From an uncultured delta proteobacterium (GTDB lineage Bacteria; Desulfobacterota; Desulfobacteria; Desulfobacterales; JAFDCJ01): DNA of 63,708 nucleotides. A program made the position numbers and the translations under genes. The stretch covers positions 1 to 63,708 of the forward strand of contig CAVYNY010000027.1 of assembly GCA_963769935.1 (NCBI GenBank). The letters run 5' to 3'. Under the pieces are notes generated by a model that ran no database searches, had not been told where the DNA came from, and worked only from the letters and a program-made list of their open reading frames with translations. Shown piece by piece: positions 1 to 63,708 of the stretch; position 1 is the stretch's first letter, and each line of letters begins with the position of its first letter.

Positions 1-221
1 TCCCCTTTACACGTTCCAGCCTTTTCTCACCCTCCCACCTTCCCACCCTCGCAACTTCCATCTTTTCCCTATCAGCTATGAGCTGTGAGCTTGGAGCTAT
101 GTACAATGAACTATCAACTATGAACCATGAACTGGCGCGCCAGCGTCTTCCTTCCAGCCTTTTCTCACCCTCGCACCCTCCCACCTTCTTAGCTTCTCCC
201 TATCACCTATCACCTATCATC
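1..221. repeat. Mosaic of degenerate 7-mer and 8-mer tandem repeats
   Basis: ctatcag-ctatgag-ctgtgag; tgaacta-tcaacta-tgaacca; ctatcac x2; 8-mers cctcccac/cttcccac/cctcgcaa; ttccagccttttctcaccctc occurs twice (14, 152). Confidence 0.85.
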
Positions 222-983
222 TCACCTCCGCCACGGCGGCTTCTCCCGCTTGCGCTTTTGTTTTTTTAAGCGGCTGCCGTCTTTTTTCGAATCGGTATCC
301 GGGACCTGGCGCTTGCTTTTGGGAACCCTGGCATCAAACTTTTCGCCAAGATCGATGACATAGCTTCCGGCCGGTCTTTGGGGCGGTCCTGGTTCCCGTT
401 CAGCGGGTTTGGCGGCAACCGGTTTTTCTTTGGGCAGGGGCGGACCGGTAAAACAACCTGCTGGAATAAAATTTGCCAGGAAGAGGATTTCACCGGCCTG
501 GAAAAAAACCACGCCCTGGTCGGTGCACAGCTGTACCTGAACCGTCAGCAGCACTGCCGAGCGATCGCTGCGTCGACCCAGGCGCTCGGCCATATCAACG
601 CCGGAGGATAATACAACCCGCGAGAATCCGGCAGGCTGAATACCTTTCTCGGTGACATGGGGGTAGGCTTTCCGGCGCACGCAGGTGTAAAGCAGTTTGG
701 GAGGGTCCTGGGCATAAGAGTGCTGCGGCAGCCGGTCTCGAAATTTCGACCGGATTCTGTTCTCTGCCACTTCAAAGGAGTGATCCGGCACGCAGAGCAT
801 GATTTCATCCAGATGGGATTGGCGGACGTATCTGAAGCCTTCTTCCTCGTTGACGGCTTTCAGCAGTTCCTTTATCCCGACAAAGCCGTCTTCATCGGTT
901 ACCAGACCGAACTCATCCGGTCGGCGGCGCAGGATATAATCGATAAATTTAGCAAGCTGCTGGGGTGAACGTTGTTTTGACAT
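222..983 (-). CDS. RNA 2'-phosphotransferase (KptA/Tpt1)-like protein, divergent
   Basis: N-terminal AKFIDYILRRRPDEFGLVTDEDGFVGIKELL matches the KptA LRH-P-x-FGL-x-D-x-GWV pattern; several catalytic motifs are altered. Confidence 0.75.
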   Translation of the reverse strand: MSKQRSPQQLAKFIDYILRRRPDEFGLVTDEDGFVGIKELLKAVNEEEGFRYVRQSHLDEIMLCVPDHSFEVAENRIRSKFRDRLPQHSYAQDPPKLLYTCVRRKAYPHVTEKGIQPAGFSRVVLSSGVDMAERLGRRSDRSAVLLTVQVQLCTDQGVVFFQAGEILFLANFIPAGCFTGPPLPKEKPVAAKPAEREPGPPQRPAGSYVIDLGEKFDARVPKSKRQVPDTDSKKDGSRLKKQKRKREKPPWRR

Positions 984-988
984 AATAA

Positions 989-1131
989 ATAGTTGATAGC
1001 TGACAGCTCATAGCTGATAGTTTAAAGGGTAGGGGCGTTATTTACTAAGAGCTTTATTCCATGTCCTATAGGCTATAATCCCTGAACCCCAAACTCCTTT
1101 GTTTTAACTATGAACTATCAGCTATGAGCTC
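989..1131. repeat. Heptamer-periodic inverted-repeat intergenic element
   Basis: Left arm agttgat-agctgac-agctcat-agctgat; right arm ctatgaa-ctatcag-ctatgag (reverse complement); unique core. Confidence 0.8.
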
Positions 1132-1248
1132 TTTTCCTGGCTTGACCATGAAAATACTATCTGATACTTTGTCATCCGATTTTAAATGTCAACCCATCTT
1201 TTGAAATCTGAAACGCTAAATTTGGGTAAAAGAAAGGATCCGGCTGAG

Positions 1249-2538
1249 ATGGAATTCAAAAAATCCCAAACTTTGTTCAAACGCGCTTTGAAAATAATCC
1301 CCGGCGGGGTCAACAGCCCCGTGCGGGCCTGCAAATCGGTCGGCGCCGATCCGCTGTTCATCGATCGGGCCGACGGCTGTCTGATATACGATGTGGACGG
1401 CAATCGCTACATTGACTATATCGGTTCCTGGGGCCCCATGATCCTGGGCCACCGGCATCCGGCCGTCCTGGAAGCGATCAGCGCCGTGCTGGGCAAAGGA
1501 ACCAGCTTCGGTGCTCCCACTGATTTGGAAATACAGCTGGCTGAAATGGTTATCGAAGCCGTGGCATCGGTTGAAGTCGTACGCATGGTGAACTCGGGTA
1601 CCGAGGCGACCATGAGTGCGGTCAGGCTGGCGCGCGGTGCAACCGGGCGGGATCTGGTTATAAAATTTGACGGCTGCTATCACGGCCATGCGGACACGTT
1701 GCTGGTGGCCGCCGGATCGGGTGTGGCAACCCTGGGAATCCCGGGCAGCCCGGGGATCCCCGAAGATGTTGCCCGGCACACCCTCTCGCTGCCCTATAAT
1801 GATGTGAATGCCATCAAACAGGTGATGGATGAAAAAGGCAGTCAAGTGGCCTGCGTCATTATCGAGCCGGTGGCCGGCAACATGGGGCTTGTGCCGCCCC
1901 AGCCCGGTTTTTTGCAAACTTTGCGGGAATTGACCGAAAAAAACGGTGCGCTCCTTATTTTTGATGAAGTCATGACCGGCTTCAGGGTCGCCTACGGCGG
2001 TGCCCAGACGCTTTATGGAATTACACCGGATCTGACCTGTTTCGGCAAGGTCATCGGCGGGGGACTGCCGGTGGGGGCCTATGGCGGCAAAAAAGACATC
2101 ATGTCTCAGGTCGCTCCCCAGGGGTCGGTTTATCAGGCCGGAACCCTCTCCGGCAATCCTATTGCGATGGCGGCAGGTATCGCAACCCTTGAGCAGCTCA
2201 AAAAAGAGGGTTTTTATGAAACCCTGGCCGAAAATTCCAGGCGCCTTGTGACCGGTCTGGCCGGTGCTGCGCAAAAGGCGGGTATCGCGGCCCGGGCCGA
2301 TCACGTCGGCTCCATGCTGGGGTTGTTTTTTACGGATCGGAATGTCACCAGCTTTGAGGATGCCAAAACCTGTGATCTTGAAATGTTTTCCGCCTTTTAC
2401 CAGGGAATGCGGCTGCAAGGCGTATACATCGCCCCCTCCCAGTTTGAAGTGCTTTTCCTTTCTGCCGCCCACACCGATGAGCACATCGATGCCACCATCC
2501 GCGCTGCCGAGCAGGTTTTGTCGGACCTGGGTAAATAG
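1249..2538 (+). CDS. hemL: Glutamate-1-semialdehyde 2,1-aminomutase
   Basis: [40 protein letters not shown] (PLP lysine), [12 protein letters not shown] at 1249 preferred. Confidence 0.97.
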
Positions 2539-2556
2539 CAATTTGCCGGACAGGCC

Positions 2557-2600
2557 AAAAACCGGTCTCTCCCCCCGGGAGAGAACCGGTTTTATATTTT
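2557..2600 (+). terminator. Intrinsic terminator after hemL
   Basis: aaaaccggtctctccc...gggagagaaccggtttt hairpin followed by T-rich tract. Confidence 0.8.
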
Positions 2601-2718
2601 TACTTAACCTTAATTACGTGATATAATTAGATACAATTTCAAGTTTTAGTCAGCTCTGAAACGCGCGAATGTGAACTCTTAAAATGTGAATGCTTATGAT
2701 TTAAGGGAGGTGTAGACT

Positions 2719-3738
2719 GTGGGTGATCCAGCCGAGCACGAAAAATTGATCGAACATTATCTGCAAGAGAACAACACCGAAGCGGCCGTTCAACTGCTGG
2801 TGAATTTAATTGAAAAAAATGCCAGAGTTAAGAAATTCGATCGAGCGGAGTCACTGCGCGACAGGTTGTATGAAGTGGATGCCATGGCGCTGAACGAAAT
2901 CGTAAAGACAGGCGAGATAATAGAGGCCGAGAAAAACAGCGCCATCGATCAAAACCACCTGAAAACCTGGGCCGACTTATACGGAAAACTGACCCTGGAG
3001 GAAACCAATGCGCTGTTTTACGGGATGAAGCTAGAGCAATACCCGGCAAATCACATGATTTTCAGACAGGGCGAAATGCGATCCCGCCTTTACCTAATCG
3101 ATGAAGGCCAATTGAAGATGTTTTACCGGCAAGGTGACAAAGCCATCTTGCTCAAGACCCTTGGACCCGGTGATTTTTTTGGTGAGGATGAATTCTTTTT
3201 TGCCGATGCCTTTTGCACCACCTCCGTCATAACGGACTCAAAAACGAAATTGCGGGTGCTGCTGAAAAATGATCTGGATAATATAGGTAAAAAAACCGCA
3301 GGCCTGGAAGCGAAGCTAAATGATTTCTTCAGGAACCTGGAATCGGTTGCGGATTTGTTGAAAGCCAAAAATCTGGAGCGCCGGGTTGACCAGCGGTTTA
3401 ATTTGCCGGGCAAAGTGCTGGTGCAGCTGCTGGACGGCAAGAATCAACCGGTTGTCAAACCTTTCAGAGGAGAGCTTTTAGACATATCCGTCAGCGGGCT
3501 GGCATTTCTTATGAAAACAACCCAAAAGGCTTCCAACATGCTGCTCGGCCGCAATTTGAACATGAAGTTGACGTTTGACGAGTTGGCCTCGGACCTTGCA
3601 ATCAACTGCAGCGGCATGGTGGTTGCCGTCAACAGCGAGCCTTTTAATGAATATGTGATTCATGCCGAATTCGACAGGAATCTAAGCGCGGTCGTCATGA
3701 ATGCGCTGGATGACCTCAAAAATCCTGAAGAAGCTTAG
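2719..3738 (+). CDS. Cyclic-nucleotide-binding + PilZ domain protein
   Basis: IFRQGE...LYLIDEG...LGPGDFFGE (cNMP); RRVDQR and DISVSG (PilZ RxxxR, DxSxxG). Confidence 0.85.
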   Translation: MGDPAEHEKLIEHYLQENNTEAAVQLLVNLIEKNARVKKFDRAESLRDRLYEVDAMALNEIVKTGEIIEAEKNSAIDQNHLKTWADLYGKLTLEETNALFYGMKLEQYPANHMIFRQGEMRSRLYLIDEGQLKMFYRQGDKAILLKTLGPGDFFGEDEFFFADAFCTTSVITDSKTKLRVLLKNDLDNIGKKTAGLEAKLNDFFRNLESVADLLKAKNLERRVDQRFNLPGKVLVQLLDGKNQPVVKPFRGELLDISVSGLAFLMKTTQKASNMLLGRNLNMKLTFDELASDLAINCSGMVVAVNSEPFNEYVIHAEFDRNLSAVVMNALDDLKNPEEA

Positions 3739-3749
3739 AACTGGATGTA

Positions 3750-5309
3750 ATGATAGGAAAAGAACCCGACAATACCCTGAAACACGGCTCCGGCACCGAT
3801 CAAACCGACGAGCAGTCGCGTCTGGCCACGGCCGTTGAAAATGCGGCGGAGGCCATTTTAATCACCGACCCGGCCGGAAACATCCTATACGCTAATCCGG
3901 CGTTTGAGGAGATTTCAGGATATTCACGTTCGCAAGTCATCAACTGGCATGTCTCCCGGTTGGAAGGCGGCAAACAGGACAAATCGACCTACAGAAATAT
4001 GTGGCAGACGCTTAGAAAGGGTGATACCTGGAAGGGGCGGTTCATCAACAAGAAAAAGGATGGCAGCCTCTATGAGACGGAAGCAACCATATCATCTGTT
4101 AGAAACAAAGCGGGGGAGATTACCAATTTTGTCAGCGTGCAGCGGGATGTGACCCATGAAGTTCAGCTGCAGAAACAGCTGCGCCAGGCCCAGAAAATGG
4201 AGGCCATCGGGACCCTTGCCGGCGGTATTGCCCACGATTTTAACAACCTGCTGATGGGAATTCAGGGGAACATATCCCTGGCATTACTGGAACTGCATCC
4301 TGATTCGCCTTTGTGTCAGAACCTTAAAAAAGTCGAGGAATATGTATCGAACGGCGTGGAACTCACCAAACAATTGTTGGGGTTTGCGCGGGGCGGTAAA
4401 TATGAGGTGCGCCTGACGGATATCAACCATCTCTTGCAGGAGCAAAACCTGCTTTTTAGTCGAGCGAATAAAAGAATTACATTTAACACCGAGTATGCCC
4501 CGGATCTTTGGCGTATAGAGGCCGACCAGGGCCAGTTAGAACATATAATTTTCAATCTTTATATGAACGCCCTGCAAGCCATGCCGCAAGAGGGAACGCT
4601 GACGGTTCGGACCGAAAATGTCACCATAGATAAAGATCAGTACAAGCCTTACCGGGTGAAGGCCGGGCGTTATGTAAAAATCAGCGTTGCCGACACGGGT
4701 GTGGGGATGGATGAAGAGACCCAGCGCAGAATATTCGACCCTTTTTTTACCACCAAAGACAAAGGGCGCGGAACCGGCCTGGGACTGGCTTCGGTATATG
4801 GAATTGTTAAAAATCATGAAGGTTTCATTGATGTCATCAGCCGCCGGGGCCGAGGGGCCCGGTTCGATATTTTTTTTCCAGCCAACCAGGCAACCGCTTC
4901 CGTCCAGCAGAAAAGTTCCGTGAAACCTTCCCCGGGAAAAGATACGGTGCTGCTGGTGGATGATGAGGAAATGATCATCGATGTCGGATCGCGCATGCTT
5001 GCCAAACTGGGATTTGAGGTCTTAACTGCCCGAAACGGCGACGAAGCCGTCGCCGTCTACGGGGAGCACCGGGACAAAATCGATCTTGTCCTGCTGGACA
5101 TGGTGATGCCGCAAGTCGGCGGCGGTGAAGCTTTTGACAGGCTAAGGAAGATTAATCCCGACGTTAAAGTGATTTTATGCAGCGGATACAGCATCGACGG
5201 CCAGGCCAGGGTCATTCTCAACCGCGGTTGCGACGCCTTTATTCAGAAGCCTTTTAATCTGCAAACCCTATCCGAAAATATCCGGGCGGTACTGGATGGC
5301 CGGACGTAG
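3750..5309 (+). CDS. PAS hybrid sensor histidine kinase/receiver (CckA-like architecture)
   Basis: [16 protein letters not shown]-box; [21 protein letters not shown]-terminal receiver VDDEE/LLDMVMP. Confidence 0.95.
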
Positions 5310-5820
5310 GCGGGGTGCGGGGAATGGGCATAGGGCGTAGAGCCGGGCGCATAGAGTAAATGACAAGGCGGTGCGGGGAATTGATGTTGGATGTTGGCGG
5401 TTTGAGGTTTGAGGTAAAAGGATAAAGGAAGGTGCTGTCGCGCCAGTTGATAGCTCATAGTTGATAGCTGGAAGGAAAAAGGTTAAAGGTCAAAGGCTTT
5501 AGGTGTAAATCGCACGGCACTTGGCATTAAGTCGGCGGTTGAGGGCTAAGGATCAAAGATATCAGGCTCAGTATACAGGGTGCAGGGTTGAAGGTTGCAG
5601 CGAGGCTTACAGGGCCAGCGTATGGTTGATTGGGTTTACGAACAGATGGGTCCCCTGAATGCTAATGAAGATTGATGTTCAACAACTTAAGAGCTTAAGA
5701 GCTTACGAGCTCAAGAACTTAGCAACTTCCTCGCCTCCCCGCTTCTCAACTTCCCAGCCTCCCAGCTTCATAACGTCCGCCTTCTGTCAGCTGTCGTCTG
5801 ACACCTGAACCTGACACCTA
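5310..5820. repeat. Long intergenic mosaic of 7/8-mer periodic repeat tracts
   Basis: gcatagg/cgtagag/gcataga; tttgagg-tttgagg-taaaagg-ataaagg; agttgat-agctcat-agttgat; gcttaaga-gcttacga-gctcaaga; ctgacac-ctgaac-ctgacac. Confidence 0.8.
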
Positions 5821-5892
5821 TTCAATGGAATTAACTCGAAACAATTTATAATCCAAAATTCGGGCTCTTCTTCGCCCCTGGCTGATATTGCA

Positions 5893-7320
5893 ATGATAAT
5901 GGACATGACCCAAAACAAAATCCGTGAGACCGTGCAGAAGATTCATTTGACGGCGGTTTGCGGCACAGGCATGGGGGCGCTGGCCTGCATGCTGCGTGAC
6001 CTTGGATTTGAAGTGACCGGATCCGATCAAAAAGTGTATCCGCCCATGAGCACATTCCTGGAGCAAAAGGGCATTCGAATCATGGACGGTTTCAGGGAAG
6101 AAAATCTTGAGTATGGCCCGGACCTGGTTGTTATCGGCAATGTCGTTACCCGCGAGAACCCGGAAGCCGTCAAGGTGCATCGCATGGGACTGCCCTTTTG
6201 CTCCATGCCCCAGGCTTTAAACCATTTTGTGGCGCGCGGCAAGACAACCCTTCTGGTAGGCGGCACCCACGGCAAGACCACGACATCCTCCATCCTGGCC
6301 TGGATGCTGCAGGAAGCCGGTTATGACCCGTCTTTCATGATCGGCGGCATCCTGAAAAATTTTAACAGCAACTATCGCCTCGGCCATGGTCCTTATTTTG
6401 TGGTCGAGGGCGACGAGTACGATACGGCATTTTTTGACAAGGTACCGAAATTTTTTCATTATCAGCCGCAGATGGCGGTTTTGACCAGTGTCGAATTTGA
6501 TCATGCGGATATTTTTAATGATCTGGACCATGTCAAAGAGGCGTTCGGCCGCTTTATATCCCATCTGGATGGTACCAGCTTGCTGCTGGCATATGACGGC
6601 GATAAAAATATCGATGCGCTCATCGGTCGTTGCAGCTGCCGCAATGAGCGCTACGGCCGCAAACCGGTCTCCCCCTGGCGTTTGGGCGCCATATCACCGG
6701 ATCCGCCGTGGACGACATTTGAAGTTTATAAAAACAATCATCGTTTCGGCGGATTTCGGACCCGGCTTTTTGGCGAACACAATCTGACCAATGCGCTGTC
6801 GATCATTGCCGCAGCCGATCATTTAAATATTTCACTGCCTGTCATGCAGGCGGCCCTCGAATCTTTTGAGGGGATTAAGCGCCGCCAGGAAATTCGGGGT
6901 CAAAAACGGCGCATAACCGTCATGGATGATTTCGCCCATCATCCAACCGCCGTGCGGGAGACCATCCGGGCGGTGAAATCGGTAACGGCCGGCGGCCGGC
7001 TGATCGCCGTTTTCGAGCCCAGAACCGCCACCAGTATGCGCCGCATTTTTCAAAGCGAATACGCACAAGCCTTTGACATGGCCGATCTGATCTGTATCCG
7101 CAAGCCTCCGGCGGTGCGAAAAATTCCCGCCGCCGAGCAGTTTTCATCTGAGCAGCTGGTCAATGACCTGAAAATGCAGGGTAAAGACGCGCACTTTTTT
7201 CAGGATACGGACGCTATCATCGATTTCCTGGTCACCCATGCAGCACCCGCCGACCTGATTCTTATCATGTCCAACGGCGGCTTTGACAATATCCATCAAC
7301 GGCTGCTGGATCGGCTTTGA
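5893..7320 (+). CDS. mpl: UDP-MurNAc:L-Ala-gamma-D-Glu-mDAP ligase (murein peptide ligase)
   Basis: VCGTGMGALA, VYPPMST, GTHGKTTTSS, EGDEYDTAFFDK, DDFAHHPTA, MSNGGFDNIH. Confidence 0.93.
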   Translation: MIMDMTQNKIRETVQKIHLTAVCGTGMGALACMLRDLGFEVTGSDQKVYPPMSTFLEQKGIRIMDGFREENLEYGPDLVVIGNVVTRENPEAVKVHRMGLPFCSMPQALNHFVARGKTTLLVGGTHGKTTTSSILAWMLQEAGYDPSFMIGGILKNFNSNYRLGHGPYFVVEGDEYDTAFFDKVPKFFHYQPQMAVLTSVEFDHADIFNDLDHVKEAFGRFISHLDGTSLLLAYDGDKNIDALIGRCSCRNERYGRKPVSPWRLGAISPDPPWTTFEVYKNNHRFGGFRTRLFGEHNLTNALSIIAAADHLNISLPVMQAALESFEGIKRRQEIRGQKRRITVMDDFAHHPTAVRETIRAVKSVTAGGRLIAVFEPRTATSMRRIFQSEYAQAFDMADLICIRKPPAVRKIPAAEQFSSEQLVNDLKMQGKDAHFFQDTDAIIDFLVTHAAPADLILIMSNGGFDNIHQRLLDRL

Positions 7321-7400
7321 TACCCTATAGAGCGGTTTTCGACAAGGCTTTAAGACCAGCCCGGAGTTATGTCATTTAGACAATTGAACGGCAACTTATG

Positions 7401-7615
7401 AAATTTCCAAGCACCAAAAACCAGATATCAAACAAATCACAATGACCCAAATTCAAAATTCCAAACAAATTATCCGTCACAGTTCTGCCTAATGGCATAA
7501 TTACCAGTAGGCCCGGGTTTGCGACAAGTTGCGATATAACGACGGTGATGTTTTGGTCATTTAATATTGAGGTATGGGATTTATTTGTAATTTGGAGCTT
7601 GAGATTTGGGATTTT
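7401..7615. repeat. Heptamer-periodic inverted-repeat element with non-coding core
   Basis: Left arm aaatttccaagcaccaaaaaccagatatcaaacaaat...aaaattccaaac; right arm gttttggtcattt...atttggagcttgagatttgggatttt. Confidence 0.8.
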
Positions 7616-7692
7616 ATTGTCATGCAAAAGCTTCTGATGCAAAGGGGTTGGAATTTACTTTAGACGTTGCACTGGAAACTATTCAAAACACC

Positions 7693-7721
7693 TTGACATC
7701 CCCATCGATTTCATTTACTTA
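7693..7721 (+). promoter_or_regulatory. Putative sigma70 promoter upstream of fabF
   Basis: TTGACA-N17-TACTTA. Confidence 0.4.
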
Positions 7722-7988
7722 GTTTTTTCTTGAACAAGTGATTTGCAAGTATTATTATAAACCTAAATTCAATTAGTTACATGCTTGCCTTTACTTACTG
7801 CGCCGACCGGATTAAGCTAAGCGCTTGAACTTAAGCCCTAAATCATGGTGCCGGCCCGCAGGTAGCCGTGATTGACAGCCGGTCGCAATGCAGCTTGCCT
7901 TGTTGGTCTACAGCACCTGTCGAATAAAAAATTACTCAGACCTTAATTGAGCTGGATCCAATTGGGGTGGCATTGACGGGAGGATCAT

Positions 7989-9230
7989 TTGAATAGACGT
8001 GTTGTTTTGACAGGACTCGGGCTAGTGACGCCTCTGGGGATCGGCGTGGAAAAAAGCTGGAAGAATTTGTGCGCCGGAAAATCGGGGGTCGGAGAAATCA
8101 CCCGCTTTGATGCATCTGATTTTCAGACCAGAATTGCCGCCGAAGTCAAAGATTTTCATGCCGAAGATTTTTTGCCCCTTAAAGAGGCCAAACGCACCGA
8201 GCGTTTTATTGCCTTTGCTATGGCAGCCGCCCGTATGGCACTGGCAGACTCCGGATTGGTCATTGACAGCACCAACAGCAACCGCGTCGGCGTTATCACC
8301 GGCTGCGGTCTGGGGGGGCTGGGAATACTGGAGTCCACCTGTGAAACCCTGGCGAAAAGGGGGCCGCGCAGGGTAAGTCCGTTCTTTATTCCCATGATGA
8401 TCGGCAACATGGCGCCGGGGATGATTTCCATCCATTTGGGTGCCAAAGGTCCCAATACTTCCATCGCCACGGCCTGTGCCGCTGGGGCTCACGGCGTGGG
8501 AGACTCCTTTAATGTTATCCGCAGCGGCAGGGCGGATGCCATGATTTGCGGCGGCGTTGAAGCTGTGGTCAATCCGACCTGCATCGCCGGATTCAATGCC
8601 ATGAAAGCGCTTTCTACCCGCAACGATGAGCCGGAAAAAGCTTCTCGTCCTTTTGATCGCGATCGAGACGGATTCGTGGTGGGTGAAGGCAGCGGCATCA
8701 TGATCGCCGAAGACCTTGACCATGCGCTCAAAAGAGGCGCCCATATTTATGCCGAGCTGATCGGATACGGCATGAGCGGTGACGGACACCACATGACGGC
8801 GCCGCCGCCGGACGGCAGCGGGGCTGTGCGCTGTATGCTGGCAGCCCTTAAGGACGCCGGAATTGAATATAATGAAATCGATTATATCAATGCCCATGGG
8901 ACGTCGACTCCTTTAAATGATCTCTATGAAACCCGGGCAATTAAAACGGTTTTTAAGGACTACGCCTATAAATTGGCCATCAGCTCGACGAAATCAATGA
9001 CCGGTCACCTGCTGGGCGGCGCCGGGGGGATTGAAACCGTTTTCACAGCCCTGACAATTGCGGAGGGGCTTATCCCGCCCACGATCAACTTTGACAATGC
9101 GGGCGATGAATGCGACCTGGATTATGTGCCCAATGTCATGCGCAAAGCCAAAGTGACGCATGCCATGACCAATTCCTTCGGGTTCGGGGGAACCAATGCC
9201 AGCCTGATTCTAAAGGCCTACATCGGCTGA
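7989..9230 (+). CDS. fabF: Beta-ketoacyl-ACP synthase II
   Basis: RRVVLTGLG, ATACAAG (catalytic Cys), SRPFDRDRDGFV, NAHGTST, KSMTGHLLG, NSFGFGGTN. Confidence 0.97.
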   Translation: MNRRVVLTGLGLVTPLGIGVEKSWKNLCAGKSGVGEITRFDASDFQTRIAAEVKDFHAEDFLPLKEAKRTERFIAFAMAAARMALADSGLVIDSTNSNRVGVITGCGLGGLGILESTCETLAKRGPRRVSPFFIPMMIGNMAPGMISIHLGAKGPNTSIATACAAGAHGVGDSFNVIRSGRADAMICGGVEAVVNPTCIAGFNAMKALSTRNDEPEKASRPFDRDRDGFVVGEGSGIMIAEDLDHALKRGAHIYAELIGYGMSGDGHHMTAPPPDGSGAVRCMLAALKDAGIEYNEIDYINAHGTSTPLNDLYETRAIKTVFKDYAYKLAISSTKSMTGHLLGGAGGIETVFTALTIAEGLIPPTINFDNAGDECDLDYVPNVMRKAKVTHAMTNSFGFGGTNASLILKAYIG

Positions 9231-9388
9231 TCGTATCGAAGTATATGAAATAAATATAAAATTTAGTGCAGCTTCCGTCTCCAGCCCGCAGGGCCTACAG
9301 GCCGGCTGCCGGCTCGCAGCGCCTGCAGCTCGGAGAGGGTAGGGCTTTCAGCTCGGACGGAGCGGGAAGCAGGATTTCAATGTTTAAA

Positions 9389-9418
9389 AAATAACCGGCG
9401 TTTGCCGGTTTTTTTTTA
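9389..9418 (+). terminator. Intrinsic terminator after fabF
   Basis: aaccggc-gttt-gccggtt plus T run. Confidence 0.75.
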
Positions 9419-9526
9419 TAACAATATAGGGTTGGCGAAATGGCGTGATATTTGATATAGGGTGGCGAGCAGAAACGATTGGTGCCGCTGAGTACTTAAT
9501 AAAAAAATTTCCAACAAAACAGCCTA

Positions 9527-10359
9527 ATGAATAAAGAGCAATACTGGCAGGTCCTCAGATCCGAGTTTGGTTACCAGAGTCCGGCCGGGCGCAGCTTTCT
9601 GGCCAAATATGTCTCGGGTTGGCCCTTGGGCTTTATCTATTATGTTAAACTGATAGCAATGCTCACGCATGCCAGTTTCCACGCCCGCCGTGGCGTGCTC
9701 GATGACGAGAAATGGTCCAGATACTCCCACAGAATTCTGGAGATCGTTGAATCCGTCGGTGGGAAAGTCCAAATCACGGGCCTGGAAGCTGTGGCGCATC
9801 ACGACGGTCCGATCGTATTCATTGCCAATCACATGAGCTTGCTTGAGACCCTCTTGCTGGCGGGTATGGTCCAGCCTTTTTGCCGAGTTACCTTTGTCAT
9901 CAAGGAAGAGCTGCGTCATTATCCGGTCATCGGCCACATTATGAAGGCGTTGAAGCTTATTGCGGTATCGCGGCAAAACCCGCGGGATGATTTTAAGGTG
10001 GTGATGCGCGCGGGCTGCGATTTCATTGCCGGGGGCGGCTCCATTTTTATATTTCCCCAGGCCACCAGAAGCGTTGAGTTTGATATTCATGCATTCAATA
10101 CTCTGGGCGTCAAAGTGGCCGCCAGGGCCGGTGTGCCGGTGGTACCGGTTGCCATAAAAACAGATTTTCAGGGCAATGGAAAATTTATAAAAGATATGGG
10201 GCCCATTGATCCGAAAAAAACCCTGCACTTCAAATTCGGCGAACCCTTGGCAGTGGAGGGCAACGGCCGCCGGGCGCATGAATGCGTCGTCGATTTTATT
10301 ACCGAGAATTTGAAGGCTTGGGGGGAACGGTCAAGGGGCATCGGGAGGCGGCCAGTTGA
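9527..10359 (+). CDS. Lysophospholipid (PlsC-like) acyltransferase; probable 1-bp deletion in G-run near 10320
   Basis: ANHMSLLE motif, IFPQATRS; adding one G gives ...WGGTVKGHREAAS* with TGA overlapping the trkA TTG (ORF track runs on to 10420). Confidence 0.85.
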
Positions 10360-11720
10360 AGGTGGTCATCGTGGGTGCGGGGGAGGTCGGTTTTCATGTC
10401 GCCGGCCATCTGACGGTTGAAAACAAGGAAGTTGTGGTTATCGACAAAGATGCCGAAGCCCTGCGGCGGGTTTCCGACAATCTGGATGTGCAGGTGATAC
10501 AAGGCTCCGGCAGTAGTCCGCTGGTGTTGGAAGAAGCCGGCATCCGCGATGCGGAGATCATTCTGGCAGTCACCAACAGTGACGAAGCCAACCTGGTCGC
10601 CTGCCTGATGGCCAATATCCTTTCGCCGTCCACCAAGAAATTGGCCCGGGTCCGCGATGGGGATTTCGATAATTATCATGACACTTTTCGTGAACAGGCA
10701 CCCCACATCGACACCATTATCAACCCCGAAATTGAAGTTGTCAAAACCATCACCAGCATGATGAGCGTGCCGGGGGCCGTGGATGTGGGGGAGTTTGCCG
10801 ATGGCCGTATAAAATTTATCGGGATATATTTGGACAAGACTTCACGCCTGGCCGGTATCAAACTGGCCGAGATTCCGGATAAAATCAGCAATTCGCGCCT
10901 CCTGATTGCCGCCGTGGTGCGGGAGGAAGAATTGATCATCCCCAGAGGCGATGATCGGTTGATGCCCGGTGATCTGATCTATTTTATCAGCGAAGCGGAT
11001 AAGCTGTTTCAGACCCTGGCGGTGTTCGACAAGCATGAGCAGCCGATTAAACGGGCGCTGATCGTCGGCGGCGGTCGCATCGGATATCGTCTGGCCAGGA
11101 GCATGGAGCATGAATCGATCTATTGCAAAATAATTGAGAAAAGTCCGAATCGCTGCGCTTATCTGGCCGAAGGTCTCAACAAGACGGTTGTGCTTTGCGG
11201 CGACGGATCCGACCAGGGGCTTCTGGCCGAAGAAAATATCCAGGATATGGATGTGGTGATTACGCTGACCAGCGATGAAGAAACCAATATTCTCGCTTCC
11301 CTGCTTGCCAGGCGCCTGGGGGCCAAAAATTCCATCACCAAAATCAGCAAATTCAGTTATTTTCCTTTGATGAAAGCCATCGGGATCGAACAGGTGGTCA
11401 GCCCCCGTCTGTCCGCCATCAACACCATCTTGCAGCACATCCGCCGCGGCAAAGTGTTCTCAGCCATATCCATCAAAGGCGAAAAGGCTGAAGTCATGGA
11501 AGCGCTGGCCCTCGAAACGTCGGAGATCGTGGATAAACCGCTCAAGCGGATTTCCTTTCCCAAAGGGGCTATGGTGGCCGGCATTATCAGGAATGATGAA
11601 ATTATCATTCCCACCGGCGACAGCGTCATCCATCCGGATGACCGGGTCATCATTTGCGCCGGCCGAAAAGCAGTACCAAAGATCGAAAAAATTTTGGCAG
11701 TCAAGCTGGAGTATTTTTAA
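10356..11720 (+). CDS. trkA: Trk system K+ uptake NAD-binding subunit
   Basis: Two RCK_N/RCK_C pairs, GAGEVG and GGGRIG Rossmann motifs; adjacent to trkH. Confidence 0.95.
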   Translation: MKVVIVGAGEVGFHVAGHLTVENKEVVVIDKDAEALRRVSDNLDVQVIQGSGSSPLVLEEAGIRDAEIILAVTNSDEANLVACLMANILSPSTKKLARVRDGDFDNYHDTFREQAPHIDTIINPEIEVVKTITSMMSVPGAVDVGEFADGRIKFIGIYLDKTSRLAGIKLAEIPDKISNSRLLIAAVVREEELIIPRGDDRLMPGDLIYFISEADKLFQTLAVFDKHEQPIKRALIVGGGRIGYRLARSMEHESIYCKIIEKSPNRCAYLAEGLNKTVVLCGDGSDQGLLAEENIQDMDVVITLTSDEETNILASLLARRLGAKNSITKISKFSYFPLMKAIGIEQVVSPRLSAINTILQHIRRGKVFSAISIKGEKAEVMEALALETSEIVDKPLKRISFPKGAMVAGIIRNDEIIIPTGDSVIHPDDRVIICAGRKAVPKIEKILAVKLEYF

Positions 11721-13169
11721 ATGCGCTGGCGGTTTATCCTGAATATCATTGGGATATTGACCTTTTTTTTCGGACTCACCATGATATTCCCTCTGATTGT
11801 AGGTCTGTATTACCAGGACTCCAGTGTGATTCCGCTTTTGGAATCCATGGGAATTACGGCGCTGGCCGGTTTGATAGTCTACCTCATTTTCCGTAAAGAC
11901 AGGGTAGAGGTCATAAGCCAGCGCGAAGGCATGGCGATTGTAGCGGTGGGATGGACCGTCGTTGGTTTCTGCGGGGCGATTCCATTTTACCTGGGTGACG
12001 GATTCTATACGTTCACCGACGCGTTTTTTGAATCGGTATCAGGCTTCACCACCACCGGCGCCTCGATTCTTACCAATATTGAAGCCGTGTCCAAGGGGCT
12101 TCTTTTCTGGCGCAGTTTTATCCAATGGCTGGGGGGCATGGGCATTATTGTGCTCTCGGTTGCGATCCTGCCATTTTTGGGCGTCGGCGGCATGCAGCTT
12201 TACAAGGCCGAAGTTCCCAGTCCCGTGCCCGACAAACTCAAGCCCCGCATCCGCGATACGGCCAAAATTTTATGGCAGGTGTATGCCCTGATCTCTCTGG
12301 CCCAGGTCATTCTGCTGTTGCTGGGGGGGATGAGTTTGTTCGACGCGCTGTGCCATACGTTTACCACCATGCCGACCGGCGGGTTTTCCACCAGAAATGC
12401 CTCCGTTGCCCATTACGACAGTGTCTATTTCGATTGTGTCATCATACTTTTCATGCTGCTGGCGGGCATTAATTTTTCGCTCCATTATCAAATGCTGCGG
12501 GGCAAAACACTGGCATTCTGGCAGGATTCCGAATGCCGCTTCTTTCTGGGGACGGTTCTGGTGTTGGTTTGCCTGGTCGGTTGGGATGTGTTTAAAAGCG
12601 TTTACGCAACCATCGGTGAAGCGCTGCGATACGGGGCCTTTCAGGTGGTTTCGATCGTCACCACCACCGGTTTTGCCACCGCTGATTATGAGCAATGGCC
12701 GGCCATGTCCCAGCTTATACTGTTGTTGTCTATGTTTATCGGGGCATCCGCCGGTTCCACCGGCGGCGGCATGAAATGCCTGCGGATCATGCTGTGTTTC
12801 AAGTATTGCTACAAGGAGCTGTTTTCCCTGGTTCATCCGCGGGCGGTTTCGCTTATAAAGATCGGCGGTAAAACAGTCCCGGACGACGTCATGCGCAGTG
12901 TTCTCGGGTTTATGGCACTTTATGTCGGATTGTTTGCGATTTCATCCGTGGTGCTGGCCGGCACGGGAGTTGATTTTATTACAGCCATTGGGGCAGTGGC
13001 GGCCTCCATCGGCAACATCGGCCCCGGATTCGGCATGGTGGGCCCGGCGGAAAACTATGCCGCCATACCGGCATTCGGAAAATGGCTGCTGGCCTGGTGC
13101 ATGCTGCTCGGTCGATTGGAAATTTTTACGGTGATTATTCTGGTGGTTCCAGAGTTTTGGCGAAAATAA
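11721..13169 (+). CDS. trkH: Trk system K+ uptake membrane subunit
   Basis: FESVSGFTTTG, QWLGGMG, TGGFS, STGGGMK, GNIGPG, MLLGRLE. Confidence 0.96.
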   Translation: MRWRFILNIIGILTFFFGLTMIFPLIVGLYYQDSSVIPLLESMGITALAGLIVYLIFRKDRVEVISQREGMAIVAVGWTVVGFCGAIPFYLGDGFYTFTDAFFESVSGFTTTGASILTNIEAVSKGLLFWRSFIQWLGGMGIIVLSVAILPFLGVGGMQLYKAEVPSPVPDKLKPRIRDTAKILWQVYALISLAQVILLLLGGMSLFDALCHTFTTMPTGGFSTRNASVAHYDSVYFDCVIILFMLLAGINFSLHYQMLRGKTLAFWQDSECRFFLGTVLVLVCLVGWDVFKSVYATIGEALRYGAFQVVSIVTTTGFATADYEQWPAMSQLILLLSMFIGASAGSTGGGMKCLRIMLCFKYCYKELFSLVHPRAVSLIKIGGKTVPDDVMRSVLGFMALYVGLFAISSVVLAGTGVDFITAIGAVAASIGNIGPGFGMVGPAENYAAIPAFGKWLLAWCMLLGRLEIFTVIILVVPEFWRK

Positions 13170-13237
13170 TTGGGCAATTTTCTTTTTTATGGTTGACAAA
13201 GGCCGAATATTTCATTAAATAAATCTACTTTTTGCAG

Positions 13238-13313
13238 GGGCCGTTAACTCAGTCGGTAGAGTATCTGCCTTTTAAGCAGAGAGTCGTTGGTTCGAGTCCA
13301 ACACGGCCCACCA
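13238..13313 (+). tRNA. tRNA-Lys(UUU)
   Basis: GGGCCGT/ACGGCCC acceptor, TCTGC-CTTTTAA-GCAGA anticodon arm, GTTCGAGTC, CCA end. Confidence 0.97.
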
Positions 13314-13317
13314 ACTC

Positions 13318-13398
13318 GCAAAGAGCATAGCGCTGAGGGCAGAGCGTGAGTTTCGATCCCAGTTTACCACACCGGGCGCTCTGCACTATGCTCTCTGC
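13318..13398. repeat. Heptamer-type inverted repeat in the tRNA spacer
   Basis: gcaaagagcatag...gcagagcg pairs with cgctctgc...ctatgctctctgc. Confidence 0.75.
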
Positions 13399-13408
13399 AA
13401 AATTTTGC

Positions 13409-13486
13409 GTCCCTATCGTCTAGCCAGGTCCAGGACACCGGCCTTTCACGCCGGCAACAGGGGTTCAAATCCCCTTGGGGACGCCA
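13409..13486 (+). tRNA. tRNA-Glu(UUC); integration target
   Basis: GTCCCTA/TGGGGAC acceptor, CCGGC-CTTTCAC-GCCGG anticodon arm, GTTCAAATC, CCA end. Confidence 0.97.
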
Positions 13487-13498
13487 CCGAAATTATAA

Positions 13499-13530
13499 GG
13501 TCGCCAGAAAATCTGGCGGCCTTTTTTGTT
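13499..13530 (+). terminator. Terminator after tRNA-Glu (part of the att repeat)
   Basis: ggtcgccaga-aaa-tctggcggcc plus T run. Confidence 0.85.
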
Positions 13531-13707
13531 GCCGGCGTGAAAGGTCTGTGTTTCTGGCCATTAATGGTCTTGAAAATTCGGAAAAGAATTTGATATATTG
13601 GCGAAGGACAATTTAAAATTTTCCAGGAATGAACACATTGGTAGTATGTTTTATGAAAGAATAACCGATTAAATTCCAAATTTAGATAAAATGCAACGGA
13701 GGCACAC

Positions 13708-13962
13708 ATGTCAATAAAGGTCACAATAGATCTTCCAGATGACGCATTCACAGTACTCCGCACAGATCCAGATAGCTTTGTAAGAGAAATGCGGCTTGCC
13801 GCTGCCGTAAAATGGTATGAAATGGGGAAAGTGTCTCAATCCAAGGCGGCGGAGCTTACCGGCTTGAGTCGCCAAGAATTTCTGGGTGCGCTTAATCGCT
13901 TCAACGTTTCTCCCTTTCAAGTGACCCCAAACGAACTTAAAGAGGAAATCGCTGATGCCTAA
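13708..13962 (+). CDS. UPF0175 family putative antitoxin
   Basis: MRLAAAVKWYEMGKVSQSKAAELTGLSRQEF HTH; overlaps the PIN gene. Confidence 0.85.
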   Translation: MSIKVTIDLPDDAFTVLRTDPDSFVREMRLAAAVKWYEMGKVSQSKAAELTGLSRQEFLGALNRFNVSPFQVTPNELKEEIADA

Positions 13963-14449
13963 AAAGTGGGTTTTGAATGCCTCTCCGATTATTTCTCTAT
14001 GTAACATAGAAAAGGCTTCTTTGTTAATTGAATTATGCGATGAACTGCTAATTCCCAAAGGAGTTGCCGAGGAGATCCATCGAGGAACAGAAGATGATTC
14101 GGCGAAAATATGGCTTCAACAATTTGGCGGGCCTTATGTAAAGGACGTTGGACCGATAGAAGCTGTCATTCGTGCATGGGATCTTGGGCAAGGTGAGACA
14201 GAAGTAATCAATTGGGTCTTTACCAATTCCGGTTGGACAGCGGTTCTTGATGACCGAGCAGCAAGAAACTGCGTACAATCTTTGAATCGGCGAGTTTTAG
14301 GAACGATAGGAATAATTTTAATTGCCAAGAAAGAACAGAAAATTGAAGCGGTCAGTCCGCTTTTAAATCAATTGGATCAAATTGGATTTAGGATCAGCCG
14401 GGATTTGATTAATGAAGCGATTGTTCTATCAGGAGAAAAAGGAGGCTGA
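13955..14449 (+). CDS. DUF3368 PIN-domain (VapC-like) toxin
   Basis: VLNASPII, DLGQGETEVI, LDDRAAR, GTIGIIL. Confidence 0.85.
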   Translation: MPKKWVLNASPIISLCNIEKASLLIELCDELLIPKGVAEEIHRGTEDDSAKIWLQQFGGPYVKDVGPIEAVIRAWDLGQGETEVINWVFTNSGWTAVLDDRAARNCVQSLNRRVLGTIGIILIAKKEQKIEAVSPLLNQLDQIGFRISRDLINEAIVLSGEKGG

Positions 14450-14465
14450 GAGTATCTTTATGAGC

Positions 14466-15398
14466 TTAGATCACTTCAGACAGTCGCTTCAAAGAATACA
14501 CCCCGGATAATCCCTTGATGGGTTTTGGCTTTTTCTCGTGCTTTGAATTGAACAGATCCTTAAACCGCCGATAATTTTTAGAAACAAACGCTTTTGATCC
14601 GATTATGCCCGAATCCGTAAAATAGCGTGTACGATATCGGAACCGATCGCTTCGACTGAGTTCAAACTCCCTGTGGCGCTCCTTTTCAAGGACCTTGTCT
14701 TTAATGACCGTGACGTTACCTTTCTCGGGCTGGTTCAGTGCGCCTGCTTCATAGACGTATCGGCGATACCTTCTGATGCGTTCTTTTCTGCTTTTGACAT
14801 TGAATTCTTTTAAACCGAAATCAGTGGAAAGAAAGTTGCCCTTGTTGTGTGTCTGCATATGATAGCCAAGCGAATTCCAGCGGTAGTCTTCGGGGCGATC
14901 CACCAGACCGGCCCGCAACGGGTTTAAGTCAATGTAGGCCAGACAGTTGATCAAGGTCTCTCCTTTTTCTACGATGACGCTCTTGAAGCGGTCTCCCCAA
15001 AAGTAACCCCGCCGGTGGTGACGCCGGTTGTAAAACCGGGCAAAGTTAACCTTGATTTCACGCATAAATTCAGAAAGACTTGATAGTCTGTTTCTTAGTG
15101 ATGGAATCAGACCATCGGCAAAAACACGCTCATCACCATAAAAATCCACATACCGCTTTAGAAGATCGTCGTCGCTAAATTTATATTCAGGAATCACCCT
15201 CACCAAGATGTGAAAATGATTTCCCATCAAACAAAACCCTAATATTTCAACCAAATAAAGGGCTGCATAACGCCGGATCAAGTCCAGCATAAAATCTTTT
15301 TCAATATCGTCCAATGGAAAACCATCCAGAGCAGTGCGGGACATCACATGATATACCGTGCTTTGATCATCAATTATCATTCGCTGCGTTCGTGGCAT
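14466..15398 (-). CDS. REP-associated/IS200-like HUH tyrosine transposase (RAYT-type)
   Basis: YHVMSR, CLMGNHFHILV (HUH), FWGDRFKS, YIDLNPLRAGLV, PEDYRWNS. Confidence 0.88.
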   Translation of the reverse strand: MPRTQRMIIDDQSTVYHVMSRTALDGFPLDDIEKDFMLDLIRRYAALYLVEILGFCLMGNHFHILVRVIPEYKFSDDDLLKRYVDFYGDERVFADGLIPSLRNRLSSLSEFMREIKVNFARFYNRRHHRRGYFWGDRFKSVIVEKGETLINCLAYIDLNPLRAGLVDRPEDYRWNSLGYHMQTHNKGNFLSTDFGLKEFNVKSRKERIRRYRRYVYEAGALNQPEKGNVTVIKDKVLEKERHREFELSRSDRFRYRTRYFTDSGIIGSKAFVSKNYRRFKDLFNSKHEKKPKPIKGLSGVYSLKRLSEVI

Positions 15399-15460
15399 TG
15401 TCGGCCCCTTTATTCGTGGATTCAAGAGCTTCATTACATAAGATTTATCTAAAGTCAAGT

Positions 15461-15495
15461 ATAAAGTACCTGTCCCTTTTATTCTCTTTTATCAT
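15461..15495. repeat. RAYT-associated end motif (cctgtccc + T-rich); copies at 19369, 57098; related ggggtcagatct at 19195
   Basis: ataaagtacctgtccc identical at 15461 and 19369; acctgtccccttttcc at 57098. Confidence 0.65.
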
Positions 15496-15558
15496 TTAAG
15501 ATGCTTGGGCTATTATTTTTTATGTTTTTAAGTATCCCACAAGTATCCCACTCAAAGT

Positions 15559-16335
15559 TTAACTTTCTAATTCAAACAAATTTTTCAGAAATTCATTAAA
15601 TAAACTCATCTCATGAATCCCTATTGTATTTTCATCCACCCATCTATTATCTTGAATTGAGACCTGTATTGCTTTACCGGGCCTTAATATGTTTCCAATA
15701 CAGCCCACAACGGCCTTATCCTTTCCAGATGGCTTAATGAAATCTTTTCTTTCAGACTTATTCAGGTTTTCCACACTTACGTTATTGATATATTCAAGCG
15801 CTCCATTATAGAGTTCATTATAATTAGTTGTAGCGCAATCAATTAATATTCGTTCTAGAGTTCCATCCGAGCTATTATCAGGGAAAATATAGAAACCAGC
15901 CTTTATTTCCTGTTCAATAATTTCCCCAGGATTCTGCGGCAAATCCATAATCCCTTTAAGTTCTGCTTTTATTTTTTTAAATTTAGCTCTCCCAGAGTCG
16001 TTACTATGATCTGCATCAATAATGATACCTATTCCAGCTACTACCTCCAAAAATTGGTCATAATTATTCAGTGTTCCATTAATGGTTTTTACAATTTGGT
16101 CAACACCTTCGGCGCTATGGATCGCGATTGAATAGTTATCCTTATGGAAAAAATCAGGCACTGGCATACGTTTCTTGAGATCACCCGCATATGGGAATGT
16201 TGTTGGCACTATCTTTTTCCAAAACGGATTTAGATCTTCTATTCTTATAATTCTTCTAAACCCGAACCTCTTTAAAAACTTCCCTATGAACTCAACTTCA
16301 TGCGGCCCTTCAACAACCAAATATCCGTAACTCAT
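15559..16335 (-). CDS. DUF3226-like TOPRIM-fold protein
   Basis: VVEGPHE and IIDAD acidic motifs, FPDNSSDGTLE; coupled to an ABC-type ATPase. Confidence 0.7.
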   Translation of the reverse strand: MSYGYLVVEGPHEVEFIGKFLKRFGFRRIIRIEDLNPFWKKIVPTTFPYAGDLKKRMPVPDFFHKDNYSIAIHSAEGVDQIVKTINGTLNNYDQFLEVVAGIGIIIDADHSNDSGRAKFKKIKAELKGIMDLPQNPGEIIEQEIKAGFYIFPDNSSDGTLERILIDCATTNYNELYNGALEYINNVSVENLNKSERKDFIKPSGKDKAVVGCIGNILRPGKAIQVSIQDNRWVDENTIGIHEMSLFNEFLKNLFELES

Positions 16336-16338
16336 AAA

Positions 16339-17505
16339 TCACCACCTGACATCCTGCCCTAATTCAGATCTCAAATCATCGAGCATTTTTCCAGAGATTT
16401 TCTTGCATTTAATGCTGTCGTCTTTTCTCATTGTCTTATAGAGGCTCAAGTCTTTCAAATTCCCTTTTGCGCTTTCTAATACTGCGTCTACGCATTCTAA
16501 GCTGTGTGTTGACGCAAAAACTTGCACTTTCATGTCTTTTGCCGCCTCGAGAAACCATGTCATGAATCTCTTTAAGGCTGTTATGTGGATAGCGCTTTCA
16601 AACTCATCAATACACATTATACCATTTGCACACTGTGCTAAACTTAGAGATAGAAGAATCATTCGTCTAATCCCATCTCCTAGAATACTTATGGGAATAG
16701 TACCAAACCTTTTATGTTCGGCGTAGAGTTCTGATGGAGCGCCTTCTGGCTGCAGAATTGATATATTTTCAATATCTTCATCAATTAATTTAATAAGTCT
16801 TAAGCATCTTTTATGGTGTCCGGTCTTTACGGATTTAGTCCACTCTTTTACTCCAGAATCTGGTCTCCTATGCTGATGCGCGCTCTCAAATTTACCCTTT
16901 ATATCTGTTTGGATTTTTGGCGCTAAAATTGTCAAGCTATCTGAGCTTGTAAACTCAAATCCTTGTGAGATTAAATTCTGTGTATCGGATTTAAACTTAA
17001 GAATCACTTCCCCAATTCCAATCCCTTTTATCTTTGGACTCCTACTTACCAACTCATATTCATTAGGAATTATTGATACCGAAACTGAGCTTGACGAGGA
17101 TGCACTTGATAAAGACATCCCTTCATTATCATTTTTGCCAACTATTTGAGTCATTTCCTCATTTGTTAGTTCGTAATCATTTATCAATGCTTCGATCTCT
17201 CGATTACTGCTTTTCCACTTGCTTTCAATTTTGAATTCAAGCTTTCCAGAATGGGAAAATGCAGGAAAGAACCATCTAAGCTGATCAAATATATACCTCT
17301 GGTTTCCAACAAATCCACCATTTCGAAAGGAAATCAAAGACAATAAAACGTGCATATTTAAAGGTGCACAGCAAACAAATATAGCTTCAAGCAGACTTGT
17401 CTTTCCAGAATTATTTGGTCCGACTAAAAGATTAAAACGGGTTGGTGCTAACAACTCTAATTCATTTATTCCCCTGAAGCCTGTTATTCTAATTTTTTTT
17501 AGCAT
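16339..17505 (-). CDS. AAA_15/AAA_21 ABC-type ATPase
   Basis: GPNNSGKTSLLEA Walker A, LGDGIRR signature, IDEFESAIH Walker B/D-loop, STHS H-loop; AT-rich. Confidence 0.9.
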   Translation of the reverse strand: MLKKIRITGFRGINELELLAPTRFNLLVGPNNSGKTSLLEAIFVCCAPLNMHVLLSLISFRNGGFVGNQRYIFDQLRWFFPAFSHSGKLEFKIESKWKSSNREIEALINDYELTNEEMTQIVGKNDNEGMSLSSASSSSSVSVSIIPNEYELVSRSPKIKGIGIGEVILKFKSDTQNLISQGFEFTSSDSLTILAPKIQTDIKGKFESAHQHRRPDSGVKEWTKSVKTGHHKRCLRLIKLIDEDIENISILQPEGAPSELYAEHKRFGTIPISILGDGIRRMILLSLSLAQCANGIMCIDEFESAIHITALKRFMTWFLEAAKDMKVQVFASTHSLECVDAVLESAKGNLKDLSLYKTMRKDDSIKCKKISGKMLDDLRSELGQDVRW

Positions 17506-17887
17506 TACTCTAAACTCCAAATGTTAATCGTCTACTAGTTTTCTTATTTTTTCCTCGCGTTTAATTAACAGCCCTTTGGTAAATTCTTTTAGCATCAATG
17601 GTTTTGATTTTCAAATATCTATCGAAAGCTTTATTAGTACTATGTAATATCCCGGATCTAATCTGCTCTGGTGTAAATAATTCTCGTAGTGGCGTTACTG
17701 TACTATGACGAGTTCCGCCATAAAGATCGTTACCTTTAATCCCTAAAGTTTTGCAAGCTTTCTGCGGCCATTACTATAAATATTAGCCTCGAAAATTTAA
17801 GTTATCTATCCATTACCTGCACTCTGGTCGGACTTGCGATATCTTAATTAAATTTGTATGAAAATACTTGAGGTACCCATAAGGTTT

Positions 17888-17948
17888 TAGTAACGGCTTT
17901 CATCAGCCGCTGTCGGCAAGAGAGTCGGCTGCATGGACTTGCTGAAAT
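17888..17948 (-). other. Degenerate attC-like site
   Basis: Minus strand TTTCAGC-AAGTCCATGCAGCCG...CGGCTGATGAAAGCC-GTTACTA. Confidence 0.5.
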
Positions 17949-18014
17949 CCCCGTTCTGATTAAATTACCCATATCATAAAAGGTGGTTGTCAAGTCAAGA
18001 AAATCTTAATACTA

Positions 18015-19180
18015 TTATTTTGCCCCGTATCGCTCCTTTGCAACCTCCATCCGGGTATTGAGATCCTCTTTCTTATAAACTCGATCATACCACTCCAGGG
18101 CCATTTTAAGGCGGTCCTGTTGCTCAGGGGTCAGGGATTGACGGAATTTAAATCTATCTTTCAGCGGAAGCGAGCCAGGGGGTGAGCTCGTTTGATGCTC
18201 GATCGCAGCGATCGCGGACCGCCGCCCAGGTCGTAGTATTTATCGAGATAGCGCTTTGCAGCCTCCAGAGTCGCCGTATTTTAGCGCCTGGCGATAATAA
18301 TACAGGGCGTTTGAGCGGTTTGTGGGCTTGCCCGAGGGCCTTTCAATGCCATGGTCGCCCAACCAGTCAAAAACATACTTGCGCACGTCATAGTAGGCCT
18401 GTTCGCCGGGATCATTTTCGTAGATCAGGACGTTTTTCAGGTCATTTATGAAGTGCTCGGCCTTTGTCTTTCCGCGTCCCGGTTTTCCCGCAAGCTGCCG
18501 GTAAATCCATCGAGGCTGAAAGTCCTTAGAACGTGCTCTATGGTATCGTGAATCGGCCGCGGGTTGAAGGGATCCGGATACGTCGTTTCTTTGGTAAGGG
18601 TTTCAAATAGCAATTTGGGCTCCGGTCGTATTCCCTGAATGGTTTTAGTGACCGCGGCTTTCGGTACCTCGGCCATTTTTTCCTGGATGCTGGCCTTGCC
18701 TTTAAAAATGTCCTGAATATCGGCCGGCCAATCTTCCAGCCCGAAAAAGGATAGAGCGTCGGAAAGGGCGCCCTGGAATCTGATTGTCATAATGGATCCG
18801 TCATCGCGCCGGCCGACGATAAGATGAAGCTGCCGGCGTCCTTGCTCACCGATTTCCTCCCATTCGTCGGGAAACCGAAGCACGTTCCACAATAAAACCG
18901 CACCCATCAGGATATTGGCCTTTAGGGCCAGTTTGAGCGAGCCCATCAAAACCTTTTTGCCAATTATCCCGGCCATCCTGGCGCGGACTGAGGCGGCCTC
19001 TGCGTGCCGATCCTCGGCCTTTAGATTTCGCATTAAGTAAACGTACCGCGGCATATTAATTTCCATCCAACTGTAGAAGGGTACGAGGCGCCTGCGGATA
19101 TACATGCCGGCCTGGCTGATGTTGCCATAGTCTCCGATCAGCTCCCTGGCCAGCTTGGCCGCCTTATCGTCCATATCTTC
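18015..19180 (-). pseudogene. C-terminal fragment of a large phage-type protein, frameshifted
   Basis: LIGDYGNIS...PFYSW; reading continues across ~3 frameshifts to ...KERYGAK* at 18015; 5' end cut at the RAYT end motif. Confidence 0.55.
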
Positions 19181-19247
19181 AAAAACAGGAAAAAGGGGTC
19201 AGATCTTTTAAATTGACAAAATATAATGAATATGCTAATGAAGCGCC

Positions 19248-19555
19248 ATGGCAAGGGCACTGAGAATACAATATCCTGGCGCGTATTACCATGTAATGAA
19301 TCGAGGCAACCGCCGTGAGGATATACTTATAGCAGATCAAGATCGTAAGATTTTTTTGAAAAGAAGAATAAAGTACCTGTCCCCATTTTATTTTATTTTC
19401 ATTTTATTTTTTTAAAACAGGCCGAAGCGCAATTAGAAGAAAAATATCGAGTGCAGGTGAGTGTTATCAAGCTGTCCGCGCTCATCGACAAAGTGGCTCA
19501 CTGCTACAGAATTGATCCTGAAACTTTATGGTCAGCCAGTAAAGAGCAGCCAAGC
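19248..19555 (+). pseudogene. Internally deleted RAYT-type transposase
   Basis: MARALRIQYPGAYYHVMNRGNRREDI, then the cctgtccc motif, then a C-terminal-like piece LIDKVAHCYRIDPETLWSASK. Confidence 0.75.
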
Positions 19556-19632
19556 ATTTTTTAAACGACTCCTGGGATTCACTGGGATTCACCTGATGGC
19601 TCTTCTGCTAATAGCCCTTCTATACTAATGTC

Positions 19633-21171
19633 TTATCCAAAAATTTCTGCGTATTTTTGCTCAATCGCTTTAATTTCCGACTCTGCCATCTTTGCAAATT
19701 CTTTTTTCCGTGCACGTTTAGAAAGATTTCCATTATTTTGAGACAAAAAGCGAATAAGCAAATCAACAAGGTTGTCTGGCATATCAATATAGTTTTTGAT
19801 AAATTCATTGAGAAGGTCGTACTTTTTCAAAAATTCAACCTCTTCAGGAAGAGTTTGATTTACTGTTTCCTCAACGCATTCAAAGAAAAACTCAGCCTGT
19901 TTTGTTGCATCAAAATAGCGATATAGATCGATTGTCTCGTTTAGAACCTCAACATTATTCTTCTCTGTTGGTCGCCATTCGATCAAATCAAGGCGCGGTT
20001 TTGAGAAATGCTCTAATATTTTGCGATATTCATCTATTCTCTCCAAAATGACAGCGGATACCGGAAATATTAACCCTTTTGGGACAAATCCTTTTTCAGC
20101 CAAAACATGGTGAAATAAATAGCGGTGAATCCTGCCATTTCCATCTTCAAAGGGATGGATAAATACAAAACCAAAGGCAAGGATAGTCGCTAATAAAACC
20201 GCATCAAAATTCTCTCTGATAAGAAGCTCATAGGTTTCGATTAAGCCATTCATAAGAGCTTTTAAATCGTCTGGCCTGGCAGAAATATGATTGGGCATCG
20301 GCATGCCTGAGTTGCGGTCATGTTCCCCAACAAAACCGCCTTCAATGCGCAGTCCTGGCTTAATAAAGCGATTATCTGAAATAACAATCTGTTGTAAATA
20401 TTCCAGCTCAGAAATGCTGAGCTTACGCTGCCCGGCTTCGCCAATTATTCTTCCCCACCGTTCGATGCGGTTATGCGGCGGGCTTTCCCCTTCAATCGTG
20501 TAAGATGCTTTTGAATCCTTAAGTAATAAAAAAGCAGCAGCGCGACTTAGTAGGTCGGGATGGATCTGGCCTATATTTTTTATGGCTGTTTCGGATAGCT
20601 TCTTGCCTATATATTGCTCAAGCTTTTTTGTTTTTCTGATCAAAGGACAAAAATTTCGTGTCCCCGGCAAGTTGTTGCGAACGCGATGGCGTTTGGACGG
20701 ATATGACTTCCCTTCATATTGTAACTTGCCATTAACGAGAGGAACAAAATTTCCTGCCCGCGCATCTTCAATACCAAGTTGTTCTTCGCGTAGCCATTCC
20801 CACAAAAACCATAGTTTGCGGCTATACATTCCGGTTGGCTCTGAGCGAATGATTGTCTCAATAACTCTGGCTTCAATGGTTTGAAACAATGCATTGAGAA
20901 TGGCCAGATCAATACCTTCATACTTCAGTGCGAAGGTTAAATGTCCATAAAGTGTGTCGTCAGGTCTATGGCGCGGTGTAAAAATGTGCCAGCGCTCATA
21001 ATCGTATTTTTTATGTTTCGTACCTATGGCACATAGGTGATCAGGCAGCGGGATTTTTAAATAATGGACCTGAATTAGTGAGGAATATCCAGCCAAACGG
21101 GCTCCCGCTTCCAAGGCCGGGAAACCATGAAAAACAGTTACATCCTGTGAAATTTGATTATAAATTCTCAT
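19633..21171 (-). CDS. Fic family protein
   Basis: Canonical HPFEDGNGRIHR motif. Confidence 0.92.
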   Translation of the reverse strand: MRIYNQISQDVTVFHGFPALEAGARLAGYSSLIQVHYLKIPLPDHLCAIGTKHKKYDYERWHIFTPRHRPDDTLYGHLTFALKYEGIDLAILNALFQTIEARVIETIIRSEPTGMYSRKLWFLWEWLREEQLGIEDARAGNFVPLVNGKLQYEGKSYPSKRHRVRNNLPGTRNFCPLIRKTKKLEQYIGKKLSETAIKNIGQIHPDLLSRAAAFLLLKDSKASYTIEGESPPHNRIERWGRIIGEAGQRKLSISELEYLQQIVISDNRFIKPGLRIEGGFVGEHDRNSGMPMPNHISARPDDLKALMNGLIETYELLIRENFDAVLLATILAFGFVFIHPFEDGNGRIHRYLFHHVLAEKGFVPKGLIFPVSAVILERIDEYRKILEHFSKPRLDLIEWRPTEKNNVEVLNETIDLYRYFDATKQAEFFFECVEETVNQTLPEEVEFLKKYDLLNEFIKNYIDMPDNLVDLLIRFLSQNNGNLSKRARKKEFAKMAESEIKAIEQKYAEIFG

Positions 21172-21578
21172 ATTTCTGAATTACCTTTTTAAACGTGCAA
21201 TGCATTATGTCATGAAAAATGATTATTGTCTATGAATTTAGATTATTTATTGGACATTTCGTGAAAAATATTTTGCTGATTACCGGAGTATCGGATTTTG
21301 ATCGGATTTTGTCGGACCACCCCCACCCGCCTCCACCCCGCCCCTTTGAAGAAACAATGGTGTGGATTTGATTGATACAATCGGGGAATTTGCAGGTTCC
21401 AGAGTCAATAAAAGGTTAGGGCAAGGAGATTTGGTGGATTACAGCAATATTTATCAGGCCAAGTCATAATGATAATGATGATACTTTAAGGGATTATACT
21501 TTTTAAATTGTTCGATTTTGTTTAACCCTTTACGACTTAATATTATGCTTTCAGAGCAACAATGATACCTTACAGATA

Positions 21579-21654
21579 CCCTTGGGGACGCCACCGAAAT
21601 AATAAGGTCGTCAGAAATTCTGGCGGCCTTTTTTTGTTGCCGTCATGAAAGGTC
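21579..21654 (+). repeat. att copy 1: tRNA-Glu 3' end + terminator
   Basis: cccttggggacgccaccgaaat...tctggcggccttttt...tgaaaggtc, near identical to 13472-13546. Confidence 0.92.
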
Positions 21655-21870
21655 GGCGTATTTAAACACTTCGCATTTTATAAGGGGCGGCAGTTACGCC
21701 GTGGCGTGATTGGGTACGTCAATTATTAAAAAAGCGGTTATCAAACTGATGATAACCACTTTTGTTTATTGTAATAGCGCTCACCATGACTTTTTAACGC
21801 GAATGAATATTGATAGTGAACATGGCCCGTGAGTACACTCAGGTTTGGCGATTGAATTTACATTTAGAAG

Positions 21871-22077
21871 TTACGCAGTTTGCTGAGCTATTTCTTGAAA
21901 GGAAAATTCCCACAAATTCGCGTTAGCTTTTGCGTGTTCAATCGTCATGCCCACAAGATTGCCTTTTGCGTCTATGTCGATATAAATATCTTCGCTGATC
22001 TCCTTAGTTTCGTGAACATCATTATCTTTGAATTCGACATGGGCTGTATCTGTGTCCGGAAAATATTTGACTTTCAT
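21871..22077 (-). CDS. DUF2283 family protein (putative antitoxin)
   Basis: MKVKYFPDTDTAHVEF...IDIDAKGNLVGMTIEHA. Confidence 0.85.
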   Translation of the reverse strand: MKVKYFPDTDTAHVEFKDNDVHETKEISEDIYIDIDAKGNLVGMTIEHAKANANLWEFSFQEIAQQTA

Positions 22078-22079
22078 TT

Positions 22080-22140
22080 CTATTCCTCCTTGTAGGACCG
22101 ATCAAAGAAGGCATTATGAACTGTAGTACCATCTTCCACG
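22080..22140 (-). pseudogene. 3' remnant of the DUF2283 partner (toxin-like) gene
   Basis: VEDGTTVHNAFFDRSYKEE* immediately upstream of DUF2283; 5' part missing. Confidence 0.55.
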
Positions 22141-22571
22141 TATGATGAAATTTGCGGAATTTGTGTATAGCGTTGACTAACCTTAACAAGCTCGATGTCC
22201 TCTTTTGAAAAGCTTAAAGAATATTAAGAGCGACCGATGCACAATATTATTGAGATTTCTTGTACTTTTTGTCACCCCGGATATCGAGACTAATAAGCGA
22301 ATTGCTCGGTATCGAGTAGTTCACGGGTTACTCTTTAGCCAGTGCGTGGATCGATGCCTTCTCAACATCCATCGAATCAGCTTGGCCAGCAGAAAGGCGG
22401 CTGGCAGTCAAACGCAACACAGTCCGATGATCCCGCAGTCCTCGATTAACCGATACGACATTTAAACTCCTTTCCGAGGCCCGGTCGACTCCCGGGATTT
22501 TGATCATTGATCAAGTCATAACCGAGAGTCATCGACTATCACTAAGGTAAGTATTGTAGCGTGTCTGTATG

Positions 22572-23948
22572 TTACTGCAGCGGTTTGAGTTCACCGAGCG
22601 TGGTCGGTATCAGTTCTGATATGGTAGGGTGAATATGCATCGCCCGCCGCATTACGGTGTAAGGCTGCCTGGCATACATGATGTCCAAGATAGAATGAAT
22701 GGCCTCGTCGCCACCGACGCCTAAAATTGCCGCACCCAGAATTTCTCTGCTGTCAGCATCCACCATGATTTTCATAAATCCCTGGGTTTCGCCTTTTTCA
22801 ACGGCACGGCCGATGTTAGCCATGAACCGCTTGCCTATCAGTGCCCTGCGACCCGACTGCCTGACTTGCGCTTCCGTCATGCCGGCACGTCCCAGGGGCG
22901 GATCGATATACAGACCATAGCAAAGAATGCGGTCGCTGATCCTGCGACGGTCATCGTCCAGCATATTTGCTGCGACGATCTCAAAGTCGTTGTAGGACGT
23001 ATGCGTAAAAGCACCCTGTCCATTGCAGTCGCCCAGCGCCCATATGCCGGGCACATTGGTTCGAAGTTGATCATCCACCCGAATATAGCCGCGCGCATCC
23101 ATATCAACGCCGGCTTTATCCAGGCCCAGATCATCGGTATTGGGAATGCGACCCACCGCCAGAAGCAGGTGTGAACCGGTCACGGTCTTATCGCCGTTTT
23201 CGCAATCCAGCTTAACCCGGATTTTATCTCCATCTTTTTCTGCGGCGATACACTCGGCCTGGAGGCGAATGTTGATCCCCTCCTTTTCCAAAATTTCTTT
23301 AACCGTTTGAGAGACATCTTCATCCTCGCGTGCAATCAGGCGTGAGTCCTTTTCGACTATTGTCACTTGACTGCCGAACCGCCGGTACATTTGACCGAAT
23401 TCGAGGCCGACATAGCTTCCCCCAATGATGATCAGATGGTGCGGCAAATAGTCCACCTGCATCATGCTGGAATTGGTTAAATAATCGACGCGGTTGAGAC
23501 CCGGCATGGGCGGAATAAAGGCTCTGCCACCGACATTGATAAATATTTTGTCTGCTTCCAGAATTTCCTCGCCAATCCTGACGGTGCGGGGGCTTTCAAA
23601 ACGTGCATGTCCCTTAAATACGCTCAAGTTGGATATTTTCTTCATCCAGTCGGGTACCTCATGGTTGGACCGGCCTGCTATGTCATCTTTGCGCGCCTTA
23701 ACCTTTCTCATATCCACGGTCACGGTACCGTTGATCATTACCCCGAAGTCGGCTGCCCGCCTTGCCAGATAAGCAGCACGGGCGCTGGCTATCAGCGTCT
23801 TGGTGGGGATACAGCCCGTGTTGACACACGTGCCGCCGAACAATTTACGCTCGATAATGGCCACCTTCAATCCCGAGCCGGCCAACCTCGCTGCCAGGAA
23901 TGGCCCGGCTTGACCGGTGCCGATGACGATTGCATCCAGTTTTTTCAT
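22572..23948 (-). CDS. FAD-dependent pyridine nucleotide-disulfide oxidoreductase (MerA/RclA-like)
   Basis: GTGQAG, GGTCVNTGCIPTK, GGSYVGLE, HIHPT; no C-terminal Cys-Cys. Confidence 0.9.
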   Translation of the reverse strand: MKKLDAIVIGTGQAGPFLAARLAGSGLKVAIIERKLFGGTCVNTGCIPTKTLIASARAAYLARRAADFGVMINGTVTVDMRKVKARKDDIAGRSNHEVPDWMKKISNLSVFKGHARFESPRTVRIGEEILEADKIFINVGGRAFIPPMPGLNRVDYLTNSSMMQVDYLPHHLIIIGGSYVGLEFGQMYRRFGSQVTIVEKDSRLIAREDEDVSQTVKEILEKEGINIRLQAECIAAEKDGDKIRVKLDCENGDKTVTGSHLLLAVGRIPNTDDLGLDKAGVDMDARGYIRVDDQLRTNVPGIWALGDCNGQGAFTHTSYNDFEIVAANMLDDDRRRISDRILCYGLYIDPPLGRAGMTEAQVRQSGRRALIGKRFMANIGRAVEKGETQGFMKIMVDADSREILGAAILGVGGDEAIHSILDIMYARQPYTVMRRAMHIHPTISELIPTTLGELKPLQ

Positions 23949-24128
23949 TGGTCAATGTCTCCATCTATCGCGCAATGCGCTTATTAGCATTCTCATGAAA
24001 ATATATGGTTGATGAGCTCGCTGTCAATATCGTCGGTTGAAAGCAAACGATAGTTCATCAAATGTCGGGCTTGCCGCTACCTGAAGACTGTCGAAAAGGC
24101 GATTAACAGGTACTATCCATTTCTTGTG

Positions 24129-24211
24129 AAAATACGTGATCCACCCCATTTACCTGCTTAAAATTACCTTCTACGACAGGTAATCAGGTTGATGTCACCG
24201 CATTACTGCTG
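24129..24211 (+). repeat. ~85-bp dispersed repeat R1 (second copy 32324-32412)
   Basis: aaaatacRtgatcYaccccatttacctgctt...taatYaggttgatgtcaccgcatt in both copies. Confidence 0.85.
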
Positions 24212-24234
24212 TGAGGCAGATTCCTGTCATCACC

Positions 24235-24480
24235 CAATGTGAAGGGGCCGCATTTCATCGGCTTGCATGAGCTTTTCGACAAAAGCGGCGAGGAAGTGGA
24301 GGACCATGTGGACCTGATCGCGGAGCGCACCGTGCAACTGGGAGGAATTGCTGAAGGCACGGTGCGCGCCGCGGCGTCGCGATCCAGGCTCGAAGAGTAT
24401 CCGCTGAACATTGCGGATGGAACAGCTCATGTGGAAGCAGTGGCCAAGGCGCTGTTCACGTTCGGTCGCGAGGCGCGGAT
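24235..24480 (+). pseudogene. Internal fragment of a Dps/ferritin-like gene
   Basis: NVKGPHFIGLHELFD...DLIAERTVQLGG; both ends missing. Confidence 0.85.
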
Positions 24481-24525
24481 GACCTGGCCAGTCGCGGGTC
24501 GACATCAAATAGAAACCAACGGAGG

Positions 24526-25483
24526 ATGAAGATTATGATAGAACCCGACAATCTTCGCTACACAAAGTTAGCCCTTAACAACGACTCGGGAGCGATCCCG
24601 GCGCTCGGTTTTGGAACGCTGATTCCGGACCCCATCGCAACCAAAAATGCGACCAAGGCGGCGCTGGAGGCAGGATTTCGCGGGCTCGACACTGCGGAAC
24701 GTTACCGGACTGAAGAAGGAGGTCGGCGAAGCGATGAAGGAGGTGTTCGAGGCGGGAAAGATCAAGCGGGAGGATGTGTTTGTCGCCACGAAACTCTGGA
24801 ACACCAATCATCGTCCTGAGCGCGTCAAACCGGCCTTCGAGGCAAGCCTCAGGAAACTCCAGCTCGACTATCTCGATCTTTATCTCATCCACACTCCTTT
24901 CGCCTTCCAACCCGGAGACGAGCAAGACCCGAGGGACGCGAACGGCAATGTGATCTATGACAGAGGGGTGAAGCTGTTAGATACTTGGGGGGCGGTAGAG
25001 AAGCTGGTGGACGAGGGCAAATGCAAAGCGATTGGATTATCCGACATCGGCCTGGAAAAGTTGAAGGAGATCTTTGAAGCCGCGACCATCAAGCCGGCGG
25101 TTGTTCACGTCGAGTCCCATCCGTATCTCCCGGAATGGGACCTTTTAGACTATTGCCGAAAGAATGGAATCGTGCTGCAAGCTTTCGCCCCCCTGGGTCA
25201 TAGCAGCGAGCCCAACTTGCTGGCGGATCCTGTCATCACCGCTATCGCCAAGCGAGTCAACAAGACCCCCGCGCAAGTCTTGCTCGCCTGGGCGATCCAG
25301 CGCGGGACGGCCCTCCTGACCACCTCGAAGACCCTCAGCCGGATCAAGGAGAACTTTGAAGTCTCCACCCTTCCTGAAGACGCCATGCGGGCGATCAGCG
25401 AAGGAATCAAGTTGCGGATGAGGTTCAATCCCGTTGTGGAGACTGGAGTTCCCGGGTTCATTCCCAGAAAAAAGGGAGTTTGA
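24526..25483 (+). CDS. Aldo/keto reductase with +1 frameshift near 24713
   Basis: IPALGFGT, DTAERY | EVGEA, ATKLW, DLYLIHTP; two overlapping ORFs join into one AKR. Confidence 0.88.
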
Positions 25484-25725
25484 GACGGATGATCCCGAGC
25501 CCCTCGAGGCTCCGGCGGGCGGAATCCTTTTGATTTGCCGCTCGCGCCTCCAGGAAGACATGGTGATCGACATCCAGGCGCGGCCCTGGCTTCTATCGTT
25601 CTATACGTTTGTCATACTCGGCCCGTGAAGGCGTACGATAATTTAATGGAAAAGAACTTCAGGATGACCACTTCGAAGCGCAGCATCCTGACCGCCGGCA
25701 AAATATCCTCCAAGGACGCCGCACT

Positions 25726-26334
25726 ATGAATCGAACATTGCCCACCCCCTGGAAACCCAACAAAGCCCAGCTCCTCGCCGCGCACAACAGGCTCGTCCCG
25801 GATCTTGCCGCCAAAAACCTCATCGTCCTCTTCGCCGGCATCAACCCCGGCCTTTACACCGCCGCCATCGGCCACCACTTCGGCCGCCCCGGCAACCGCT
25901 TCTGGCCCGCCCTGCACGCCGCCGGCTTCACCCCGCGGCTTTTCTCCCCCTTTGAAGAATCTCTTCTTCTCGATCTCAAATTCGGCATCACCAATATCGT
26001 CGAACGCGCCACCGCCCGCGCCGATGAACTCACAGACGACGAACTTCGCGCCGGCGCCAAGCGCCTCCAAGTCAAGGTCAAACGCTGGCGCCCCACCGTC
26101 GTCGCCTTCGTCGGCATCGGTCCCTACCGCGTCGTTTCGGGCATCAAAGACGCCCGCGTCGGTCTCCAAAAGGCCTCCTTCGGCGGCAGCCACGCCTGGC
26201 TCCTCCCCAACCCCAGCGGCCTCAACTCCCACTACCTGCCCGCGGCCCTCGCACAACTCTTCGGTGACCTCCGCCTCTGGGCCGTTGCCCAGCACGAGCG
26301 CCGCCAAAATAAGCACCTCATTTCCCCGCTATGA
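25726..26334 (+). CDS. mug: G/U mismatch-specific DNA glycosylase
   Basis: GINPGLY, HHFGRPGNRFW, LPNPSGLN. Confidence 0.9.
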   Translation: MNRTLPTPWKPNKAQLLAAHNRLVPDLAAKNLIVLFAGINPGLYTAAIGHHFGRPGNRFWPALHAAGFTPRLFSPFEESLLLDLKFGITNIVERATARADELTDDELRAGAKRLQVKVKRWRPTVVAFVGIGPYRVVSGIKDARVGLQKASFGGSHAWLLPNPSGLNSHYLPAALAQLFGDLRLWAVAQHERRQNKHLISPL

Positions 26335-26498
26335 TCAGGAGGCCGTTGTCGATGAAATACCGTTGGTTGTCGTTGCAGCGCCGCGCTCGTTAGCGGGGTT
26401 CGCCGCTCAAACTGGAAGTCATCTCGATTTCCTTCAAAAGACCTCGATACCGCCGTGATCGGCTGTTCAGTACGCCTCTGCCTGTTGCGGGTTAAAAT

Positions 26499-26924
26499 CT
26501 AGTCGCGGGAGATCTGGCGCAGGCGATCTTGAGTGTAGCGGGCTCCGGTAGCAGGGCCGGCTGCTTCGAGCTGCGCTATTTCCCGGGCTCTGAGAGTAAT
26601 CTGCGAGGCGGCGATGTTCTCTTCCAGGTATGACAGGAGCTTGGTGCCGGGAATGGGCACGATGTCGTCGCCTTTGCTCAGCAGCCAGGCCAGGGCCATC
26701 TGACCGGGAGTAGCGTTCTTTTGACTGGCCAGTTTCTCGTTCGTAAATGGGTCGTAGGCCTCGGCCGTATCGATAAAAGTCACGCCCAGGTCGATGGCCC
26801 TGTGAATTAAACGAATCGCCTCATTCTCATCGGCGGGCACGCCATACCAACTCGTCAGGCCCATACAGCCCAATCCAAGCTCCGACACAGCCAGTTTCCC
26901 GCTGCCAAGTACACGCTGTTGCAT
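26499..26924 (-). pseudogene. Aldo/keto reductase with large in-frame internal deletion
   Basis: N-terminal GLGCMG/DTAEAY fused directly to C-terminal [13 protein letters not shown]; only 141 aa. Confidence 0.85.
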
Positions 26925-27006
26925 CCTCTTTAGCCTTCTCCGTTCAAAGCTCTCTTTTTGTTTTTAGATCACTAATCAAGATCTGACATCCAATTGCTTG
27001 ATGCCG

Positions 27007-28770
27007 TCAGATGTCGATCACGACGTCTCCGCTCGGCCGCGAGCAGCAGGTGAGGACGTTGCCCTCGGCCGGCGGGTCGAGCGGTGCGGGGTCGTAGGCG
27101 ACGCTCCCTGAGACCAGCCCGCTCTCGCACGAGTGACAGACGCCCGTCCGGCAGGACCAGCGCACCGGCACGTCGCAGGCTTCTGCGAGCTCGAGCAGAC
27201 TCCGATGCTTCGAGGGCGACCAGTGAACCGCGAGGCCGCTACGGGCGAAAGAGACGAGCAGACCGCTTCCAGGGTCGTCGTTCGGCACATGCGGTGCGCG
27301 CTGCGCGCCGCCGACGACCCCCGGTGTCATCGCCTCGAGTCCAGCGAAGATCTCCGTATGAATCCGGTCCGGGGGAACGCTCCGCGCGGCAAGCCCGGCG
27401 GTCAGGTCGTGCATGAAGCCCACAGGACCGCAGAGGTAGAAATCACCGGCGCGCGGCACCGCGAGCACGTCGAGCGTGGCGCCATCGAGATGTCCTGCCG
27501 CGTCGTAGTCCTGTCCGAGTTTGTCGCCGGCGGCGGGCCTGCTGTAGCAGACGTAGCTCCGGCCGCGTGCGAGCGCCGCGACGAGGCGTCGCACGTCGAG
27601 CGCGAACGCATGGCTCTCACGGTTTCTTGCACCATAGAGCCACCAGACTTCGCGACGGGACCCCGAAGCTGCCAGCGCCTTTAGCATGGCCAGCACGGGC
27701 GTCGCGCCGATGCCGGCGCTGAGCAGTACAACCGGACCTTCGCCCGCGCGCAGGACGAAGCCCCCGCGCGGCGCGCTCACGTCGAGGACGTCGCCAACGC
27801 GCAAGCGGCGCTTCAGATACATCCCGGCCCTGCCCTGGGGCTCGATTTTCACGCTCACGCGATAGCACTCGGCGGAGGGCGGACCCGACAGCGAGTAGCT
27901 GCGGTACAGCGGCGGCCCGCCCGGCTCGGGGCGCAGCAAAAAAACGATGAACTGGCCGGGCAGCGGCGTCGCGAGCGGCCGGTCGTCCGCGGCCTGCAGC
28001 CAGAACGAGAGCAGGTCGCGCTTCTCGCGTTCGATCTGCGAGACCCGGAGCGGGAAAAAGCCCGGCTTTGCCGCGGTGAGGGCGGCGGTGGAGAGCCCGG
28101 CGTTGCCCGTCGTGCCGGCCTGGCCCCCGCCGGCTCGCAACAGCGCCTCGAACGACGCGCGCCAGCCGGCCGGCAACGCGCGAATGCGGAGGGCGCGCTC
28201 GAGCTCGGTGCGCGGATGGCCCGGCAAATACAAGAGCGCGTTGATCTGCTCGATGGTCATGCGCTCGGAACCTTCGGCGACCTTCACGATCCGGTCGCCG
28301 GCGCCGACCTCGCCTTCCTGCAGCACGCGCAGGTAGAACCCCGGCCTGCCACTCGAGGTCAACAGCGCCGCCATGCGCGGCTCGTTCATGCGGATGCCGA
28401 CGCGGTAGCAAGTCACGCGCGGCTGGGTCACCTCGAAGAGCGCGGAGCCGATCCGGTAGCGGTCGCCGACGCACACCTCGTCATCGGGCAATCCCTTGAT
28501 CGTGAAGTTCTCGCTGAACTGCCCGTAAGCGAAGTCGGTTCTCCCGAGCCGCTTCTCCCAGTAGCGATACGACCCGATTTGATACACGAACACCGCGCGG
28601 TGCTCTCCGCCGTGGCCGGCGAGATCGCCCTGCCCGTCGCCATCGACGTTGAGCCGTCGCACCATGCGCCGTCCCCGGACGGGGTCCTTCCAGATGCTCG
28701 TGTGCACGGTCTTGCCGTTCCACAGAATATCGCGCGGAAGCCCCACGTTCACCGATAGCAGGCGCCCCAT
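27007..28770 (-). CDS. MOSC + FAD/NAD-binding oxidoreductase + 2Fe-2S ferredoxin protein
   Basis: EVTQPRVTC (MOSC), RSYSLS, SAGIGATP, CGP, CRTGVCHSC; very GC-rich. Confidence 0.92.
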   Translation of the reverse strand: MGRLLSVNVGLPRDILWNGKTVHTSIWKDPVRGRRMVRRLNVDGDGQGDLAGHGGEHRAVFVYQIGSYRYWEKRLGRTDFAYGQFSENFTIKGLPDDEVCVGDRYRIGSALFEVTQPRVTCYRVGIRMNEPRMAALLTSSGRPGFYLRVLQEGEVGAGDRIVKVAEGSERMTIEQINALLYLPGHPRTELERALRIRALPAGWRASFEALLRAGGGQAGTTGNAGLSTAALTAAKPGFFPLRVSQIEREKRDLLSFWLQAADDRPLATPLPGQFIVFLLRPEPGGPPLYRSYSLSGPPSAECYRVSVKIEPQGRAGMYLKRRLRVGDVLDVSAPRGGFVLRAGEGPVVLLSAGIGATPVLAMLKALAASGSRREVWWLYGARNRESHAFALDVRRLVAALARGRSYVCYSRPAAGDKLGQDYDAAGHLDGATLDVLAVPRAGDFYLCGPVGFMHDLTAGLAARSVPPDRIHTEIFAGLEAMTPGVVGGAQRAPHVPNDDPGSGLLVSFARSGLAVHWSPSKHRSLLELAEACDVPVRWSCRTGVCHSCESGLVSGSVAYDPAPLDPPAEGNVLTCCSRPSGDVVIDI

Positions 28771-28868
28771 TGCCTCTCCTCCGAGGACGCCGGTACGGCA
28801 GCAACCCATAGGCACGGCGTGATGACGACCAACCCTCTCACAACTTCCTCCTCTCTCCGGCCATGACG

Positions 28869-28977
28869 CCGCAACGTGTGCGTATCACCTGCAAGCGGTA
28901 CGGCCTTCGCGGTTAAAATACATTTGATGATTCACACGGCAAGCTTTTACTGTCAGGTGCATCCGTTTTTGTTAGAT
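28869..28977 (-). other. attC-like site downstream of the SnoaL gene
   Basis: Minus strand ATCTAAC-AAAAACGGATGCACCTG...CAGGTGATACGCACAC-GTTGCGG, 8 nt after the stop codon. Confidence 0.65.
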
Positions 28978-28985
28978 GCCGTCGA

Positions 28986-29372
28986 TCATACCCCCCGCTC
29001 GACCCACTGAGCGCGCCAGGCGGGCGCGTCGAAGGGATCGGCGAAGTATTGAGTCTCGTGCGAAACCTTTCCATCGCGGAACTCCATGATACTCACGGTG
29101 TAGGCGCGCTTGCCCTCGTAGGTAATCACATACTCAGTAACCCAGAGATTGCCTTCTCCCACGATCCGCCGGACCGCAAACCCCGATGGTCTATCAGGGT
29201 GATGGCTACGAAGCGCTTGCAGGTTGCGCCGACCGTGGATGACCTCACCTGACTGTGGGTACTCGCACACCGCATTATCGTGATAGATCTCGTGCTCGGC
29301 AACTTGATCACCCGCAGCGGATGCCGCCCAATGTCGATCAATGGCCATCCGAATGTTGTGCTCTTCCATCAT
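28986..29372 (-). CDS. SnoaL-like/NTF2 family protein
   Basis: YHDNAVCEYPQSGE, MEFRDGKVSHETQYFADPF. Confidence 0.85.
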   Translation of the reverse strand: MMEEHNIRMAIDRHWAASAAGDQVAEHEIYHDNAVCEYPQSGEVIHGRRNLQALRSHHPDRPSGFAVRRIVGEGNLWVTEYVITYEGKRAYTVSIMEFRDGKVSHETQYFADPFDAPAWRAQWVERGV

Positions 29373-29414
29373 CGGCCTCCATTTGAGTCAGCGTACTTTC
29401 GACACCGACACTTA

Positions 29415-29570
29415 GGGTTCATGAAAAAATTAATTCACAGTTTAAGGCGTTGAGGCGCTTTTCCGGCAAGGCGCGAAAACGCAGGAATATCTGGATATTC
29501 CGAGCTTTCGCAACGCAGCCGGAAGAGATGCATCGGCGTATAAAATGTGAAGTTATTTTTGAGTGAGCCC
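29415..29570 (+). mobile_element. 156-bp MITE, TTA target duplication
   Basis: Imperfect TIRs GGGTTCATGAAAAAAT / ATTTTTGAGTGAGCCC; TTA on both sides; near-identical inverted copy at 33980. Confidence 0.85.
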
Positions 29571-29712
29571 TTAGTGCGCATCTTTGTATTTTATGGCAGG
29601 AAATTGTCCATGAGTACGCAACCCGGCACTGCCCAATCACATTAATGAAATCGTGCATAGACGGGGTTGGGTTAATTGGGAAACAACAAAACATTCAGCG
29701 ACCCTATGCTTT

Positions 29713-30711
29713 TTATTTTTCGATTTGCCAGAGAGTATCCAGGAAGTACCTCCGGGAATCGTAAAAATCCGCTTTCACTTTAAAGCCTGATTGCCTTGCA
29801 AGCTGCAGGATTTCTTGCGGTTGATATTTTCGGGATGTCTCCACATGGATGCCTTCGTTTGTCTCCAATCTCAAGGAAAGGCCCAGCCCCGGAATTTCGA
29901 CCTGCTGATCCCTGAGACTGACCAGCCAACTTTCGATGGCATGAGTTTGAAAATCGAAATAGCTTCGAAATTGAAAATGCTGCGCAGAAAAATTTGCATC
30001 GAATTCCCGATTAATGCGAGTAAGCAGATTCAAATTGAAAGCTGCCGTCGTTTGGGCCTGATCGTTGTAGGCGCGCTCCATCACGGCGATGTCCTTTATG
30101 AGATCAAAACCTATCAAAATCCAATCACCGTGAGATAAGACCATACGCAGTTCGAATAGAAACTGAAGCGCTTCCGTATCGGTAAGGTTTCCGATGCTCG
30201 ATCCCAGGAAAAGAACTACCCGATGGCCACCTTCCTTCTCAGGAAGTTTATCCAAGGCTGTTTGATAGTTCATCTCAAGCAAGGTCGTGGAGTCAAGTAA
30301 TTCGGGGCAGTGGTCCTGATAGCGGGCATTCAACTGGCGAAAAGCTTCGCGAGAAATATCGATCGGTATATATCGGAACTTCTGGCGGCGGGACAGAAAA
30401 TGCTCAAGAAGGATCATGCTCTTGTGCCCGTCGCCGACACCGAGTTCGATAATGTACAACACTTCGTCGCGCAGCAGGGCCGCAATTTCATGATGATGAT
30501 TTCGGAAAATTTCGCGTTCACAGGAGGTCAGATAGTACTCATCCAGTTCGGTAATCTTTTGAAACAGTCGACTGCCCTCCTGGTCGTAATGATAGGTGCT
30601 GAGTAATTGCTTGGGCTTTAGCCTCAGTCCTGCCAGGATTTCGCGCGCAAATTGATGCCTGTGCTCATCTTCGGACGACTTGAGTTCGATTATTTGACAC
30701 CGGTTCTCCAT
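29713..30711 (-). CDS. egtD: L-histidine N-alpha-methyltransferase
   Basis: GSRLFQKITELDEYY, ELGVGDG, FLGSSIGN, AYND...AAFNLNLL, HVETSRKY. Confidence 0.88.
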   Translation of the reverse strand: MENRCQIIELKSSEDEHRHQFAREILAGLRLKPKQLLSTYHYDQEGSRLFQKITELDEYYLTSCEREIFRNHHHEIAALLRDEVLYIIELGVGDGHKSMILLEHFLSRRQKFRYIPIDISREAFRQLNARYQDHCPELLDSTTLLEMNYQTALDKLPEKEGGHRVVLFLGSSIGNLTDTEALQFLFELRMVLSHGDWILIGFDLIKDIAVMERAYNDQAQTTAAFNLNLLTRINREFDANFSAQHFQFRSYFDFQTHAIESWLVSLRDQQVEIPGLGLSLRLETNEGIHVETSRKYQPQEILQLARQSGFKVKADFYDSRRYFLDTLWQIEK

Positions 30712-30725
30712 TTCTGTCTCCAAAT

Positions 30726-32051
30726 CTAGGAATCCATGGCGAGCCTGATGCCGGTACACTGGAAACGAGTTGCCGGATGCCAAAAATTGCGGTAGCTGAT
30801 TCGGATGTGATCTCTTGGCGTGGCCCACGAGCCGCCCCTCAGGACTCGCTGGTTGTCCATAAATTTACCATTGTATTCGACCAGACCCCCGGGAAACGGC
30901 TCGAAACGTGGATATGGTTCATAATGACTGGCGGTCCATTCCCATACATCGCCGAACATCTGACGGACCTGTCCGGCGGTACTTGACCGAGCCCCGACGA
31001 CATGATAACGGTGATCTTCGATGAAATTGCCGCTTTCAATCGGCTCGGCCGACGTCCGGGCGGCCTGCTCCCATTCATATTCGGTGGCAAGCCGGATTCG
31101 GCCATGTGCAGAGTTGTGTGCCTTCCACTGCGCAAAAGCGTCGGCTTCGTAGAAACTTATGTGGCAAACCGGTTCGTCCAAAGCTAAGGGCCGCCATCCG
31201 GCCAGAGTATAATTCCACCATTCGCCGTTTCGTTCTTCCCAGTACAGCGGAGCATGCCAACCCTGTTTTTCTTTTTCATACCACCCGTTGGAAAGCCAGA
31301 GAAGGGTCTGCCCATAACCGTTGTCCTGGATGAATTCCAGAAATTCAGCGTTTGTAACCAGGCGGTCCATTATCGAAAAATCTTCAATGTGCCGCCGGTG
31401 AATGCCGTACTCGTTGTCCCAGCCCCAATCGCCTTCCAGGTTGCCGAATTCAAAGCTGCCGCCGTCTACCGGTAAAAAGCGGGACCGAGTATCGGCAGGT
31501 GGTGATTCCTCGGGGGTGAGAGCCGGTTGATACCGAAGCAAATCGGAGCGGGCGTCGGCAAAGTAAATCTGTTTGATTTCAGTGTAAAACAGCTCCTGAT
31601 GTTGCTGTTCATGGTTTACCCCGACAGTGGTTAAAAACGCAAGGTTATCCCCCCGACGATCCGGGCGATCCGGACCATCGCGAAGCAGTTTAATCATTTT
31701 TTCGTCCACCTGGTTTCGGTAATCGAAAACCTCCTGGTTTTCGGGTCTTGACTGCAACCCGCGGCGTCCCCGTTCCAGCATCGGACCCTGGTAGTGATAA
31801 TAGGAGTTCAGTTTGTATTCGTATTCCGTCGTAAAAGGAACATCAAGACGGAGGGGCCGCAGAATGTTGAGCGCATAAAACCAGGTAGTGTGAGCTAGAT
31901 TCCACCAGGGGGGACTCACATCTTCAACCGGCTGAAGCCGGTATTCCGGGGCCGACAATGGTCGGCACATTTCTACACTTGCATGGCGAACCGCTTGATA
32001 TTTATCGATTAACGCCTTACTTTCCTTTTCCATGTCTTGTCGATCCCGCAT
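30726..32051 (-). CDS. egtB: Ergothioneine sulfoxide synthase
   Basis: DVSP..LAHTTWF, HEQQHQE iron motif, GDVWEWT, EYNGKFM, LRGGS; upstream of egtD. Confidence 0.88.
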   Translation of the reverse strand: MRDRQDMEKESKALIDKYQAVRHASVEMCRPLSAPEYRLQPVEDVSPPWWNLAHTTWFYALNILRPLRLDVPFTTEYEYKLNSYYHYQGPMLERGRRGLQSRPENQEVFDYRNQVDEKMIKLLRDGPDRPDRRGDNLAFLTTVGVNHEQQHQELFYTEIKQIYFADARSDLLRYQPALTPEESPPADTRSRFLPVDGGSFEFGNLEGDWGWDNEYGIHRRHIEDFSIMDRLVTNAEFLEFIQDNGYGQTLLWLSNGWYEKEKQGWHAPLYWEERNGEWWNYTLAGWRPLALDEPVCHISFYEADAFAQWKAHNSAHGRIRLATEYEWEQAARTSAEPIESGNFIEDHRYHVVGARSSTAGQVRQMFGDVWEWTASHYEPYPRFEPFPGGLVEYNGKFMDNQRVLRGGSWATPRDHIRISYRNFWHPATRFQCTGIRLAMDS

Positions 32052-32414
32052 TTTGATTTCCCCTAGATCGATTGAAATTCATATTATTTGAAGAATACAT
32101 GTATTTACTCCTGCATAGAATTTAAATGGGGTCTATTACCTATTTGCTTCTAAAAATTGTAGTATGCACACAAGCGAGGGAAATAAACGGTGGTTTGTAT
32201 CAAGAAAGACCCAGGCGTGCTAACAAACGAAAGTTTCTCTGTGGGGTATTTGAGAAAGCCTCGGGCCTGGTCCAATCAGTTCATAACAGATCGTGGGGTC
32301 AAAGATGTACAGTATGTACTTCAAAAATACATGATCTACCCCATTTACCTGCTTCAAATTAAAATTAGCTTTCAAGTCAGATAATTAGGTTGATGTCACC
32401 GCATTGCTGTTGCC

Positions 32415-32586
32415 AGGCAGACGCGCACGAAGCCCGCATCCGCAGCGGAGCTCGCAGCGGTGTCAACGGTACGCCGTCATTTTTCATCAACGGCGCCGGG
32501 TGCGATGTAATGGTGGAGGTCGAGCAGCTTCTCGCGGCCCTTACCGGGAATCGGGATGATTCAAACGGGACGCCGCGGATGGAATG
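32415..32586 (+). pseudogene. DsbA/thioredoxin-4 C-terminal fragment
   Basis: SGARSGVNGTPSFFING. Confidence 0.65.
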
Positions 32587-32664
32587 AAACGAAGTCTTCA
32601 ATGCCATCAGCTTTGGCAGGCCATTTTCAGGCCAATCTTGTCCAAGGAAGTCGACTGGAAGCGT

Positions 32665-32783
32665 TTCGCAGCGTTCTCGAAGGCGCCATCCCGGCAGCTC
32701 TCATGGCCATTGTTCCACAGGGACTCTTCTCCGTCTTTGATCGATTCATCATCTCTTGATGGCTTCGACTAAGGCCGGCATAG
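32665..32783 (+). pseudogene. C-terminal fragment of a quaternary-amine ABC permease
   Basis: VLEGAIPAALMAIVPQGLF. Confidence 0.55.
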
Positions 32784-32860
32784 CCGGGCACATTTCAACA
32801 AATTGAACAATTTGATGCAAACCGGAAACTATCCAACCCCAAATTCAAAGGAGAAAATGT

Positions 32861-33145
32861 ATGAGCCAGCCATGTGAACATCTTAAGAACGTTGCCGAGG
32901 CCAACTTTGCTTCTCCTCGCGTGCCAATCGCCTGCGAAGAATGCCTGAAAGAAGGCACTCGGTGGGTTTCGCTGCGCCAGTGCATGACCTGCGGCCATGT
33001 GGGCTGTTGCGACTCGTCGCCCGGCAAACACGCGACAAGGCATTTCCGCAAAACACAGCATCCAGTGATGCGTTCGGTTATGCCCGGAGACCGATGGACC
33101 TGGTGCTACGTGCACGAAGTCGCCGGCGAGCTGGGTGATGTATAG
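32861..33145 (+). CDS. UBP-type zinc finger protein
   Basis: CEEC...LRQCMTCGHVGCCDSSPGKHATRHF...WCYVH. Confidence 0.88.
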   Translation: MSQPCEHLKNVAEANFASPRVPIACEECLKEGTRWVSLRQCMTCGHVGCCDSSPGKHATRHFRKTQHPVMRSVMPGDRWTWCYVHEVAGELGDV

Positions 33146-33481
33146 GAAGCCCTCGACGTTCGTCGACGCGAGCGATTTGAAGTCCTCGGCCGTGTAGTCT
33201 GTGAACGGCTTGGTGAAGAAGATGCCGGCGTTATTGACCAGTGCATCGATCGACTTGAAGCGCGACAGCGCCGTCTCGACGATCTTGGCGGCAGTTGCCG
33301 GCTCGCCAATGTGGCCATCCACCAGAGCGACCTGGTGGGAAGACGCTACCTCGGTGGATTGGGTCACCTTCCGGGAATTGGCAACGACGTTTAAACCCCG
33401 TTCGATAAACCCTTTCACGATTCCCGCACCGATGCCCTGTGAAGCCCCGGTCACGATAACTGTTTTCGGTGTATTTGCCAT
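33125..33481 (-). pseudogene. SDR oxidoreductase, N-terminal half only
   Basis: TGASQGIG, LVNNAG; breaks at YITQLA where it abuts the zinc-finger gene. Confidence 0.85.
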
Positions 33482-33785
33482 TACCATTGCATCAAAACGA
33501 CCCGTTTGCGAAATCATCGCCCAGTTATGTCAGGCATACTGAAGCTTCAGTGAAGATCGGGCTGCCGGCTTCGCGGCTTGTTGAAAATATCGTCCGTAAA
33601 TTCACGGTCAGTCCGACTTCGTTGCGACGCTTTCAACCATCGGCCAAAATTTGCTCCCGAACAGAAAATCATTTTAAGAATCGGCTAACATCAAACAGTC
33701 TGCTGCCATTGCAAAGATATCACTCGTTGTCTCACTACTTTTTCGACTTTCCTCGCATGTCGACATCCCTGAGCTCCTTGAGTTC

Positions 33786-33899
33786 CTATGCTTTTATGAA
33801 CTCTAGCAGATCCTCATTCACCTTGTCCTTGTGGGTGGTGCACAGGCCGTGCAGCGCGCCCTTATAAACCTTCAGCCTCCCTTTCTCAACGAGCTTAAC
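33786..33899 (-). pseudogene. C-terminal fragment of a non-heme haloperoxidase-type alpha/beta hydrolase
   Basis: [29 protein letters not shown]. Confidence 0.75.
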
Positions 33900-33979
33900 A
33901 ATGATTACGGCTTTATTATTATTGGCTGTATTCACCGTAATACTCCCTTCCTATAACTATTTAATGTTCCGACTACTAA

Positions 33980-34135
33980 GGGCTCACTCAAAAATAACTT
34001 CACATTTTATACGCCGATGCATCTCTTACGGCTGCGTTGCGAAAGCTCGGAATATCCAGATATTCCTGCGTTTTCGCGCCTTGCCGGAAGAGCGCCTCAA
34101 CACCTAAAACTGTGAATTAATTTTTTCGTGAACCC
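33980..34135 (-). mobile_element. 156-bp MITE, inverted copy
   Basis: Reverse complement of 29415-29570, flanked by TAA/TAA. Confidence 0.85.
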
Positions 34136-34508
34136 TAAGAAAATTGCGTATTTTTTTAATAATCTCGACATGGTCTTCTTCAAGTGCAAAATGACCTGTA
34201 TTAAGAATGTTGTAATCTATATCCTTCTTTTTTATAAGCAGCATTTAAAAATCAGCTATAATCTTTTGGGCCGGTTGCTGTTATGTTTTTATCTTTTACC
34301 TAAACCGGTCCCCGCGATTCTTCGGTCACGATTTTTTGAAAATCACCAAAGCCGATGAAGCCAAGGACGGTCTCCAGGTAGTATATCTGGAGGCCGTATT
34401 CATTCATACCGCTGTCATGCCCGTATGCTCCAGTATGGCTGTAAACGACTAGGGAGGGAACTATATGTCCACCTGAATGAGGATTTTTCTTTGAATCAGG
34501 TATTTTCG

Positions 34509-34642
34509 TTCTCTCATGCAAACGGGATTGATTTTGTATTAATCACTTCTCAGCCGACCCGCTGCCGGGATCAGTCTGATTTTAATGTAGGTGTTTGTCT
34601 GACAAAGATGCTCCCATGCAGCTTTCTTAAAAGAGTGTTTTT
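34509..34642. repeat. ~135-bp dispersed repeat R2 (second copy 39612-39745)
   Basis: ttctctcaYgca...ttaatcac...gctgccgggatcaRtcYgattttWatgtaggtgtttgtctgacaa...cccatgcagctt...agtgttttt. Confidence 0.85.
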
Positions 34643-34664
34643 AGCAGTAATTTTTATAATCTAA

Positions 34665-34742
34665 AGTTAATAACCAAGCTCAGCCGCGAGCGTGCCGGAG
34701 CGAATCGCAGGTAAGACCAACTGCTGGAGAGGCTTGTTAGAC
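34665..34742 (-). other. attC-like site downstream of the SRPBCC gene
   Basis: Minus strand GTCTAAC-AAGCCTCTCCAGC...GCTGAGCTTGGTT-ATTAAC (R' degenerate), 7 nt after the stop codon. Confidence 0.6.
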
Positions 34743-34749
34743 GCATTGG

Positions 34750-35196
34750 CTAGTCTGGAATTTCCGGCTCGACAAGTTTCGCCAGTAAAGCGAGCGACTC
34801 CTGCCAGCCGAGATAGCAAGCGTCAGTGGGAATGACTTCGGGGATGCCTTCTTGCACGATGTTTAACTCAGCCCCACAGGGTACTTTCTTCAAGGTTATC
34901 GTTGTTTGCATTTCTCCGGCCAAGTTCGGATCGTCGAATTTCGACGTATAACGAATGCGGTCGTGTGGCGCAAGTTCGAGATATGTGCCGCCGAAAGAGT
35001 GGCTGTGGCCTGTGGTGAAGTTCGTGAACGACATCTTATAGGTTCCGCCGACTTTGGCGTCCATATGGTACACCATGCCGGTGAACCCGTTCGGCGGAAG
35101 CCATTTGGCCATGGCGTCCGCGTCAAGGAACGCTCGGTAGATTTTTTCAGGCGTCGCACGGAGCACGCGGTGAAACTTGACGATGTTGGTGGGCAT
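34750..35196 (-). CDS. SRPBCC (AHSA1-like) family protein
   Basis: AKWLPPNGFTG, VGGTYKMSFTNF, CYLGWQESL. Confidence 0.88.
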   Translation of the reverse strand: MPTNIVKFHRVLRATPEKIYRAFLDADAMAKWLPPNGFTGMVYHMDAKVGGTYKMSFTNFTTGHSHSFGGTYLELAPHDRIRYTSKFDDPNLAGEMQTTITLKKVPCGAELNIVQEGIPEVIPTDACYLGWQESLALLAKLVEPEIPD

Positions 35197-35295
35197 GAGC
35201 ATATCTCCCTTCTATGAGTAGTGCATGAAGCTGGTATGCGTCGGAAGTGGCATGTAGTAATCGAACAAGTTGACTCAAATTCGACAGCACCCAGC

Positions 35296-35352
35296 GACTA
35301 ACACTCAGATCAGAGACCGGCAAAGCCGGTCCCCTGCAGCGCCTTGCTGGGC
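35296..35352 (-). other. 57-bp attC-like site
   Basis: Minus strand GCCCAGC-AAGGCGCTGCAGGGGACCGG-CTTTG-CCGGTCTCTGATCTGAGT-GTTAGTC. Confidence 0.7.
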
Positions 35353-35451
35353 AAGCACATTCTGTATTGCTATGTGAGCTGCATGCGAGCAAATTTCCAC
35401 AGCCAGACGTGACTGCGCAGTAGTTGTGTTCATATGTCCTCCCGGCAATAT

Positions 35452-35748
35452 TTAGTTCGGGCGCACGTAGCGAAGCATGATGTCGCCCGACTGGTAATGC
35501 TTGGCCTCTAAGAGATCCAGCCTTGATTTCTTTGACACCCCGCTGAGCAAGCTCCGGCCGTTTCCGAGCAGGATCGGGCAGAAGACGAACTGATATTCGT
35601 CGATCAAACCATGCTGCGTAAGCTGCGACACAATTGAGCCGCTACCAAAGATGATCATGTCTTTGCCAGGCTGCATCTTCATGGTCTCAATGTCCCGCGG
35701 ATCGAGTTCGTGGAGGACGCGGGAATTCTTCCACATAACGTTTTTCAA
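35452..35748 (-). pseudogene. RibD/DHFR-family protein, C-terminal fragment
   Basis: GKDMIIFGSGSIV, LIDEYQF, PILLGNGR. Confidence 0.8.
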
Positions 35749-35811
35749 CTTTTGTCTTTCTTGACCCGCGCCTTAGTGGCTATCCGCCCGTCCCATGTTG
35801 GTCGACCTGCC

Positions 35812-36267
35812 TTACGGCTTAACGGGGGTCCGACTTGGAATCGCAATTCTGTTCATAACATTAATTACAACGCCTATCCATTCAACGGCGGTGATCTCTT
35901 CATTGGAAAGTACCCCAACCGCCTGATTGTAGACGGAATCTGGGACCTGACCATCTGCAATTAAGGTAATAGCCTCGATAAGCGCGAGCGCCGCACGCTC
36001 TTTGTCAGTGAAGTACTCGGTTTCCCGCCAGGCGGGTAATACGCTGATGCGATCAGTGGTCTCGCCGCTTGAAAGGGCCTCCCGTGTATGCAGTCTGACG
36101 CAGTAGGCACACCGGTTCAGTTGCGACGCGCGGAGACGCAAAAGGTGTGCAAATCCCACGCTGATTCCAGCGGACGAAGCGTACTCACTTGTCTGCCGTT
36201 CAAGCTTGACAGCGGCTTGAAATAGCTCCGGTGCGGACTTGCTGAGGCTGACTCTGGGATTACCCAT
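35812..36267 (-). CDS. Carboxymuconolactone decarboxylase/AhpD family protein
   Basis: LRASQLNRCAYCVRLH, WRETEYFTDKERAAL. Confidence 0.9.
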   Translation of the reverse strand: MGNPRVSLSKSAPELFQAAVKLERQTSEYASSAGISVGFAHLLRLRASQLNRCAYCVRLHTREALSSGETTDRISVLPAWRETEYFTDKERAALALIEAITLIADGQVPDSVYNQAVGVLSNEEITAVEWIGVVINVMNRIAIPSRTPVKP

Positions 36268-36319
36268 GTGTTATCCTTTTATTTCCTATGCTAACTTTGT
36301 CCCAAATCATGTACAGACT

Positions 36320-37927
36320 TCATTCCGCTCCTACGTGGACACCTTTTTCGGCTACCGAGCGCTTCATGAAAAACACGAGGGGCACCAGGGCGAGTACAAT
36401 CACGGCGAATACCCAGAAGCAGTCGAAATACGCCAGCGACGACGCCTGCTGGCTGCGCAGGATAGCGAGACCCTGCCAGGCCATCTGTCCAGACAGTGAT
36501 GGATCGCCGGTCTGCCCGAGAAAAAACGTGCGCAAATGATGGATAAAGGCGTGTACCGCCGGGTTGAAAGGATCAAGGTATTCTCCCAGACGCAGGCTGT
36601 GAAATTGGACCAAACGCTCGTGAAGCGTCTGAGCGAGTGACGTACCCACACTGCCCCCCTCCGTGCGCAACAGGCTGAGCAGGCCGACCGCGGCCCCGCG
36701 CAGCATCTTGGGCGTATACAGGTAGGCGGCAACGTTCAGCGGAGCAAAGCACATCGAAAGGCCCATAACCGTCAGAACCCTGGGCAAAACCACAAATTCC
36801 GGGCTGATGCTCAGATTCATCTGCGACATCCAGTAGTTGCCGGCCCCCATGACGAGCAGGCCCGACAGGATGATCCAGCGTGCGTCCTTTCCCCGGCCGA
36901 GCAGGAAGGCGATGACGGGCATCAGGAGAATCGCAAACAGGCCCGCCGGCGACATGACCAGTCCCGCGTTCAGCGCGTCATAGCCGAAAAGCGACTGCAG
37001 CAGGGCCGGCAGTGTCGTACTCGCGCCATATAGCACCGCGTAAGCAGAAAAGATAAGGATACACGAAAGCAGGAAGTTGCGTTCGCCCAAGGGCCGAAAA
37101 TTAACCACTGGACTCCGGTGGCGCATCTCCCAGACGATCAGGCCGCCCAAGGCCGCCAGGAAAAGAACCAACAGTGTTTGTACCCGCCAAAAGGGATCGC
37201 CCAGCCAGTCCCACTCCTGCCCCTTGCTGAGCAGGACTTCCCAGCAGGCCATGGTGATGAGAAGCAATCCCAGACCGATTGCGTCAAACTGAAGCGGTCG
37301 TTTCTTCAATTCGGCGCGCTGAGTCCGCAGGTATTCGGGGTCTTGCAGCAGGGCATAGCAGCCTGCCAAAGCCAGAATGCCGATCGGGACATTGATATAG
37401 AATGTCCACCGCCAGGAGTAATTGTCGGTGATCCAGCCGCCGAGGGTAGGACCGAGCACCGGTGCGATGAGCGCCGCAAAGCCGAACAGCGTCATCGCCG
37501 CACCCTGCTTCTCTTGCGGGAAAGCGTCAAGCAGCACCCCCTGGCTGCAGGGCTGCAGACCGCCGCCGGCCAGACCCTGCAGCACACGGAATATGATCAG
37601 CTGGGCCAGGCTGGTGGACATACCGCACAGAGCCGAGCTGAAAGTGAAAAGCGCTATCGACAGCAGAAAGTAGTTGCGACGGCCGAGGTGAGCGGCCAGC
37701 CAGCCGGTGATCGGCAAAACGACGGCATTGGCGGCCAGGTAACTCGTGATGACCCATTCGCCGTCATCGACGGTTGCCGAAAGACCTCCGGCGATGTAAC
37801 GCAGAGCAACCACGGCAATCGTTGTATCCAACACCTCCATAAAAGTCGGTACCACCACAACGGCGGCAATCAGCCATGGATTTGCCGCCAGGCGGCTCGG
37901 CGGGTATGGAAGTGTCAGGTCGCTCAA
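36320..37927 (-). CDS. DHA2 (EmrB/QacA) MFS efflux permease
   Basis: FMEVLDTTI, RVLQGLAGG, GPTLGGWITDNYSWRW, GQEWDW. Confidence 0.93.
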   Translation of the reverse strand: MSDLTLPYPPSRLAANPWLIAAVVVVPTFMEVLDTTIAVVALRYIAGGLSATVDDGEWVITSYLAANAVVLPITGWLAAHLGRRNYFLLSIALFTFSSALCGMSTSLAQLIIFRVLQGLAGGGLQPCSQGVLLDAFPQEKQGAAMTLFGFAALIAPVLGPTLGGWITDNYSWRWTFYINVPIGILALAGCYALLQDPEYLRTQRAELKKRPLQFDAIGLGLLLITMACWEVLLSKGQEWDWLGDPFWRVQTLLVLFLAALGGLIVWEMRHRSPVVNFRPLGERNFLLSCILIFSAYAVLYGASTTLPALLQSLFGYDALNAGLVMSPAGLFAILLMPVIAFLLGRGKDARWIILSGLLVMGAGNYWMSQMNLSISPEFVVLPRVLTVMGLSMCFAPLNVAAYLYTPKMLRGAAVGLLSLLRTEGGSVGTSLAQTLHERLVQFHSLRLGEYLDPFNPAVHAFIHHLRTFFLGQTGDPSLSGQMAWQGLAILRSQQASSLAYFDCFWVFAVIVLALVPLVFFMKRSVAEKGVHVGAE

Positions 37928-39489
37928 GGTTTTTCCTCCACACGGCTTCCATCCATCGCACCGGATGGCACCGAGGACACATACGGCTGTAAGATCTTTC
38001 CGGCATTAGGCCCGGTTGGCGGCTTTTTGTAGTAGACGTAGGGGACCACGGACAGGCCGATAAACAGAGGGGCTTTTTGGGGATCATAATCGATGAGCTC
38101 GATGCGCACCGGCAGCCGCTGCACGACTTTAACGAAGTTACCCGTCGCGTTTTGCGCCGGTAACAACGCGAGGGTCGAACCGGTCCCCATCGTGAAACCC
38201 GAGATGCGGCCTTTGAAAATATGCCGTTTTCCATACATATCAACATAGAGATCGGCGCGCTGGCCGATGCGCAGGTCTGAAAGCTGGGTCTCCTTAAAAT
38301 TTGCATCAACCCAGACCTCCCGCAGCGAGCGAATCGCCATCAGACCTTGGCCTACTTCAACATTGTTGCCGGGGTTGACATTGCGCCGGGTGATGACGCC
38401 GTCTATCTCTGCTACGACGTCACAGTAACCAAGGTTCAGCCTGGCCACCTCCAGGTCGCGTTCGGCCTGTTGGACCTTCGCCTCGGCCTGTTTGACCTCT
38501 GGGGCTTCTTCCGCCAGCTGGGCGAAGAGAAGATCGATATTTCCATGGGGCGCACGTTGCATGAATTTGTCCAGCATTTGCTGGGGGGTTTCTTCAAAGG
38601 AATGAAAAATGCCGAGCTGGGCCGCACTCTGGATTAAATCCGCTTGCGCCTGAAGGACCGCAGAGAACGTCTGATCGAGGTCGGGCGGCACCTCTGCCAG
38701 GCTTTCGCCCTTTGGCGGCACCGCTGGCAGCCCTAGCGCCGCTCTAATCTGATAGACATTTTCCAGCGCCACCTTGACCTGTGCCTCGGCAACCGAGACA
38801 GCCTCCTGCCGCTGCTCATACTGTTCCCGGCTCATGGCGCCGGCAGGAAGCAGGCGCTTGGCACGGTCGAACTCGGCTTGCGCCCGAATCAAAACGGCTT
38901 GCCGGGACCTCAGGTCGGCAACCTTAGCCGCCAATAAGTCGACCTGGTTGTGCACTTCTTCCATTGCGCGCTGAAGCCTCCAGCGTTTGTTCCTGGCTTC
39001 CGCCAAGGTTCCGCGCGCCAGAGCCTTGGCCGCCAGCAGATCGGCCTGAGCCCGCAGCAGTGCGGCTTGTTTCACCTCGACCTGATCTTCATAAGGTTGT
39101 TTATCAAGTTCAACGAGTAAGTCGCCTTTATGCACCCTGTTATTATCGTCAACCATTACCTTCATGACCTGCCCGGCTACACGGGCGGCGACGAAGGTTA
39201 CATGGCCGTTGACGTAGGCGTCATCTGTCGAAATGGTGTTGAAAGCCCGAATCGCCGCCGGTATGGCGAAATACAGCGCAACCGCCAATGCCAGAATCCC
39301 GGCGCCTCCCTTCAGCGCCCAGCGCAGCCTTTTGCGGCGGTGACCATCAGATTGCTCGGGTTCGGTTGGAGTAGCCGTCTGCGCCGGACCGGGGCTCGAA
39401 TCGGTTGAGACCGCTTCCCTTATCGGCGGCGATTGCGGGGCAGTCTCGGTCTCAGCGCCATTGCCGGATTTGTTTTCTTCCCGGGGCAT
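37924..39489 (-). CDS. HlyD/EmrA-type membrane fusion protein
   Basis: STDDAYV, ANFKETQL, LLPAQNATGNFVKVVQRLPVRI. Confidence 0.93.
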   Translation of the reverse strand: MPREENKSGNGAETETAPQSPPIREAVSTDSSPGPAQTATPTEPEQSDGHRRKRLRWALKGGAGILALAVALYFAIPAAIRAFNTISTDDAYVNGHVTFVAARVAGQVMKVMVDDNNRVHKGDLLVELDKQPYEDQVEVKQAALLRAQADLLAAKALARGTLAEARNKRWRLQRAMEEVHNQVDLLAAKVADLRSRQAVLIRAQAEFDRAKRLLPAGAMSREQYEQRQEAVSVAEAQVKVALENVYQIRAALGLPAVPPKGESLAEVPPDLDQTFSAVLQAQADLIQSAAQLGIFHSFEETPQQMLDKFMQRAPHGNIDLLFAQLAEEAPEVKQAEAKVQQAERDLEVARLNLGYCDVVAEIDGVITRRNVNPGNNVEVGQGLMAIRSLREVWVDANFKETQLSDLRIGQRADLYVDMYGKRHIFKGRISGFTMGTGSTLALLPAQNATGNFVKVVQRLPVRIELIDYDPQKAPLFIGLSVVPYVYYKKPPTGPNAGKILQPYVSSVPSGAMDGSRVEEKP

Positions 39490-39774
39490 AAACCTTTTCT
39501 CCTTTCCAACAACGTGGTTGCACCGCCGATTTAGGTAAACTTCGGATGATGATACTTCATATTAGATGAAAACCGTCCGACCGTAGTCGACAACTGAATC
39601 GAGTTTTTCCATTCTCTCACGCAGCTGAAATTTATCTTAATTTAATCACCCTCCGAGCGACTCGCTGCCGGGATCAATCCGATTTTTATGTAGGTGTTTG
39701 TCTGACAAGCATGTACCCATGCAGCTTACTTGAAGAAGTGTTTTTGCCAAGTCGAGTCAGATTTGATCCTTCTG

Positions 39775-39990
39775 CTAACCGCCGGTTGCAAAGCCAGGGT
39801 AGAGCGTCATGCCGCCGTCGACTATCAGACTGACGCCCGTGATGTAATCGGCGTAGTCCGAGGTCAGCCAAACCGCTGTGCGGGCGATGTCTTCCGGTTC
39901 ACCTATGCGCCGATAGGGCACCAGCGTCATCAGTCTTTCGTATGCTTCAGACGTCTCCCATGCTGCGGTGTTGATCGGCGTACGGAACGG
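39775..39990 (-). pseudogene. Glucose-1-dehydrogenase-like SDR, C-terminal fragment
   Basis: RTPIN...PYRRIGEPEDIA...YITGVSLIVDGGMTLYPGFATGG. Confidence 0.85.
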
Positions 39991-40025
39991 CATTATGTCG
40001 GACCAAGCTATGTGATTGAGTTTTA

Positions 40026-40275
40026 TTAAGAAACCCGCCAAAAATACTCGTTTTTCAGTTTTAGGCGGCACTTTTCAGTATCGAAGACACGGTTGTAAGG
40101 ACTTTGAGCTTCCCTAAGCTCATATCCTTAATGGTTCGCCAACTTTCTGCGGCCTATTGCCTTTGCACCCGGTTTAGCTTTTGCTTCCATTACAAATTCT
40201 TTATCACCGACAGCGATGCTTTCCATCCATTCCGCATCGCGTTGGCTTAATCCATTTTTCATAATTTCCACCGGG
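40026..40275 (-). pseudogene. C-terminal remnant of a RAYT-type transposase
   Basis: RDAEWMESIAVGDKEFV...YELREAQSPY, internal stop. Confidence 0.55.
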
Positions 40276-40491
40276 AACGAAATGGCACATTGTCGATGGC
40301 TATCTTGACAAATCCCAATTTTCCCAATTCCAATATATGTCCGACATCGGGTATGGAAGATGAAAATAATTATGATTTTGTGCCTTTTGAATGAAGAATG
40401 ATCGGGTGTTTATATCTCTTATTTGGATAGAATTCATAGTTTTTACAGTTCATTATGACCTTGATATGACAACACCGGTAAACAGGGGGTA

Positions 40492-40553
40492 CCTTTGGGG
40501 ACGCCACACGAAAAACAGGGTCGTCAGAATTTCTGACGGCCTTTTTTTATTGC
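40492..40553 (+). repeat. att copy 2: tRNA-Glu 3' end + terminator
   Basis: cctttggggacgccac...ggtcgtcagaatttctgacggcctttttt; weaker core ctcttgaggacgcc at 40605. Confidence 0.85.
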
Positions 40554-40726
40554 TTTGCTTCAGTTTAACCATATGGTATAAGATGCCATATGGTTGCAAG
40601 GTTACTCTTGAGGACGCCGTCTTGTACCGGGAAGCTATTTGCAAGATGGTTTCTCTTATTTTTGTGAAATGCACGGAATTCAATGTGATCTGTTGCCTTT
40701 AGAAACTCTGGATGATATTATGCGTT

Positions 40727-41110
40727 ATGAAAAAAATTTGGATTAACAGAGCCAAGTCTTTTGAAGAGGCACAGGAATTTGATGATACGTATTATTTGAG
40801 CCTTTCATGCCCGGCCGCGCTACACAAAAGATATGGATATTATAGTCGAGCCGACAACCAATAATGCAAAAAAAATACGGTCAAAGGAAATTTCGAATCG
40901 AGCTCAAGATATGGCCGACTTGGAATTGCTGTTATCCAAAAAATGATCCGCTTCAGACCTGACCTCTATTCCAATGATTAATTCTATTGATTCCAACGTA
41001 TTCTTGGATATATTGATCCCTAACTCGGCGCTGGTTCAACCTTCACTTCGGTGCTTATCAAATATTGATTCAAATAAAGATCTGAAAATCCTGAGCCCGT
41101 CAAATTGAAA
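40727..41110 (+). pseudogene. Fragments of toxin-antitoxin genes (nucleotidyltransferase-like and PIN-like)
   Basis: MKKIWINRAKSFEEA; RAQDMADLELL; MINSIDSNVFLDIL. Confidence 0.45.
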
Positions 41111-41475
41111 TACCCGTCAAATTGAAATAGATGATTAAGCCATAATCAGCCTTCCGAAAGTCGCTTCAAAAATTCAGCCCGGATAATCCTTAAATTTGTG
41201 TTCCGGAAACATCCTCACCAGAATGTGAAGTGATTCCCTATTAGGTAACCCACTAAAATTTATACCAAATAGAGAACAGCGCAGCGTCGGGTCGGATCAC
41301 CGAGAATTACTGGGGAAGGTAAAATAACCTGCTTGACAACTGGTTTTTTAGGTGTTAAAAAAATGAAACGCTTGGCTTATAGAGTGAGACGGGCAGGCTT
41401 ACGACTCAATGACCCTCCACCTTGATTTCTCAAAAAAATCAAATTTTCCTAACGGCCAGAACTCGGTGACTTGAG

Positions 41476-42303
41476 ATGGATAAGAAAATTGCCGAAAACC
41501 CTGAGGCAAATCGTTACCGAATTCTGAGCATCACAAAGGCGATGAAAGTTCTCTCGGTATTTGATGCAGACTGTTCTGATTTGAGCATCGGGGAGATTGC
41601 CAACCGGTCAGGTGTTCCAAAGAGCACTGTCCATCGAATTGTTTCATCACTATCTGAATGGAATATTATAGAAACCGGCCCTGAGGGCAAGTGCAGGCTG
41701 GGCCTGAAACTTTTCCAACTGGGCAGTCTCGTTCTGTTGAAAATGGATATCCGCAAAGAAGCGTTACCATTTTTGAAGGAACTGTCCGCAAGAAGGGAAA
41801 CAACGGCTCATCTGGCTATCCGGGACGGAAATCGAGCGATTTATATTGAAAAGATAGAGCAACCCAACTCATTTGTGCAATACTCCCAGGTGGGCAAACA
41901 TTTACCCCTGCATTGTACCGGAATAGGGAAGGTTTTAGCTGCCGATCTGTCTGAAGAAACAGCAGGCAGCCTTATCGGACAAAGTTTTCCAAGGTATACG
42001 GAACATACAATTACAAATCTTGCTTGCCTGTTGAAGGATTTACGGGGGGTGAGGAGAAACGGCTATGCCGTGGACAGCGAAGAATTGATTTCCGGAGTGA
42101 AATGTGTGGCTGCTCCTGTTTTTAATCATAGAGGCGAAGTGGCGGCAGGGGTCAGTTTATCGACAATGTCTTCACTGATGGATAATACAGCAGTTCAAAA
42201 ATTGGCAGAAGATCTGGTAACGGTTGGAATTCAAATATCAAAACGGCTGGGGTTTTCCAATAAAACACGGAATAAGGAATGGCGTCAAAATGTTTCCCTT
42301 TAA
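41476..42303 (+). CDS. IclR family transcriptional regulator
   Basis: HTH SGVPKSTVHRI; LPLHCTGIGKVL; GYAVDSEE; CVAAPV. Confidence 0.95.
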   Translation: MDKKIAENPEANRYRILSITKAMKVLSVFDADCSDLSIGEIANRSGVPKSTVHRIVSSLSEWNIIETGPEGKCRLGLKLFQLGSLVLLKMDIRKEALPFLKELSARRETTAHLAIRDGNRAIYIEKIEQPNSFVQYSQVGKHLPLHCTGIGKVLAADLSEETAGSLIGQSFPRYTEHTITNLACLLKDLRGVRRNGYAVDSEELISGVKCVAAPVFNHRGEVAAGVSLSTMSSLMDNTAVQKLAEDLVTVGIQISKRLGFSNKTRNKEWRQNVSL

Positions 42304-42446
42304 GTAATAATCCTCCGGTCTGGAAGAATTTGGTTCATTGAACGTTTTTGCATAGCTTCCGCGAAATCACCAGAAAAGAGCAAAATTGAAGTTTCTTTTC
42401 CAGATCTTGTTCCATTGTGGGAAAAACAGCTTCAGAGGTAAAAACA

Positions 42447-43949
42447 ATGGTAGTTCCAGCATTAAAGTTAGAGAGCATTGATAAGTGCTTCCCGGGTACC
42501 CAGGCGCTTAAGAATGTGAGCTTTGAGGCATATCCGGGAAAAGTAAGTGCTCTGGTGGGGGCCAACGGTGCGGGAAAATCCACCCTGATAAAGATAGTTT
42601 CAGGTGCCATTGCTAAAGATGCGGGTACCATCTTACTTAATGGCGAGATGGTTGAAATCAGTGGGCCCGCTCATGCGCAGGAATTGGGGATTAGTGTCAT
42701 TTATCAGGATTTTAGTGTTCTTTCAAATCTTACCATAGCTGAAAACCTGTTTTTGGGGCGGGAGTTCGGAAAAGGTCAGTTTATAAACAACCGGAAGCAA
42801 AGTTATCACGCAACTGTGGTGATGGAAAAAGTCGGATTAAAAGGGTACGACCCCGATACCCTCGTCGAATGTCTTTCAAACCCCGAAAAACAGATGCTCG
42901 AGATTGCCAAAGCCCTGTCATTTGATTCAAGGATCATTCTTATGGATGAACCGTCGGCGGTCCTGACCGAAGCTGAGTTGGAGCATCTGTATTCCCAGCT
43001 GTCCATATTGAAAAAACAGGGGATCGCGGTTGTTTTTGTATCCCACCGCATTGACGAGGTTTTAAGCGTAAGTGATTCTATTACTGTGCTAAAAGATGGA
43101 AAAAACGCCGATTTCATGGAAAAGAAAGAGGCAAGTCACGGGCGGGTCGTTATGGCAATGGTGGGACGTGATCTAAGCCGGGAACCAATTCTTGCGGGCG
43201 TTGAACGGTCCAGGGAGCCGGTTCTGGAAGTTTGCGATCTTCACTTCGGAAGAATAGTCCATGGCGTCAACCTTTCCGTTCATGGTGGAGAAATTGTCGG
43301 CCTGGCAGGATTGGTCGGTTCCGGTAGAACGGAAACAGCGCTCTGCATTTTTGGAAGTATTCCGTACCATAAAGGTGAAATCAGAGTAAAGGGTGAGGTT
43401 ATCAAATTCAAACAGCCGAATGCTGCGGTAAGCAAGGGGATCGGTCTGGTTCCCGAGGATCGAAAAGGGTTGGGAATATTAAAGGACATGACTGTTTGTG
43501 AAAACATCAGTCTGGCAGGTTTGGACCTTTTTACCCGTATTGGCGTGATTGATAGTAAAAGAGAAGATCAAAACGCCCAAAGGTTTGTTAAGTCCATGAA
43601 AATTCGGACACCTTCAACAAAACAAATAGTTGGCAACTTGAGCGGAGGAAACCAACAGAAGGTTGTCTTGAGCAAGTGGTGCAGTCTGGACTCAGATATT
43701 CTTATTCTGGATGAACCGACCCAAGGGATCGATATCGGCGCACGTGACGAGATTTACCATATTTTACGCTCATTGGCGGATAGCGGTAAAGCGGTGCTTA
43801 TAATATCGTCAGATCTCGAGGAAGTCGTCAAAATTTGCGACCGGGCCTTGATTATGTATAAAGGGGCTGTAGTAAAGGAATTTAAAAACTCTGAGATAAC
43901 CGAAGAAAAGCTGTTGCTCTACAGCACAGGAGGAGAACAAGAGGGATGA
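42447..43949 (+). CDS. Sugar ABC transporter ATPase (RbsA-like)
   Basis: GANGAGKST, MDEPS, GLVGSGRTE, LSGGNQQK. Confidence 0.95.
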   Translation: MVVPALKLESIDKCFPGTQALKNVSFEAYPGKVSALVGANGAGKSTLIKIVSGAIAKDAGTILLNGEMVEISGPAHAQELGISVIYQDFSVLSNLTIAENLFLGREFGKGQFINNRKQSYHATVVMEKVGLKGYDPDTLVECLSNPEKQMLEIAKALSFDSRIILMDEPSAVLTEAELEHLYSQLSILKKQGIAVVFVSHRIDEVLSVSDSITVLKDGKNADFMEKKEASHGRVVMAMVGRDLSREPILAGVERSREPVLEVCDLHFGRIVHGVNLSVHGGEIVGLAGLVGSGRTETALCIFGSIPYHKGEIRVKGEVIKFKQPNAAVSKGIGLVPEDRKGLGILKDMTVCENISLAGLDLFTRIGVIDSKREDQNAQRFVKSMKIRTPSTKQIVGNLSGGNQQKVVLSKWCSLDSDILILDEPTQGIDIGARDEIYHILRSLADSGKAVLIISSDLEEVVKICDRALIMYKGAVVKEFKNSEITEEKLLLYSTGGEQEG

Positions 43950-44962
43950 GATCGCAAAATGGCCAGGAGTGTATATTAGGCGATAGTGATTTTGAGACGT
44001 CTCTGGGGGGAATTAATTCTTTTAAGAAATTGATTAGATTTCGTGAGTTTGGGGTATTGATCGGGCTTGTGATACTGCTGGTCTTTTTCTCTTTCACCGC
44101 AAGATATTTTTTGAGCTGGGCCAATCTGATAAATGTCGCACGGCAAGTGTCCATGATCGCCATTATGGCGTTCGGCATGACGGTTGTGGTTGTGGCGGGA
44201 GGCATAGACCTTTCGGTAGGTTCGGTAATGGGAGTTTCAGGTGTTTTTACCGCTACCTTGATGATGCAGTATAATGTTCCCATATTTTTTTGCATGATTG
44301 CCGGCATTTTTATGGGAGGTCTGCTGGGGTTGTTTAACGGACTGCTGAATGGTTTTTTTAAAATTCCCTCCTTTATTGCAACACTGGCCATGCTCAACAT
44401 TGCACGAGGGATCGCATTGCTATACACCGACGCAAAACCGATCTATAATCTGCCGGATTCCTTTACTGTTCTGGGAACCGGTTACATGGGTCCGATTCCT
44501 ATCCCCGTCATACTTATGCTCATCATGTTTGCAACTTTTTATTTTTTAATGGGGTATACGAAAATTGGGCGCTATGCATACAGCATCGGTGGGAATGCGG
44601 ATGTTGCGCGGTTGTCAGGTATTAATGTACGCCGATATAGTATAAGTTTTTTTGCGATCAGCGGTTTGATGGCAGGTCTGGCGGGAGTTATTCTGACGGC
44701 CAGGATGGCATCCGGAGAGCCTACATCGGGTGCGGGTTATGAACTCGACGTCATTGCAGCAGTCGTCCTGGGAGGAACCAGCCTTTCCGGGGGTAAGGGA
44801 ACCATGTTGGGGACTTTGATCGGCGCATTCATTATGGGCGTACTGGACAACGGTCTGGCAATGTTAAATGTGCCCCCCTTTGTCCAGATGATATGCAGCG
44901 GTCTGGTAATCGTCCTGGCGGTGGGGGTAAACATGCGCAAATCCAAGGAAATAGTGAAATAG
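43946..44962 (+). CDS. Sugar ABC transporter permease (RbsC-like)
   Basis: GGIDLSVGS, IGGNADVARLSGI, YELDVIAAVVLGGTSLSGGKG. Confidence 0.95.
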   Translation: MRSQNGQECILGDSDFETSLGGINSFKKLIRFREFGVLIGLVILLVFFSFTARYFLSWANLINVARQVSMIAIMAFGMTVVVVAGGIDLSVGSVMGVSGVFTATLMMQYNVPIFFCMIAGIFMGGLLGLFNGLLNGFFKIPSFIATLAMLNIARGIALLYTDAKPIYNLPDSFTVLGTGYMGPIPIPVILMLIMFATFYFLMGYTKIGRYAYSIGGNADVARLSGINVRRYSISFFAISGLMAGLAGVILTARMASGEPTSGAGYELDVIAAVVLGGTSLSGGKGTMLGTLIGAFIMGVLDNGLAMLNVPPFVQMICSGLVIVLAVGVNMRKSKEIVK

Positions 44963-45135
44963 AGTTGCATATGCGTATGGTGATTCCGATTTTTGCCTGG
45001 TAGAGGGGGGGTGATCTTAAATTTACATGGGATAAAGGTAATTATTTTTTGTGAATTCGGTTAAGCGAACGATATTCGCATCATGTTTTTCAATTGCAGT
45101 GAATTTCAAAAGATGAAAATGAAGAGGAGATTAAA

Positions 45136-46110
45136 ATGCAGAAAATTATGAGCAGATTGCTTCTTGTTACTTTGGCATTATCCATGGTTTTTGTATTCGG
45201 ATCCGTCAGCCAAGCAAAAGATTTGGTTTTTGGGGTTATTCAGATGACCCAGGATATCCCTGTTCAGATATATATGAGCAACGGTATGGAAGAAAGGGCC
45301 AAAGAGATCGGAGGAATAAAAATCAATGTCGTCAATGGCCAGTTTGATGTTGCCAAACAAATGAATGCCATAGAAAATTTCATCATCCAAAAGGTAGATG
45401 CCATTATCCTAAACCCTGCCGATGCAGACAGTATCACAAATGGCGTAAAGGCAGCCAATAAAGCAGGAATTCCAGTCATCACTTTTGATACTAATGCCAA
45501 TGGAGGAGATGTTACCGCATTTGTGGAATCGAACAATGGCTTTGCCGGTCACCTCGTGGCAGAATATATGGCCTGGCGGTTAAAGGGTAAAGGAAATGTT
45601 GCCATATTGGATTTGCCGTCTGTTTCGGCAGTTCGGGATAGAACAGCAGCATGGTACAAGGTTATGGCAAAATACCCCGGAATAAAAGTCGTCCAGACTG
45701 AAATTGCGGCAACCGTCCCTGATGGAATAAAACGTTCGGAGAACATTCTCCAGTCTCATCCCGAACTTGATGCGTTTTTCGCCATCAACGACCCGGGTGG
45801 ATTGGGAGCTGTTCAGGCCATTAAAGCCAGAGGTCTCCAGGATAAAATATTCGTGGCCGCCATCGATGGTGATCCTAAAGCGGTTGAACTGGTCAGCAAG
45901 GGCGAAATCTACGGGTTGACAGTCGCGCAGTTTGGTTCTGAAATCGGCCGCGTTGCAACTCAAACCGCCTATGATTATCTTAACGGCAAGAAAGTAGAAA
46001 AACACATCATGGTGCCGGTAATGCCCGTGACTAAGGAAAATTACAAAATGTACCCGGGATGGGAAGGAAAGGTGCCTGCCGACCTGACTCCTCCCTGGAC
46101 CAAAGAGTAA
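45136..46110 (+). CDS. Sugar ABC substrate-binding protein (RbsB-like)
   Basis: Signal peptide; VDAIILNPAD, AGIPVITFD, FAIND, IDG. Confidence 0.93.
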   Translation: MQKIMSRLLLVTLALSMVFVFGSVSQAKDLVFGVIQMTQDIPVQIYMSNGMEERAKEIGGIKINVVNGQFDVAKQMNAIENFIIQKVDAIILNPADADSITNGVKAANKAGIPVITFDTNANGGDVTAFVESNNGFAGHLVAEYMAWRLKGKGNVAILDLPSVSAVRDRTAAWYKVMAKYPGIKVVQTEIAATVPDGIKRSENILQSHPELDAFFAINDPGGLGAVQAIKARGLQDKIFVAAIDGDPKAVELVSKGEIYGLTVAQFGSEIGRVATQTAYDYLNGKKVEKHIMVPVMPVTKENYKMYPGWEGKVPADLTPPWTKE

Positions 46111-46129
46111 TAACTGATATCTTCGTGGC

Positions 46130-46166
46130 GGGGCCTGCACCGGACTGTTCCGGTGCAGGCCTTTCC
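46130..46166 (+). terminator. Intra-operon stem-loop after the binding-protein gene
   Basis: ggcctgcaccgga-ctgt-tccggtgcaggcc. Confidence 0.7.
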
Positions 46167-46192
46167 CGATTAAATTCGAGGAGGATTTTAAC

Positions 46193-47053
46193 ATGTCAGA
46201 TTCACCGATTAAAGCAGGCGAAATTCGCACTTTCGGCAAGATGCCTGTGCCATTTGTGACACCGGAGATGATTTCCCTGATTAAAACCGGGAAAGTATAC
46301 AGTCTGCAGCAAATAATCGAGCCGGGCATACCTTTTTGGAGCGGACACCAGCCTTTGGTTATTTCGCCTCTTCTGAGACACGGCGACAGCCGTTCCGAAT
46401 ATCCGGCTTCGGTTGCCAATGATTTTCTCTCCTTACCCATGCACGGGTCTACCCATATTGACGCCCTGTGCCATATCGGCCAGTATGAAGGGGACAAGAT
46501 CAAACTGTATGGTGGAATTGATGCCGAAAAGTCCCAATCCAATAATGGGCAATTGACACACGGCGCGGAAAATTTCCCTCCCATACTGCTGCGGGGCGTG
46601 CTATTGGACATTGCAGCGTGCAAAGGCGTTGATGTTCTTCCCCCAAGCTATGGCGTTACGGGTGAGGATATTTCGGAATGTGAGGAAAAAGAGAATGTAA
46701 AAGTTACACCGGGCACGGCCGTTCTGATTCGAACGGGATACCAGAAATACTGGCTCACCGACAATGAAAAATATTCATCTTCAGGACCTGGTCCGAATAT
46801 GGATGGAGCCCGGTACTTGGTGGAAAAAGGTGCCACAGTCATAGGTTCCGACACAGAGGCCATGGAGAAGATGCCGCCCAAGGGGCTGGAGGTGCACCGG
46901 TATTTAATCTATGAGAATGGAGTACCACATATTGAAGAACTGTTTTTGGAGAAATTAGCAGAAGAAAAGGTATTCGAGTTCATGTTCATCTGTCTTCCGC
47001 TTCGGATAAAAGGTGCAACAGGATCAATGATTCATCCAATCGCCATACATTAA
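46193..47053 (+). CDS. Cyclase family (kynurenine formamidase-like) metal hydrolase
   Basis: HGSTHIDALCH, VLIRTG, GSDT, PLRIKGATGS. Confidence 0.88.
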   Translation: MSDSPIKAGEIRTFGKMPVPFVTPEMISLIKTGKVYSLQQIIEPGIPFWSGHQPLVISPLLRHGDSRSEYPASVANDFLSLPMHGSTHIDALCHIGQYEGDKIKLYGGIDAEKSQSNNGQLTHGAENFPPILLRGVLLDIAACKGVDVLPPSYGVTGEDISECEEKENVKVTPGTAVLIRTGYQKYWLTDNEKYSSSGPGPNMDGARYLVEKGATVIGSDTEAMEKMPPKGLEVHRYLIYENGVPHIEELFLEKLAEEKVFEFMFICLPLRIKGATGSMIHPIAIH

Positions 47054-47075
47054 GTCGAATCAAGGAGAGTAAACA

Positions 47076-48128
47076 ATGAAAGCAGCTGTCTGGTATGGAA
47101 ATAAAGATATAAGAATAGAAGACCGACCCATCGATAAACCGGCTCCTGACGAAGTTCAAATAAAAGTTATGGCTGTGGGAATCTGCGGTACGGATATACA
47201 TGAATGGTGGGCAGGCCCTATTTTTATGCCTGTGGAGGAACCCCACCCTCTTACGGGAAAAAAAGCTCCCCTTACGGCCGGTCATGAGTTTTCAGGTGTG
47301 ATTTCAGCTGTTGGGTCAGCGGTAAAGGATTTCAAGGTTGGTGATCGGGTTACAACCGATTCAGCGACCTGGTGCGATATATGCGAAAATTGTAAAAAAG
47401 GCTGGCACAGCCTCTGCAAAAATGCGGCATTCCTTGGGTTGAGCCGTGACGGTGCATTTGCCGAATTTGTTAATGTCCCGGCGGCACCTGTGGTTAAGCT
47501 TCCCGACAATGTTTCGTTTGAGTGGGGTGCGATGGTTGAACCTTTTGCGGTTGCTGTTCATGCTCATCGCCGTGCCCGCACCCAGGTGGGTGAGAACATA
47601 GCCATAATAGGCGCGGGAACCATAGGGTTAATGGCGATCCATGTTGCGAAAATTGCAGGGGTCGGCAAGGTTTTTGCAGTGGAAATTTCTGAGAAAAGAA
47701 AAGCCGCTGCTTCCGCTCTGGGGGCAATTGTGCTGGATCCTTCCAAAGAGGATGTGGTAGCCGCTGTCCTCAGCCAGACAGGGAATCGTGGTGTGGATAT
47801 TGTCATGGAAGTAGTGGGGAAACAAGAGACAGTTGACCTGGCATTGTCCCTGCCCTGCACCCGGGGGAGGGTTGTTATAGTCGGAATATTTGAAGAGCCG
47901 ATCAAGATCGACTGGAACAAGATTGTCATGAACGAACTGGAAGTTCTGGGTCATATGAATAATGGAGGGGAGATGCCCCAGGTTCTTGAGCTGATGGCAG
48001 ATGGAAAGTTAAAGGCAGAACAATTTATTACAGGCCGAATCGGGCTTTCGGAAGTTGTCGAGAAAGGTTACAAAGAACTCATCCGTGACAAATCTCACAT
48101 CAAAATCCTGGTGGATCCTTCAAAATAA
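47076..48128 (+). CDS. Zn-dependent dehydrogenase (2,3-butanediol/polyol DH-like)
   Basis: GICGTD, GHEFSG, CDICENC...C, GAGTIG. Confidence 0.92.
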   Translation: MKAAVWYGNKDIRIEDRPIDKPAPDEVQIKVMAVGICGTDIHEWWAGPIFMPVEEPHPLTGKKAPLTAGHEFSGVISAVGSAVKDFKVGDRVTTDSATWCDICENCKKGWHSLCKNAAFLGLSRDGAFAEFVNVPAAPVVKLPDNVSFEWGAMVEPFAVAVHAHRRARTQVGENIAIIGAGTIGLMAIHVAKIAGVGKVFAVEISEKRKAAASALGAIVLDPSKEDVVAAVLSQTGNRGVDIVMEVVGKQETVDLALSLPCTRGRVVIVGIFEEPIKIDWNKIVMNELEVLGHMNNGGEMPQVLELMADGKLKAEQFITGRIGLSEVVEKGYKELIRDKSHIKILVDPSK

Positions 48129-48247
48129 ACAAGGAAGAGAGGATTATTGGCCGGATCCGGTCGTAAACAGAACTCAATGCGGCCGCTGATGGGAAATGTC
48201 AGGGGAAAATACCCTTTCAGGGGTAAAAAATAAAATGGAGATAACCG

Positions 48248-48282
48248 GATAAACCGCCTTTCGGGGCGGTTTATCTTTATTT
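48248..48282 (+). terminator. Intrinsic terminator
   Basis: gataaaccgcc-tttcgg-ggcggtttatc plus T tract. Confidence 0.8.
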
Positions 48283-48323
48283 TAACATTTATTTTATCTC
48301 TCTCATCCCGTCTACTCGAAAAA

Positions 48324-48585
48324 GATGCATTGATCCGTGCCCGGAAATGCGACGAAAAAACTGATTACATGGGATGGGGTGTTACCAACAAAATCGTCGG
48401 TTCAGTAGGCCTGGGGGGAATTGCCAAGGAGTTTTTTAAGCTTTCAAAACCGTTTTTTTATGCATAAATGTGCCGTTGACCCAGGAGACGTATCATCTCA
48501 TAAGTGAAAAGGAACTCGGATGGATGAAACCTTCCGCATTTCTCATAAACACTGCGCGGGGTCCGATTGTCGACCAGAAAGCCTT
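48324..48585 (+). pseudogene. D-2-hydroxyacid dehydrogenase fragment
   Basis: IVGSVGLGGIA...[10 protein letters not shown]...[17 protein letters not shown]. Confidence 0.8.
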
Positions 48586-48656
48586 CAGCTGGAGCAATCA
48601 AAATAACCGGAGGCGATTAAAATTCCGGAGGATTTTAATCGTCTCTGAAAAACGGC

Positions 48657-49255
48657 TTACTTTCCAGGCTTTTTCTTGGCCTGCGCTTCCTCCTCGGCCT
48701 GAATGGCAGCTAATGCCAGCGCTGCGGCGGCCTGGCGCTCAATATCGCTGTCTGTCTCCGCATCATGCGTCCCTTCGTCCGCACCCGCCGCGGTAGAATT
48801 GCGGCTCCTCTCCGGCGGCATGTACACGGTCACATTGCGATGGGCAAACTCGATGCCTTCTTCCTTGAATGCCTCCTGCATGAGCCGATAGACCTCTTTG
48901 CGGATGGCAAACCGATCGCCGGGCTTGGTTTTGTATTTGACCCGCATGATCATGGCCGAGTCGTCCATCTCCCCCACGCCCTGAGACTTGATCGGCTCCA
49001 GCAGTTTGAGTACCAGATCGGGGTCTTCCGCGATTTTATTGTAGACCTTTTTCTTGATAATCCTGCGTATTTTTTCCACGTCGGCGTCTTAGCGCGACCG
49101 GAAGTCAAGCTTCATGATGACGTAGTCACGGCTGAGGTTGGACACCAGTTTGATGTCGCCGAAGGGGATGAAATTGACCATGCCCCGCGAGATGCGCAGC
49201 CTCAGGGAGCGCAGGGAGATGTGCTCCACCATCCCCTTGAATCCGCCCACCTCTA
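48657..49255 (-). pseudogene. MscS mechanosensitive channel, C-terminal fragment
   Basis: GMVEHISLRSLRLR, IPFGDI, NLSRDYVIMKL, QGVGEMDDSAM; internal stop. Confidence 0.8.
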
Positions 49256-49501
49256 AAACCAGTTTTCGATCCAAAAGGGTCTGATAAAGGTAAATACCGG
49301 GTGTTTCGTGGCGGATCGTGGATCTTCAAAACAAAGCTTCTAAAATCAGCCATTCGGTGCGCGGACCTTCCTGACTACCGTAAATTAATGACCCAGCCTG
49401 ACAATATACAGGATTGACCCCATTGAAACGCCGCTTAAACCATGCCATAGAGCAGCTGTTTATTCCCCCGAGTAAGAGTTTCAAGAGTTTCGGTTATACC
49501 A

Positions 49502-52258
49502 ATGGATAATATGATTGAGTTTAAAAGATGGGCACAGGTGATCAACACCTCGCTCAACGGTATATATGTATTTGATGTGAAACTCGGACGAAACGTGTTT
49601 ATCAACACTCGCTACACCGCACTTACCGGTTATAATTTAAACGACCTTATTACAATGGGCCAGGATCAGTTCTTCGAACTGTTTCATCCGGAAGACCGGC
49701 AACGGGTGGCCGAACACCTGGAAAAACTTGTTCACGGCAGCGACGATATGCTTGAAATCGAGTATCGCTTTAGGACCAAAGACGGCTGTTGGATTTGGTG
49801 CCTTTCGCGTGATTGCGTATTCGCCCGGGACGAAGACGACACAATTTCTCAACTTATTGGCACGTTCCTCGATATTACCGAGCGCAAACGGGCCGAGGAG
49901 GCGCTGCGCGAAGCGAAAGATGGGTTAGAGATTAAAGTCAGGGAGCGAACAGCCGAACTGCAGCAGGCAATAAAGCGACTCAAAGATGAAAATCAGGAAC
50001 GTATCCGAACTGAGCAGTCACTTAGATTGGAGGAAGCGCGGTTAGACGCCCTCTTGTATTTAAGCCGGATTAGCGAAGCTTCCCTCGAAGAAATCAGCAG
50101 TTTTATCCTCGAGCAGGCGATTGCGCTGACGCATAGTAAAATCGGTTTCGTGGGATTCCTTAACGAGGATGAATCAGTTTACACTCTTCATGCAGTTTCA
50201 AAAGACGTTGTAAAGGAGTGCGATGTAATCGGCGATCCGTTGCAATGGCACGTTGTTGATGCCGGCATCTGGGCGGATGCTATTCGCGAACGCAAGACCC
50301 TGTTTATAAATGACTACAGTAAACCCCATCCCAGAAAAAAAGGCCTTCCCCCCGGTCATCCTTATGTTGAGAGATTTATGGTGGTCCCTATCCTTGAGGG
50401 AGAAAGAATCGTGGCTGTCGCCGGGGTCGGCAATAAAGCCTCGGAATATGACACGTCCGACGAGCGGCAGTTGGTTTTACTCTTAAGCGGAATGTGGAGT
50501 TATGTACAAAAAAATCGCGCGAGAGAAGAACTGCACGAAGCTTACGATGAACTCGAAGAGAAAGTGAAACAGCGCACAGCCGAGCTCGCGGCGTCCGCAG
50601 CGACATTGCAGGAGAGTCAGAAAGATCTTAACCGCGCCCAGGAGGTCGGGCAGATCGGCAGTTGGCGGCTGGACATCCGCCGCAATGTCCTGAAATGGTC
50701 CGACGAAACGCATCGCATTTTCGGCGTGCCCAAGGGGACGCCGCTGAACTATGAGACGTTCCTGGGGATCGTTCACCCCGACGACCGCCGGTACGTGGAC
50801 ACCCGGTGGAAGGCGAGCCTGCGGGGAGAGCCCTATGCCACAGAACACCGTGTTTTGGTGAATGGGAAGGTTAAGTGGGTGCGGGAGAAGGCCTACCAGG
50901 AACTCGATGAAACGGGCACGTTGCTGGGCAGCTTCGGGATCAGCCAGGACATCACCGAGCGCAAGGAGGCCGAAGACAAATTGCGCCAGGCTAAAGCAAC
51001 AAGCGAGGCGCTCAACCGCATTAACGAGATGTTGCACTCAACGCTCGACTTTGACGAGATCATGCGACGGATCGTGGCTGTAGGCTCGGCTTTTCTGGGC
51101 AGTGAATCCGCGGCTATCTCTCTGCGGGTCGGCGGCGGCTGGATTGTCAGCCAGGTGGATGGAATTTCCTCCGATTATATCGGTGCCAGGATGGGGGACG
51201 ACCAGGAACGACACGCTGTTCTTGCATTAAAGTCCCGCCGGCCCGTGTCGGTGGACGACGCGTTCAGTGACGATCGCGTCAATAAGGAGCATATGCGTCG
51301 TCATAATATCCGTTCTGTGTTGGTTGCTCCATTAATCCTTCGCAATGAAGAGCTTGGAGCTATATTTTTCAACTACCATACCGCCCGACACGAGTTCACG
51401 GAAGAGGATCTGAATTTCACCAAGCAAATGGCGTCCATTGCAGGTATCGCTCTTGCAAACGCCCGGCTATTTGACGCGCGTAAGACTGCTGAAGATGAAG
51501 TCCGAAGGGCCAACCGTGAACTTGAAGAGCGGGTGAGAGACCGAACAGCTGAAATTGAGGCGCAGTATAAAGAGCTCAAAGAGCTGAATAGCATGATCAA
51601 GAGGCTGTCTCATAAAACCATCAAGGCCATGGAAAGCGATCGAAAGGCTCTTTCGAAAGAAATCCATGACAGCATCGGGGGTACCCTGGCCGCCATCAAA
51701 ATGCAGCTGGAGGCCCGGATGAGCCGCATGAAGCCTTCGGCGCAGGATTTGCCTTCAGATTTAATTCCCTTTGAAAAAATAGTGGTACATTTAAGTGAGG
51801 CCATTAAGGAGACCAAGCGAATCTCATGGCAGCTGCGCTCGCTGACCCTGGATGATTTCGGGTTAAAATCAGCGCTCATTGAACATATCGGACGCTTTAA
51901 AAAATTTTACCCCGCTATAGAAGTCGTTTCTCAAATTGAAACTCCAGACCAAGACATTCCTGACGAAATTCAGACAGTGCTTTACCGCATCGTTCAAGAG
52001 GCCCTGAACAATGTCGGCCGGCACAGCGATGCAACGCTGGTGGTCGTCAAGCTGACCAACCCCCAAAACCAAATTTGGCTGAAGGTTGAAGATAACGGCT
52101 GCGGTTTCGACTTGCAGAAGACGCTGGCGGGGACGCAATCACTCACATGCTTCGGGGTTCACAGCATGCGCGAACGCGCCGAAATATGTAAGGGAAAATT
52201 TCAGATTTATTCTGAACCAGGATACGGAACCACTATTGATGTTTACATCCCTGTTTGA
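49502..52258 (+). CDS. PAS/GAF sensor histidine kinase (HisKA_3 type)
   Basis: PAS-GAF-PAS-GAF; KEIHDSIG H-box; QEALNNV, DNGCGF; no cognate regulator nearby. Confidence 0.92.
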   Translation: MDNMIEFKRWAQVINTSLNGIYVFDVKLGRNVFINTRYTALTGYNLNDLITMGQDQFFELFHPEDRQRVAEHLEKLVHGSDDMLEIEYRFRTKDGCWIWCLSRDCVFARDEDDTISQLIGTFLDITERKRAEEALREAKDGLEIKVRERTAELQQAIKRLKDENQERIRTEQSLRLEEARLDALLYLSRISEASLEEISSFILEQAIALTHSKIGFVGFLNEDESVYTLHAVSKDVVKECDVIGDPLQWHVVDAGIWADAIRERKTLFINDYSKPHPRKKGLPPGHPYVERFMVVPILEGERIVAVAGVGNKASEYDTSDERQLVLLLSGMWSYVQKNRAREELHEAYDELEEKVKQRTAELAASAATLQESQKDLNRAQEVGQIGSWRLDIRRNVLKWSDETHRIFGVPKGTPLNYETFLGIVHPDDRRYVDTRWKASLRGEPYATEHRVLVNGKVKWVREKAYQELDETGTLLGSFGISQDITERKEAEDKLRQAKATSEALNRINEMLHSTLDFDEIMRRIVAVGSAFLGSESAAISLRVGGGWIVSQVDGISSDYIGARMGDDQERHAVLALKSRRPVSVDDAFSDDRVNKEHMRRHNIRSVLVAPLILRNEELGAIFFNYHTARHEFTEEDLNFTKQMASIAGIALANARLFDARKTAEDEVRRANRELEERVRDRTAEIEAQYKELKELNSMIKRLSHKTIKAMESDRKALSKEIHDSIGGTLAAIKMQLEARMSRMKPSAQDLPSDLIPFEKIVVHLSEAIKETKRISWQLRSLTLDDFGLKSALIEHIGRFKKFYPAIEVVSQIETPDQDIPDEIQTVLYRIVQEALNNVGRHSDATLVVVKLTNPQNQIWLKVEDNGCGFDLQKTLAGTQSLTCFGVHSMRERAEICKGKFQIYSEPGYGTTIDVYIPV

Positions 52259-52353
52259 AGCTTCAGCACACATTTAATTAGGATTGCCCGGCAGCTTTTT
52301 TCTATGGAGGGGTAAACCCGTTGAATAATAACCAACCCTAAAACAGGAGGTAG

Positions 52354-53325
52354 GTGATGAACAAAGTTGCTATCAGGTTTATCGTTTTATTTGCCCTCGT
52401 CATTATCATTTTGCCCGGAAGTGTTTTTTCAGCCGAATACCCGAGCAAGCCCCTGACTTACATCATTTGTTTTAATCCCGGTGGAGAGTCGGATATCACC
52501 GCCCGAATTCAGGAGCCGGTTCTGAAAAAGTATTTCGGTCAGGAGGTTGTCGTTACTTACAAGATCGGCGGCGGCGGGTCTGTCGGCTGGTCCGAGTTGG
52601 TTCGGAGCAAGCCGGATGGCTACACCATTGCCGGCGACAACCTTCCGCACATAGTCCTCCAGCCGCTTGAACGGGGCAACGCAGGATACAACACTTTGGA
52701 CCTTAAGCAGATCTACATGTTCGAAAGCACCCCGAACTTACTGGTCGTTCGGCAGGACAGCCCCTATAAAACGCTCAAGGACTTCGTCGATTATGCCAAA
52801 AAGAATCCTCCCGGGATCGTCACCGTCGGGGGCAGCGGCAGTTCGACCGCCAACGACCTGGGGACCACGATGCTCAACAAAGCCGCCGGTATCAAGTTGA
52901 CCTATATTCCGTTCGGCGGCAGCGGCTCGGCCGTACCCGCTCTTCTGGGCGGTCATGTAACCGCGCTGATGACTTATTCCACAATGGGAGTTCAGTACAA
53001 AGATAAATTCCGAGGGCTGGCCATCGCTGCGGAAGAGCGGATGGCAGTCCTGCCGGATGTGCCGACCTTCAAGGAACAGGGATATGATATCGTGGAAGGC
53101 GCTTATAGAGGCGTTGTCGCGCCTCCGGGGACTCCGGATGACATTATCAGAAAACTGGCTGATGTCTTTGAAAAGGTCATGAAAGACCCGGGAGTTCAAA
53201 AAAAAATGGACGAAAACGGTTTCAAAACCGAGTATATGGGGCCTGAAGCGTCCCTGAAGCTGGTGAAAAAGAAGATGGTGGAATACAAAGCCATCATGGA
53301 GGAGCTGGGCCGCATCAAGAAGTAA
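52354..53325 (+). CDS. Tripartite tricarboxylate transporter binding protein (TctC-like)
   Basis: YPSKP, PGGESDITAR, PDGYT, IPFGG, PDVPTFKEQG. Confidence 0.93.
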   Translation: MMNKVAIRFIVLFALVIIILPGSVFSAEYPSKPLTYIICFNPGGESDITARIQEPVLKKYFGQEVVVTYKIGGGGSVGWSELVRSKPDGYTIAGDNLPHIVLQPLERGNAGYNTLDLKQIYMFESTPNLLVVRQDSPYKTLKDFVDYAKKNPPGIVTVGGSGSSTANDLGTTMLNKAAGIKLTYIPFGGSGSAVPALLGGHVTALMTYSTMGVQYKDKFRGLAIAAEERMAVLPDVPTFKEQGYDIVEGAYRGVVAPPGTPDDIIRKLADVFEKVMKDPGVQKKMDENGFKTEYMGPEASLKLVKKKMVEYKAIMEELGRIKK

Positions 53326-53435
53326 AAGCCTGAATCCTGCAAAACCCAGGAAGAAGCCGCTTTCAACGCACATGCGGGCGGATATGCCGGTGCCAACATC
53401 CCGGGATATCCGCGCGCAGAAAATGAGGTCCTTTC

Positions 53436-54965
53436 ATGTTTGGACATATTCTTCTCGGTTTTAATCATCTTCTCACCTTTCAGAATTTGCTGCTGGTGTT
53501 GGCCGGAACGGTCGCGGGCATGATCGTCGGGGCGCTCCCGGGTCTGACGGCCACCATGGCCGTCGCCCTGCTGGTGCCGTTTACCTACACGATGAGTCCC
53601 ATCGCCGGTCTGGTGACACTGGGTGCAATCTACATGGGATGCATCTACGGCGGCGCTTTCAGTGCCATTCTCATCAATACGCCGGGAACGCCCAGTTCGA
53701 TCGGCACAACCTTCGACGGATATCCCATGGCAAAACAGGGCCGGGGCGAGGAAGCCATCGTGGGGGCGACGATCGGTTCCGCCATCGGCGGACTTTTCGG
53801 AGTCGTCTGCCTGATTTTTCTCAGCCCGCCGCTGGCCGATATCGCACTCAAGTTCGGCCCGGCTGAATATTTCTGGGTCGGGGTCTTTGGCATTACGATT
53901 ATTTCCAGTCTTTCCGAAGGCGCCTTTCTGAAGGGGATCACGGGGGCGGCTTTCGGCGTTCTGATTTCAACCATCGGCATCGCGCCCATCGGCGGCGATG
54001 TTCGCTTTACCTTCGGCCTTCCCGCCATGCAGGGCGGCGTTGAACTGATCGTCATGCTGATCGGCCTGTTCTGCATTCCCGAGCTGCTCAATCTGGTTCT
54101 GCAGGGGGAGGCCCGCAAAGAGCAAATCGAATACAAACGCTCCAAGGGGGTATTATGGAAGACGATCCGCCGGGTTTTTTCCAGGCCGGGGAATCTGTTG
54201 CGCTCTTCCATCATCGGGACGGTTGTCGGCATCCTGCCGGGGGCCGGGGGTAATATCGCCAATCTGGTTTCATATAATGAAGCCAAGCGGGCATCCAAAA
54301 CTCCGGAGAAATTCGGCACCGGGATCATCGACGGAGTTGTAGCCACCGAAACCGCCAACAACGCCGTCGTCGGCGGCGGCATGATACCGCTGGTAACGCT
54401 GGGGATACCCGGGGCGCCGCCCGATGCCATCATCTACGGTGTTCTCATGCTTCAGGGGCTGCGGCCCGGCCCGGAATTGTTCGCCGAGCGGGCCGATATC
54501 ACTTACACCTTCATGCTGGCGGTGGGGTTGGCAGCCATTGTCATGGTCCCGGTAGGAATTTATGGCGGCCGCCTCATGTCCCGTTTTGTGTCGACCCTCT
54601 CCACCCGCTACCTGGTTCCGGGGATCGCCATTCTCACGATTGTAGGCTCCTATGCTATTCGCAACAACTTTTTGGACGTTATCCTCATGCTCGTCTTCGG
54701 CGTGGTCGGATTCGGCTTGCGGCGCCTGGGTTTTACGGGGCCGCCGATCGTATTGGGGCTTATTCTGGGACCATTGATGGAAACAGGACTGGTCCAAACC
54801 TATCTGACGGGGCAAAGATTTGCATCGCCCTGGTTTGCCCTGTTTGTCAATCCCATTTCATGGATCCTCATCGCGATGTCCATTTTTTCGTTCCTCTGGC
54901 CGTATTTCAGTTCGATCTTTAAGTGGCTGAAAGGGGATCGGTCATCTGGAGAGCGGACAGGGTAA
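53436..54965 (+). CDS. TTT large permease (TctA-like)
   Basis: GALPGL, ILINTPGT, FDGYPMA, ETANNA, LGIPG. Confidence 0.95.
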   Translation: MFGHILLGFNHLLTFQNLLLVLAGTVAGMIVGALPGLTATMAVALLVPFTYTMSPIAGLVTLGAIYMGCIYGGAFSAILINTPGTPSSIGTTFDGYPMAKQGRGEEAIVGATIGSAIGGLFGVVCLIFLSPPLADIALKFGPAEYFWVGVFGITIISSLSEGAFLKGITGAAFGVLISTIGIAPIGGDVRFTFGLPAMQGGVELIVMLIGLFCIPELLNLVLQGEARKEQIEYKRSKGVLWKTIRRVFSRPGNLLRSSIIGTVVGILPGAGGNIANLVSYNEAKRASKTPEKFGTGIIDGVVATETANNAVVGGGMIPLVTLGIPGAPPDAIIYGVLMLQGLRPGPELFAERADITYTFMLAVGLAAIVMVPVGIYGGRLMSRFVSTLSTRYLVPGIAILTIVGSYAIRNNFLDVILMLVFGVVGFGLRRLGFTGPPIVLGLILGPLMETGLVQTYLTGQRFASPWFALFVNPISWILIAMSIFSFLWPYFSSIFKWLKGDRSSGERTG

Positions 54966-54985
54966 ATATCAGGAAGGGGGTTTTT

Positions 54986-55456
54986 ATGAGCGCTTCATTT
55001 CGCGATCGATTGGGATCGATCATTATGCTGGTTTTTATTGCTGTTCTGTGGGTACAACGGGACTATACGACCCCCTTCGGCGGTATTTTCCCCGACCGGA
55101 TCATGATCATCATGACGGGTTTTGTCGTTATCACCCTGATCCTGTCATTTACCCGCTTCCGGGTAATGGCGGATACAGACAAGAAAGCGGAAAATGAGGG
55201 CGGGGAGCGGTGGTCCGATATGGGGGTGGTCATCGCCATCCTGTTGTTGTGGGTGCTGCTGCTGCGCTATGCAGGCTTTGCCCTGTCGGGAGTAGTGGGC
55301 TTCGCGTCCATTGCCTGGTACATCAGCGGGCAGCGGAAAGATTGGCAGACGATTGCCAAAGCGCTGGCCCTGGGACTGGCCATCACGTACCTGATCATCC
55401 TTATTTTCGGCCACCTGTTGCAAGTCCCGCTGCCCCCAGGCGATATTTTCGGCTGA
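54986..55456 (+). CDS. TTT small permease (TctB-like)
   Basis: About 4 hydrophobic segments; ends [10 protein letters not shown]. Confidence 0.88.
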
Positions 55457-55512
55457 TGGAGATGGAGACTATCGTTCGCTTCCTAAAAACCTCATCAAAG
55501 GAAAAAAATATC

Positions 55513-56617
55513 ATGCGTATCACCGAAGTAAAGGCTGAATTATTGCGGATGCCGCTGCCGCGCCCGATGCAGTCGGGTTCTTCCAGCGGTAAAAAAGGCG
55601 GGCCGGTAGGTCATATCAACATGCCGCTTGTATTCATCACCACGGAAGCCGGGATTCGGGGCGTCGGGTATTCCTGGAGCCTGCTGGGCGGCGCAACGGC
55701 CACCCGCTGCGTCCTGCAGGACGATTTTGCGCCCCTGCTGATCGAGGAGAATGCGCTTGACCACGAGCGGCTTTGGGAGAAGCTGTACCGGCGACTGCAG
55801 TCGGTCGGCCGTCGCGGACTGGTTACACAGGCCATGGCGGCCGTCGATCTGGCCCTATGGGATATTAAGGGCAAAATCGCCGGCCTGCCGGTATACAAGC
55901 TGCTGGGCGGCAGTCGGGAAAGCGCGCCGGTCTATGGCTCCGACGGCGGCTGGCTGTATATGAGCGTGCCTGAGATGCTGGCGGCTTTCGAGGGTTATCT
56001 TGCGCAGGGAATGATGGGCGTTAAAATGAAGATCGGCCATGACAGACCCGAAGGAAGACATTCGACGGGTAAGCGAAGTTCGTAAGGGACTTGGCGATGA
56101 TGTCTGGATCGCCGTTGACGCCAACCAGAAATGGGATCTCCCGACGGCCATGCGGGTAGGGCGCGAGCTCGAACAGCTCGGCGTTGCCTGGTTTGAAGAA
56201 CCATTGTTGTGTGAGGATATTGCCGGCCATGCCAAACTCGCAGCGGCCCTGGATATTCCCATTGCCATGGGAGAAACCCTGGGGTCGCGTTTCGAGTTCG
56301 ATGCATATTTGCGTGCAAATGCGGTCGATATACTGCAGCCGGATATTATCCGGGTCGGCGGCATCACCGAAATGGTCAAAGTGGTGACGCTGGCCGATGT
56401 GGCCCAGTTGCCGGTGGCGCCGCACCACATGATGGAATGCACCATTCAGGTGGCCTGCGGTGTCATGAAATCGGGTCCCATCGAGTACATGCCGTGGGTG
56501 GCAGGCGCATTTGCGGAGCCGATGCAAATTGAAAACGGCCGGATGCTGCCGCCGCAGAAACCGGGCTTGGGGCTGGAGATTCCCGAGGAGATCATTCAGC
56601 GCTATCGGGTGGGATAG
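55513..56617 (+). CDS. Mandelate racemase/enolase superfamily protein, +1 frameshift near 56044
   Basis: [15 protein letters not shown] | VDANQ, WFEEP, MGE, LQPD, PGLG. Confidence 0.9.
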
Positions 56618-56894
56618 TTTTTAAAAGACCCACGGTGCTTGCGCATGTAACTGAGGAATTTTCTGCGAAGATCAGTGGACATCGTTATACCTCCTTGGCA
56701 ATAAAGTTGATAAAAAAAAGGTTTTACCTTTGAACAAAATTCAATCTGAAATAGGGCAGGGCAAGCGAAAAATCATATTTTTTTTGGCTTTTGAATAAAG
56801 CATAATCGGGTGTTTATACCTCTGGTTTGGATAGAATTCGTAATAATTACAGTGCGCTCTGAGGACCAATCTACAACTGGGGTAAATGGGGGAA

Positions 56895-56983
56895 CCCTTG
56901 AGGATGCCACCTAACAAATATGGCCGCCAGTGAATCTGGCGGCCTTTTTTATTGCCATCGTGAAAGACCTTTGTCCAGGCCAT
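56895..56983 (+). repeat. att copy 3: degenerate tRNA-Glu 3' end + terminator
   Basis: cccttgaggatgccacc...ggccgccag...tctggcggccttttttattgcc..cgtgaaag...ggccat. Confidence 0.8.
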
Positions 56984-57003
56984 CCCGCTTTGCCGTGCGG
57001 GAC

Positions 57004-57023
57004 AATCACGCCGTGGCGTGATT
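57004..57023. repeat. 20-bp palindrome (also at 21692-21711)
   Basis: aatcacgcc-gt-ggcgtgatt. Confidence 0.75.
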
Positions 57024-57307
57024 TAAATCCCTCCTGGGAAGCACTTCCTAAGAAATCATTACCTTGGTCTGTATCTTGTCAGTGCCAAGTATAATTAACC
57101 TGTCCCCTTTTCCTTGTCCCCTTTTCCTTCCCTTTACTTGAGATTCAACAGTTCTTGAAAAAAAGGAAATATATCAGTATAGGGAAGGCTGTTCCCTTCA
57201 TCCGTCTATTCACTTTTGATGCTTCGGATGGAAATGGCGGGTCGGGGGAATTCGAAAGGCACCGGTTTGCGAGCATTTTTGCGGACGGTGGAAATCAGGG
57301 TAGGCTA

Positions 57308-57344
57308 TGTAATTTGTTTCACACTGTAGGAAATTTGTTTCACA
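57308..57344 (+). promoter_or_regulatory. Putative enhancer-binding-protein sites
   Basis: TGT-N10-ACA at 57308; aatttgtttcaca repeated with 21-bp spacing, ~170 bp upstream of the sigma54 site. Confidence 0.6.
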
Positions 57345-57494
57345 TTTTTGGGGGAAATCAAGATGGCACTGCGGGTAACAATCGGGTGACATGGTTTTCA
57401 CAGACAAAAGTTAGATTAATTATCTACCAATATTTCAGGAGCTAAAAGCGGCTGCTGAATTTGCCCGGCAATCGCAGCTGAAATTGGGGTTTTC

Positions 57495-57510
57495 TGGCAC
57501 AGGTTTTGCT
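57495..57510 (+). promoter_or_regulatory. Sigma54 (-24/-12) promoter of the EPS operon
   Basis: TGGCAC-AGGTT-TTGCT exact consensus. Confidence 0.8.
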
Positions 57511-57714
57511 GGGTGTGACGGCGGTGTCCATCGAGGCCTTGCCGTTGAATTTTGAATGTGGAAAGGACACCATTCTTCCGGAGTACCGATCACTAATTTT
57601 TAAACATATTGAAGCGGTGGAAAATTTTTTCGCATTAGAACTAAACCCCTGCACCGTCGCATTCAGGTTCGGGGGTCAAGATATAAGGCAAAAGCAAGCG
57701 CCGGGTTTCAGGTT

Positions 57715-57797
57715 CCCCGGTTAAATCCGCTGGGTTGATTTCTGCGAAACCCCGGTAAAACAGGCTTCGCATTTCACTGGGCCGGTATTTAACGGGG
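57715..57797. repeat. Nested palindromic element
   Basis: Outer ccccggttaaat/atttaacgggg, inner cccggtaaaa/tttcactggg around gcttcgc. Confidence 0.65.
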
Positions 57798-57955
57798 CAG
57801 GCAGGGTTCAAAGGCTCGGGAGTCTCGCTGAAGGCGGACCGGATGCCACAGGCTCCCGGTGGCTGGGCGGATATCTGAACCCTGAATCCTGACGCTCGAT
57901 GCCTGACATACAAACCATCTGAGACTTAAATCTAAGATCTTAAGGATTGATATAG

Positions 57956-59470
57956 ATGGAAAATAGGGAAATGCGATCCACCGAACCTGCCCGAACCTCT
58001 TCGCGGGACTTTCTCCGCGTCCTTTTTAAACGCAAAACCCAGATAGTGTTGTTCTTTGCGGTTACCTTCGTGACCGTAGCGGTGGGCACATTTGTTGCCA
58101 AACCCACCTACCAGGCCGTCGCCCAGATCCTGGTCAAAGTCGGCCGCGAGAACATCTACGTGCCCGAAACCGGCAGCTCCAACCCGGTGGTCAGCATCAA
58201 CCGCGAGGAGCAAATCAATTCCGAGATTGAAATCTTAAAAAGTCCGTCGCTGGCCAAGGATGTGGTGGAGGCAGTGGGGCCGGCCGTGATTTACCCGCAG
58301 CTCGGCGACCACAAGCCGGGAGTTCTGGCATCCATTCTTCCGGCCGGCAAAGAAAAAAATGACGAAGCCCTTCCGGTTGAAAACGCGCTGCTGGCGCTGC
58401 AAAAGCAGCTGGATGTTCAGGGCATCAAAAAATCAAACGTCATCGAGGTCAGCTTCAAGCACCACGACCCGCAGATGGCCGCTTTTGTGGTCAACACGTT
58501 GGCCCGGCGCTATCTCGACCGCCACGTGGAGGTTTACAAGACCCCGCACTCCTACGAATTTTTCCAGCAGCAAACCGACTTGCTGAAAAAAAAGCTCACC
58601 GCGGCCGAAGACCGGCTCAAGGCCTTGAAGGCGCAGCATAGCATCACTGTGCTGGCCGATCAGCAAAGAATTTTGTTCCAGCGCACTCAGGACGCTCGTA
58701 TGGCCTTGAACGAGTCCCAAAGCCGCAGCGTGGAGGTCAAAAACCGCATCCAGCTGCTCAGCCAGCAGCTGGGGGGGCTGCCCAAAACCATCGCCCAGGG
58801 CGAGGAAATCGACAATAATCCCTATATCATCAACACCCTGGAGGCCCGCCTGGTGGAGCTGCAGCTGCGCGAAAAGGAGCTGCTGGCCAAATACACCGAG
58901 GAAAGCCGTCTGGTCAAAAATGTCCGCGACGAGATCCGGGTGGTCACGGACAAACTGGCCTCCCAGGAGAATAAACGCTACGGCAAAACACGCTCCGGGG
59001 TGAACCCCACTTACCAGAATCTGCAGGAGGAGCTGCTGCGCAACCAGGCCGATTACAAGGCCCTGACGGCCAAAATCGAATCGCAGCAGCACCAGTTGGC
59101 GGCCTACCAGAAAGAGCTGGCCGATCTCAACAAAATCGAGGTGATGAACGATCAGCTGCAGCAGGAAGTGGATGTCGATCGCCAGAACTACCGGATGTAT
59201 CTGACCAAGTTCGAGGAGTCGCGCATCTCCGATGCCATGGACTCGGAAAAAATCACCAGCGTCAGTCTGGTCGAACCGGCCCAGGTGCCCATAAAGCCGG
59301 TCAGCCCTAAAAAGGCGCTCAACCTGGTGCTGGGTTTTTTCCTGGGAGCCATGGGCGGCCTGGGTCTGGCGTTTTTCATGGAGTATCTGGATGACAGCCT
59401 GGACAGTGTGGAGGACGTGGAGGCGGCGCTGGATGTGCCGGTGCTGATCTCAATCCCGTGCGAGAAATAA
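57956..59470 (+). CDS. Polysaccharide copolymerase/chain-length determinant (GumC/Wzc periplasmic part)
   Basis: N-terminal TM, INSEIEILKS, coiled coils, PIKPVSPKK + C-terminal TM. Confidence 0.92.
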   Translation: MENREMRSTEPARTSSRDFLRVLFKRKTQIVLFFAVTFVTVAVGTFVAKPTYQAVAQILVKVGRENIYVPETGSSNPVVSINREEQINSEIEILKSPSLAKDVVEAVGPAVIYPQLGDHKPGVLASILPAGKEKNDEALPVENALLALQKQLDVQGIKKSNVIEVSFKHHDPQMAAFVVNTLARRYLDRHVEVYKTPHSYEFFQQQTDLLKKKLTAAEDRLKALKAQHSITVLADQQRILFQRTQDARMALNESQSRSVEVKNRIQLLSQQLGGLPKTIAQGEEIDNNPYIINTLEARLVELQLREKELLAKYTEESRLVKNVRDEIRVVTDKLASQENKRYGKTRSGVNPTYQNLQEELLRNQADYKALTAKIESQQHQLAAYQKELADLNKIEVMNDQLQQEVDVDRQNYRMYLTKFEESRISDAMDSEKITSVSLVEPAQVPIKPVSPKKALNLVLGFFLGAMGGLGLAFFMEYLDDSLDSVEDVEAALDVPVLISIPCEK

Positions 59471-59938
59471 TGTCTCACACAGAGCTCACAGCGCGGATTA
59501 ATAATCGACCGGCGGGCGCCATGGAAAAAATATCTCACACAGAGCTCACGGAGGGCACAGAGAATTAAGATCAGGCGGCTGGCGCCGGTAAAGAATGTCT
59601 CACACAGAGCTCACGGAGGACACAGAGAAATAATTAATCTGCCGGCTGTCGCCGGGAAAAAAACCTCTGAGGACTCTGCGGGCTCGAGTGAACGAAGTGA
59701 ACGGGCGTGAGGCAATATCTCACACAGAGCTCACGGAGGACACAGAGAATTAAGATTCAGGCGGCTGGCGCCGGTAAAGAATGTCTCACACAGAGCTCAC
59801 GGAGGACACAGAGGAAATAATACTGCCGGCTGTCGCGGGGAAAAACAACCTCCCTCTGAGGACTCTGCGGGCTCGAGTGAACGAAGTGAACGGGCGTGAG
59901 GCAATATGTCACACAGAGCTCACGGAGGACGCAGAGAA
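59469..59938 (+). repeat. Array A: six copies of aatRtctcacacagagctcacggagRRcacagag
   Basis: Copies at approx. 59469, 59529, 59594, 59714, 59780, 59903; higher-order ~187-bp duplication; complementary arms ctctgaggactctgcg. Confidence 0.92.
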
Positions 59939-59943
59939 TTTTC

Positions 59944-60151
59944 AGACAGGATTTACAGGATGAGTTGGATTTTTTTCGCCTCCGGCGAAGGTGAAACAGC
60001 CTGCAGGGAATCAGGTAGGAGATGATGGTTATAGTAGTAATTTTAGCCTTTTGAATCAACTGTTTTCCGCTGAAAGCGGATTTACCTGGATCACTTTCTT
60101 CCGGAAAGTGAGCCAAAAAATTAAATCCCAATGATCCGGTAGATCCTGTCT
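59944..60151. repeat. Element B copy 1 (~205 bp, 9-mer periodic terminal inverted repeats)
   Basis: agacaggatttacaggat...atccggtagatcctgtct. Confidence 0.88.
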
Positions 60152-60206
60152 ACAAAAAAAATAAAATCAGAGGCAAGCTGCGAAAGGCAAAAAAAGAGAG
60201 GTTGCA

Positions 60207-61073
60207 ATGTACTGCAGACATTATGGGTTCGCGGAAAAGCCGTTTGACATCACCCCCAAGCCGAAGTTTCTATATATGACCCCCGGCCACCGCGAAGCGC
60301 TGGCAACCCTGCTTTACGGGATACGGGAGCGGCGCGGGATTATCGCCATGGTCGGCGACGTGGGCACCGGCAAGACCACCCTGCTGCGGGCGGCCATGCA
60401 GCGCCTGGGCCGGAAGACCAGGAAAGCATTTCTTTTCAACAGCGAATTGCCCTTTAAGGATGTGGTGCTTGTCATTTTAGACGAACTCAAACTGCTGCGG
60501 CCGGACGAAACCCTGAGCAAACTTCAGGCGGTCAAACGGTTGACCAGATTTGCCGTTCATTTATTTGCCAGGGGCGGCAATCTGGTGATCATCATCGACG
60601 AAGCCCAAAACTTTTCCCGCGAAACCCTGGAAGGCCTGCGGATGATCTCCAATCTCGAAACCGACAATCTCAAGCTGATCCAGATTGTCATTGCCGGCCA
60701 GGTCGAGCTGGATAACAAGCTGGATAACTACGGCATGCGGCCCTTTGTGCAGCGCATCAATCTCAAAAGATATGTCAAGCGGCTCGACGAGAAGCAAACT
60801 TACGGCTATCTGGCGCACCGCCTGAAGGTGGCCCACTACAGCGGACCGCCGCTGTTCGATAAAAAAGCCCGGCAGCTGATCTGGGCATACTCCGAGGGGG
60901 TGCCGCGCAAGATTAACAACATCTGCGACAATGCCCTGCTGAGCGCGTTCGGACAGGGTGCGCAGACGATTTCAGGGCGGGTGATCGAAGCAGTGGTGCA
61001 GGACCTGGACTACAGGCAGGCAGAAAAGCTGCGGCGGAAAATAATTCCGCTGCGAATAGCCGCGATGTTTTGA
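60207..61073 (+). CDS. ExeA-like AAA ATPase (EPS/PEP-CTERM-locus type)
   Basis: PFDITP.P.FLY, GDVGTGKTT, IIDEAQ, SEGVPRKINNICDNAL. Confidence 0.92.
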   Translation: MYCRHYGFAEKPFDITPKPKFLYMTPGHREALATLLYGIRERRGIIAMVGDVGTGKTTLLRAAMQRLGRKTRKAFLFNSELPFKDVVLVILDELKLLRPDETLSKLQAVKRLTRFAVHLFARGGNLVIIIDEAQNFSRETLEGLRMISNLETDNLKLIQIVIAGQVELDNKLDNYGMRPFVQRINLKRYVKRLDEKQTYGYLAHRLKVAHYSGPPLFDKKARQLIWAYSEGVPRKINNICDNALLSAFGQGAQTISGRVIEAVVQDLDYRQAEKLRRKIIPLRIAAMF

Positions 61074-61077
61074 GGAG

Positions 61078-61344
61078 AACCGGCTGTCGCCGGGGGAAAA
61101 ATATCTCACACAGAGCTCACGGAGGGCACAGAGAACCGGCCTGTGGCGCCGGGAAAAATATCTCACACAGAGCTCGGAGGCACAGAGAATAATTGACCGG
61201 CTGTCGCCGGGAAAAAAAAGACTCTGAGAACTCTGGCTCAGAGCGAGCGGGGTGAGAAAATAACTCACACAGAGCTAACGGAGGGCACGAGAGAAAGTAT
61301 ATTCAGCCGGCTGTCGCCGGGGGAAAAATGTCTCACACAGAGCT
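61078..61344 (+). repeat. Array A, second block (four copies)
   Basis: ctcacacagagct x4, interspersed with ccggc-tgtc-gccgg hairpins. Confidence 0.9.
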
Positions 61345-61360
61345 TATAGTGATAATTTTC

Positions 61361-61564
61361 AGACAGGATTTACAGGACTAGTTGGATTTTTTCGCCTCCG
61401 GCGAGGGTGACAGGCACATGGGTCTTATGCAAATTAATGATCACTGCGGCAGTATGACCCAAAGCGAGGGATGGTCTTCCGCTGAAAGCGGATTTACTTG
61501 GATCACTTTCTTCCGGAAAGTGGTCCAGAAAAAAATAATCCTAAAAATCCGGTAGATCCTGTCT
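61361..61564. repeat. Element B copy 2
   Basis: Same ends and internal hairpins as 59944-60151, unrelated central ~65 bp. Confidence 0.88.
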
Positions 61565-61590
61565 AAAATATTAAATAATCAGGTGTTAGC

Positions 61591-62331
61591 ATGGGAAATA
61601 CATATGAAGCAATGCAGCGGGCCGAGCGAGATTTCTTGCTGCTCAAAAAGCCGACGGCAGTTGAGGCCGACGAGAAATACGGCCTCAGCCCGGCTGCGAA
61701 AGCCGCCGCTGCGGCGCCTACCAACGGCTGGCTGGAGCTCCACAACCGGCTGCTCAGCCATTATCCGCAAAAGCCCCTGCGTACGCTGATGGTCACCGGC
61801 ATCAACCACGGGGTCGGGGTAACCAGCACGGTCATAAAATTTGCCCGCGCCTTAACCCGGGGCACCGGCCGCAATGCGCTCCTCATCGATGCCAATTTGA
61901 GAACGCCCGATCTGCACCTGCAGTTTGACATCAACCCGGACCAGGGCATGGCCGAGCTGATGAAAAACAACGGCCTGGTGAAATTCAAATTTAAAAAAGT
62001 CCTGGATGAAAAGCTGTATGCGTTTACCTGCGGCAAGCGCGGCAGCGTCGGTCAATTCGAAGCCCGGCGTTTTGAAGCCCTGATGGAGGCGGCCCGCGAA
62101 CATTTTGACTACACGATCCTGGATTCGGCGCCGATCACGGGCTGCTCCGAATCCCAGGCCATCTGCTCCCGGGTGGACGGCGTGCTGCTGGTGATCGAAG
62201 CGGGCAAGACCAGAAGACAGGTGGCGATGCGGGCCAAAAAGGAGCTGGAAGATGCCGGCGGCCGCCTGCTCGGCGTGGTGCTCAACCGGAGAAAGTACTA
62301 CATACCGGAATGGATATACAAGCGGCTATAA
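61591..62331 (+). CDS. CpsD/CapB-family BY-kinase-like protein
   Basis: LLIDANLRTP, ILDSAP, VDGVLLVI, LGVVLN; Walker A reads GVGVTS. Confidence 0.88.
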   Translation: MGNTYEAMQRAERDFLLLKKPTAVEADEKYGLSPAAKAAAAAPTNGWLELHNRLLSHYPQKPLRTLMVTGINHGVGVTSTVIKFARALTRGTGRNALLIDANLRTPDLHLQFDINPDQGMAELMKNNGLVKFKFKKVLDEKLYAFTCGKRGSVGQFEARRFEALMEAAREHFDYTILDSAPITGCSESQAICSRVDGVLLVIEAGKTRRQVAMRAKKELEDAGGRLLGVVLNRRKYYIPEWIYKRL

Positions 62332-62341
62332 ACGGCCGCTT

Positions 62342-62700
62342 GGCGTTAGGTTTGAGGCGAACGCTACGCGGCTTAAGGATAGAGGTTTGAGGTTGGAGGC
62401 GGAAAAAAGCGATAGGTTTGAGGTTGGAGGTTGGAGGCGGTGATGATAGCAATAGGTTTGAGGTTGGAGGTTGGAGGCAATAAAAGATAGGCGGACGGCA
62501 CAAGTCAATAAATACATCTGAGATTGTCGATTTTGCCTCGAACCTAAAAGCGATAGGCTCCTCAGACCTCAAACTGGAAATATGGTTGGAGGCGGAACAA
62601 AAGCGATAGGTCCGAGGTTGGAGGTTAGAGGCGGAATAAAAATCTGCGATCGATTAGGCTGAGGTTGGAGGTTTGAGGCACGGAAAAAGATCTATGTTTG
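62342..62700 (+). repeat. Heptamer array (aggttKg) upstream of the four-helix-bundle gene
   Basis: Repeated taggtttgaggttggaggttggaggc; short inverse arm gcctcgaacct...cctcagacctcaaac. Confidence 0.92.
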
Positions 62701-62716
62701 AGGAGCGAAGTAAGAA

Positions 62717-63125
62717 ATGAGTAATTATTTGTTTCCTTTTGAAAAACTTGATGTTTGGAAATTATCTGTTGATTTAGCTGAGTATGTGCTCGATCTGCTC
62801 GAAAAATTTCCTCCGAACCGGCATCTCCGACTGGTTGGTCAAATGGAAGCTGCGGTCAAATCCCCCGCGCAGAACATTGCTGAAGGTAAGGGCAGACAGT
62901 ACAAAAAAGAGTTTCTCCGAATATTTACATATAGCCCCAGGGATCATTGTATGAAGTCGAGACCTTGAACGTGGTTTTCGTAGAAAAAAGTTCTTCTCAG
63001 ACAATGAAGCTCAAGAGGTAAGAAACCGCTGTGAGCAAATTGATCGAAAGCTAAATGGATTAATCAATTCCCTGCGTGGAACAAAAGGACGCAAATTCAA
63101 TGAAAACACGCCTGCGTCGGTTTGA
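62717..63125 (+). CDS. Four-helix-bundle protein (23S rRNA IVP/TIGR02436-like), ~3 indels
   Basis: FEKLDVWK, SPAQNIAEGKGR, then in shifted frames YLHIA, GSLYEVET, IDRKLNGLINSL to TGA 63125. Confidence 0.88.
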
Positions 63126-63708
63126 GGTTGGCGCCTTCGGCGGTTTGAGGTTGGCGCCTTCGGCGGTCTGAGGTTTGAGGCTTGAGGTTGGAGGCCAAAA
63201 AAAATGCGTTAGGTTAGAGGTAAGCGCCTTCGGCGGTATGAGGTTTGAGGTTGGCGCCTTCGGCGGTATGAGGTTTGAGGCTTGAGGTTGGAGGCCAAAA
63301 AAAATGCGTTAGGTTAGAGGTAAGCGCCTTCGGCGGTTGGAGGTTTGAGGTTGGCGCCTTCGGCGGTCGGAGGTTTGAGGCTTGAGGTTGGAGGAAGGGC
63401 CTTCGGCCGTATGAGGCCCGAGGTTGGAGGTTGGAGGCGGTAATAAAAGGCGTTAGGTTTGAGGTGGACCGGCTACGCGGCTTAAGGATAGAGGTTTGAG
63501 GGCAGAGGCAAAAAAAACGAAGCAATCGTTTAGAGGCACGCGCTATGCTAAGGCTTAAGGCTGTTTTTTTTGCCTCCAACCTAAAGCGCAGCGCTCCTCC
63601 AACCTAATGCAATCGAAGATTACTTTTATGCCTCCAACCTACAACGCCGTAAGGCAATTGCGTAGCGATCCTCTATCGGCCGAAGGCCATGCCTCCAACC
63701 TCCACCCT
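63119..63708. repeat. Heptamer array with mini-hairpins downstream of the four-helix-bundle gene
   Basis: cgccttcggcg x6 within gaggttK repeats, 100-bp tandem period; inverse arm gcctccaacct from 63572. Confidence 0.92.

What the first reader, a model, noticed from the sequence alone, without database searches (positions are those of the whole stretch)
62342..63708. Four-helix-bundle (IVP/Avd-like) gene embedded in heptamer arrays with GNA-triloop mini-hairpins: candidate undescribed mobile/RNA element
Seen: a TIGR02436/PF05635-type gene inside an EPS operon, not an rRNA gene. It is flanked on both sides by (aggttKg)n arrays, bracketed by a ~50-bp direct repeat (62342-62392 vs 63449-63501), and followed by the reverse-complement arm (gcctccaacct). 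The arms carry mini-hairpins with strict polarity. In the G-rich arm they read cgccTTCggcg (x6), cgcTACgcg and ggccTTCggcc; in the C-rich arm gcGCAgc, atcGAAgat, gcGTAgc and ggccGAAggcc. So they form GNA triloops on the C-rich strand. Known: d(GCGNAGC) hairpins are exceptionally stable in ssDNA, and this fold resembles the nucleic-acid-binding DGR protein Avd. Inference: protein plus periodic arms form a unit that is inserted, excised or processed via single-stranded nucleic acid.
Basis: partly seen in the sequence, partly recalled or inferred. Interest (0 to 1): 0.8.

Follow-up and report, generated by a model that had tools for sequence, protein, structure and literature searches.

The report
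Hairpin-armed four-helix-bundle insertion cassette
A small gene of unknown function, broken in this copy, sits between mirror-image runs of a 7-base repeat studded with tiny DNA-type hairpins; the same package is present or absent behind the same host genes in related bacteria, so it is likely a mobile cassette, and it offers a concrete candidate for what this protein family binds.

Summary
The arrays, direct repeat, inverted arm and strand-locked GNA hairpins are real (13 hairpins on the C-rich strand, 0 on the other). All 7 TIGR02436 genes of this genome lie between a G-rich array and its reverse complement, each with its own unit, and the genome holds about 1,150 such arrays, mostly gene-less. 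In 37 close relatives from at least three phyla the same unit recurs (both arms in 28 of 37, 0 of 52 other loci), and GNA hairpins are four-fold enriched, covary and keep their polarity (71 against 8). Orthologous sites occur empty, filled by different cassette lineages, truncated or gene-less. The hairpin polarity is lineage-specific, not genome-wide, and the direct-repeat bracket is a minority state. No mobility enzyme is linked. Best reading: a selfish cassette of the rRNA intervening-sequence design that inserts behind stop codons, probably handled as single-stranded DNA. Protein binding and movement mechanism are untested. I found no paper describing the class; this scan reported it before in at least 23 other genomes.

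The parts
61591..62331 (+). Host gene upstream of the insertion: CapB-like polysaccharide tyrosine autokinase (not part of the cassette)
   Evidence: TIGR01007 1.4e-26, below the curated cut-off
62342..62408 (+). Direct repeat copy 1, start of the first G-rich block, with one hairpin at 62362
62342..62480 (+). G-rich heptamer block 1 (left arm), beginning 10 nt after the host stop codon
   Evidence: lag-7 0.51 against shuffle max 0.41
62529..62575 (+). Internal C-rich block; homologous to the same block of the cassettes in L054 and L059; its hairpin slot is decayed here
62580..62700 (+). G-rich heptamer block 2, directly before the gene
   Evidence: periodicity marginal
62717..63125 (+). Four-helix-bundle gene (TIGR02436/PF05635 family), broken by three single-base indels near 62919, 62935-62938 and 62975-62978; pseudogene or assembly error not resolved
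   Evidence: 82% identity of the first 68 residues to the intact protein of L054
63118..63505 (+). Expanded G-rich block 3 with eight TNC-loop hairpins (GNA on the opposite strand) and a 100-bp unit repeated 2.5 times (63142-63394, 96% matches)
63449..63517 (+). Direct repeat copy 2
63565..63708 (+). C-rich right arm with four GNA hairpins (63586, 63612, 63660, 63678); cut by the contig end; its start is homologous to the right arm of L054 and L059, with a 9-nt hairpin module added relative to L054

Best explanation
This is one expanded, frameshifted copy of a likely selfish insertion cassette: a four-helix-bundle gene between inverted arrays of a lineage-specific 7-base unit, which sits directly behind host stop codons and probably moves through a single-stranded DNA step. 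Shown here: the layout, the coupling of unit to protein lineage across phyla, the same inner architecture at two unrelated sites, empty, filled, truncated and gene-less alleles of orthologous sites, and hairpin modules with covarying stems and G(N)A loops locked to the strand whose 3' end points out of the cassette at both ends. Inferred: the pentameric protein binds its own arms as an adaptor; the cutting and joining activity comes from a host or mobile-element enzyme in trans; in the transcript the arms pair and loop out the gene, as in rRNA intervening sequences, which would make the insertion nearly neutral; loss of the gene leaves the gene-less doublets that fill this genome's spacers.
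For: 7 of 7 genes in G000 have inverted arms, each a different unit; 69 of 89 loci have an arm-to-arm inverted alignment. Window unit on both sides at 28 of 37 close relatives against 0 of 52 others; the sister group at 42-49% identity uses other units. Inner C block and right junction align with cassettes at the pyrC-pilR site of other genomes. gltX site, 20 genomes: three different lineages with their own arms (L109, L114, L118), one truncated gene, gene-less doublets, two spacers without any repeat. ftcD site, 18 genomes: 5 filled, 1 truncated, 5 with spacers under about 20 nt. pyrC site, 40 loci: three lineages, scars, short spacers. Hairpins 124 in 21.7 kb against shuffle mean 33, max 50; polarity 71 to 8, 23 loci to 3; stems covary. 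Loop-blind census: 65 of 69 slots are hairpins, 48 with G(N)A or G(NN)A loops, only 2 of the GNRA type. Such loops are far more stable in DNA than RNA (PMC13037366, passages). Intergenic array units of G000 match arm units of other genomes, 143 of 848 against 33; G-rich precedes C-rich in 126 of 132 spacers. Fold match to XCC0516 (TM 0.92) and Avd (TM 0.88).
Against: No reverse transcriptase, transposase or integrase among 49 neighbouring ORFs (8 had no family). No recent identical copies of a bare cassette were found; the only multicopy case rides in an IS91-like element. No clean target-site footprint, because relatives are too distant. G-U facing pairs exceed A-C only mildly (156 to 119) and the sense duplex is stronger at 42 loci against 24, which leans slightly towards RNA. 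Nearest-neighbour DNA folding does not favour the C-rich strand. Hairpin polarity fails genome-wide. Across 151 genomes array abundance and presence of a close gene did not track each other. The lineage is provisional (quick tree, no starred branch), the unit pattern was derived from these sequences, and several loci are kin.
Confidence: 0.5

Rival explanations
1. The unit is an RNA-level device. The arms are kept because they form a long stem in the mRNA that RNase III cuts, as in 23S rRNA intervening sequences; the cassette spreads only by ordinary recombination and gene transfer between like arrays, and the GNA hairpins are separate mini-repeats that accumulate in the arms.
For: The Coxiella element has heptamers and is cut by RNase III at the first repeat (PMC4990558, passages). 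The gene is on the strand of the upstream ORF at 67 of 76 loci; arrays are half as common in divergent spacers (88 of 924 against 18-19%). G-U 156 against A-C 119. GNA hairpins are enriched in all spacers (499 of 1,814 against 1,048 of 9,025 in genes) and have inserted into ORFs in G007. Direct-repeat-bracketed copies and a single-copy counterpart (L171 and L166) fit crossover between arms.
Against: Different lineages with unrelated units occupy the same site that is repeat-free in other genomes, which homology alone cannot seed. Triloops and non-GNRA tetraloops with fixed strand polarity are a DNA signature.
Confidence: 0.27
2. The cassette is a non-autonomous retroelement: the Avd-like protein recruits a reverse transcriptase in trans and the transcript is copied into DNA and inserted.
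For: Avd is the obligate partner of the DGR reverse transcriptase and binds RNA (10.1101/2023.10.23.563531, passages); DGR targets carry a GRNA-loop DNA hairpin (PMC3240598, passages); G000 has 10 RVT_1 matches; insertion follows transcription.
Against: No RT next to any of the loci checked; only 7-10% identity to Avd; the GNA strand is the antisense strand on the left and the sense strand on the right, which one cDNA strand does not explain by itself.
Confidence: 0.1
3. The arrays are host-generated simple repeats and the gene is an unrelated passenger that lands in permissive spacers.
For: About 1,150 arrays against 7 genes in this genome; arrays of this unit occur in 20 other genomes, most without a close gene.
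Against: Unit follows protein lineage across phyla and not the host; one genome holds seven different gene-unit pairs; gene-less doublets share the asymmetric inner ends of the gene-bearing copy.
Confidence: 0.08
4. The arrays are a read or assembly artefact at the contig end.
For: The contig ends in the arm; no public run covers the cassette; two of three indels lie in homopolymer runs.
Against: The same unit, blocks and junctions occur in independent assemblies. Only the copy number of the 100-bp unit and the indels remain open to error.
Confidence: 0.03

Closest known systems
ORF-bearing 23S rRNA intervening sequences (Coxiella burnetii helix 45, Leptospira; S23p/PF05635; PMC4990558, passages read)
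   Same: Same protein family; complementary termini that loop out the ORF; heptameric repeats before the ORF; ORF decays.
   Different: Here in spacers of protein-coding operons, not rRNA; arms of 100-400 nt; lineage-specific units; DNA-type hairpin modules; hundreds of gene-less relatives per genome.
REPIN/RAYT systems (PMC3116915, passages read)
   Same: One gene lineage per repeat family, gene flanked by its repeat, many dispersed gene-less inverted doublets in spacers.
   Different: No HUH tyrosine transposase; arms are tandem heptamers; the gene itself appears at many unrelated sites.
DGR accessory protein Avd and the DGR target hairpin (10.1101/2023.10.23.563531 and PMC3240598, passages read)
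   Same: Same fold (TM 0.88 to 4DWL); hairpins with G..A loops nearby.
   Different: No linked reverse transcriptase; 7-10% identity; DGR loops are 4 nt with 7-10 bp stems.
Intergenic heptamer repeats of Xanthomonas and Nostoc (PMC4692102, passages read)
   Same: Heptamers in spacers, often as convergent pairs.
   Different: The passages I searched name no partner gene and no link to mobile elements.
Small dispersed repeats (SDR) of Nostoc (Elhai and colleagues 2008; recalled, paper not held)
   Same: Recalled as 20-30 nt hairpin repeats that insert into heptamer arrays and into themselves.
   Different: Not compared at sequence level; no four-helix-bundle link recalled.

Membership tests
23S rRNA intervening sequence with S23p ORF | Located inside a 23S rRNA gene | tested here: not met
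   Follows a CapB-like gene; no Rfam match in 59400-63708 at E up to 1
23S rRNA intervening sequence with S23p ORF | Encodes a PF05635/TIGR02436 protein | tested here: met
   TIGR02436 48 bits, cut-off 24, but frameshifted; profile of relatives hits 2GSC at 2.9e-31
23S rRNA intervening sequence with S23p ORF | Complementary termini enclosing the ORF | tested here: met
   57 inverted pairs in the region; 69 of 89 related loci
23S rRNA intervening sequence with S23p ORF | Excision from RNA by RNase III | not testable with these tools
   No RNA holder listed
Diversity-generating retroelement | Linked reverse transcriptase | tested here: not met
   None among 49 neighbouring ORFs of relatives or upstream in the window; the downstream neighbour of the window copy is not assembled
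Diversity-generating retroelement | Template and variable repeat pair differing at adenines | not tested
   Only local repeats were listed
Diversity-generating retroelement | Avd-like four-helix fold | tested here: met
   Model of the intact relative in L054: TM 0.88 to 4DWL, E 0.017, 7% identity
REPIN/RAYT | HUH Y1 transposase between the repeats | tested here: not met
   The enclosed gene is TIGR02436; the 11 Y1 matches of G000 lie elsewhere
REPIN/RAYT | Dispersed gene-less inverted doublets in spacers | tested here: met
   126 of 132 spacers with both array types have them in convergent order; 26 loci of one family listed, one with its gene
Insertion sequence or MITE | Own transposase | tested here: not met
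   None in the cassette or beside it
Insertion sequence or MITE | Target-site duplication of fixed length | tested here: inconclusive
   Long direct repeats at a minority of loci; no near-identical empty allele available

The most novel reading that the evidence does not exclude
PF05635 proteins outside rRNA genes drive a class of mobile elements with no known transposase: each lineage's pentamer recognises its own heptamer arm as single-stranded DNA, GNA mini-hairpins mark the outward strand at both ends, and the gene-less doublets left behind are the main source of the unexplained 7- and 8-base repeats of many bacterial genomes; rRNA intervening sequences with an ORF are simply insertions of this class into 23S rRNA, and Avd is a domesticated member.
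Probability: 0.25. Interest if true: 0.88.

Novelty: new variant of a known kind. Interest (0 to 1): 0.64.

Why it matters
PF05635/TIGR02436 has solved structures but no function, and the excess of heptameric repeats in bacteria is described as unexplained (PMC4692102, passages). The lineage-specific pairing of protein and unit gives a direct cognate-versus-non-cognate binding test. The covarying, strand-locked GNA hairpins of this lineage say which strand and which chemistry (DNA) to test first. It also offers an origin for ORF-bearing rRNA intervening sequences. The window copy itself is a poor specimen; intact relatives such as L054, L060, L067 and L070 are better.

Tried and rejected
Reads: no RNA holder listed, best share 0.07; laying 8 runs gave no cover of the gene or full arms, so indels, excision and circles are untested. 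Frameshift background: 11 of 185 homologous loci in G000 are split; this does not decide pseudogene against error. Orthologous capB site: only 2 of 40 relatives had the gene at E 1e-30; G016 has a spacer of about 90 nt with a short remnant of the unit seen by eye, which did not align well to the window arms; G013 has no arms and another next gene. The next contig could not be found with the G016 export gene. Genome-wide GNA polarity rejected. Direct repeat as a general boundary rejected. Order-wide co-occurrence inconclusive: 2 of 151 genomes had a close gene; G000 had the most pattern matches (37), G120 none, 20 others 1-32. RNA-versus-DNA test by wobble pairs weak. Nearest-neighbour folding of single arms uninformative; the whole region folds at -482 kcal/mol without a shuffle control. 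The careful tree did not finish; the quick tree was used. Rfam blank. Paper searches: searches gave 0 hits; others gave listings with no description of this class; PMC4679880 does not mention the protein (term search). Subscription papers and supplements were not seen. No complex prediction was run.

Full report
Observation. The window is the whole of contig C27 of G000. The two large G-rich blocks are 7-periodic beyond shuffles; the two smaller blocks are marginal. The direct repeat spans 62342-62408 and 63449-63517 with a 30-nt exact core. C-GNA-G hairpins number 13 on the C-rich strand and 0 on the G-rich strand (shuffle means 0.3 and 1.2); six are products of local duplication. The gene matches only 61 of 109 TIGR02436 positions because of three single-base indels; two lie in homopolymer runs, 11 of 185 other loci in this assembly are split, and no public run covers the gene, so pseudogene or error is open. 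There is an inner C-rich block before the gene. The right arm is cut by the contig end.

The layout is generic. G000 has 7 TIGR02436 matches; all 7 have a G-rich short tandem array upstream and its reverse complement downstream, each with another 7-, 8- or 9-base unit (read by eye; for the C11 gene the upstream arm is only a short remnant). Tandem Repeats Finder gave 1,156 merged 7/8-period arrays, 110 inside long genes (crude ORF calls). Arrays near an upstream stop are G-rich in 309 of 413 cases, those near a downstream start C-rich in 208 of 306; divergent spacers carry arrays half as often (88 of 924 against 549 of 2,888 and 140 of 773). Where a spacer has both types, G-rich precedes C-rich in 126 of 132. 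Units match arm units of four-helix-bundle genes in other genomes exactly in 143 of 848 rows (shuffled units 33, max 46) and with one mismatch in 552 (423, max 452). Gene-less doublets of one family share the asymmetric inner ends of the gene-bearing copy (26 loci).

The unit follows the protein lineage. All 23 genomes of the genus carry the family, 1-17 matches each; I fetched 50 of these loci. A scan with the intact first part of the window protein gave 49 loci. From 104 profile hits I dropped 8 partial domains and 7 duplicates, leaving 89: 37 close relatives (62% identity or more, by record title from Desulfobacterota, Planctomycetota and Nitrospirota among others) and 52 others. The window's unit lies on both sides at 28 of 37 and 0 of 52. 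The pattern was drawn from these sequences, several loci are kin, and the quick tree needs 2 changes for the group with no starred branch, so this is strong but not a formal test. Loci found later agree: L202 (64% identity) has the same hairpin arms, and six proteins at 42-49% identity have other units. The window's inner C block and right junction align with those of L054 and L059, which sit between pyrC and a sigma-54 regulator: the same package at an unrelated site.

Hairpins. In the 37 flanks, C-GNA-G hairpins number 124 in 21.7 kb (shuffles 33, max 50); in the other 52, 41 in 30.6 kb (46 expected). Of those beside a unit, 71 lie on the C-rich strand and 8 on the G-rich strand (23 loci against 3); eight control loop types show no such skew in numbers above 15. 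Stems vary in compensating pairs while the middle loop base is free. A census that defined the slot by its linkers alone found a hairpin in 65 of 69 slots at 19 loci, with stems of 2-7 bp, 42 GNA loops and 6 GNNA loops, only 2 of them GNRA. Against L054 the window's right arm has a 9-nt module added. Such loops are much more stable in DNA than RNA and occur at ssDNA origins and N4 promoters (PMC13037366, passages). Against a simple story: across all array families of G000 the polarity does not hold (21, 43, 46), GNA hairpins are enriched in all spacers (27.5% against 11.6% in genes), and in G007 such mini-repeats have entered ORFs. They behave partly as independent mini-repeats, but in this lineage they are built into the arm with fixed polarity. 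At both ends the GNA strand is the one whose 3' end points outward.

Filled and empty sites. After gltX (20 of 23 genomes): three full genes of different lineages with their own arms, one of them the window's lineage (L114); one truncated gene; about ten spacers with arms only; two with no repeat at all; one locus too short (arms read by eye). After ftcD (18 genomes): 5 full, 1 truncated, 5 spacers under about 20 nt, the rest scars or other repeats. After pyrC (40 loci with two duplicates): three lineages, a scar of the window's arm family in a close relative (L159), several short spacers. At capB itself only two distant orthologues were found. Long direct repeats around the gene occur at few loci, but L080, L041 and L171 show them, and L166 is the single-copy form of L171; the window's repeat is therefore likely a product of duplication or crossover in the arms, not a fixed boundary.

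Protein and partners. A model of the intact L054 protein (pLDDT 91) matches XCC0516 (TM 0.92), BT_0352 and Avd (TM 0.88, 7% identity). Of 62 neighbouring ORFs extracted I scanned 49; none is a reverse transcriptase, transposase or integrase, 8 had no family, many are polysaccharide genes. G000 has 10 RVT_1, 11 Y1 and 2 Y2 matches elsewhere. The gene is on the strand of the upstream ORF at 67 of 76 loci with a call. Wobble pairs lean mildly to the sense strand (156 to 119; 42 to 24 loci). Array abundance and gene presence did not track each other over 151 genomes.

Mechanism. Shown: layout, lineage coupling, presence and absence, decay to doublets, DNA-type polar hairpins. Inferred: binding of arms by the pentamer, a single-stranded DNA step, a catalytic partner in trans, and RNA looping that limits harm. 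I give this 0.5, an RNA-level device spread by ordinary recombination 0.27, retro-mobility 0.10, passive association 0.08, artefact 0.03.

Comparison and novelty. It works like an ORF-bearing rRNA intervening sequence moved into mRNA spacers, with a REPIN/RAYT-like population structure, and is a member of neither: it is not in rRNA and has no HUH transposase. The Coxiella paper notes heptamers before its ORF and RNase III cutting at the first repeat (PMC4990558, passages). Nine searches of the open library found no description of the class; subscription papers and supplements were not seen. Papers were read as term passages only. Earlier AI notes of this scan describe the cassette in at least 23 genomes and hairpin-armed forms in several; they are leads, not support. 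Verdict: real, a new variant of a known kind, interest 0.64.

Noticed in passing
L034-L039 (G007, six contigs): Six near-identical copies of a four-helix-bundle gene with an 8-base arm sit at one end of an IS91-like element (Zn_Tnp_IS91 and Y2_Tnp) with a sharp left boundary; GNA-hairpin mini-repeats are inserted in the small gene and in the transposase and differ between copies.
   Followed up: partly
L041, L171 and L166: In two unrelated lineages the downstream direct repeat copies the left arm, the ribosome site and the first ten or so codons of the gene, then switches to the right arm near the same conserved residue; L166 is the single-copy form of L171. Only L041 showed this among 85 loci tested.
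   Followed up: partly
window 59529-60160 and 61075-61570: Another repeat system in the two spacers before capB: 9-10-base units, a 189-bp unit repeated 2.2 times, inverted ends and GNA-type hairpins, with no gene inside.
   Followed up: no
window 1-240, 989-1130, 5381-5819: Gene-less compound arrays built of several unit families, including the finding's unit at 5399-5415.
   Followed up: partly
window 55210-56617: Two overlapping ORFs in different frames look like one split enolase-superfamily gene (family name recalled, no search), a second possible frameshift in this contig.
   Followed up: no
G000 C32 end and window start: The last bases of contig C32 repeat the first bases of the window, so the two contigs may be adjacent.
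   Followed up: no
G000 C31:1-1100 (L108): Hairpin-bearing arrays of the finding's unit on both sides of two small reverse-strand ORFs that look like a toxin-antitoxin pair by eye (recalled, no search); all blocks are G-rich on one strand.
   Followed up: no
L065 and L066: C-rich heptamer runs lie in frame before the four-helix-bundle domain and inside the next glycosyltransferase ORF.
   Followed up: no
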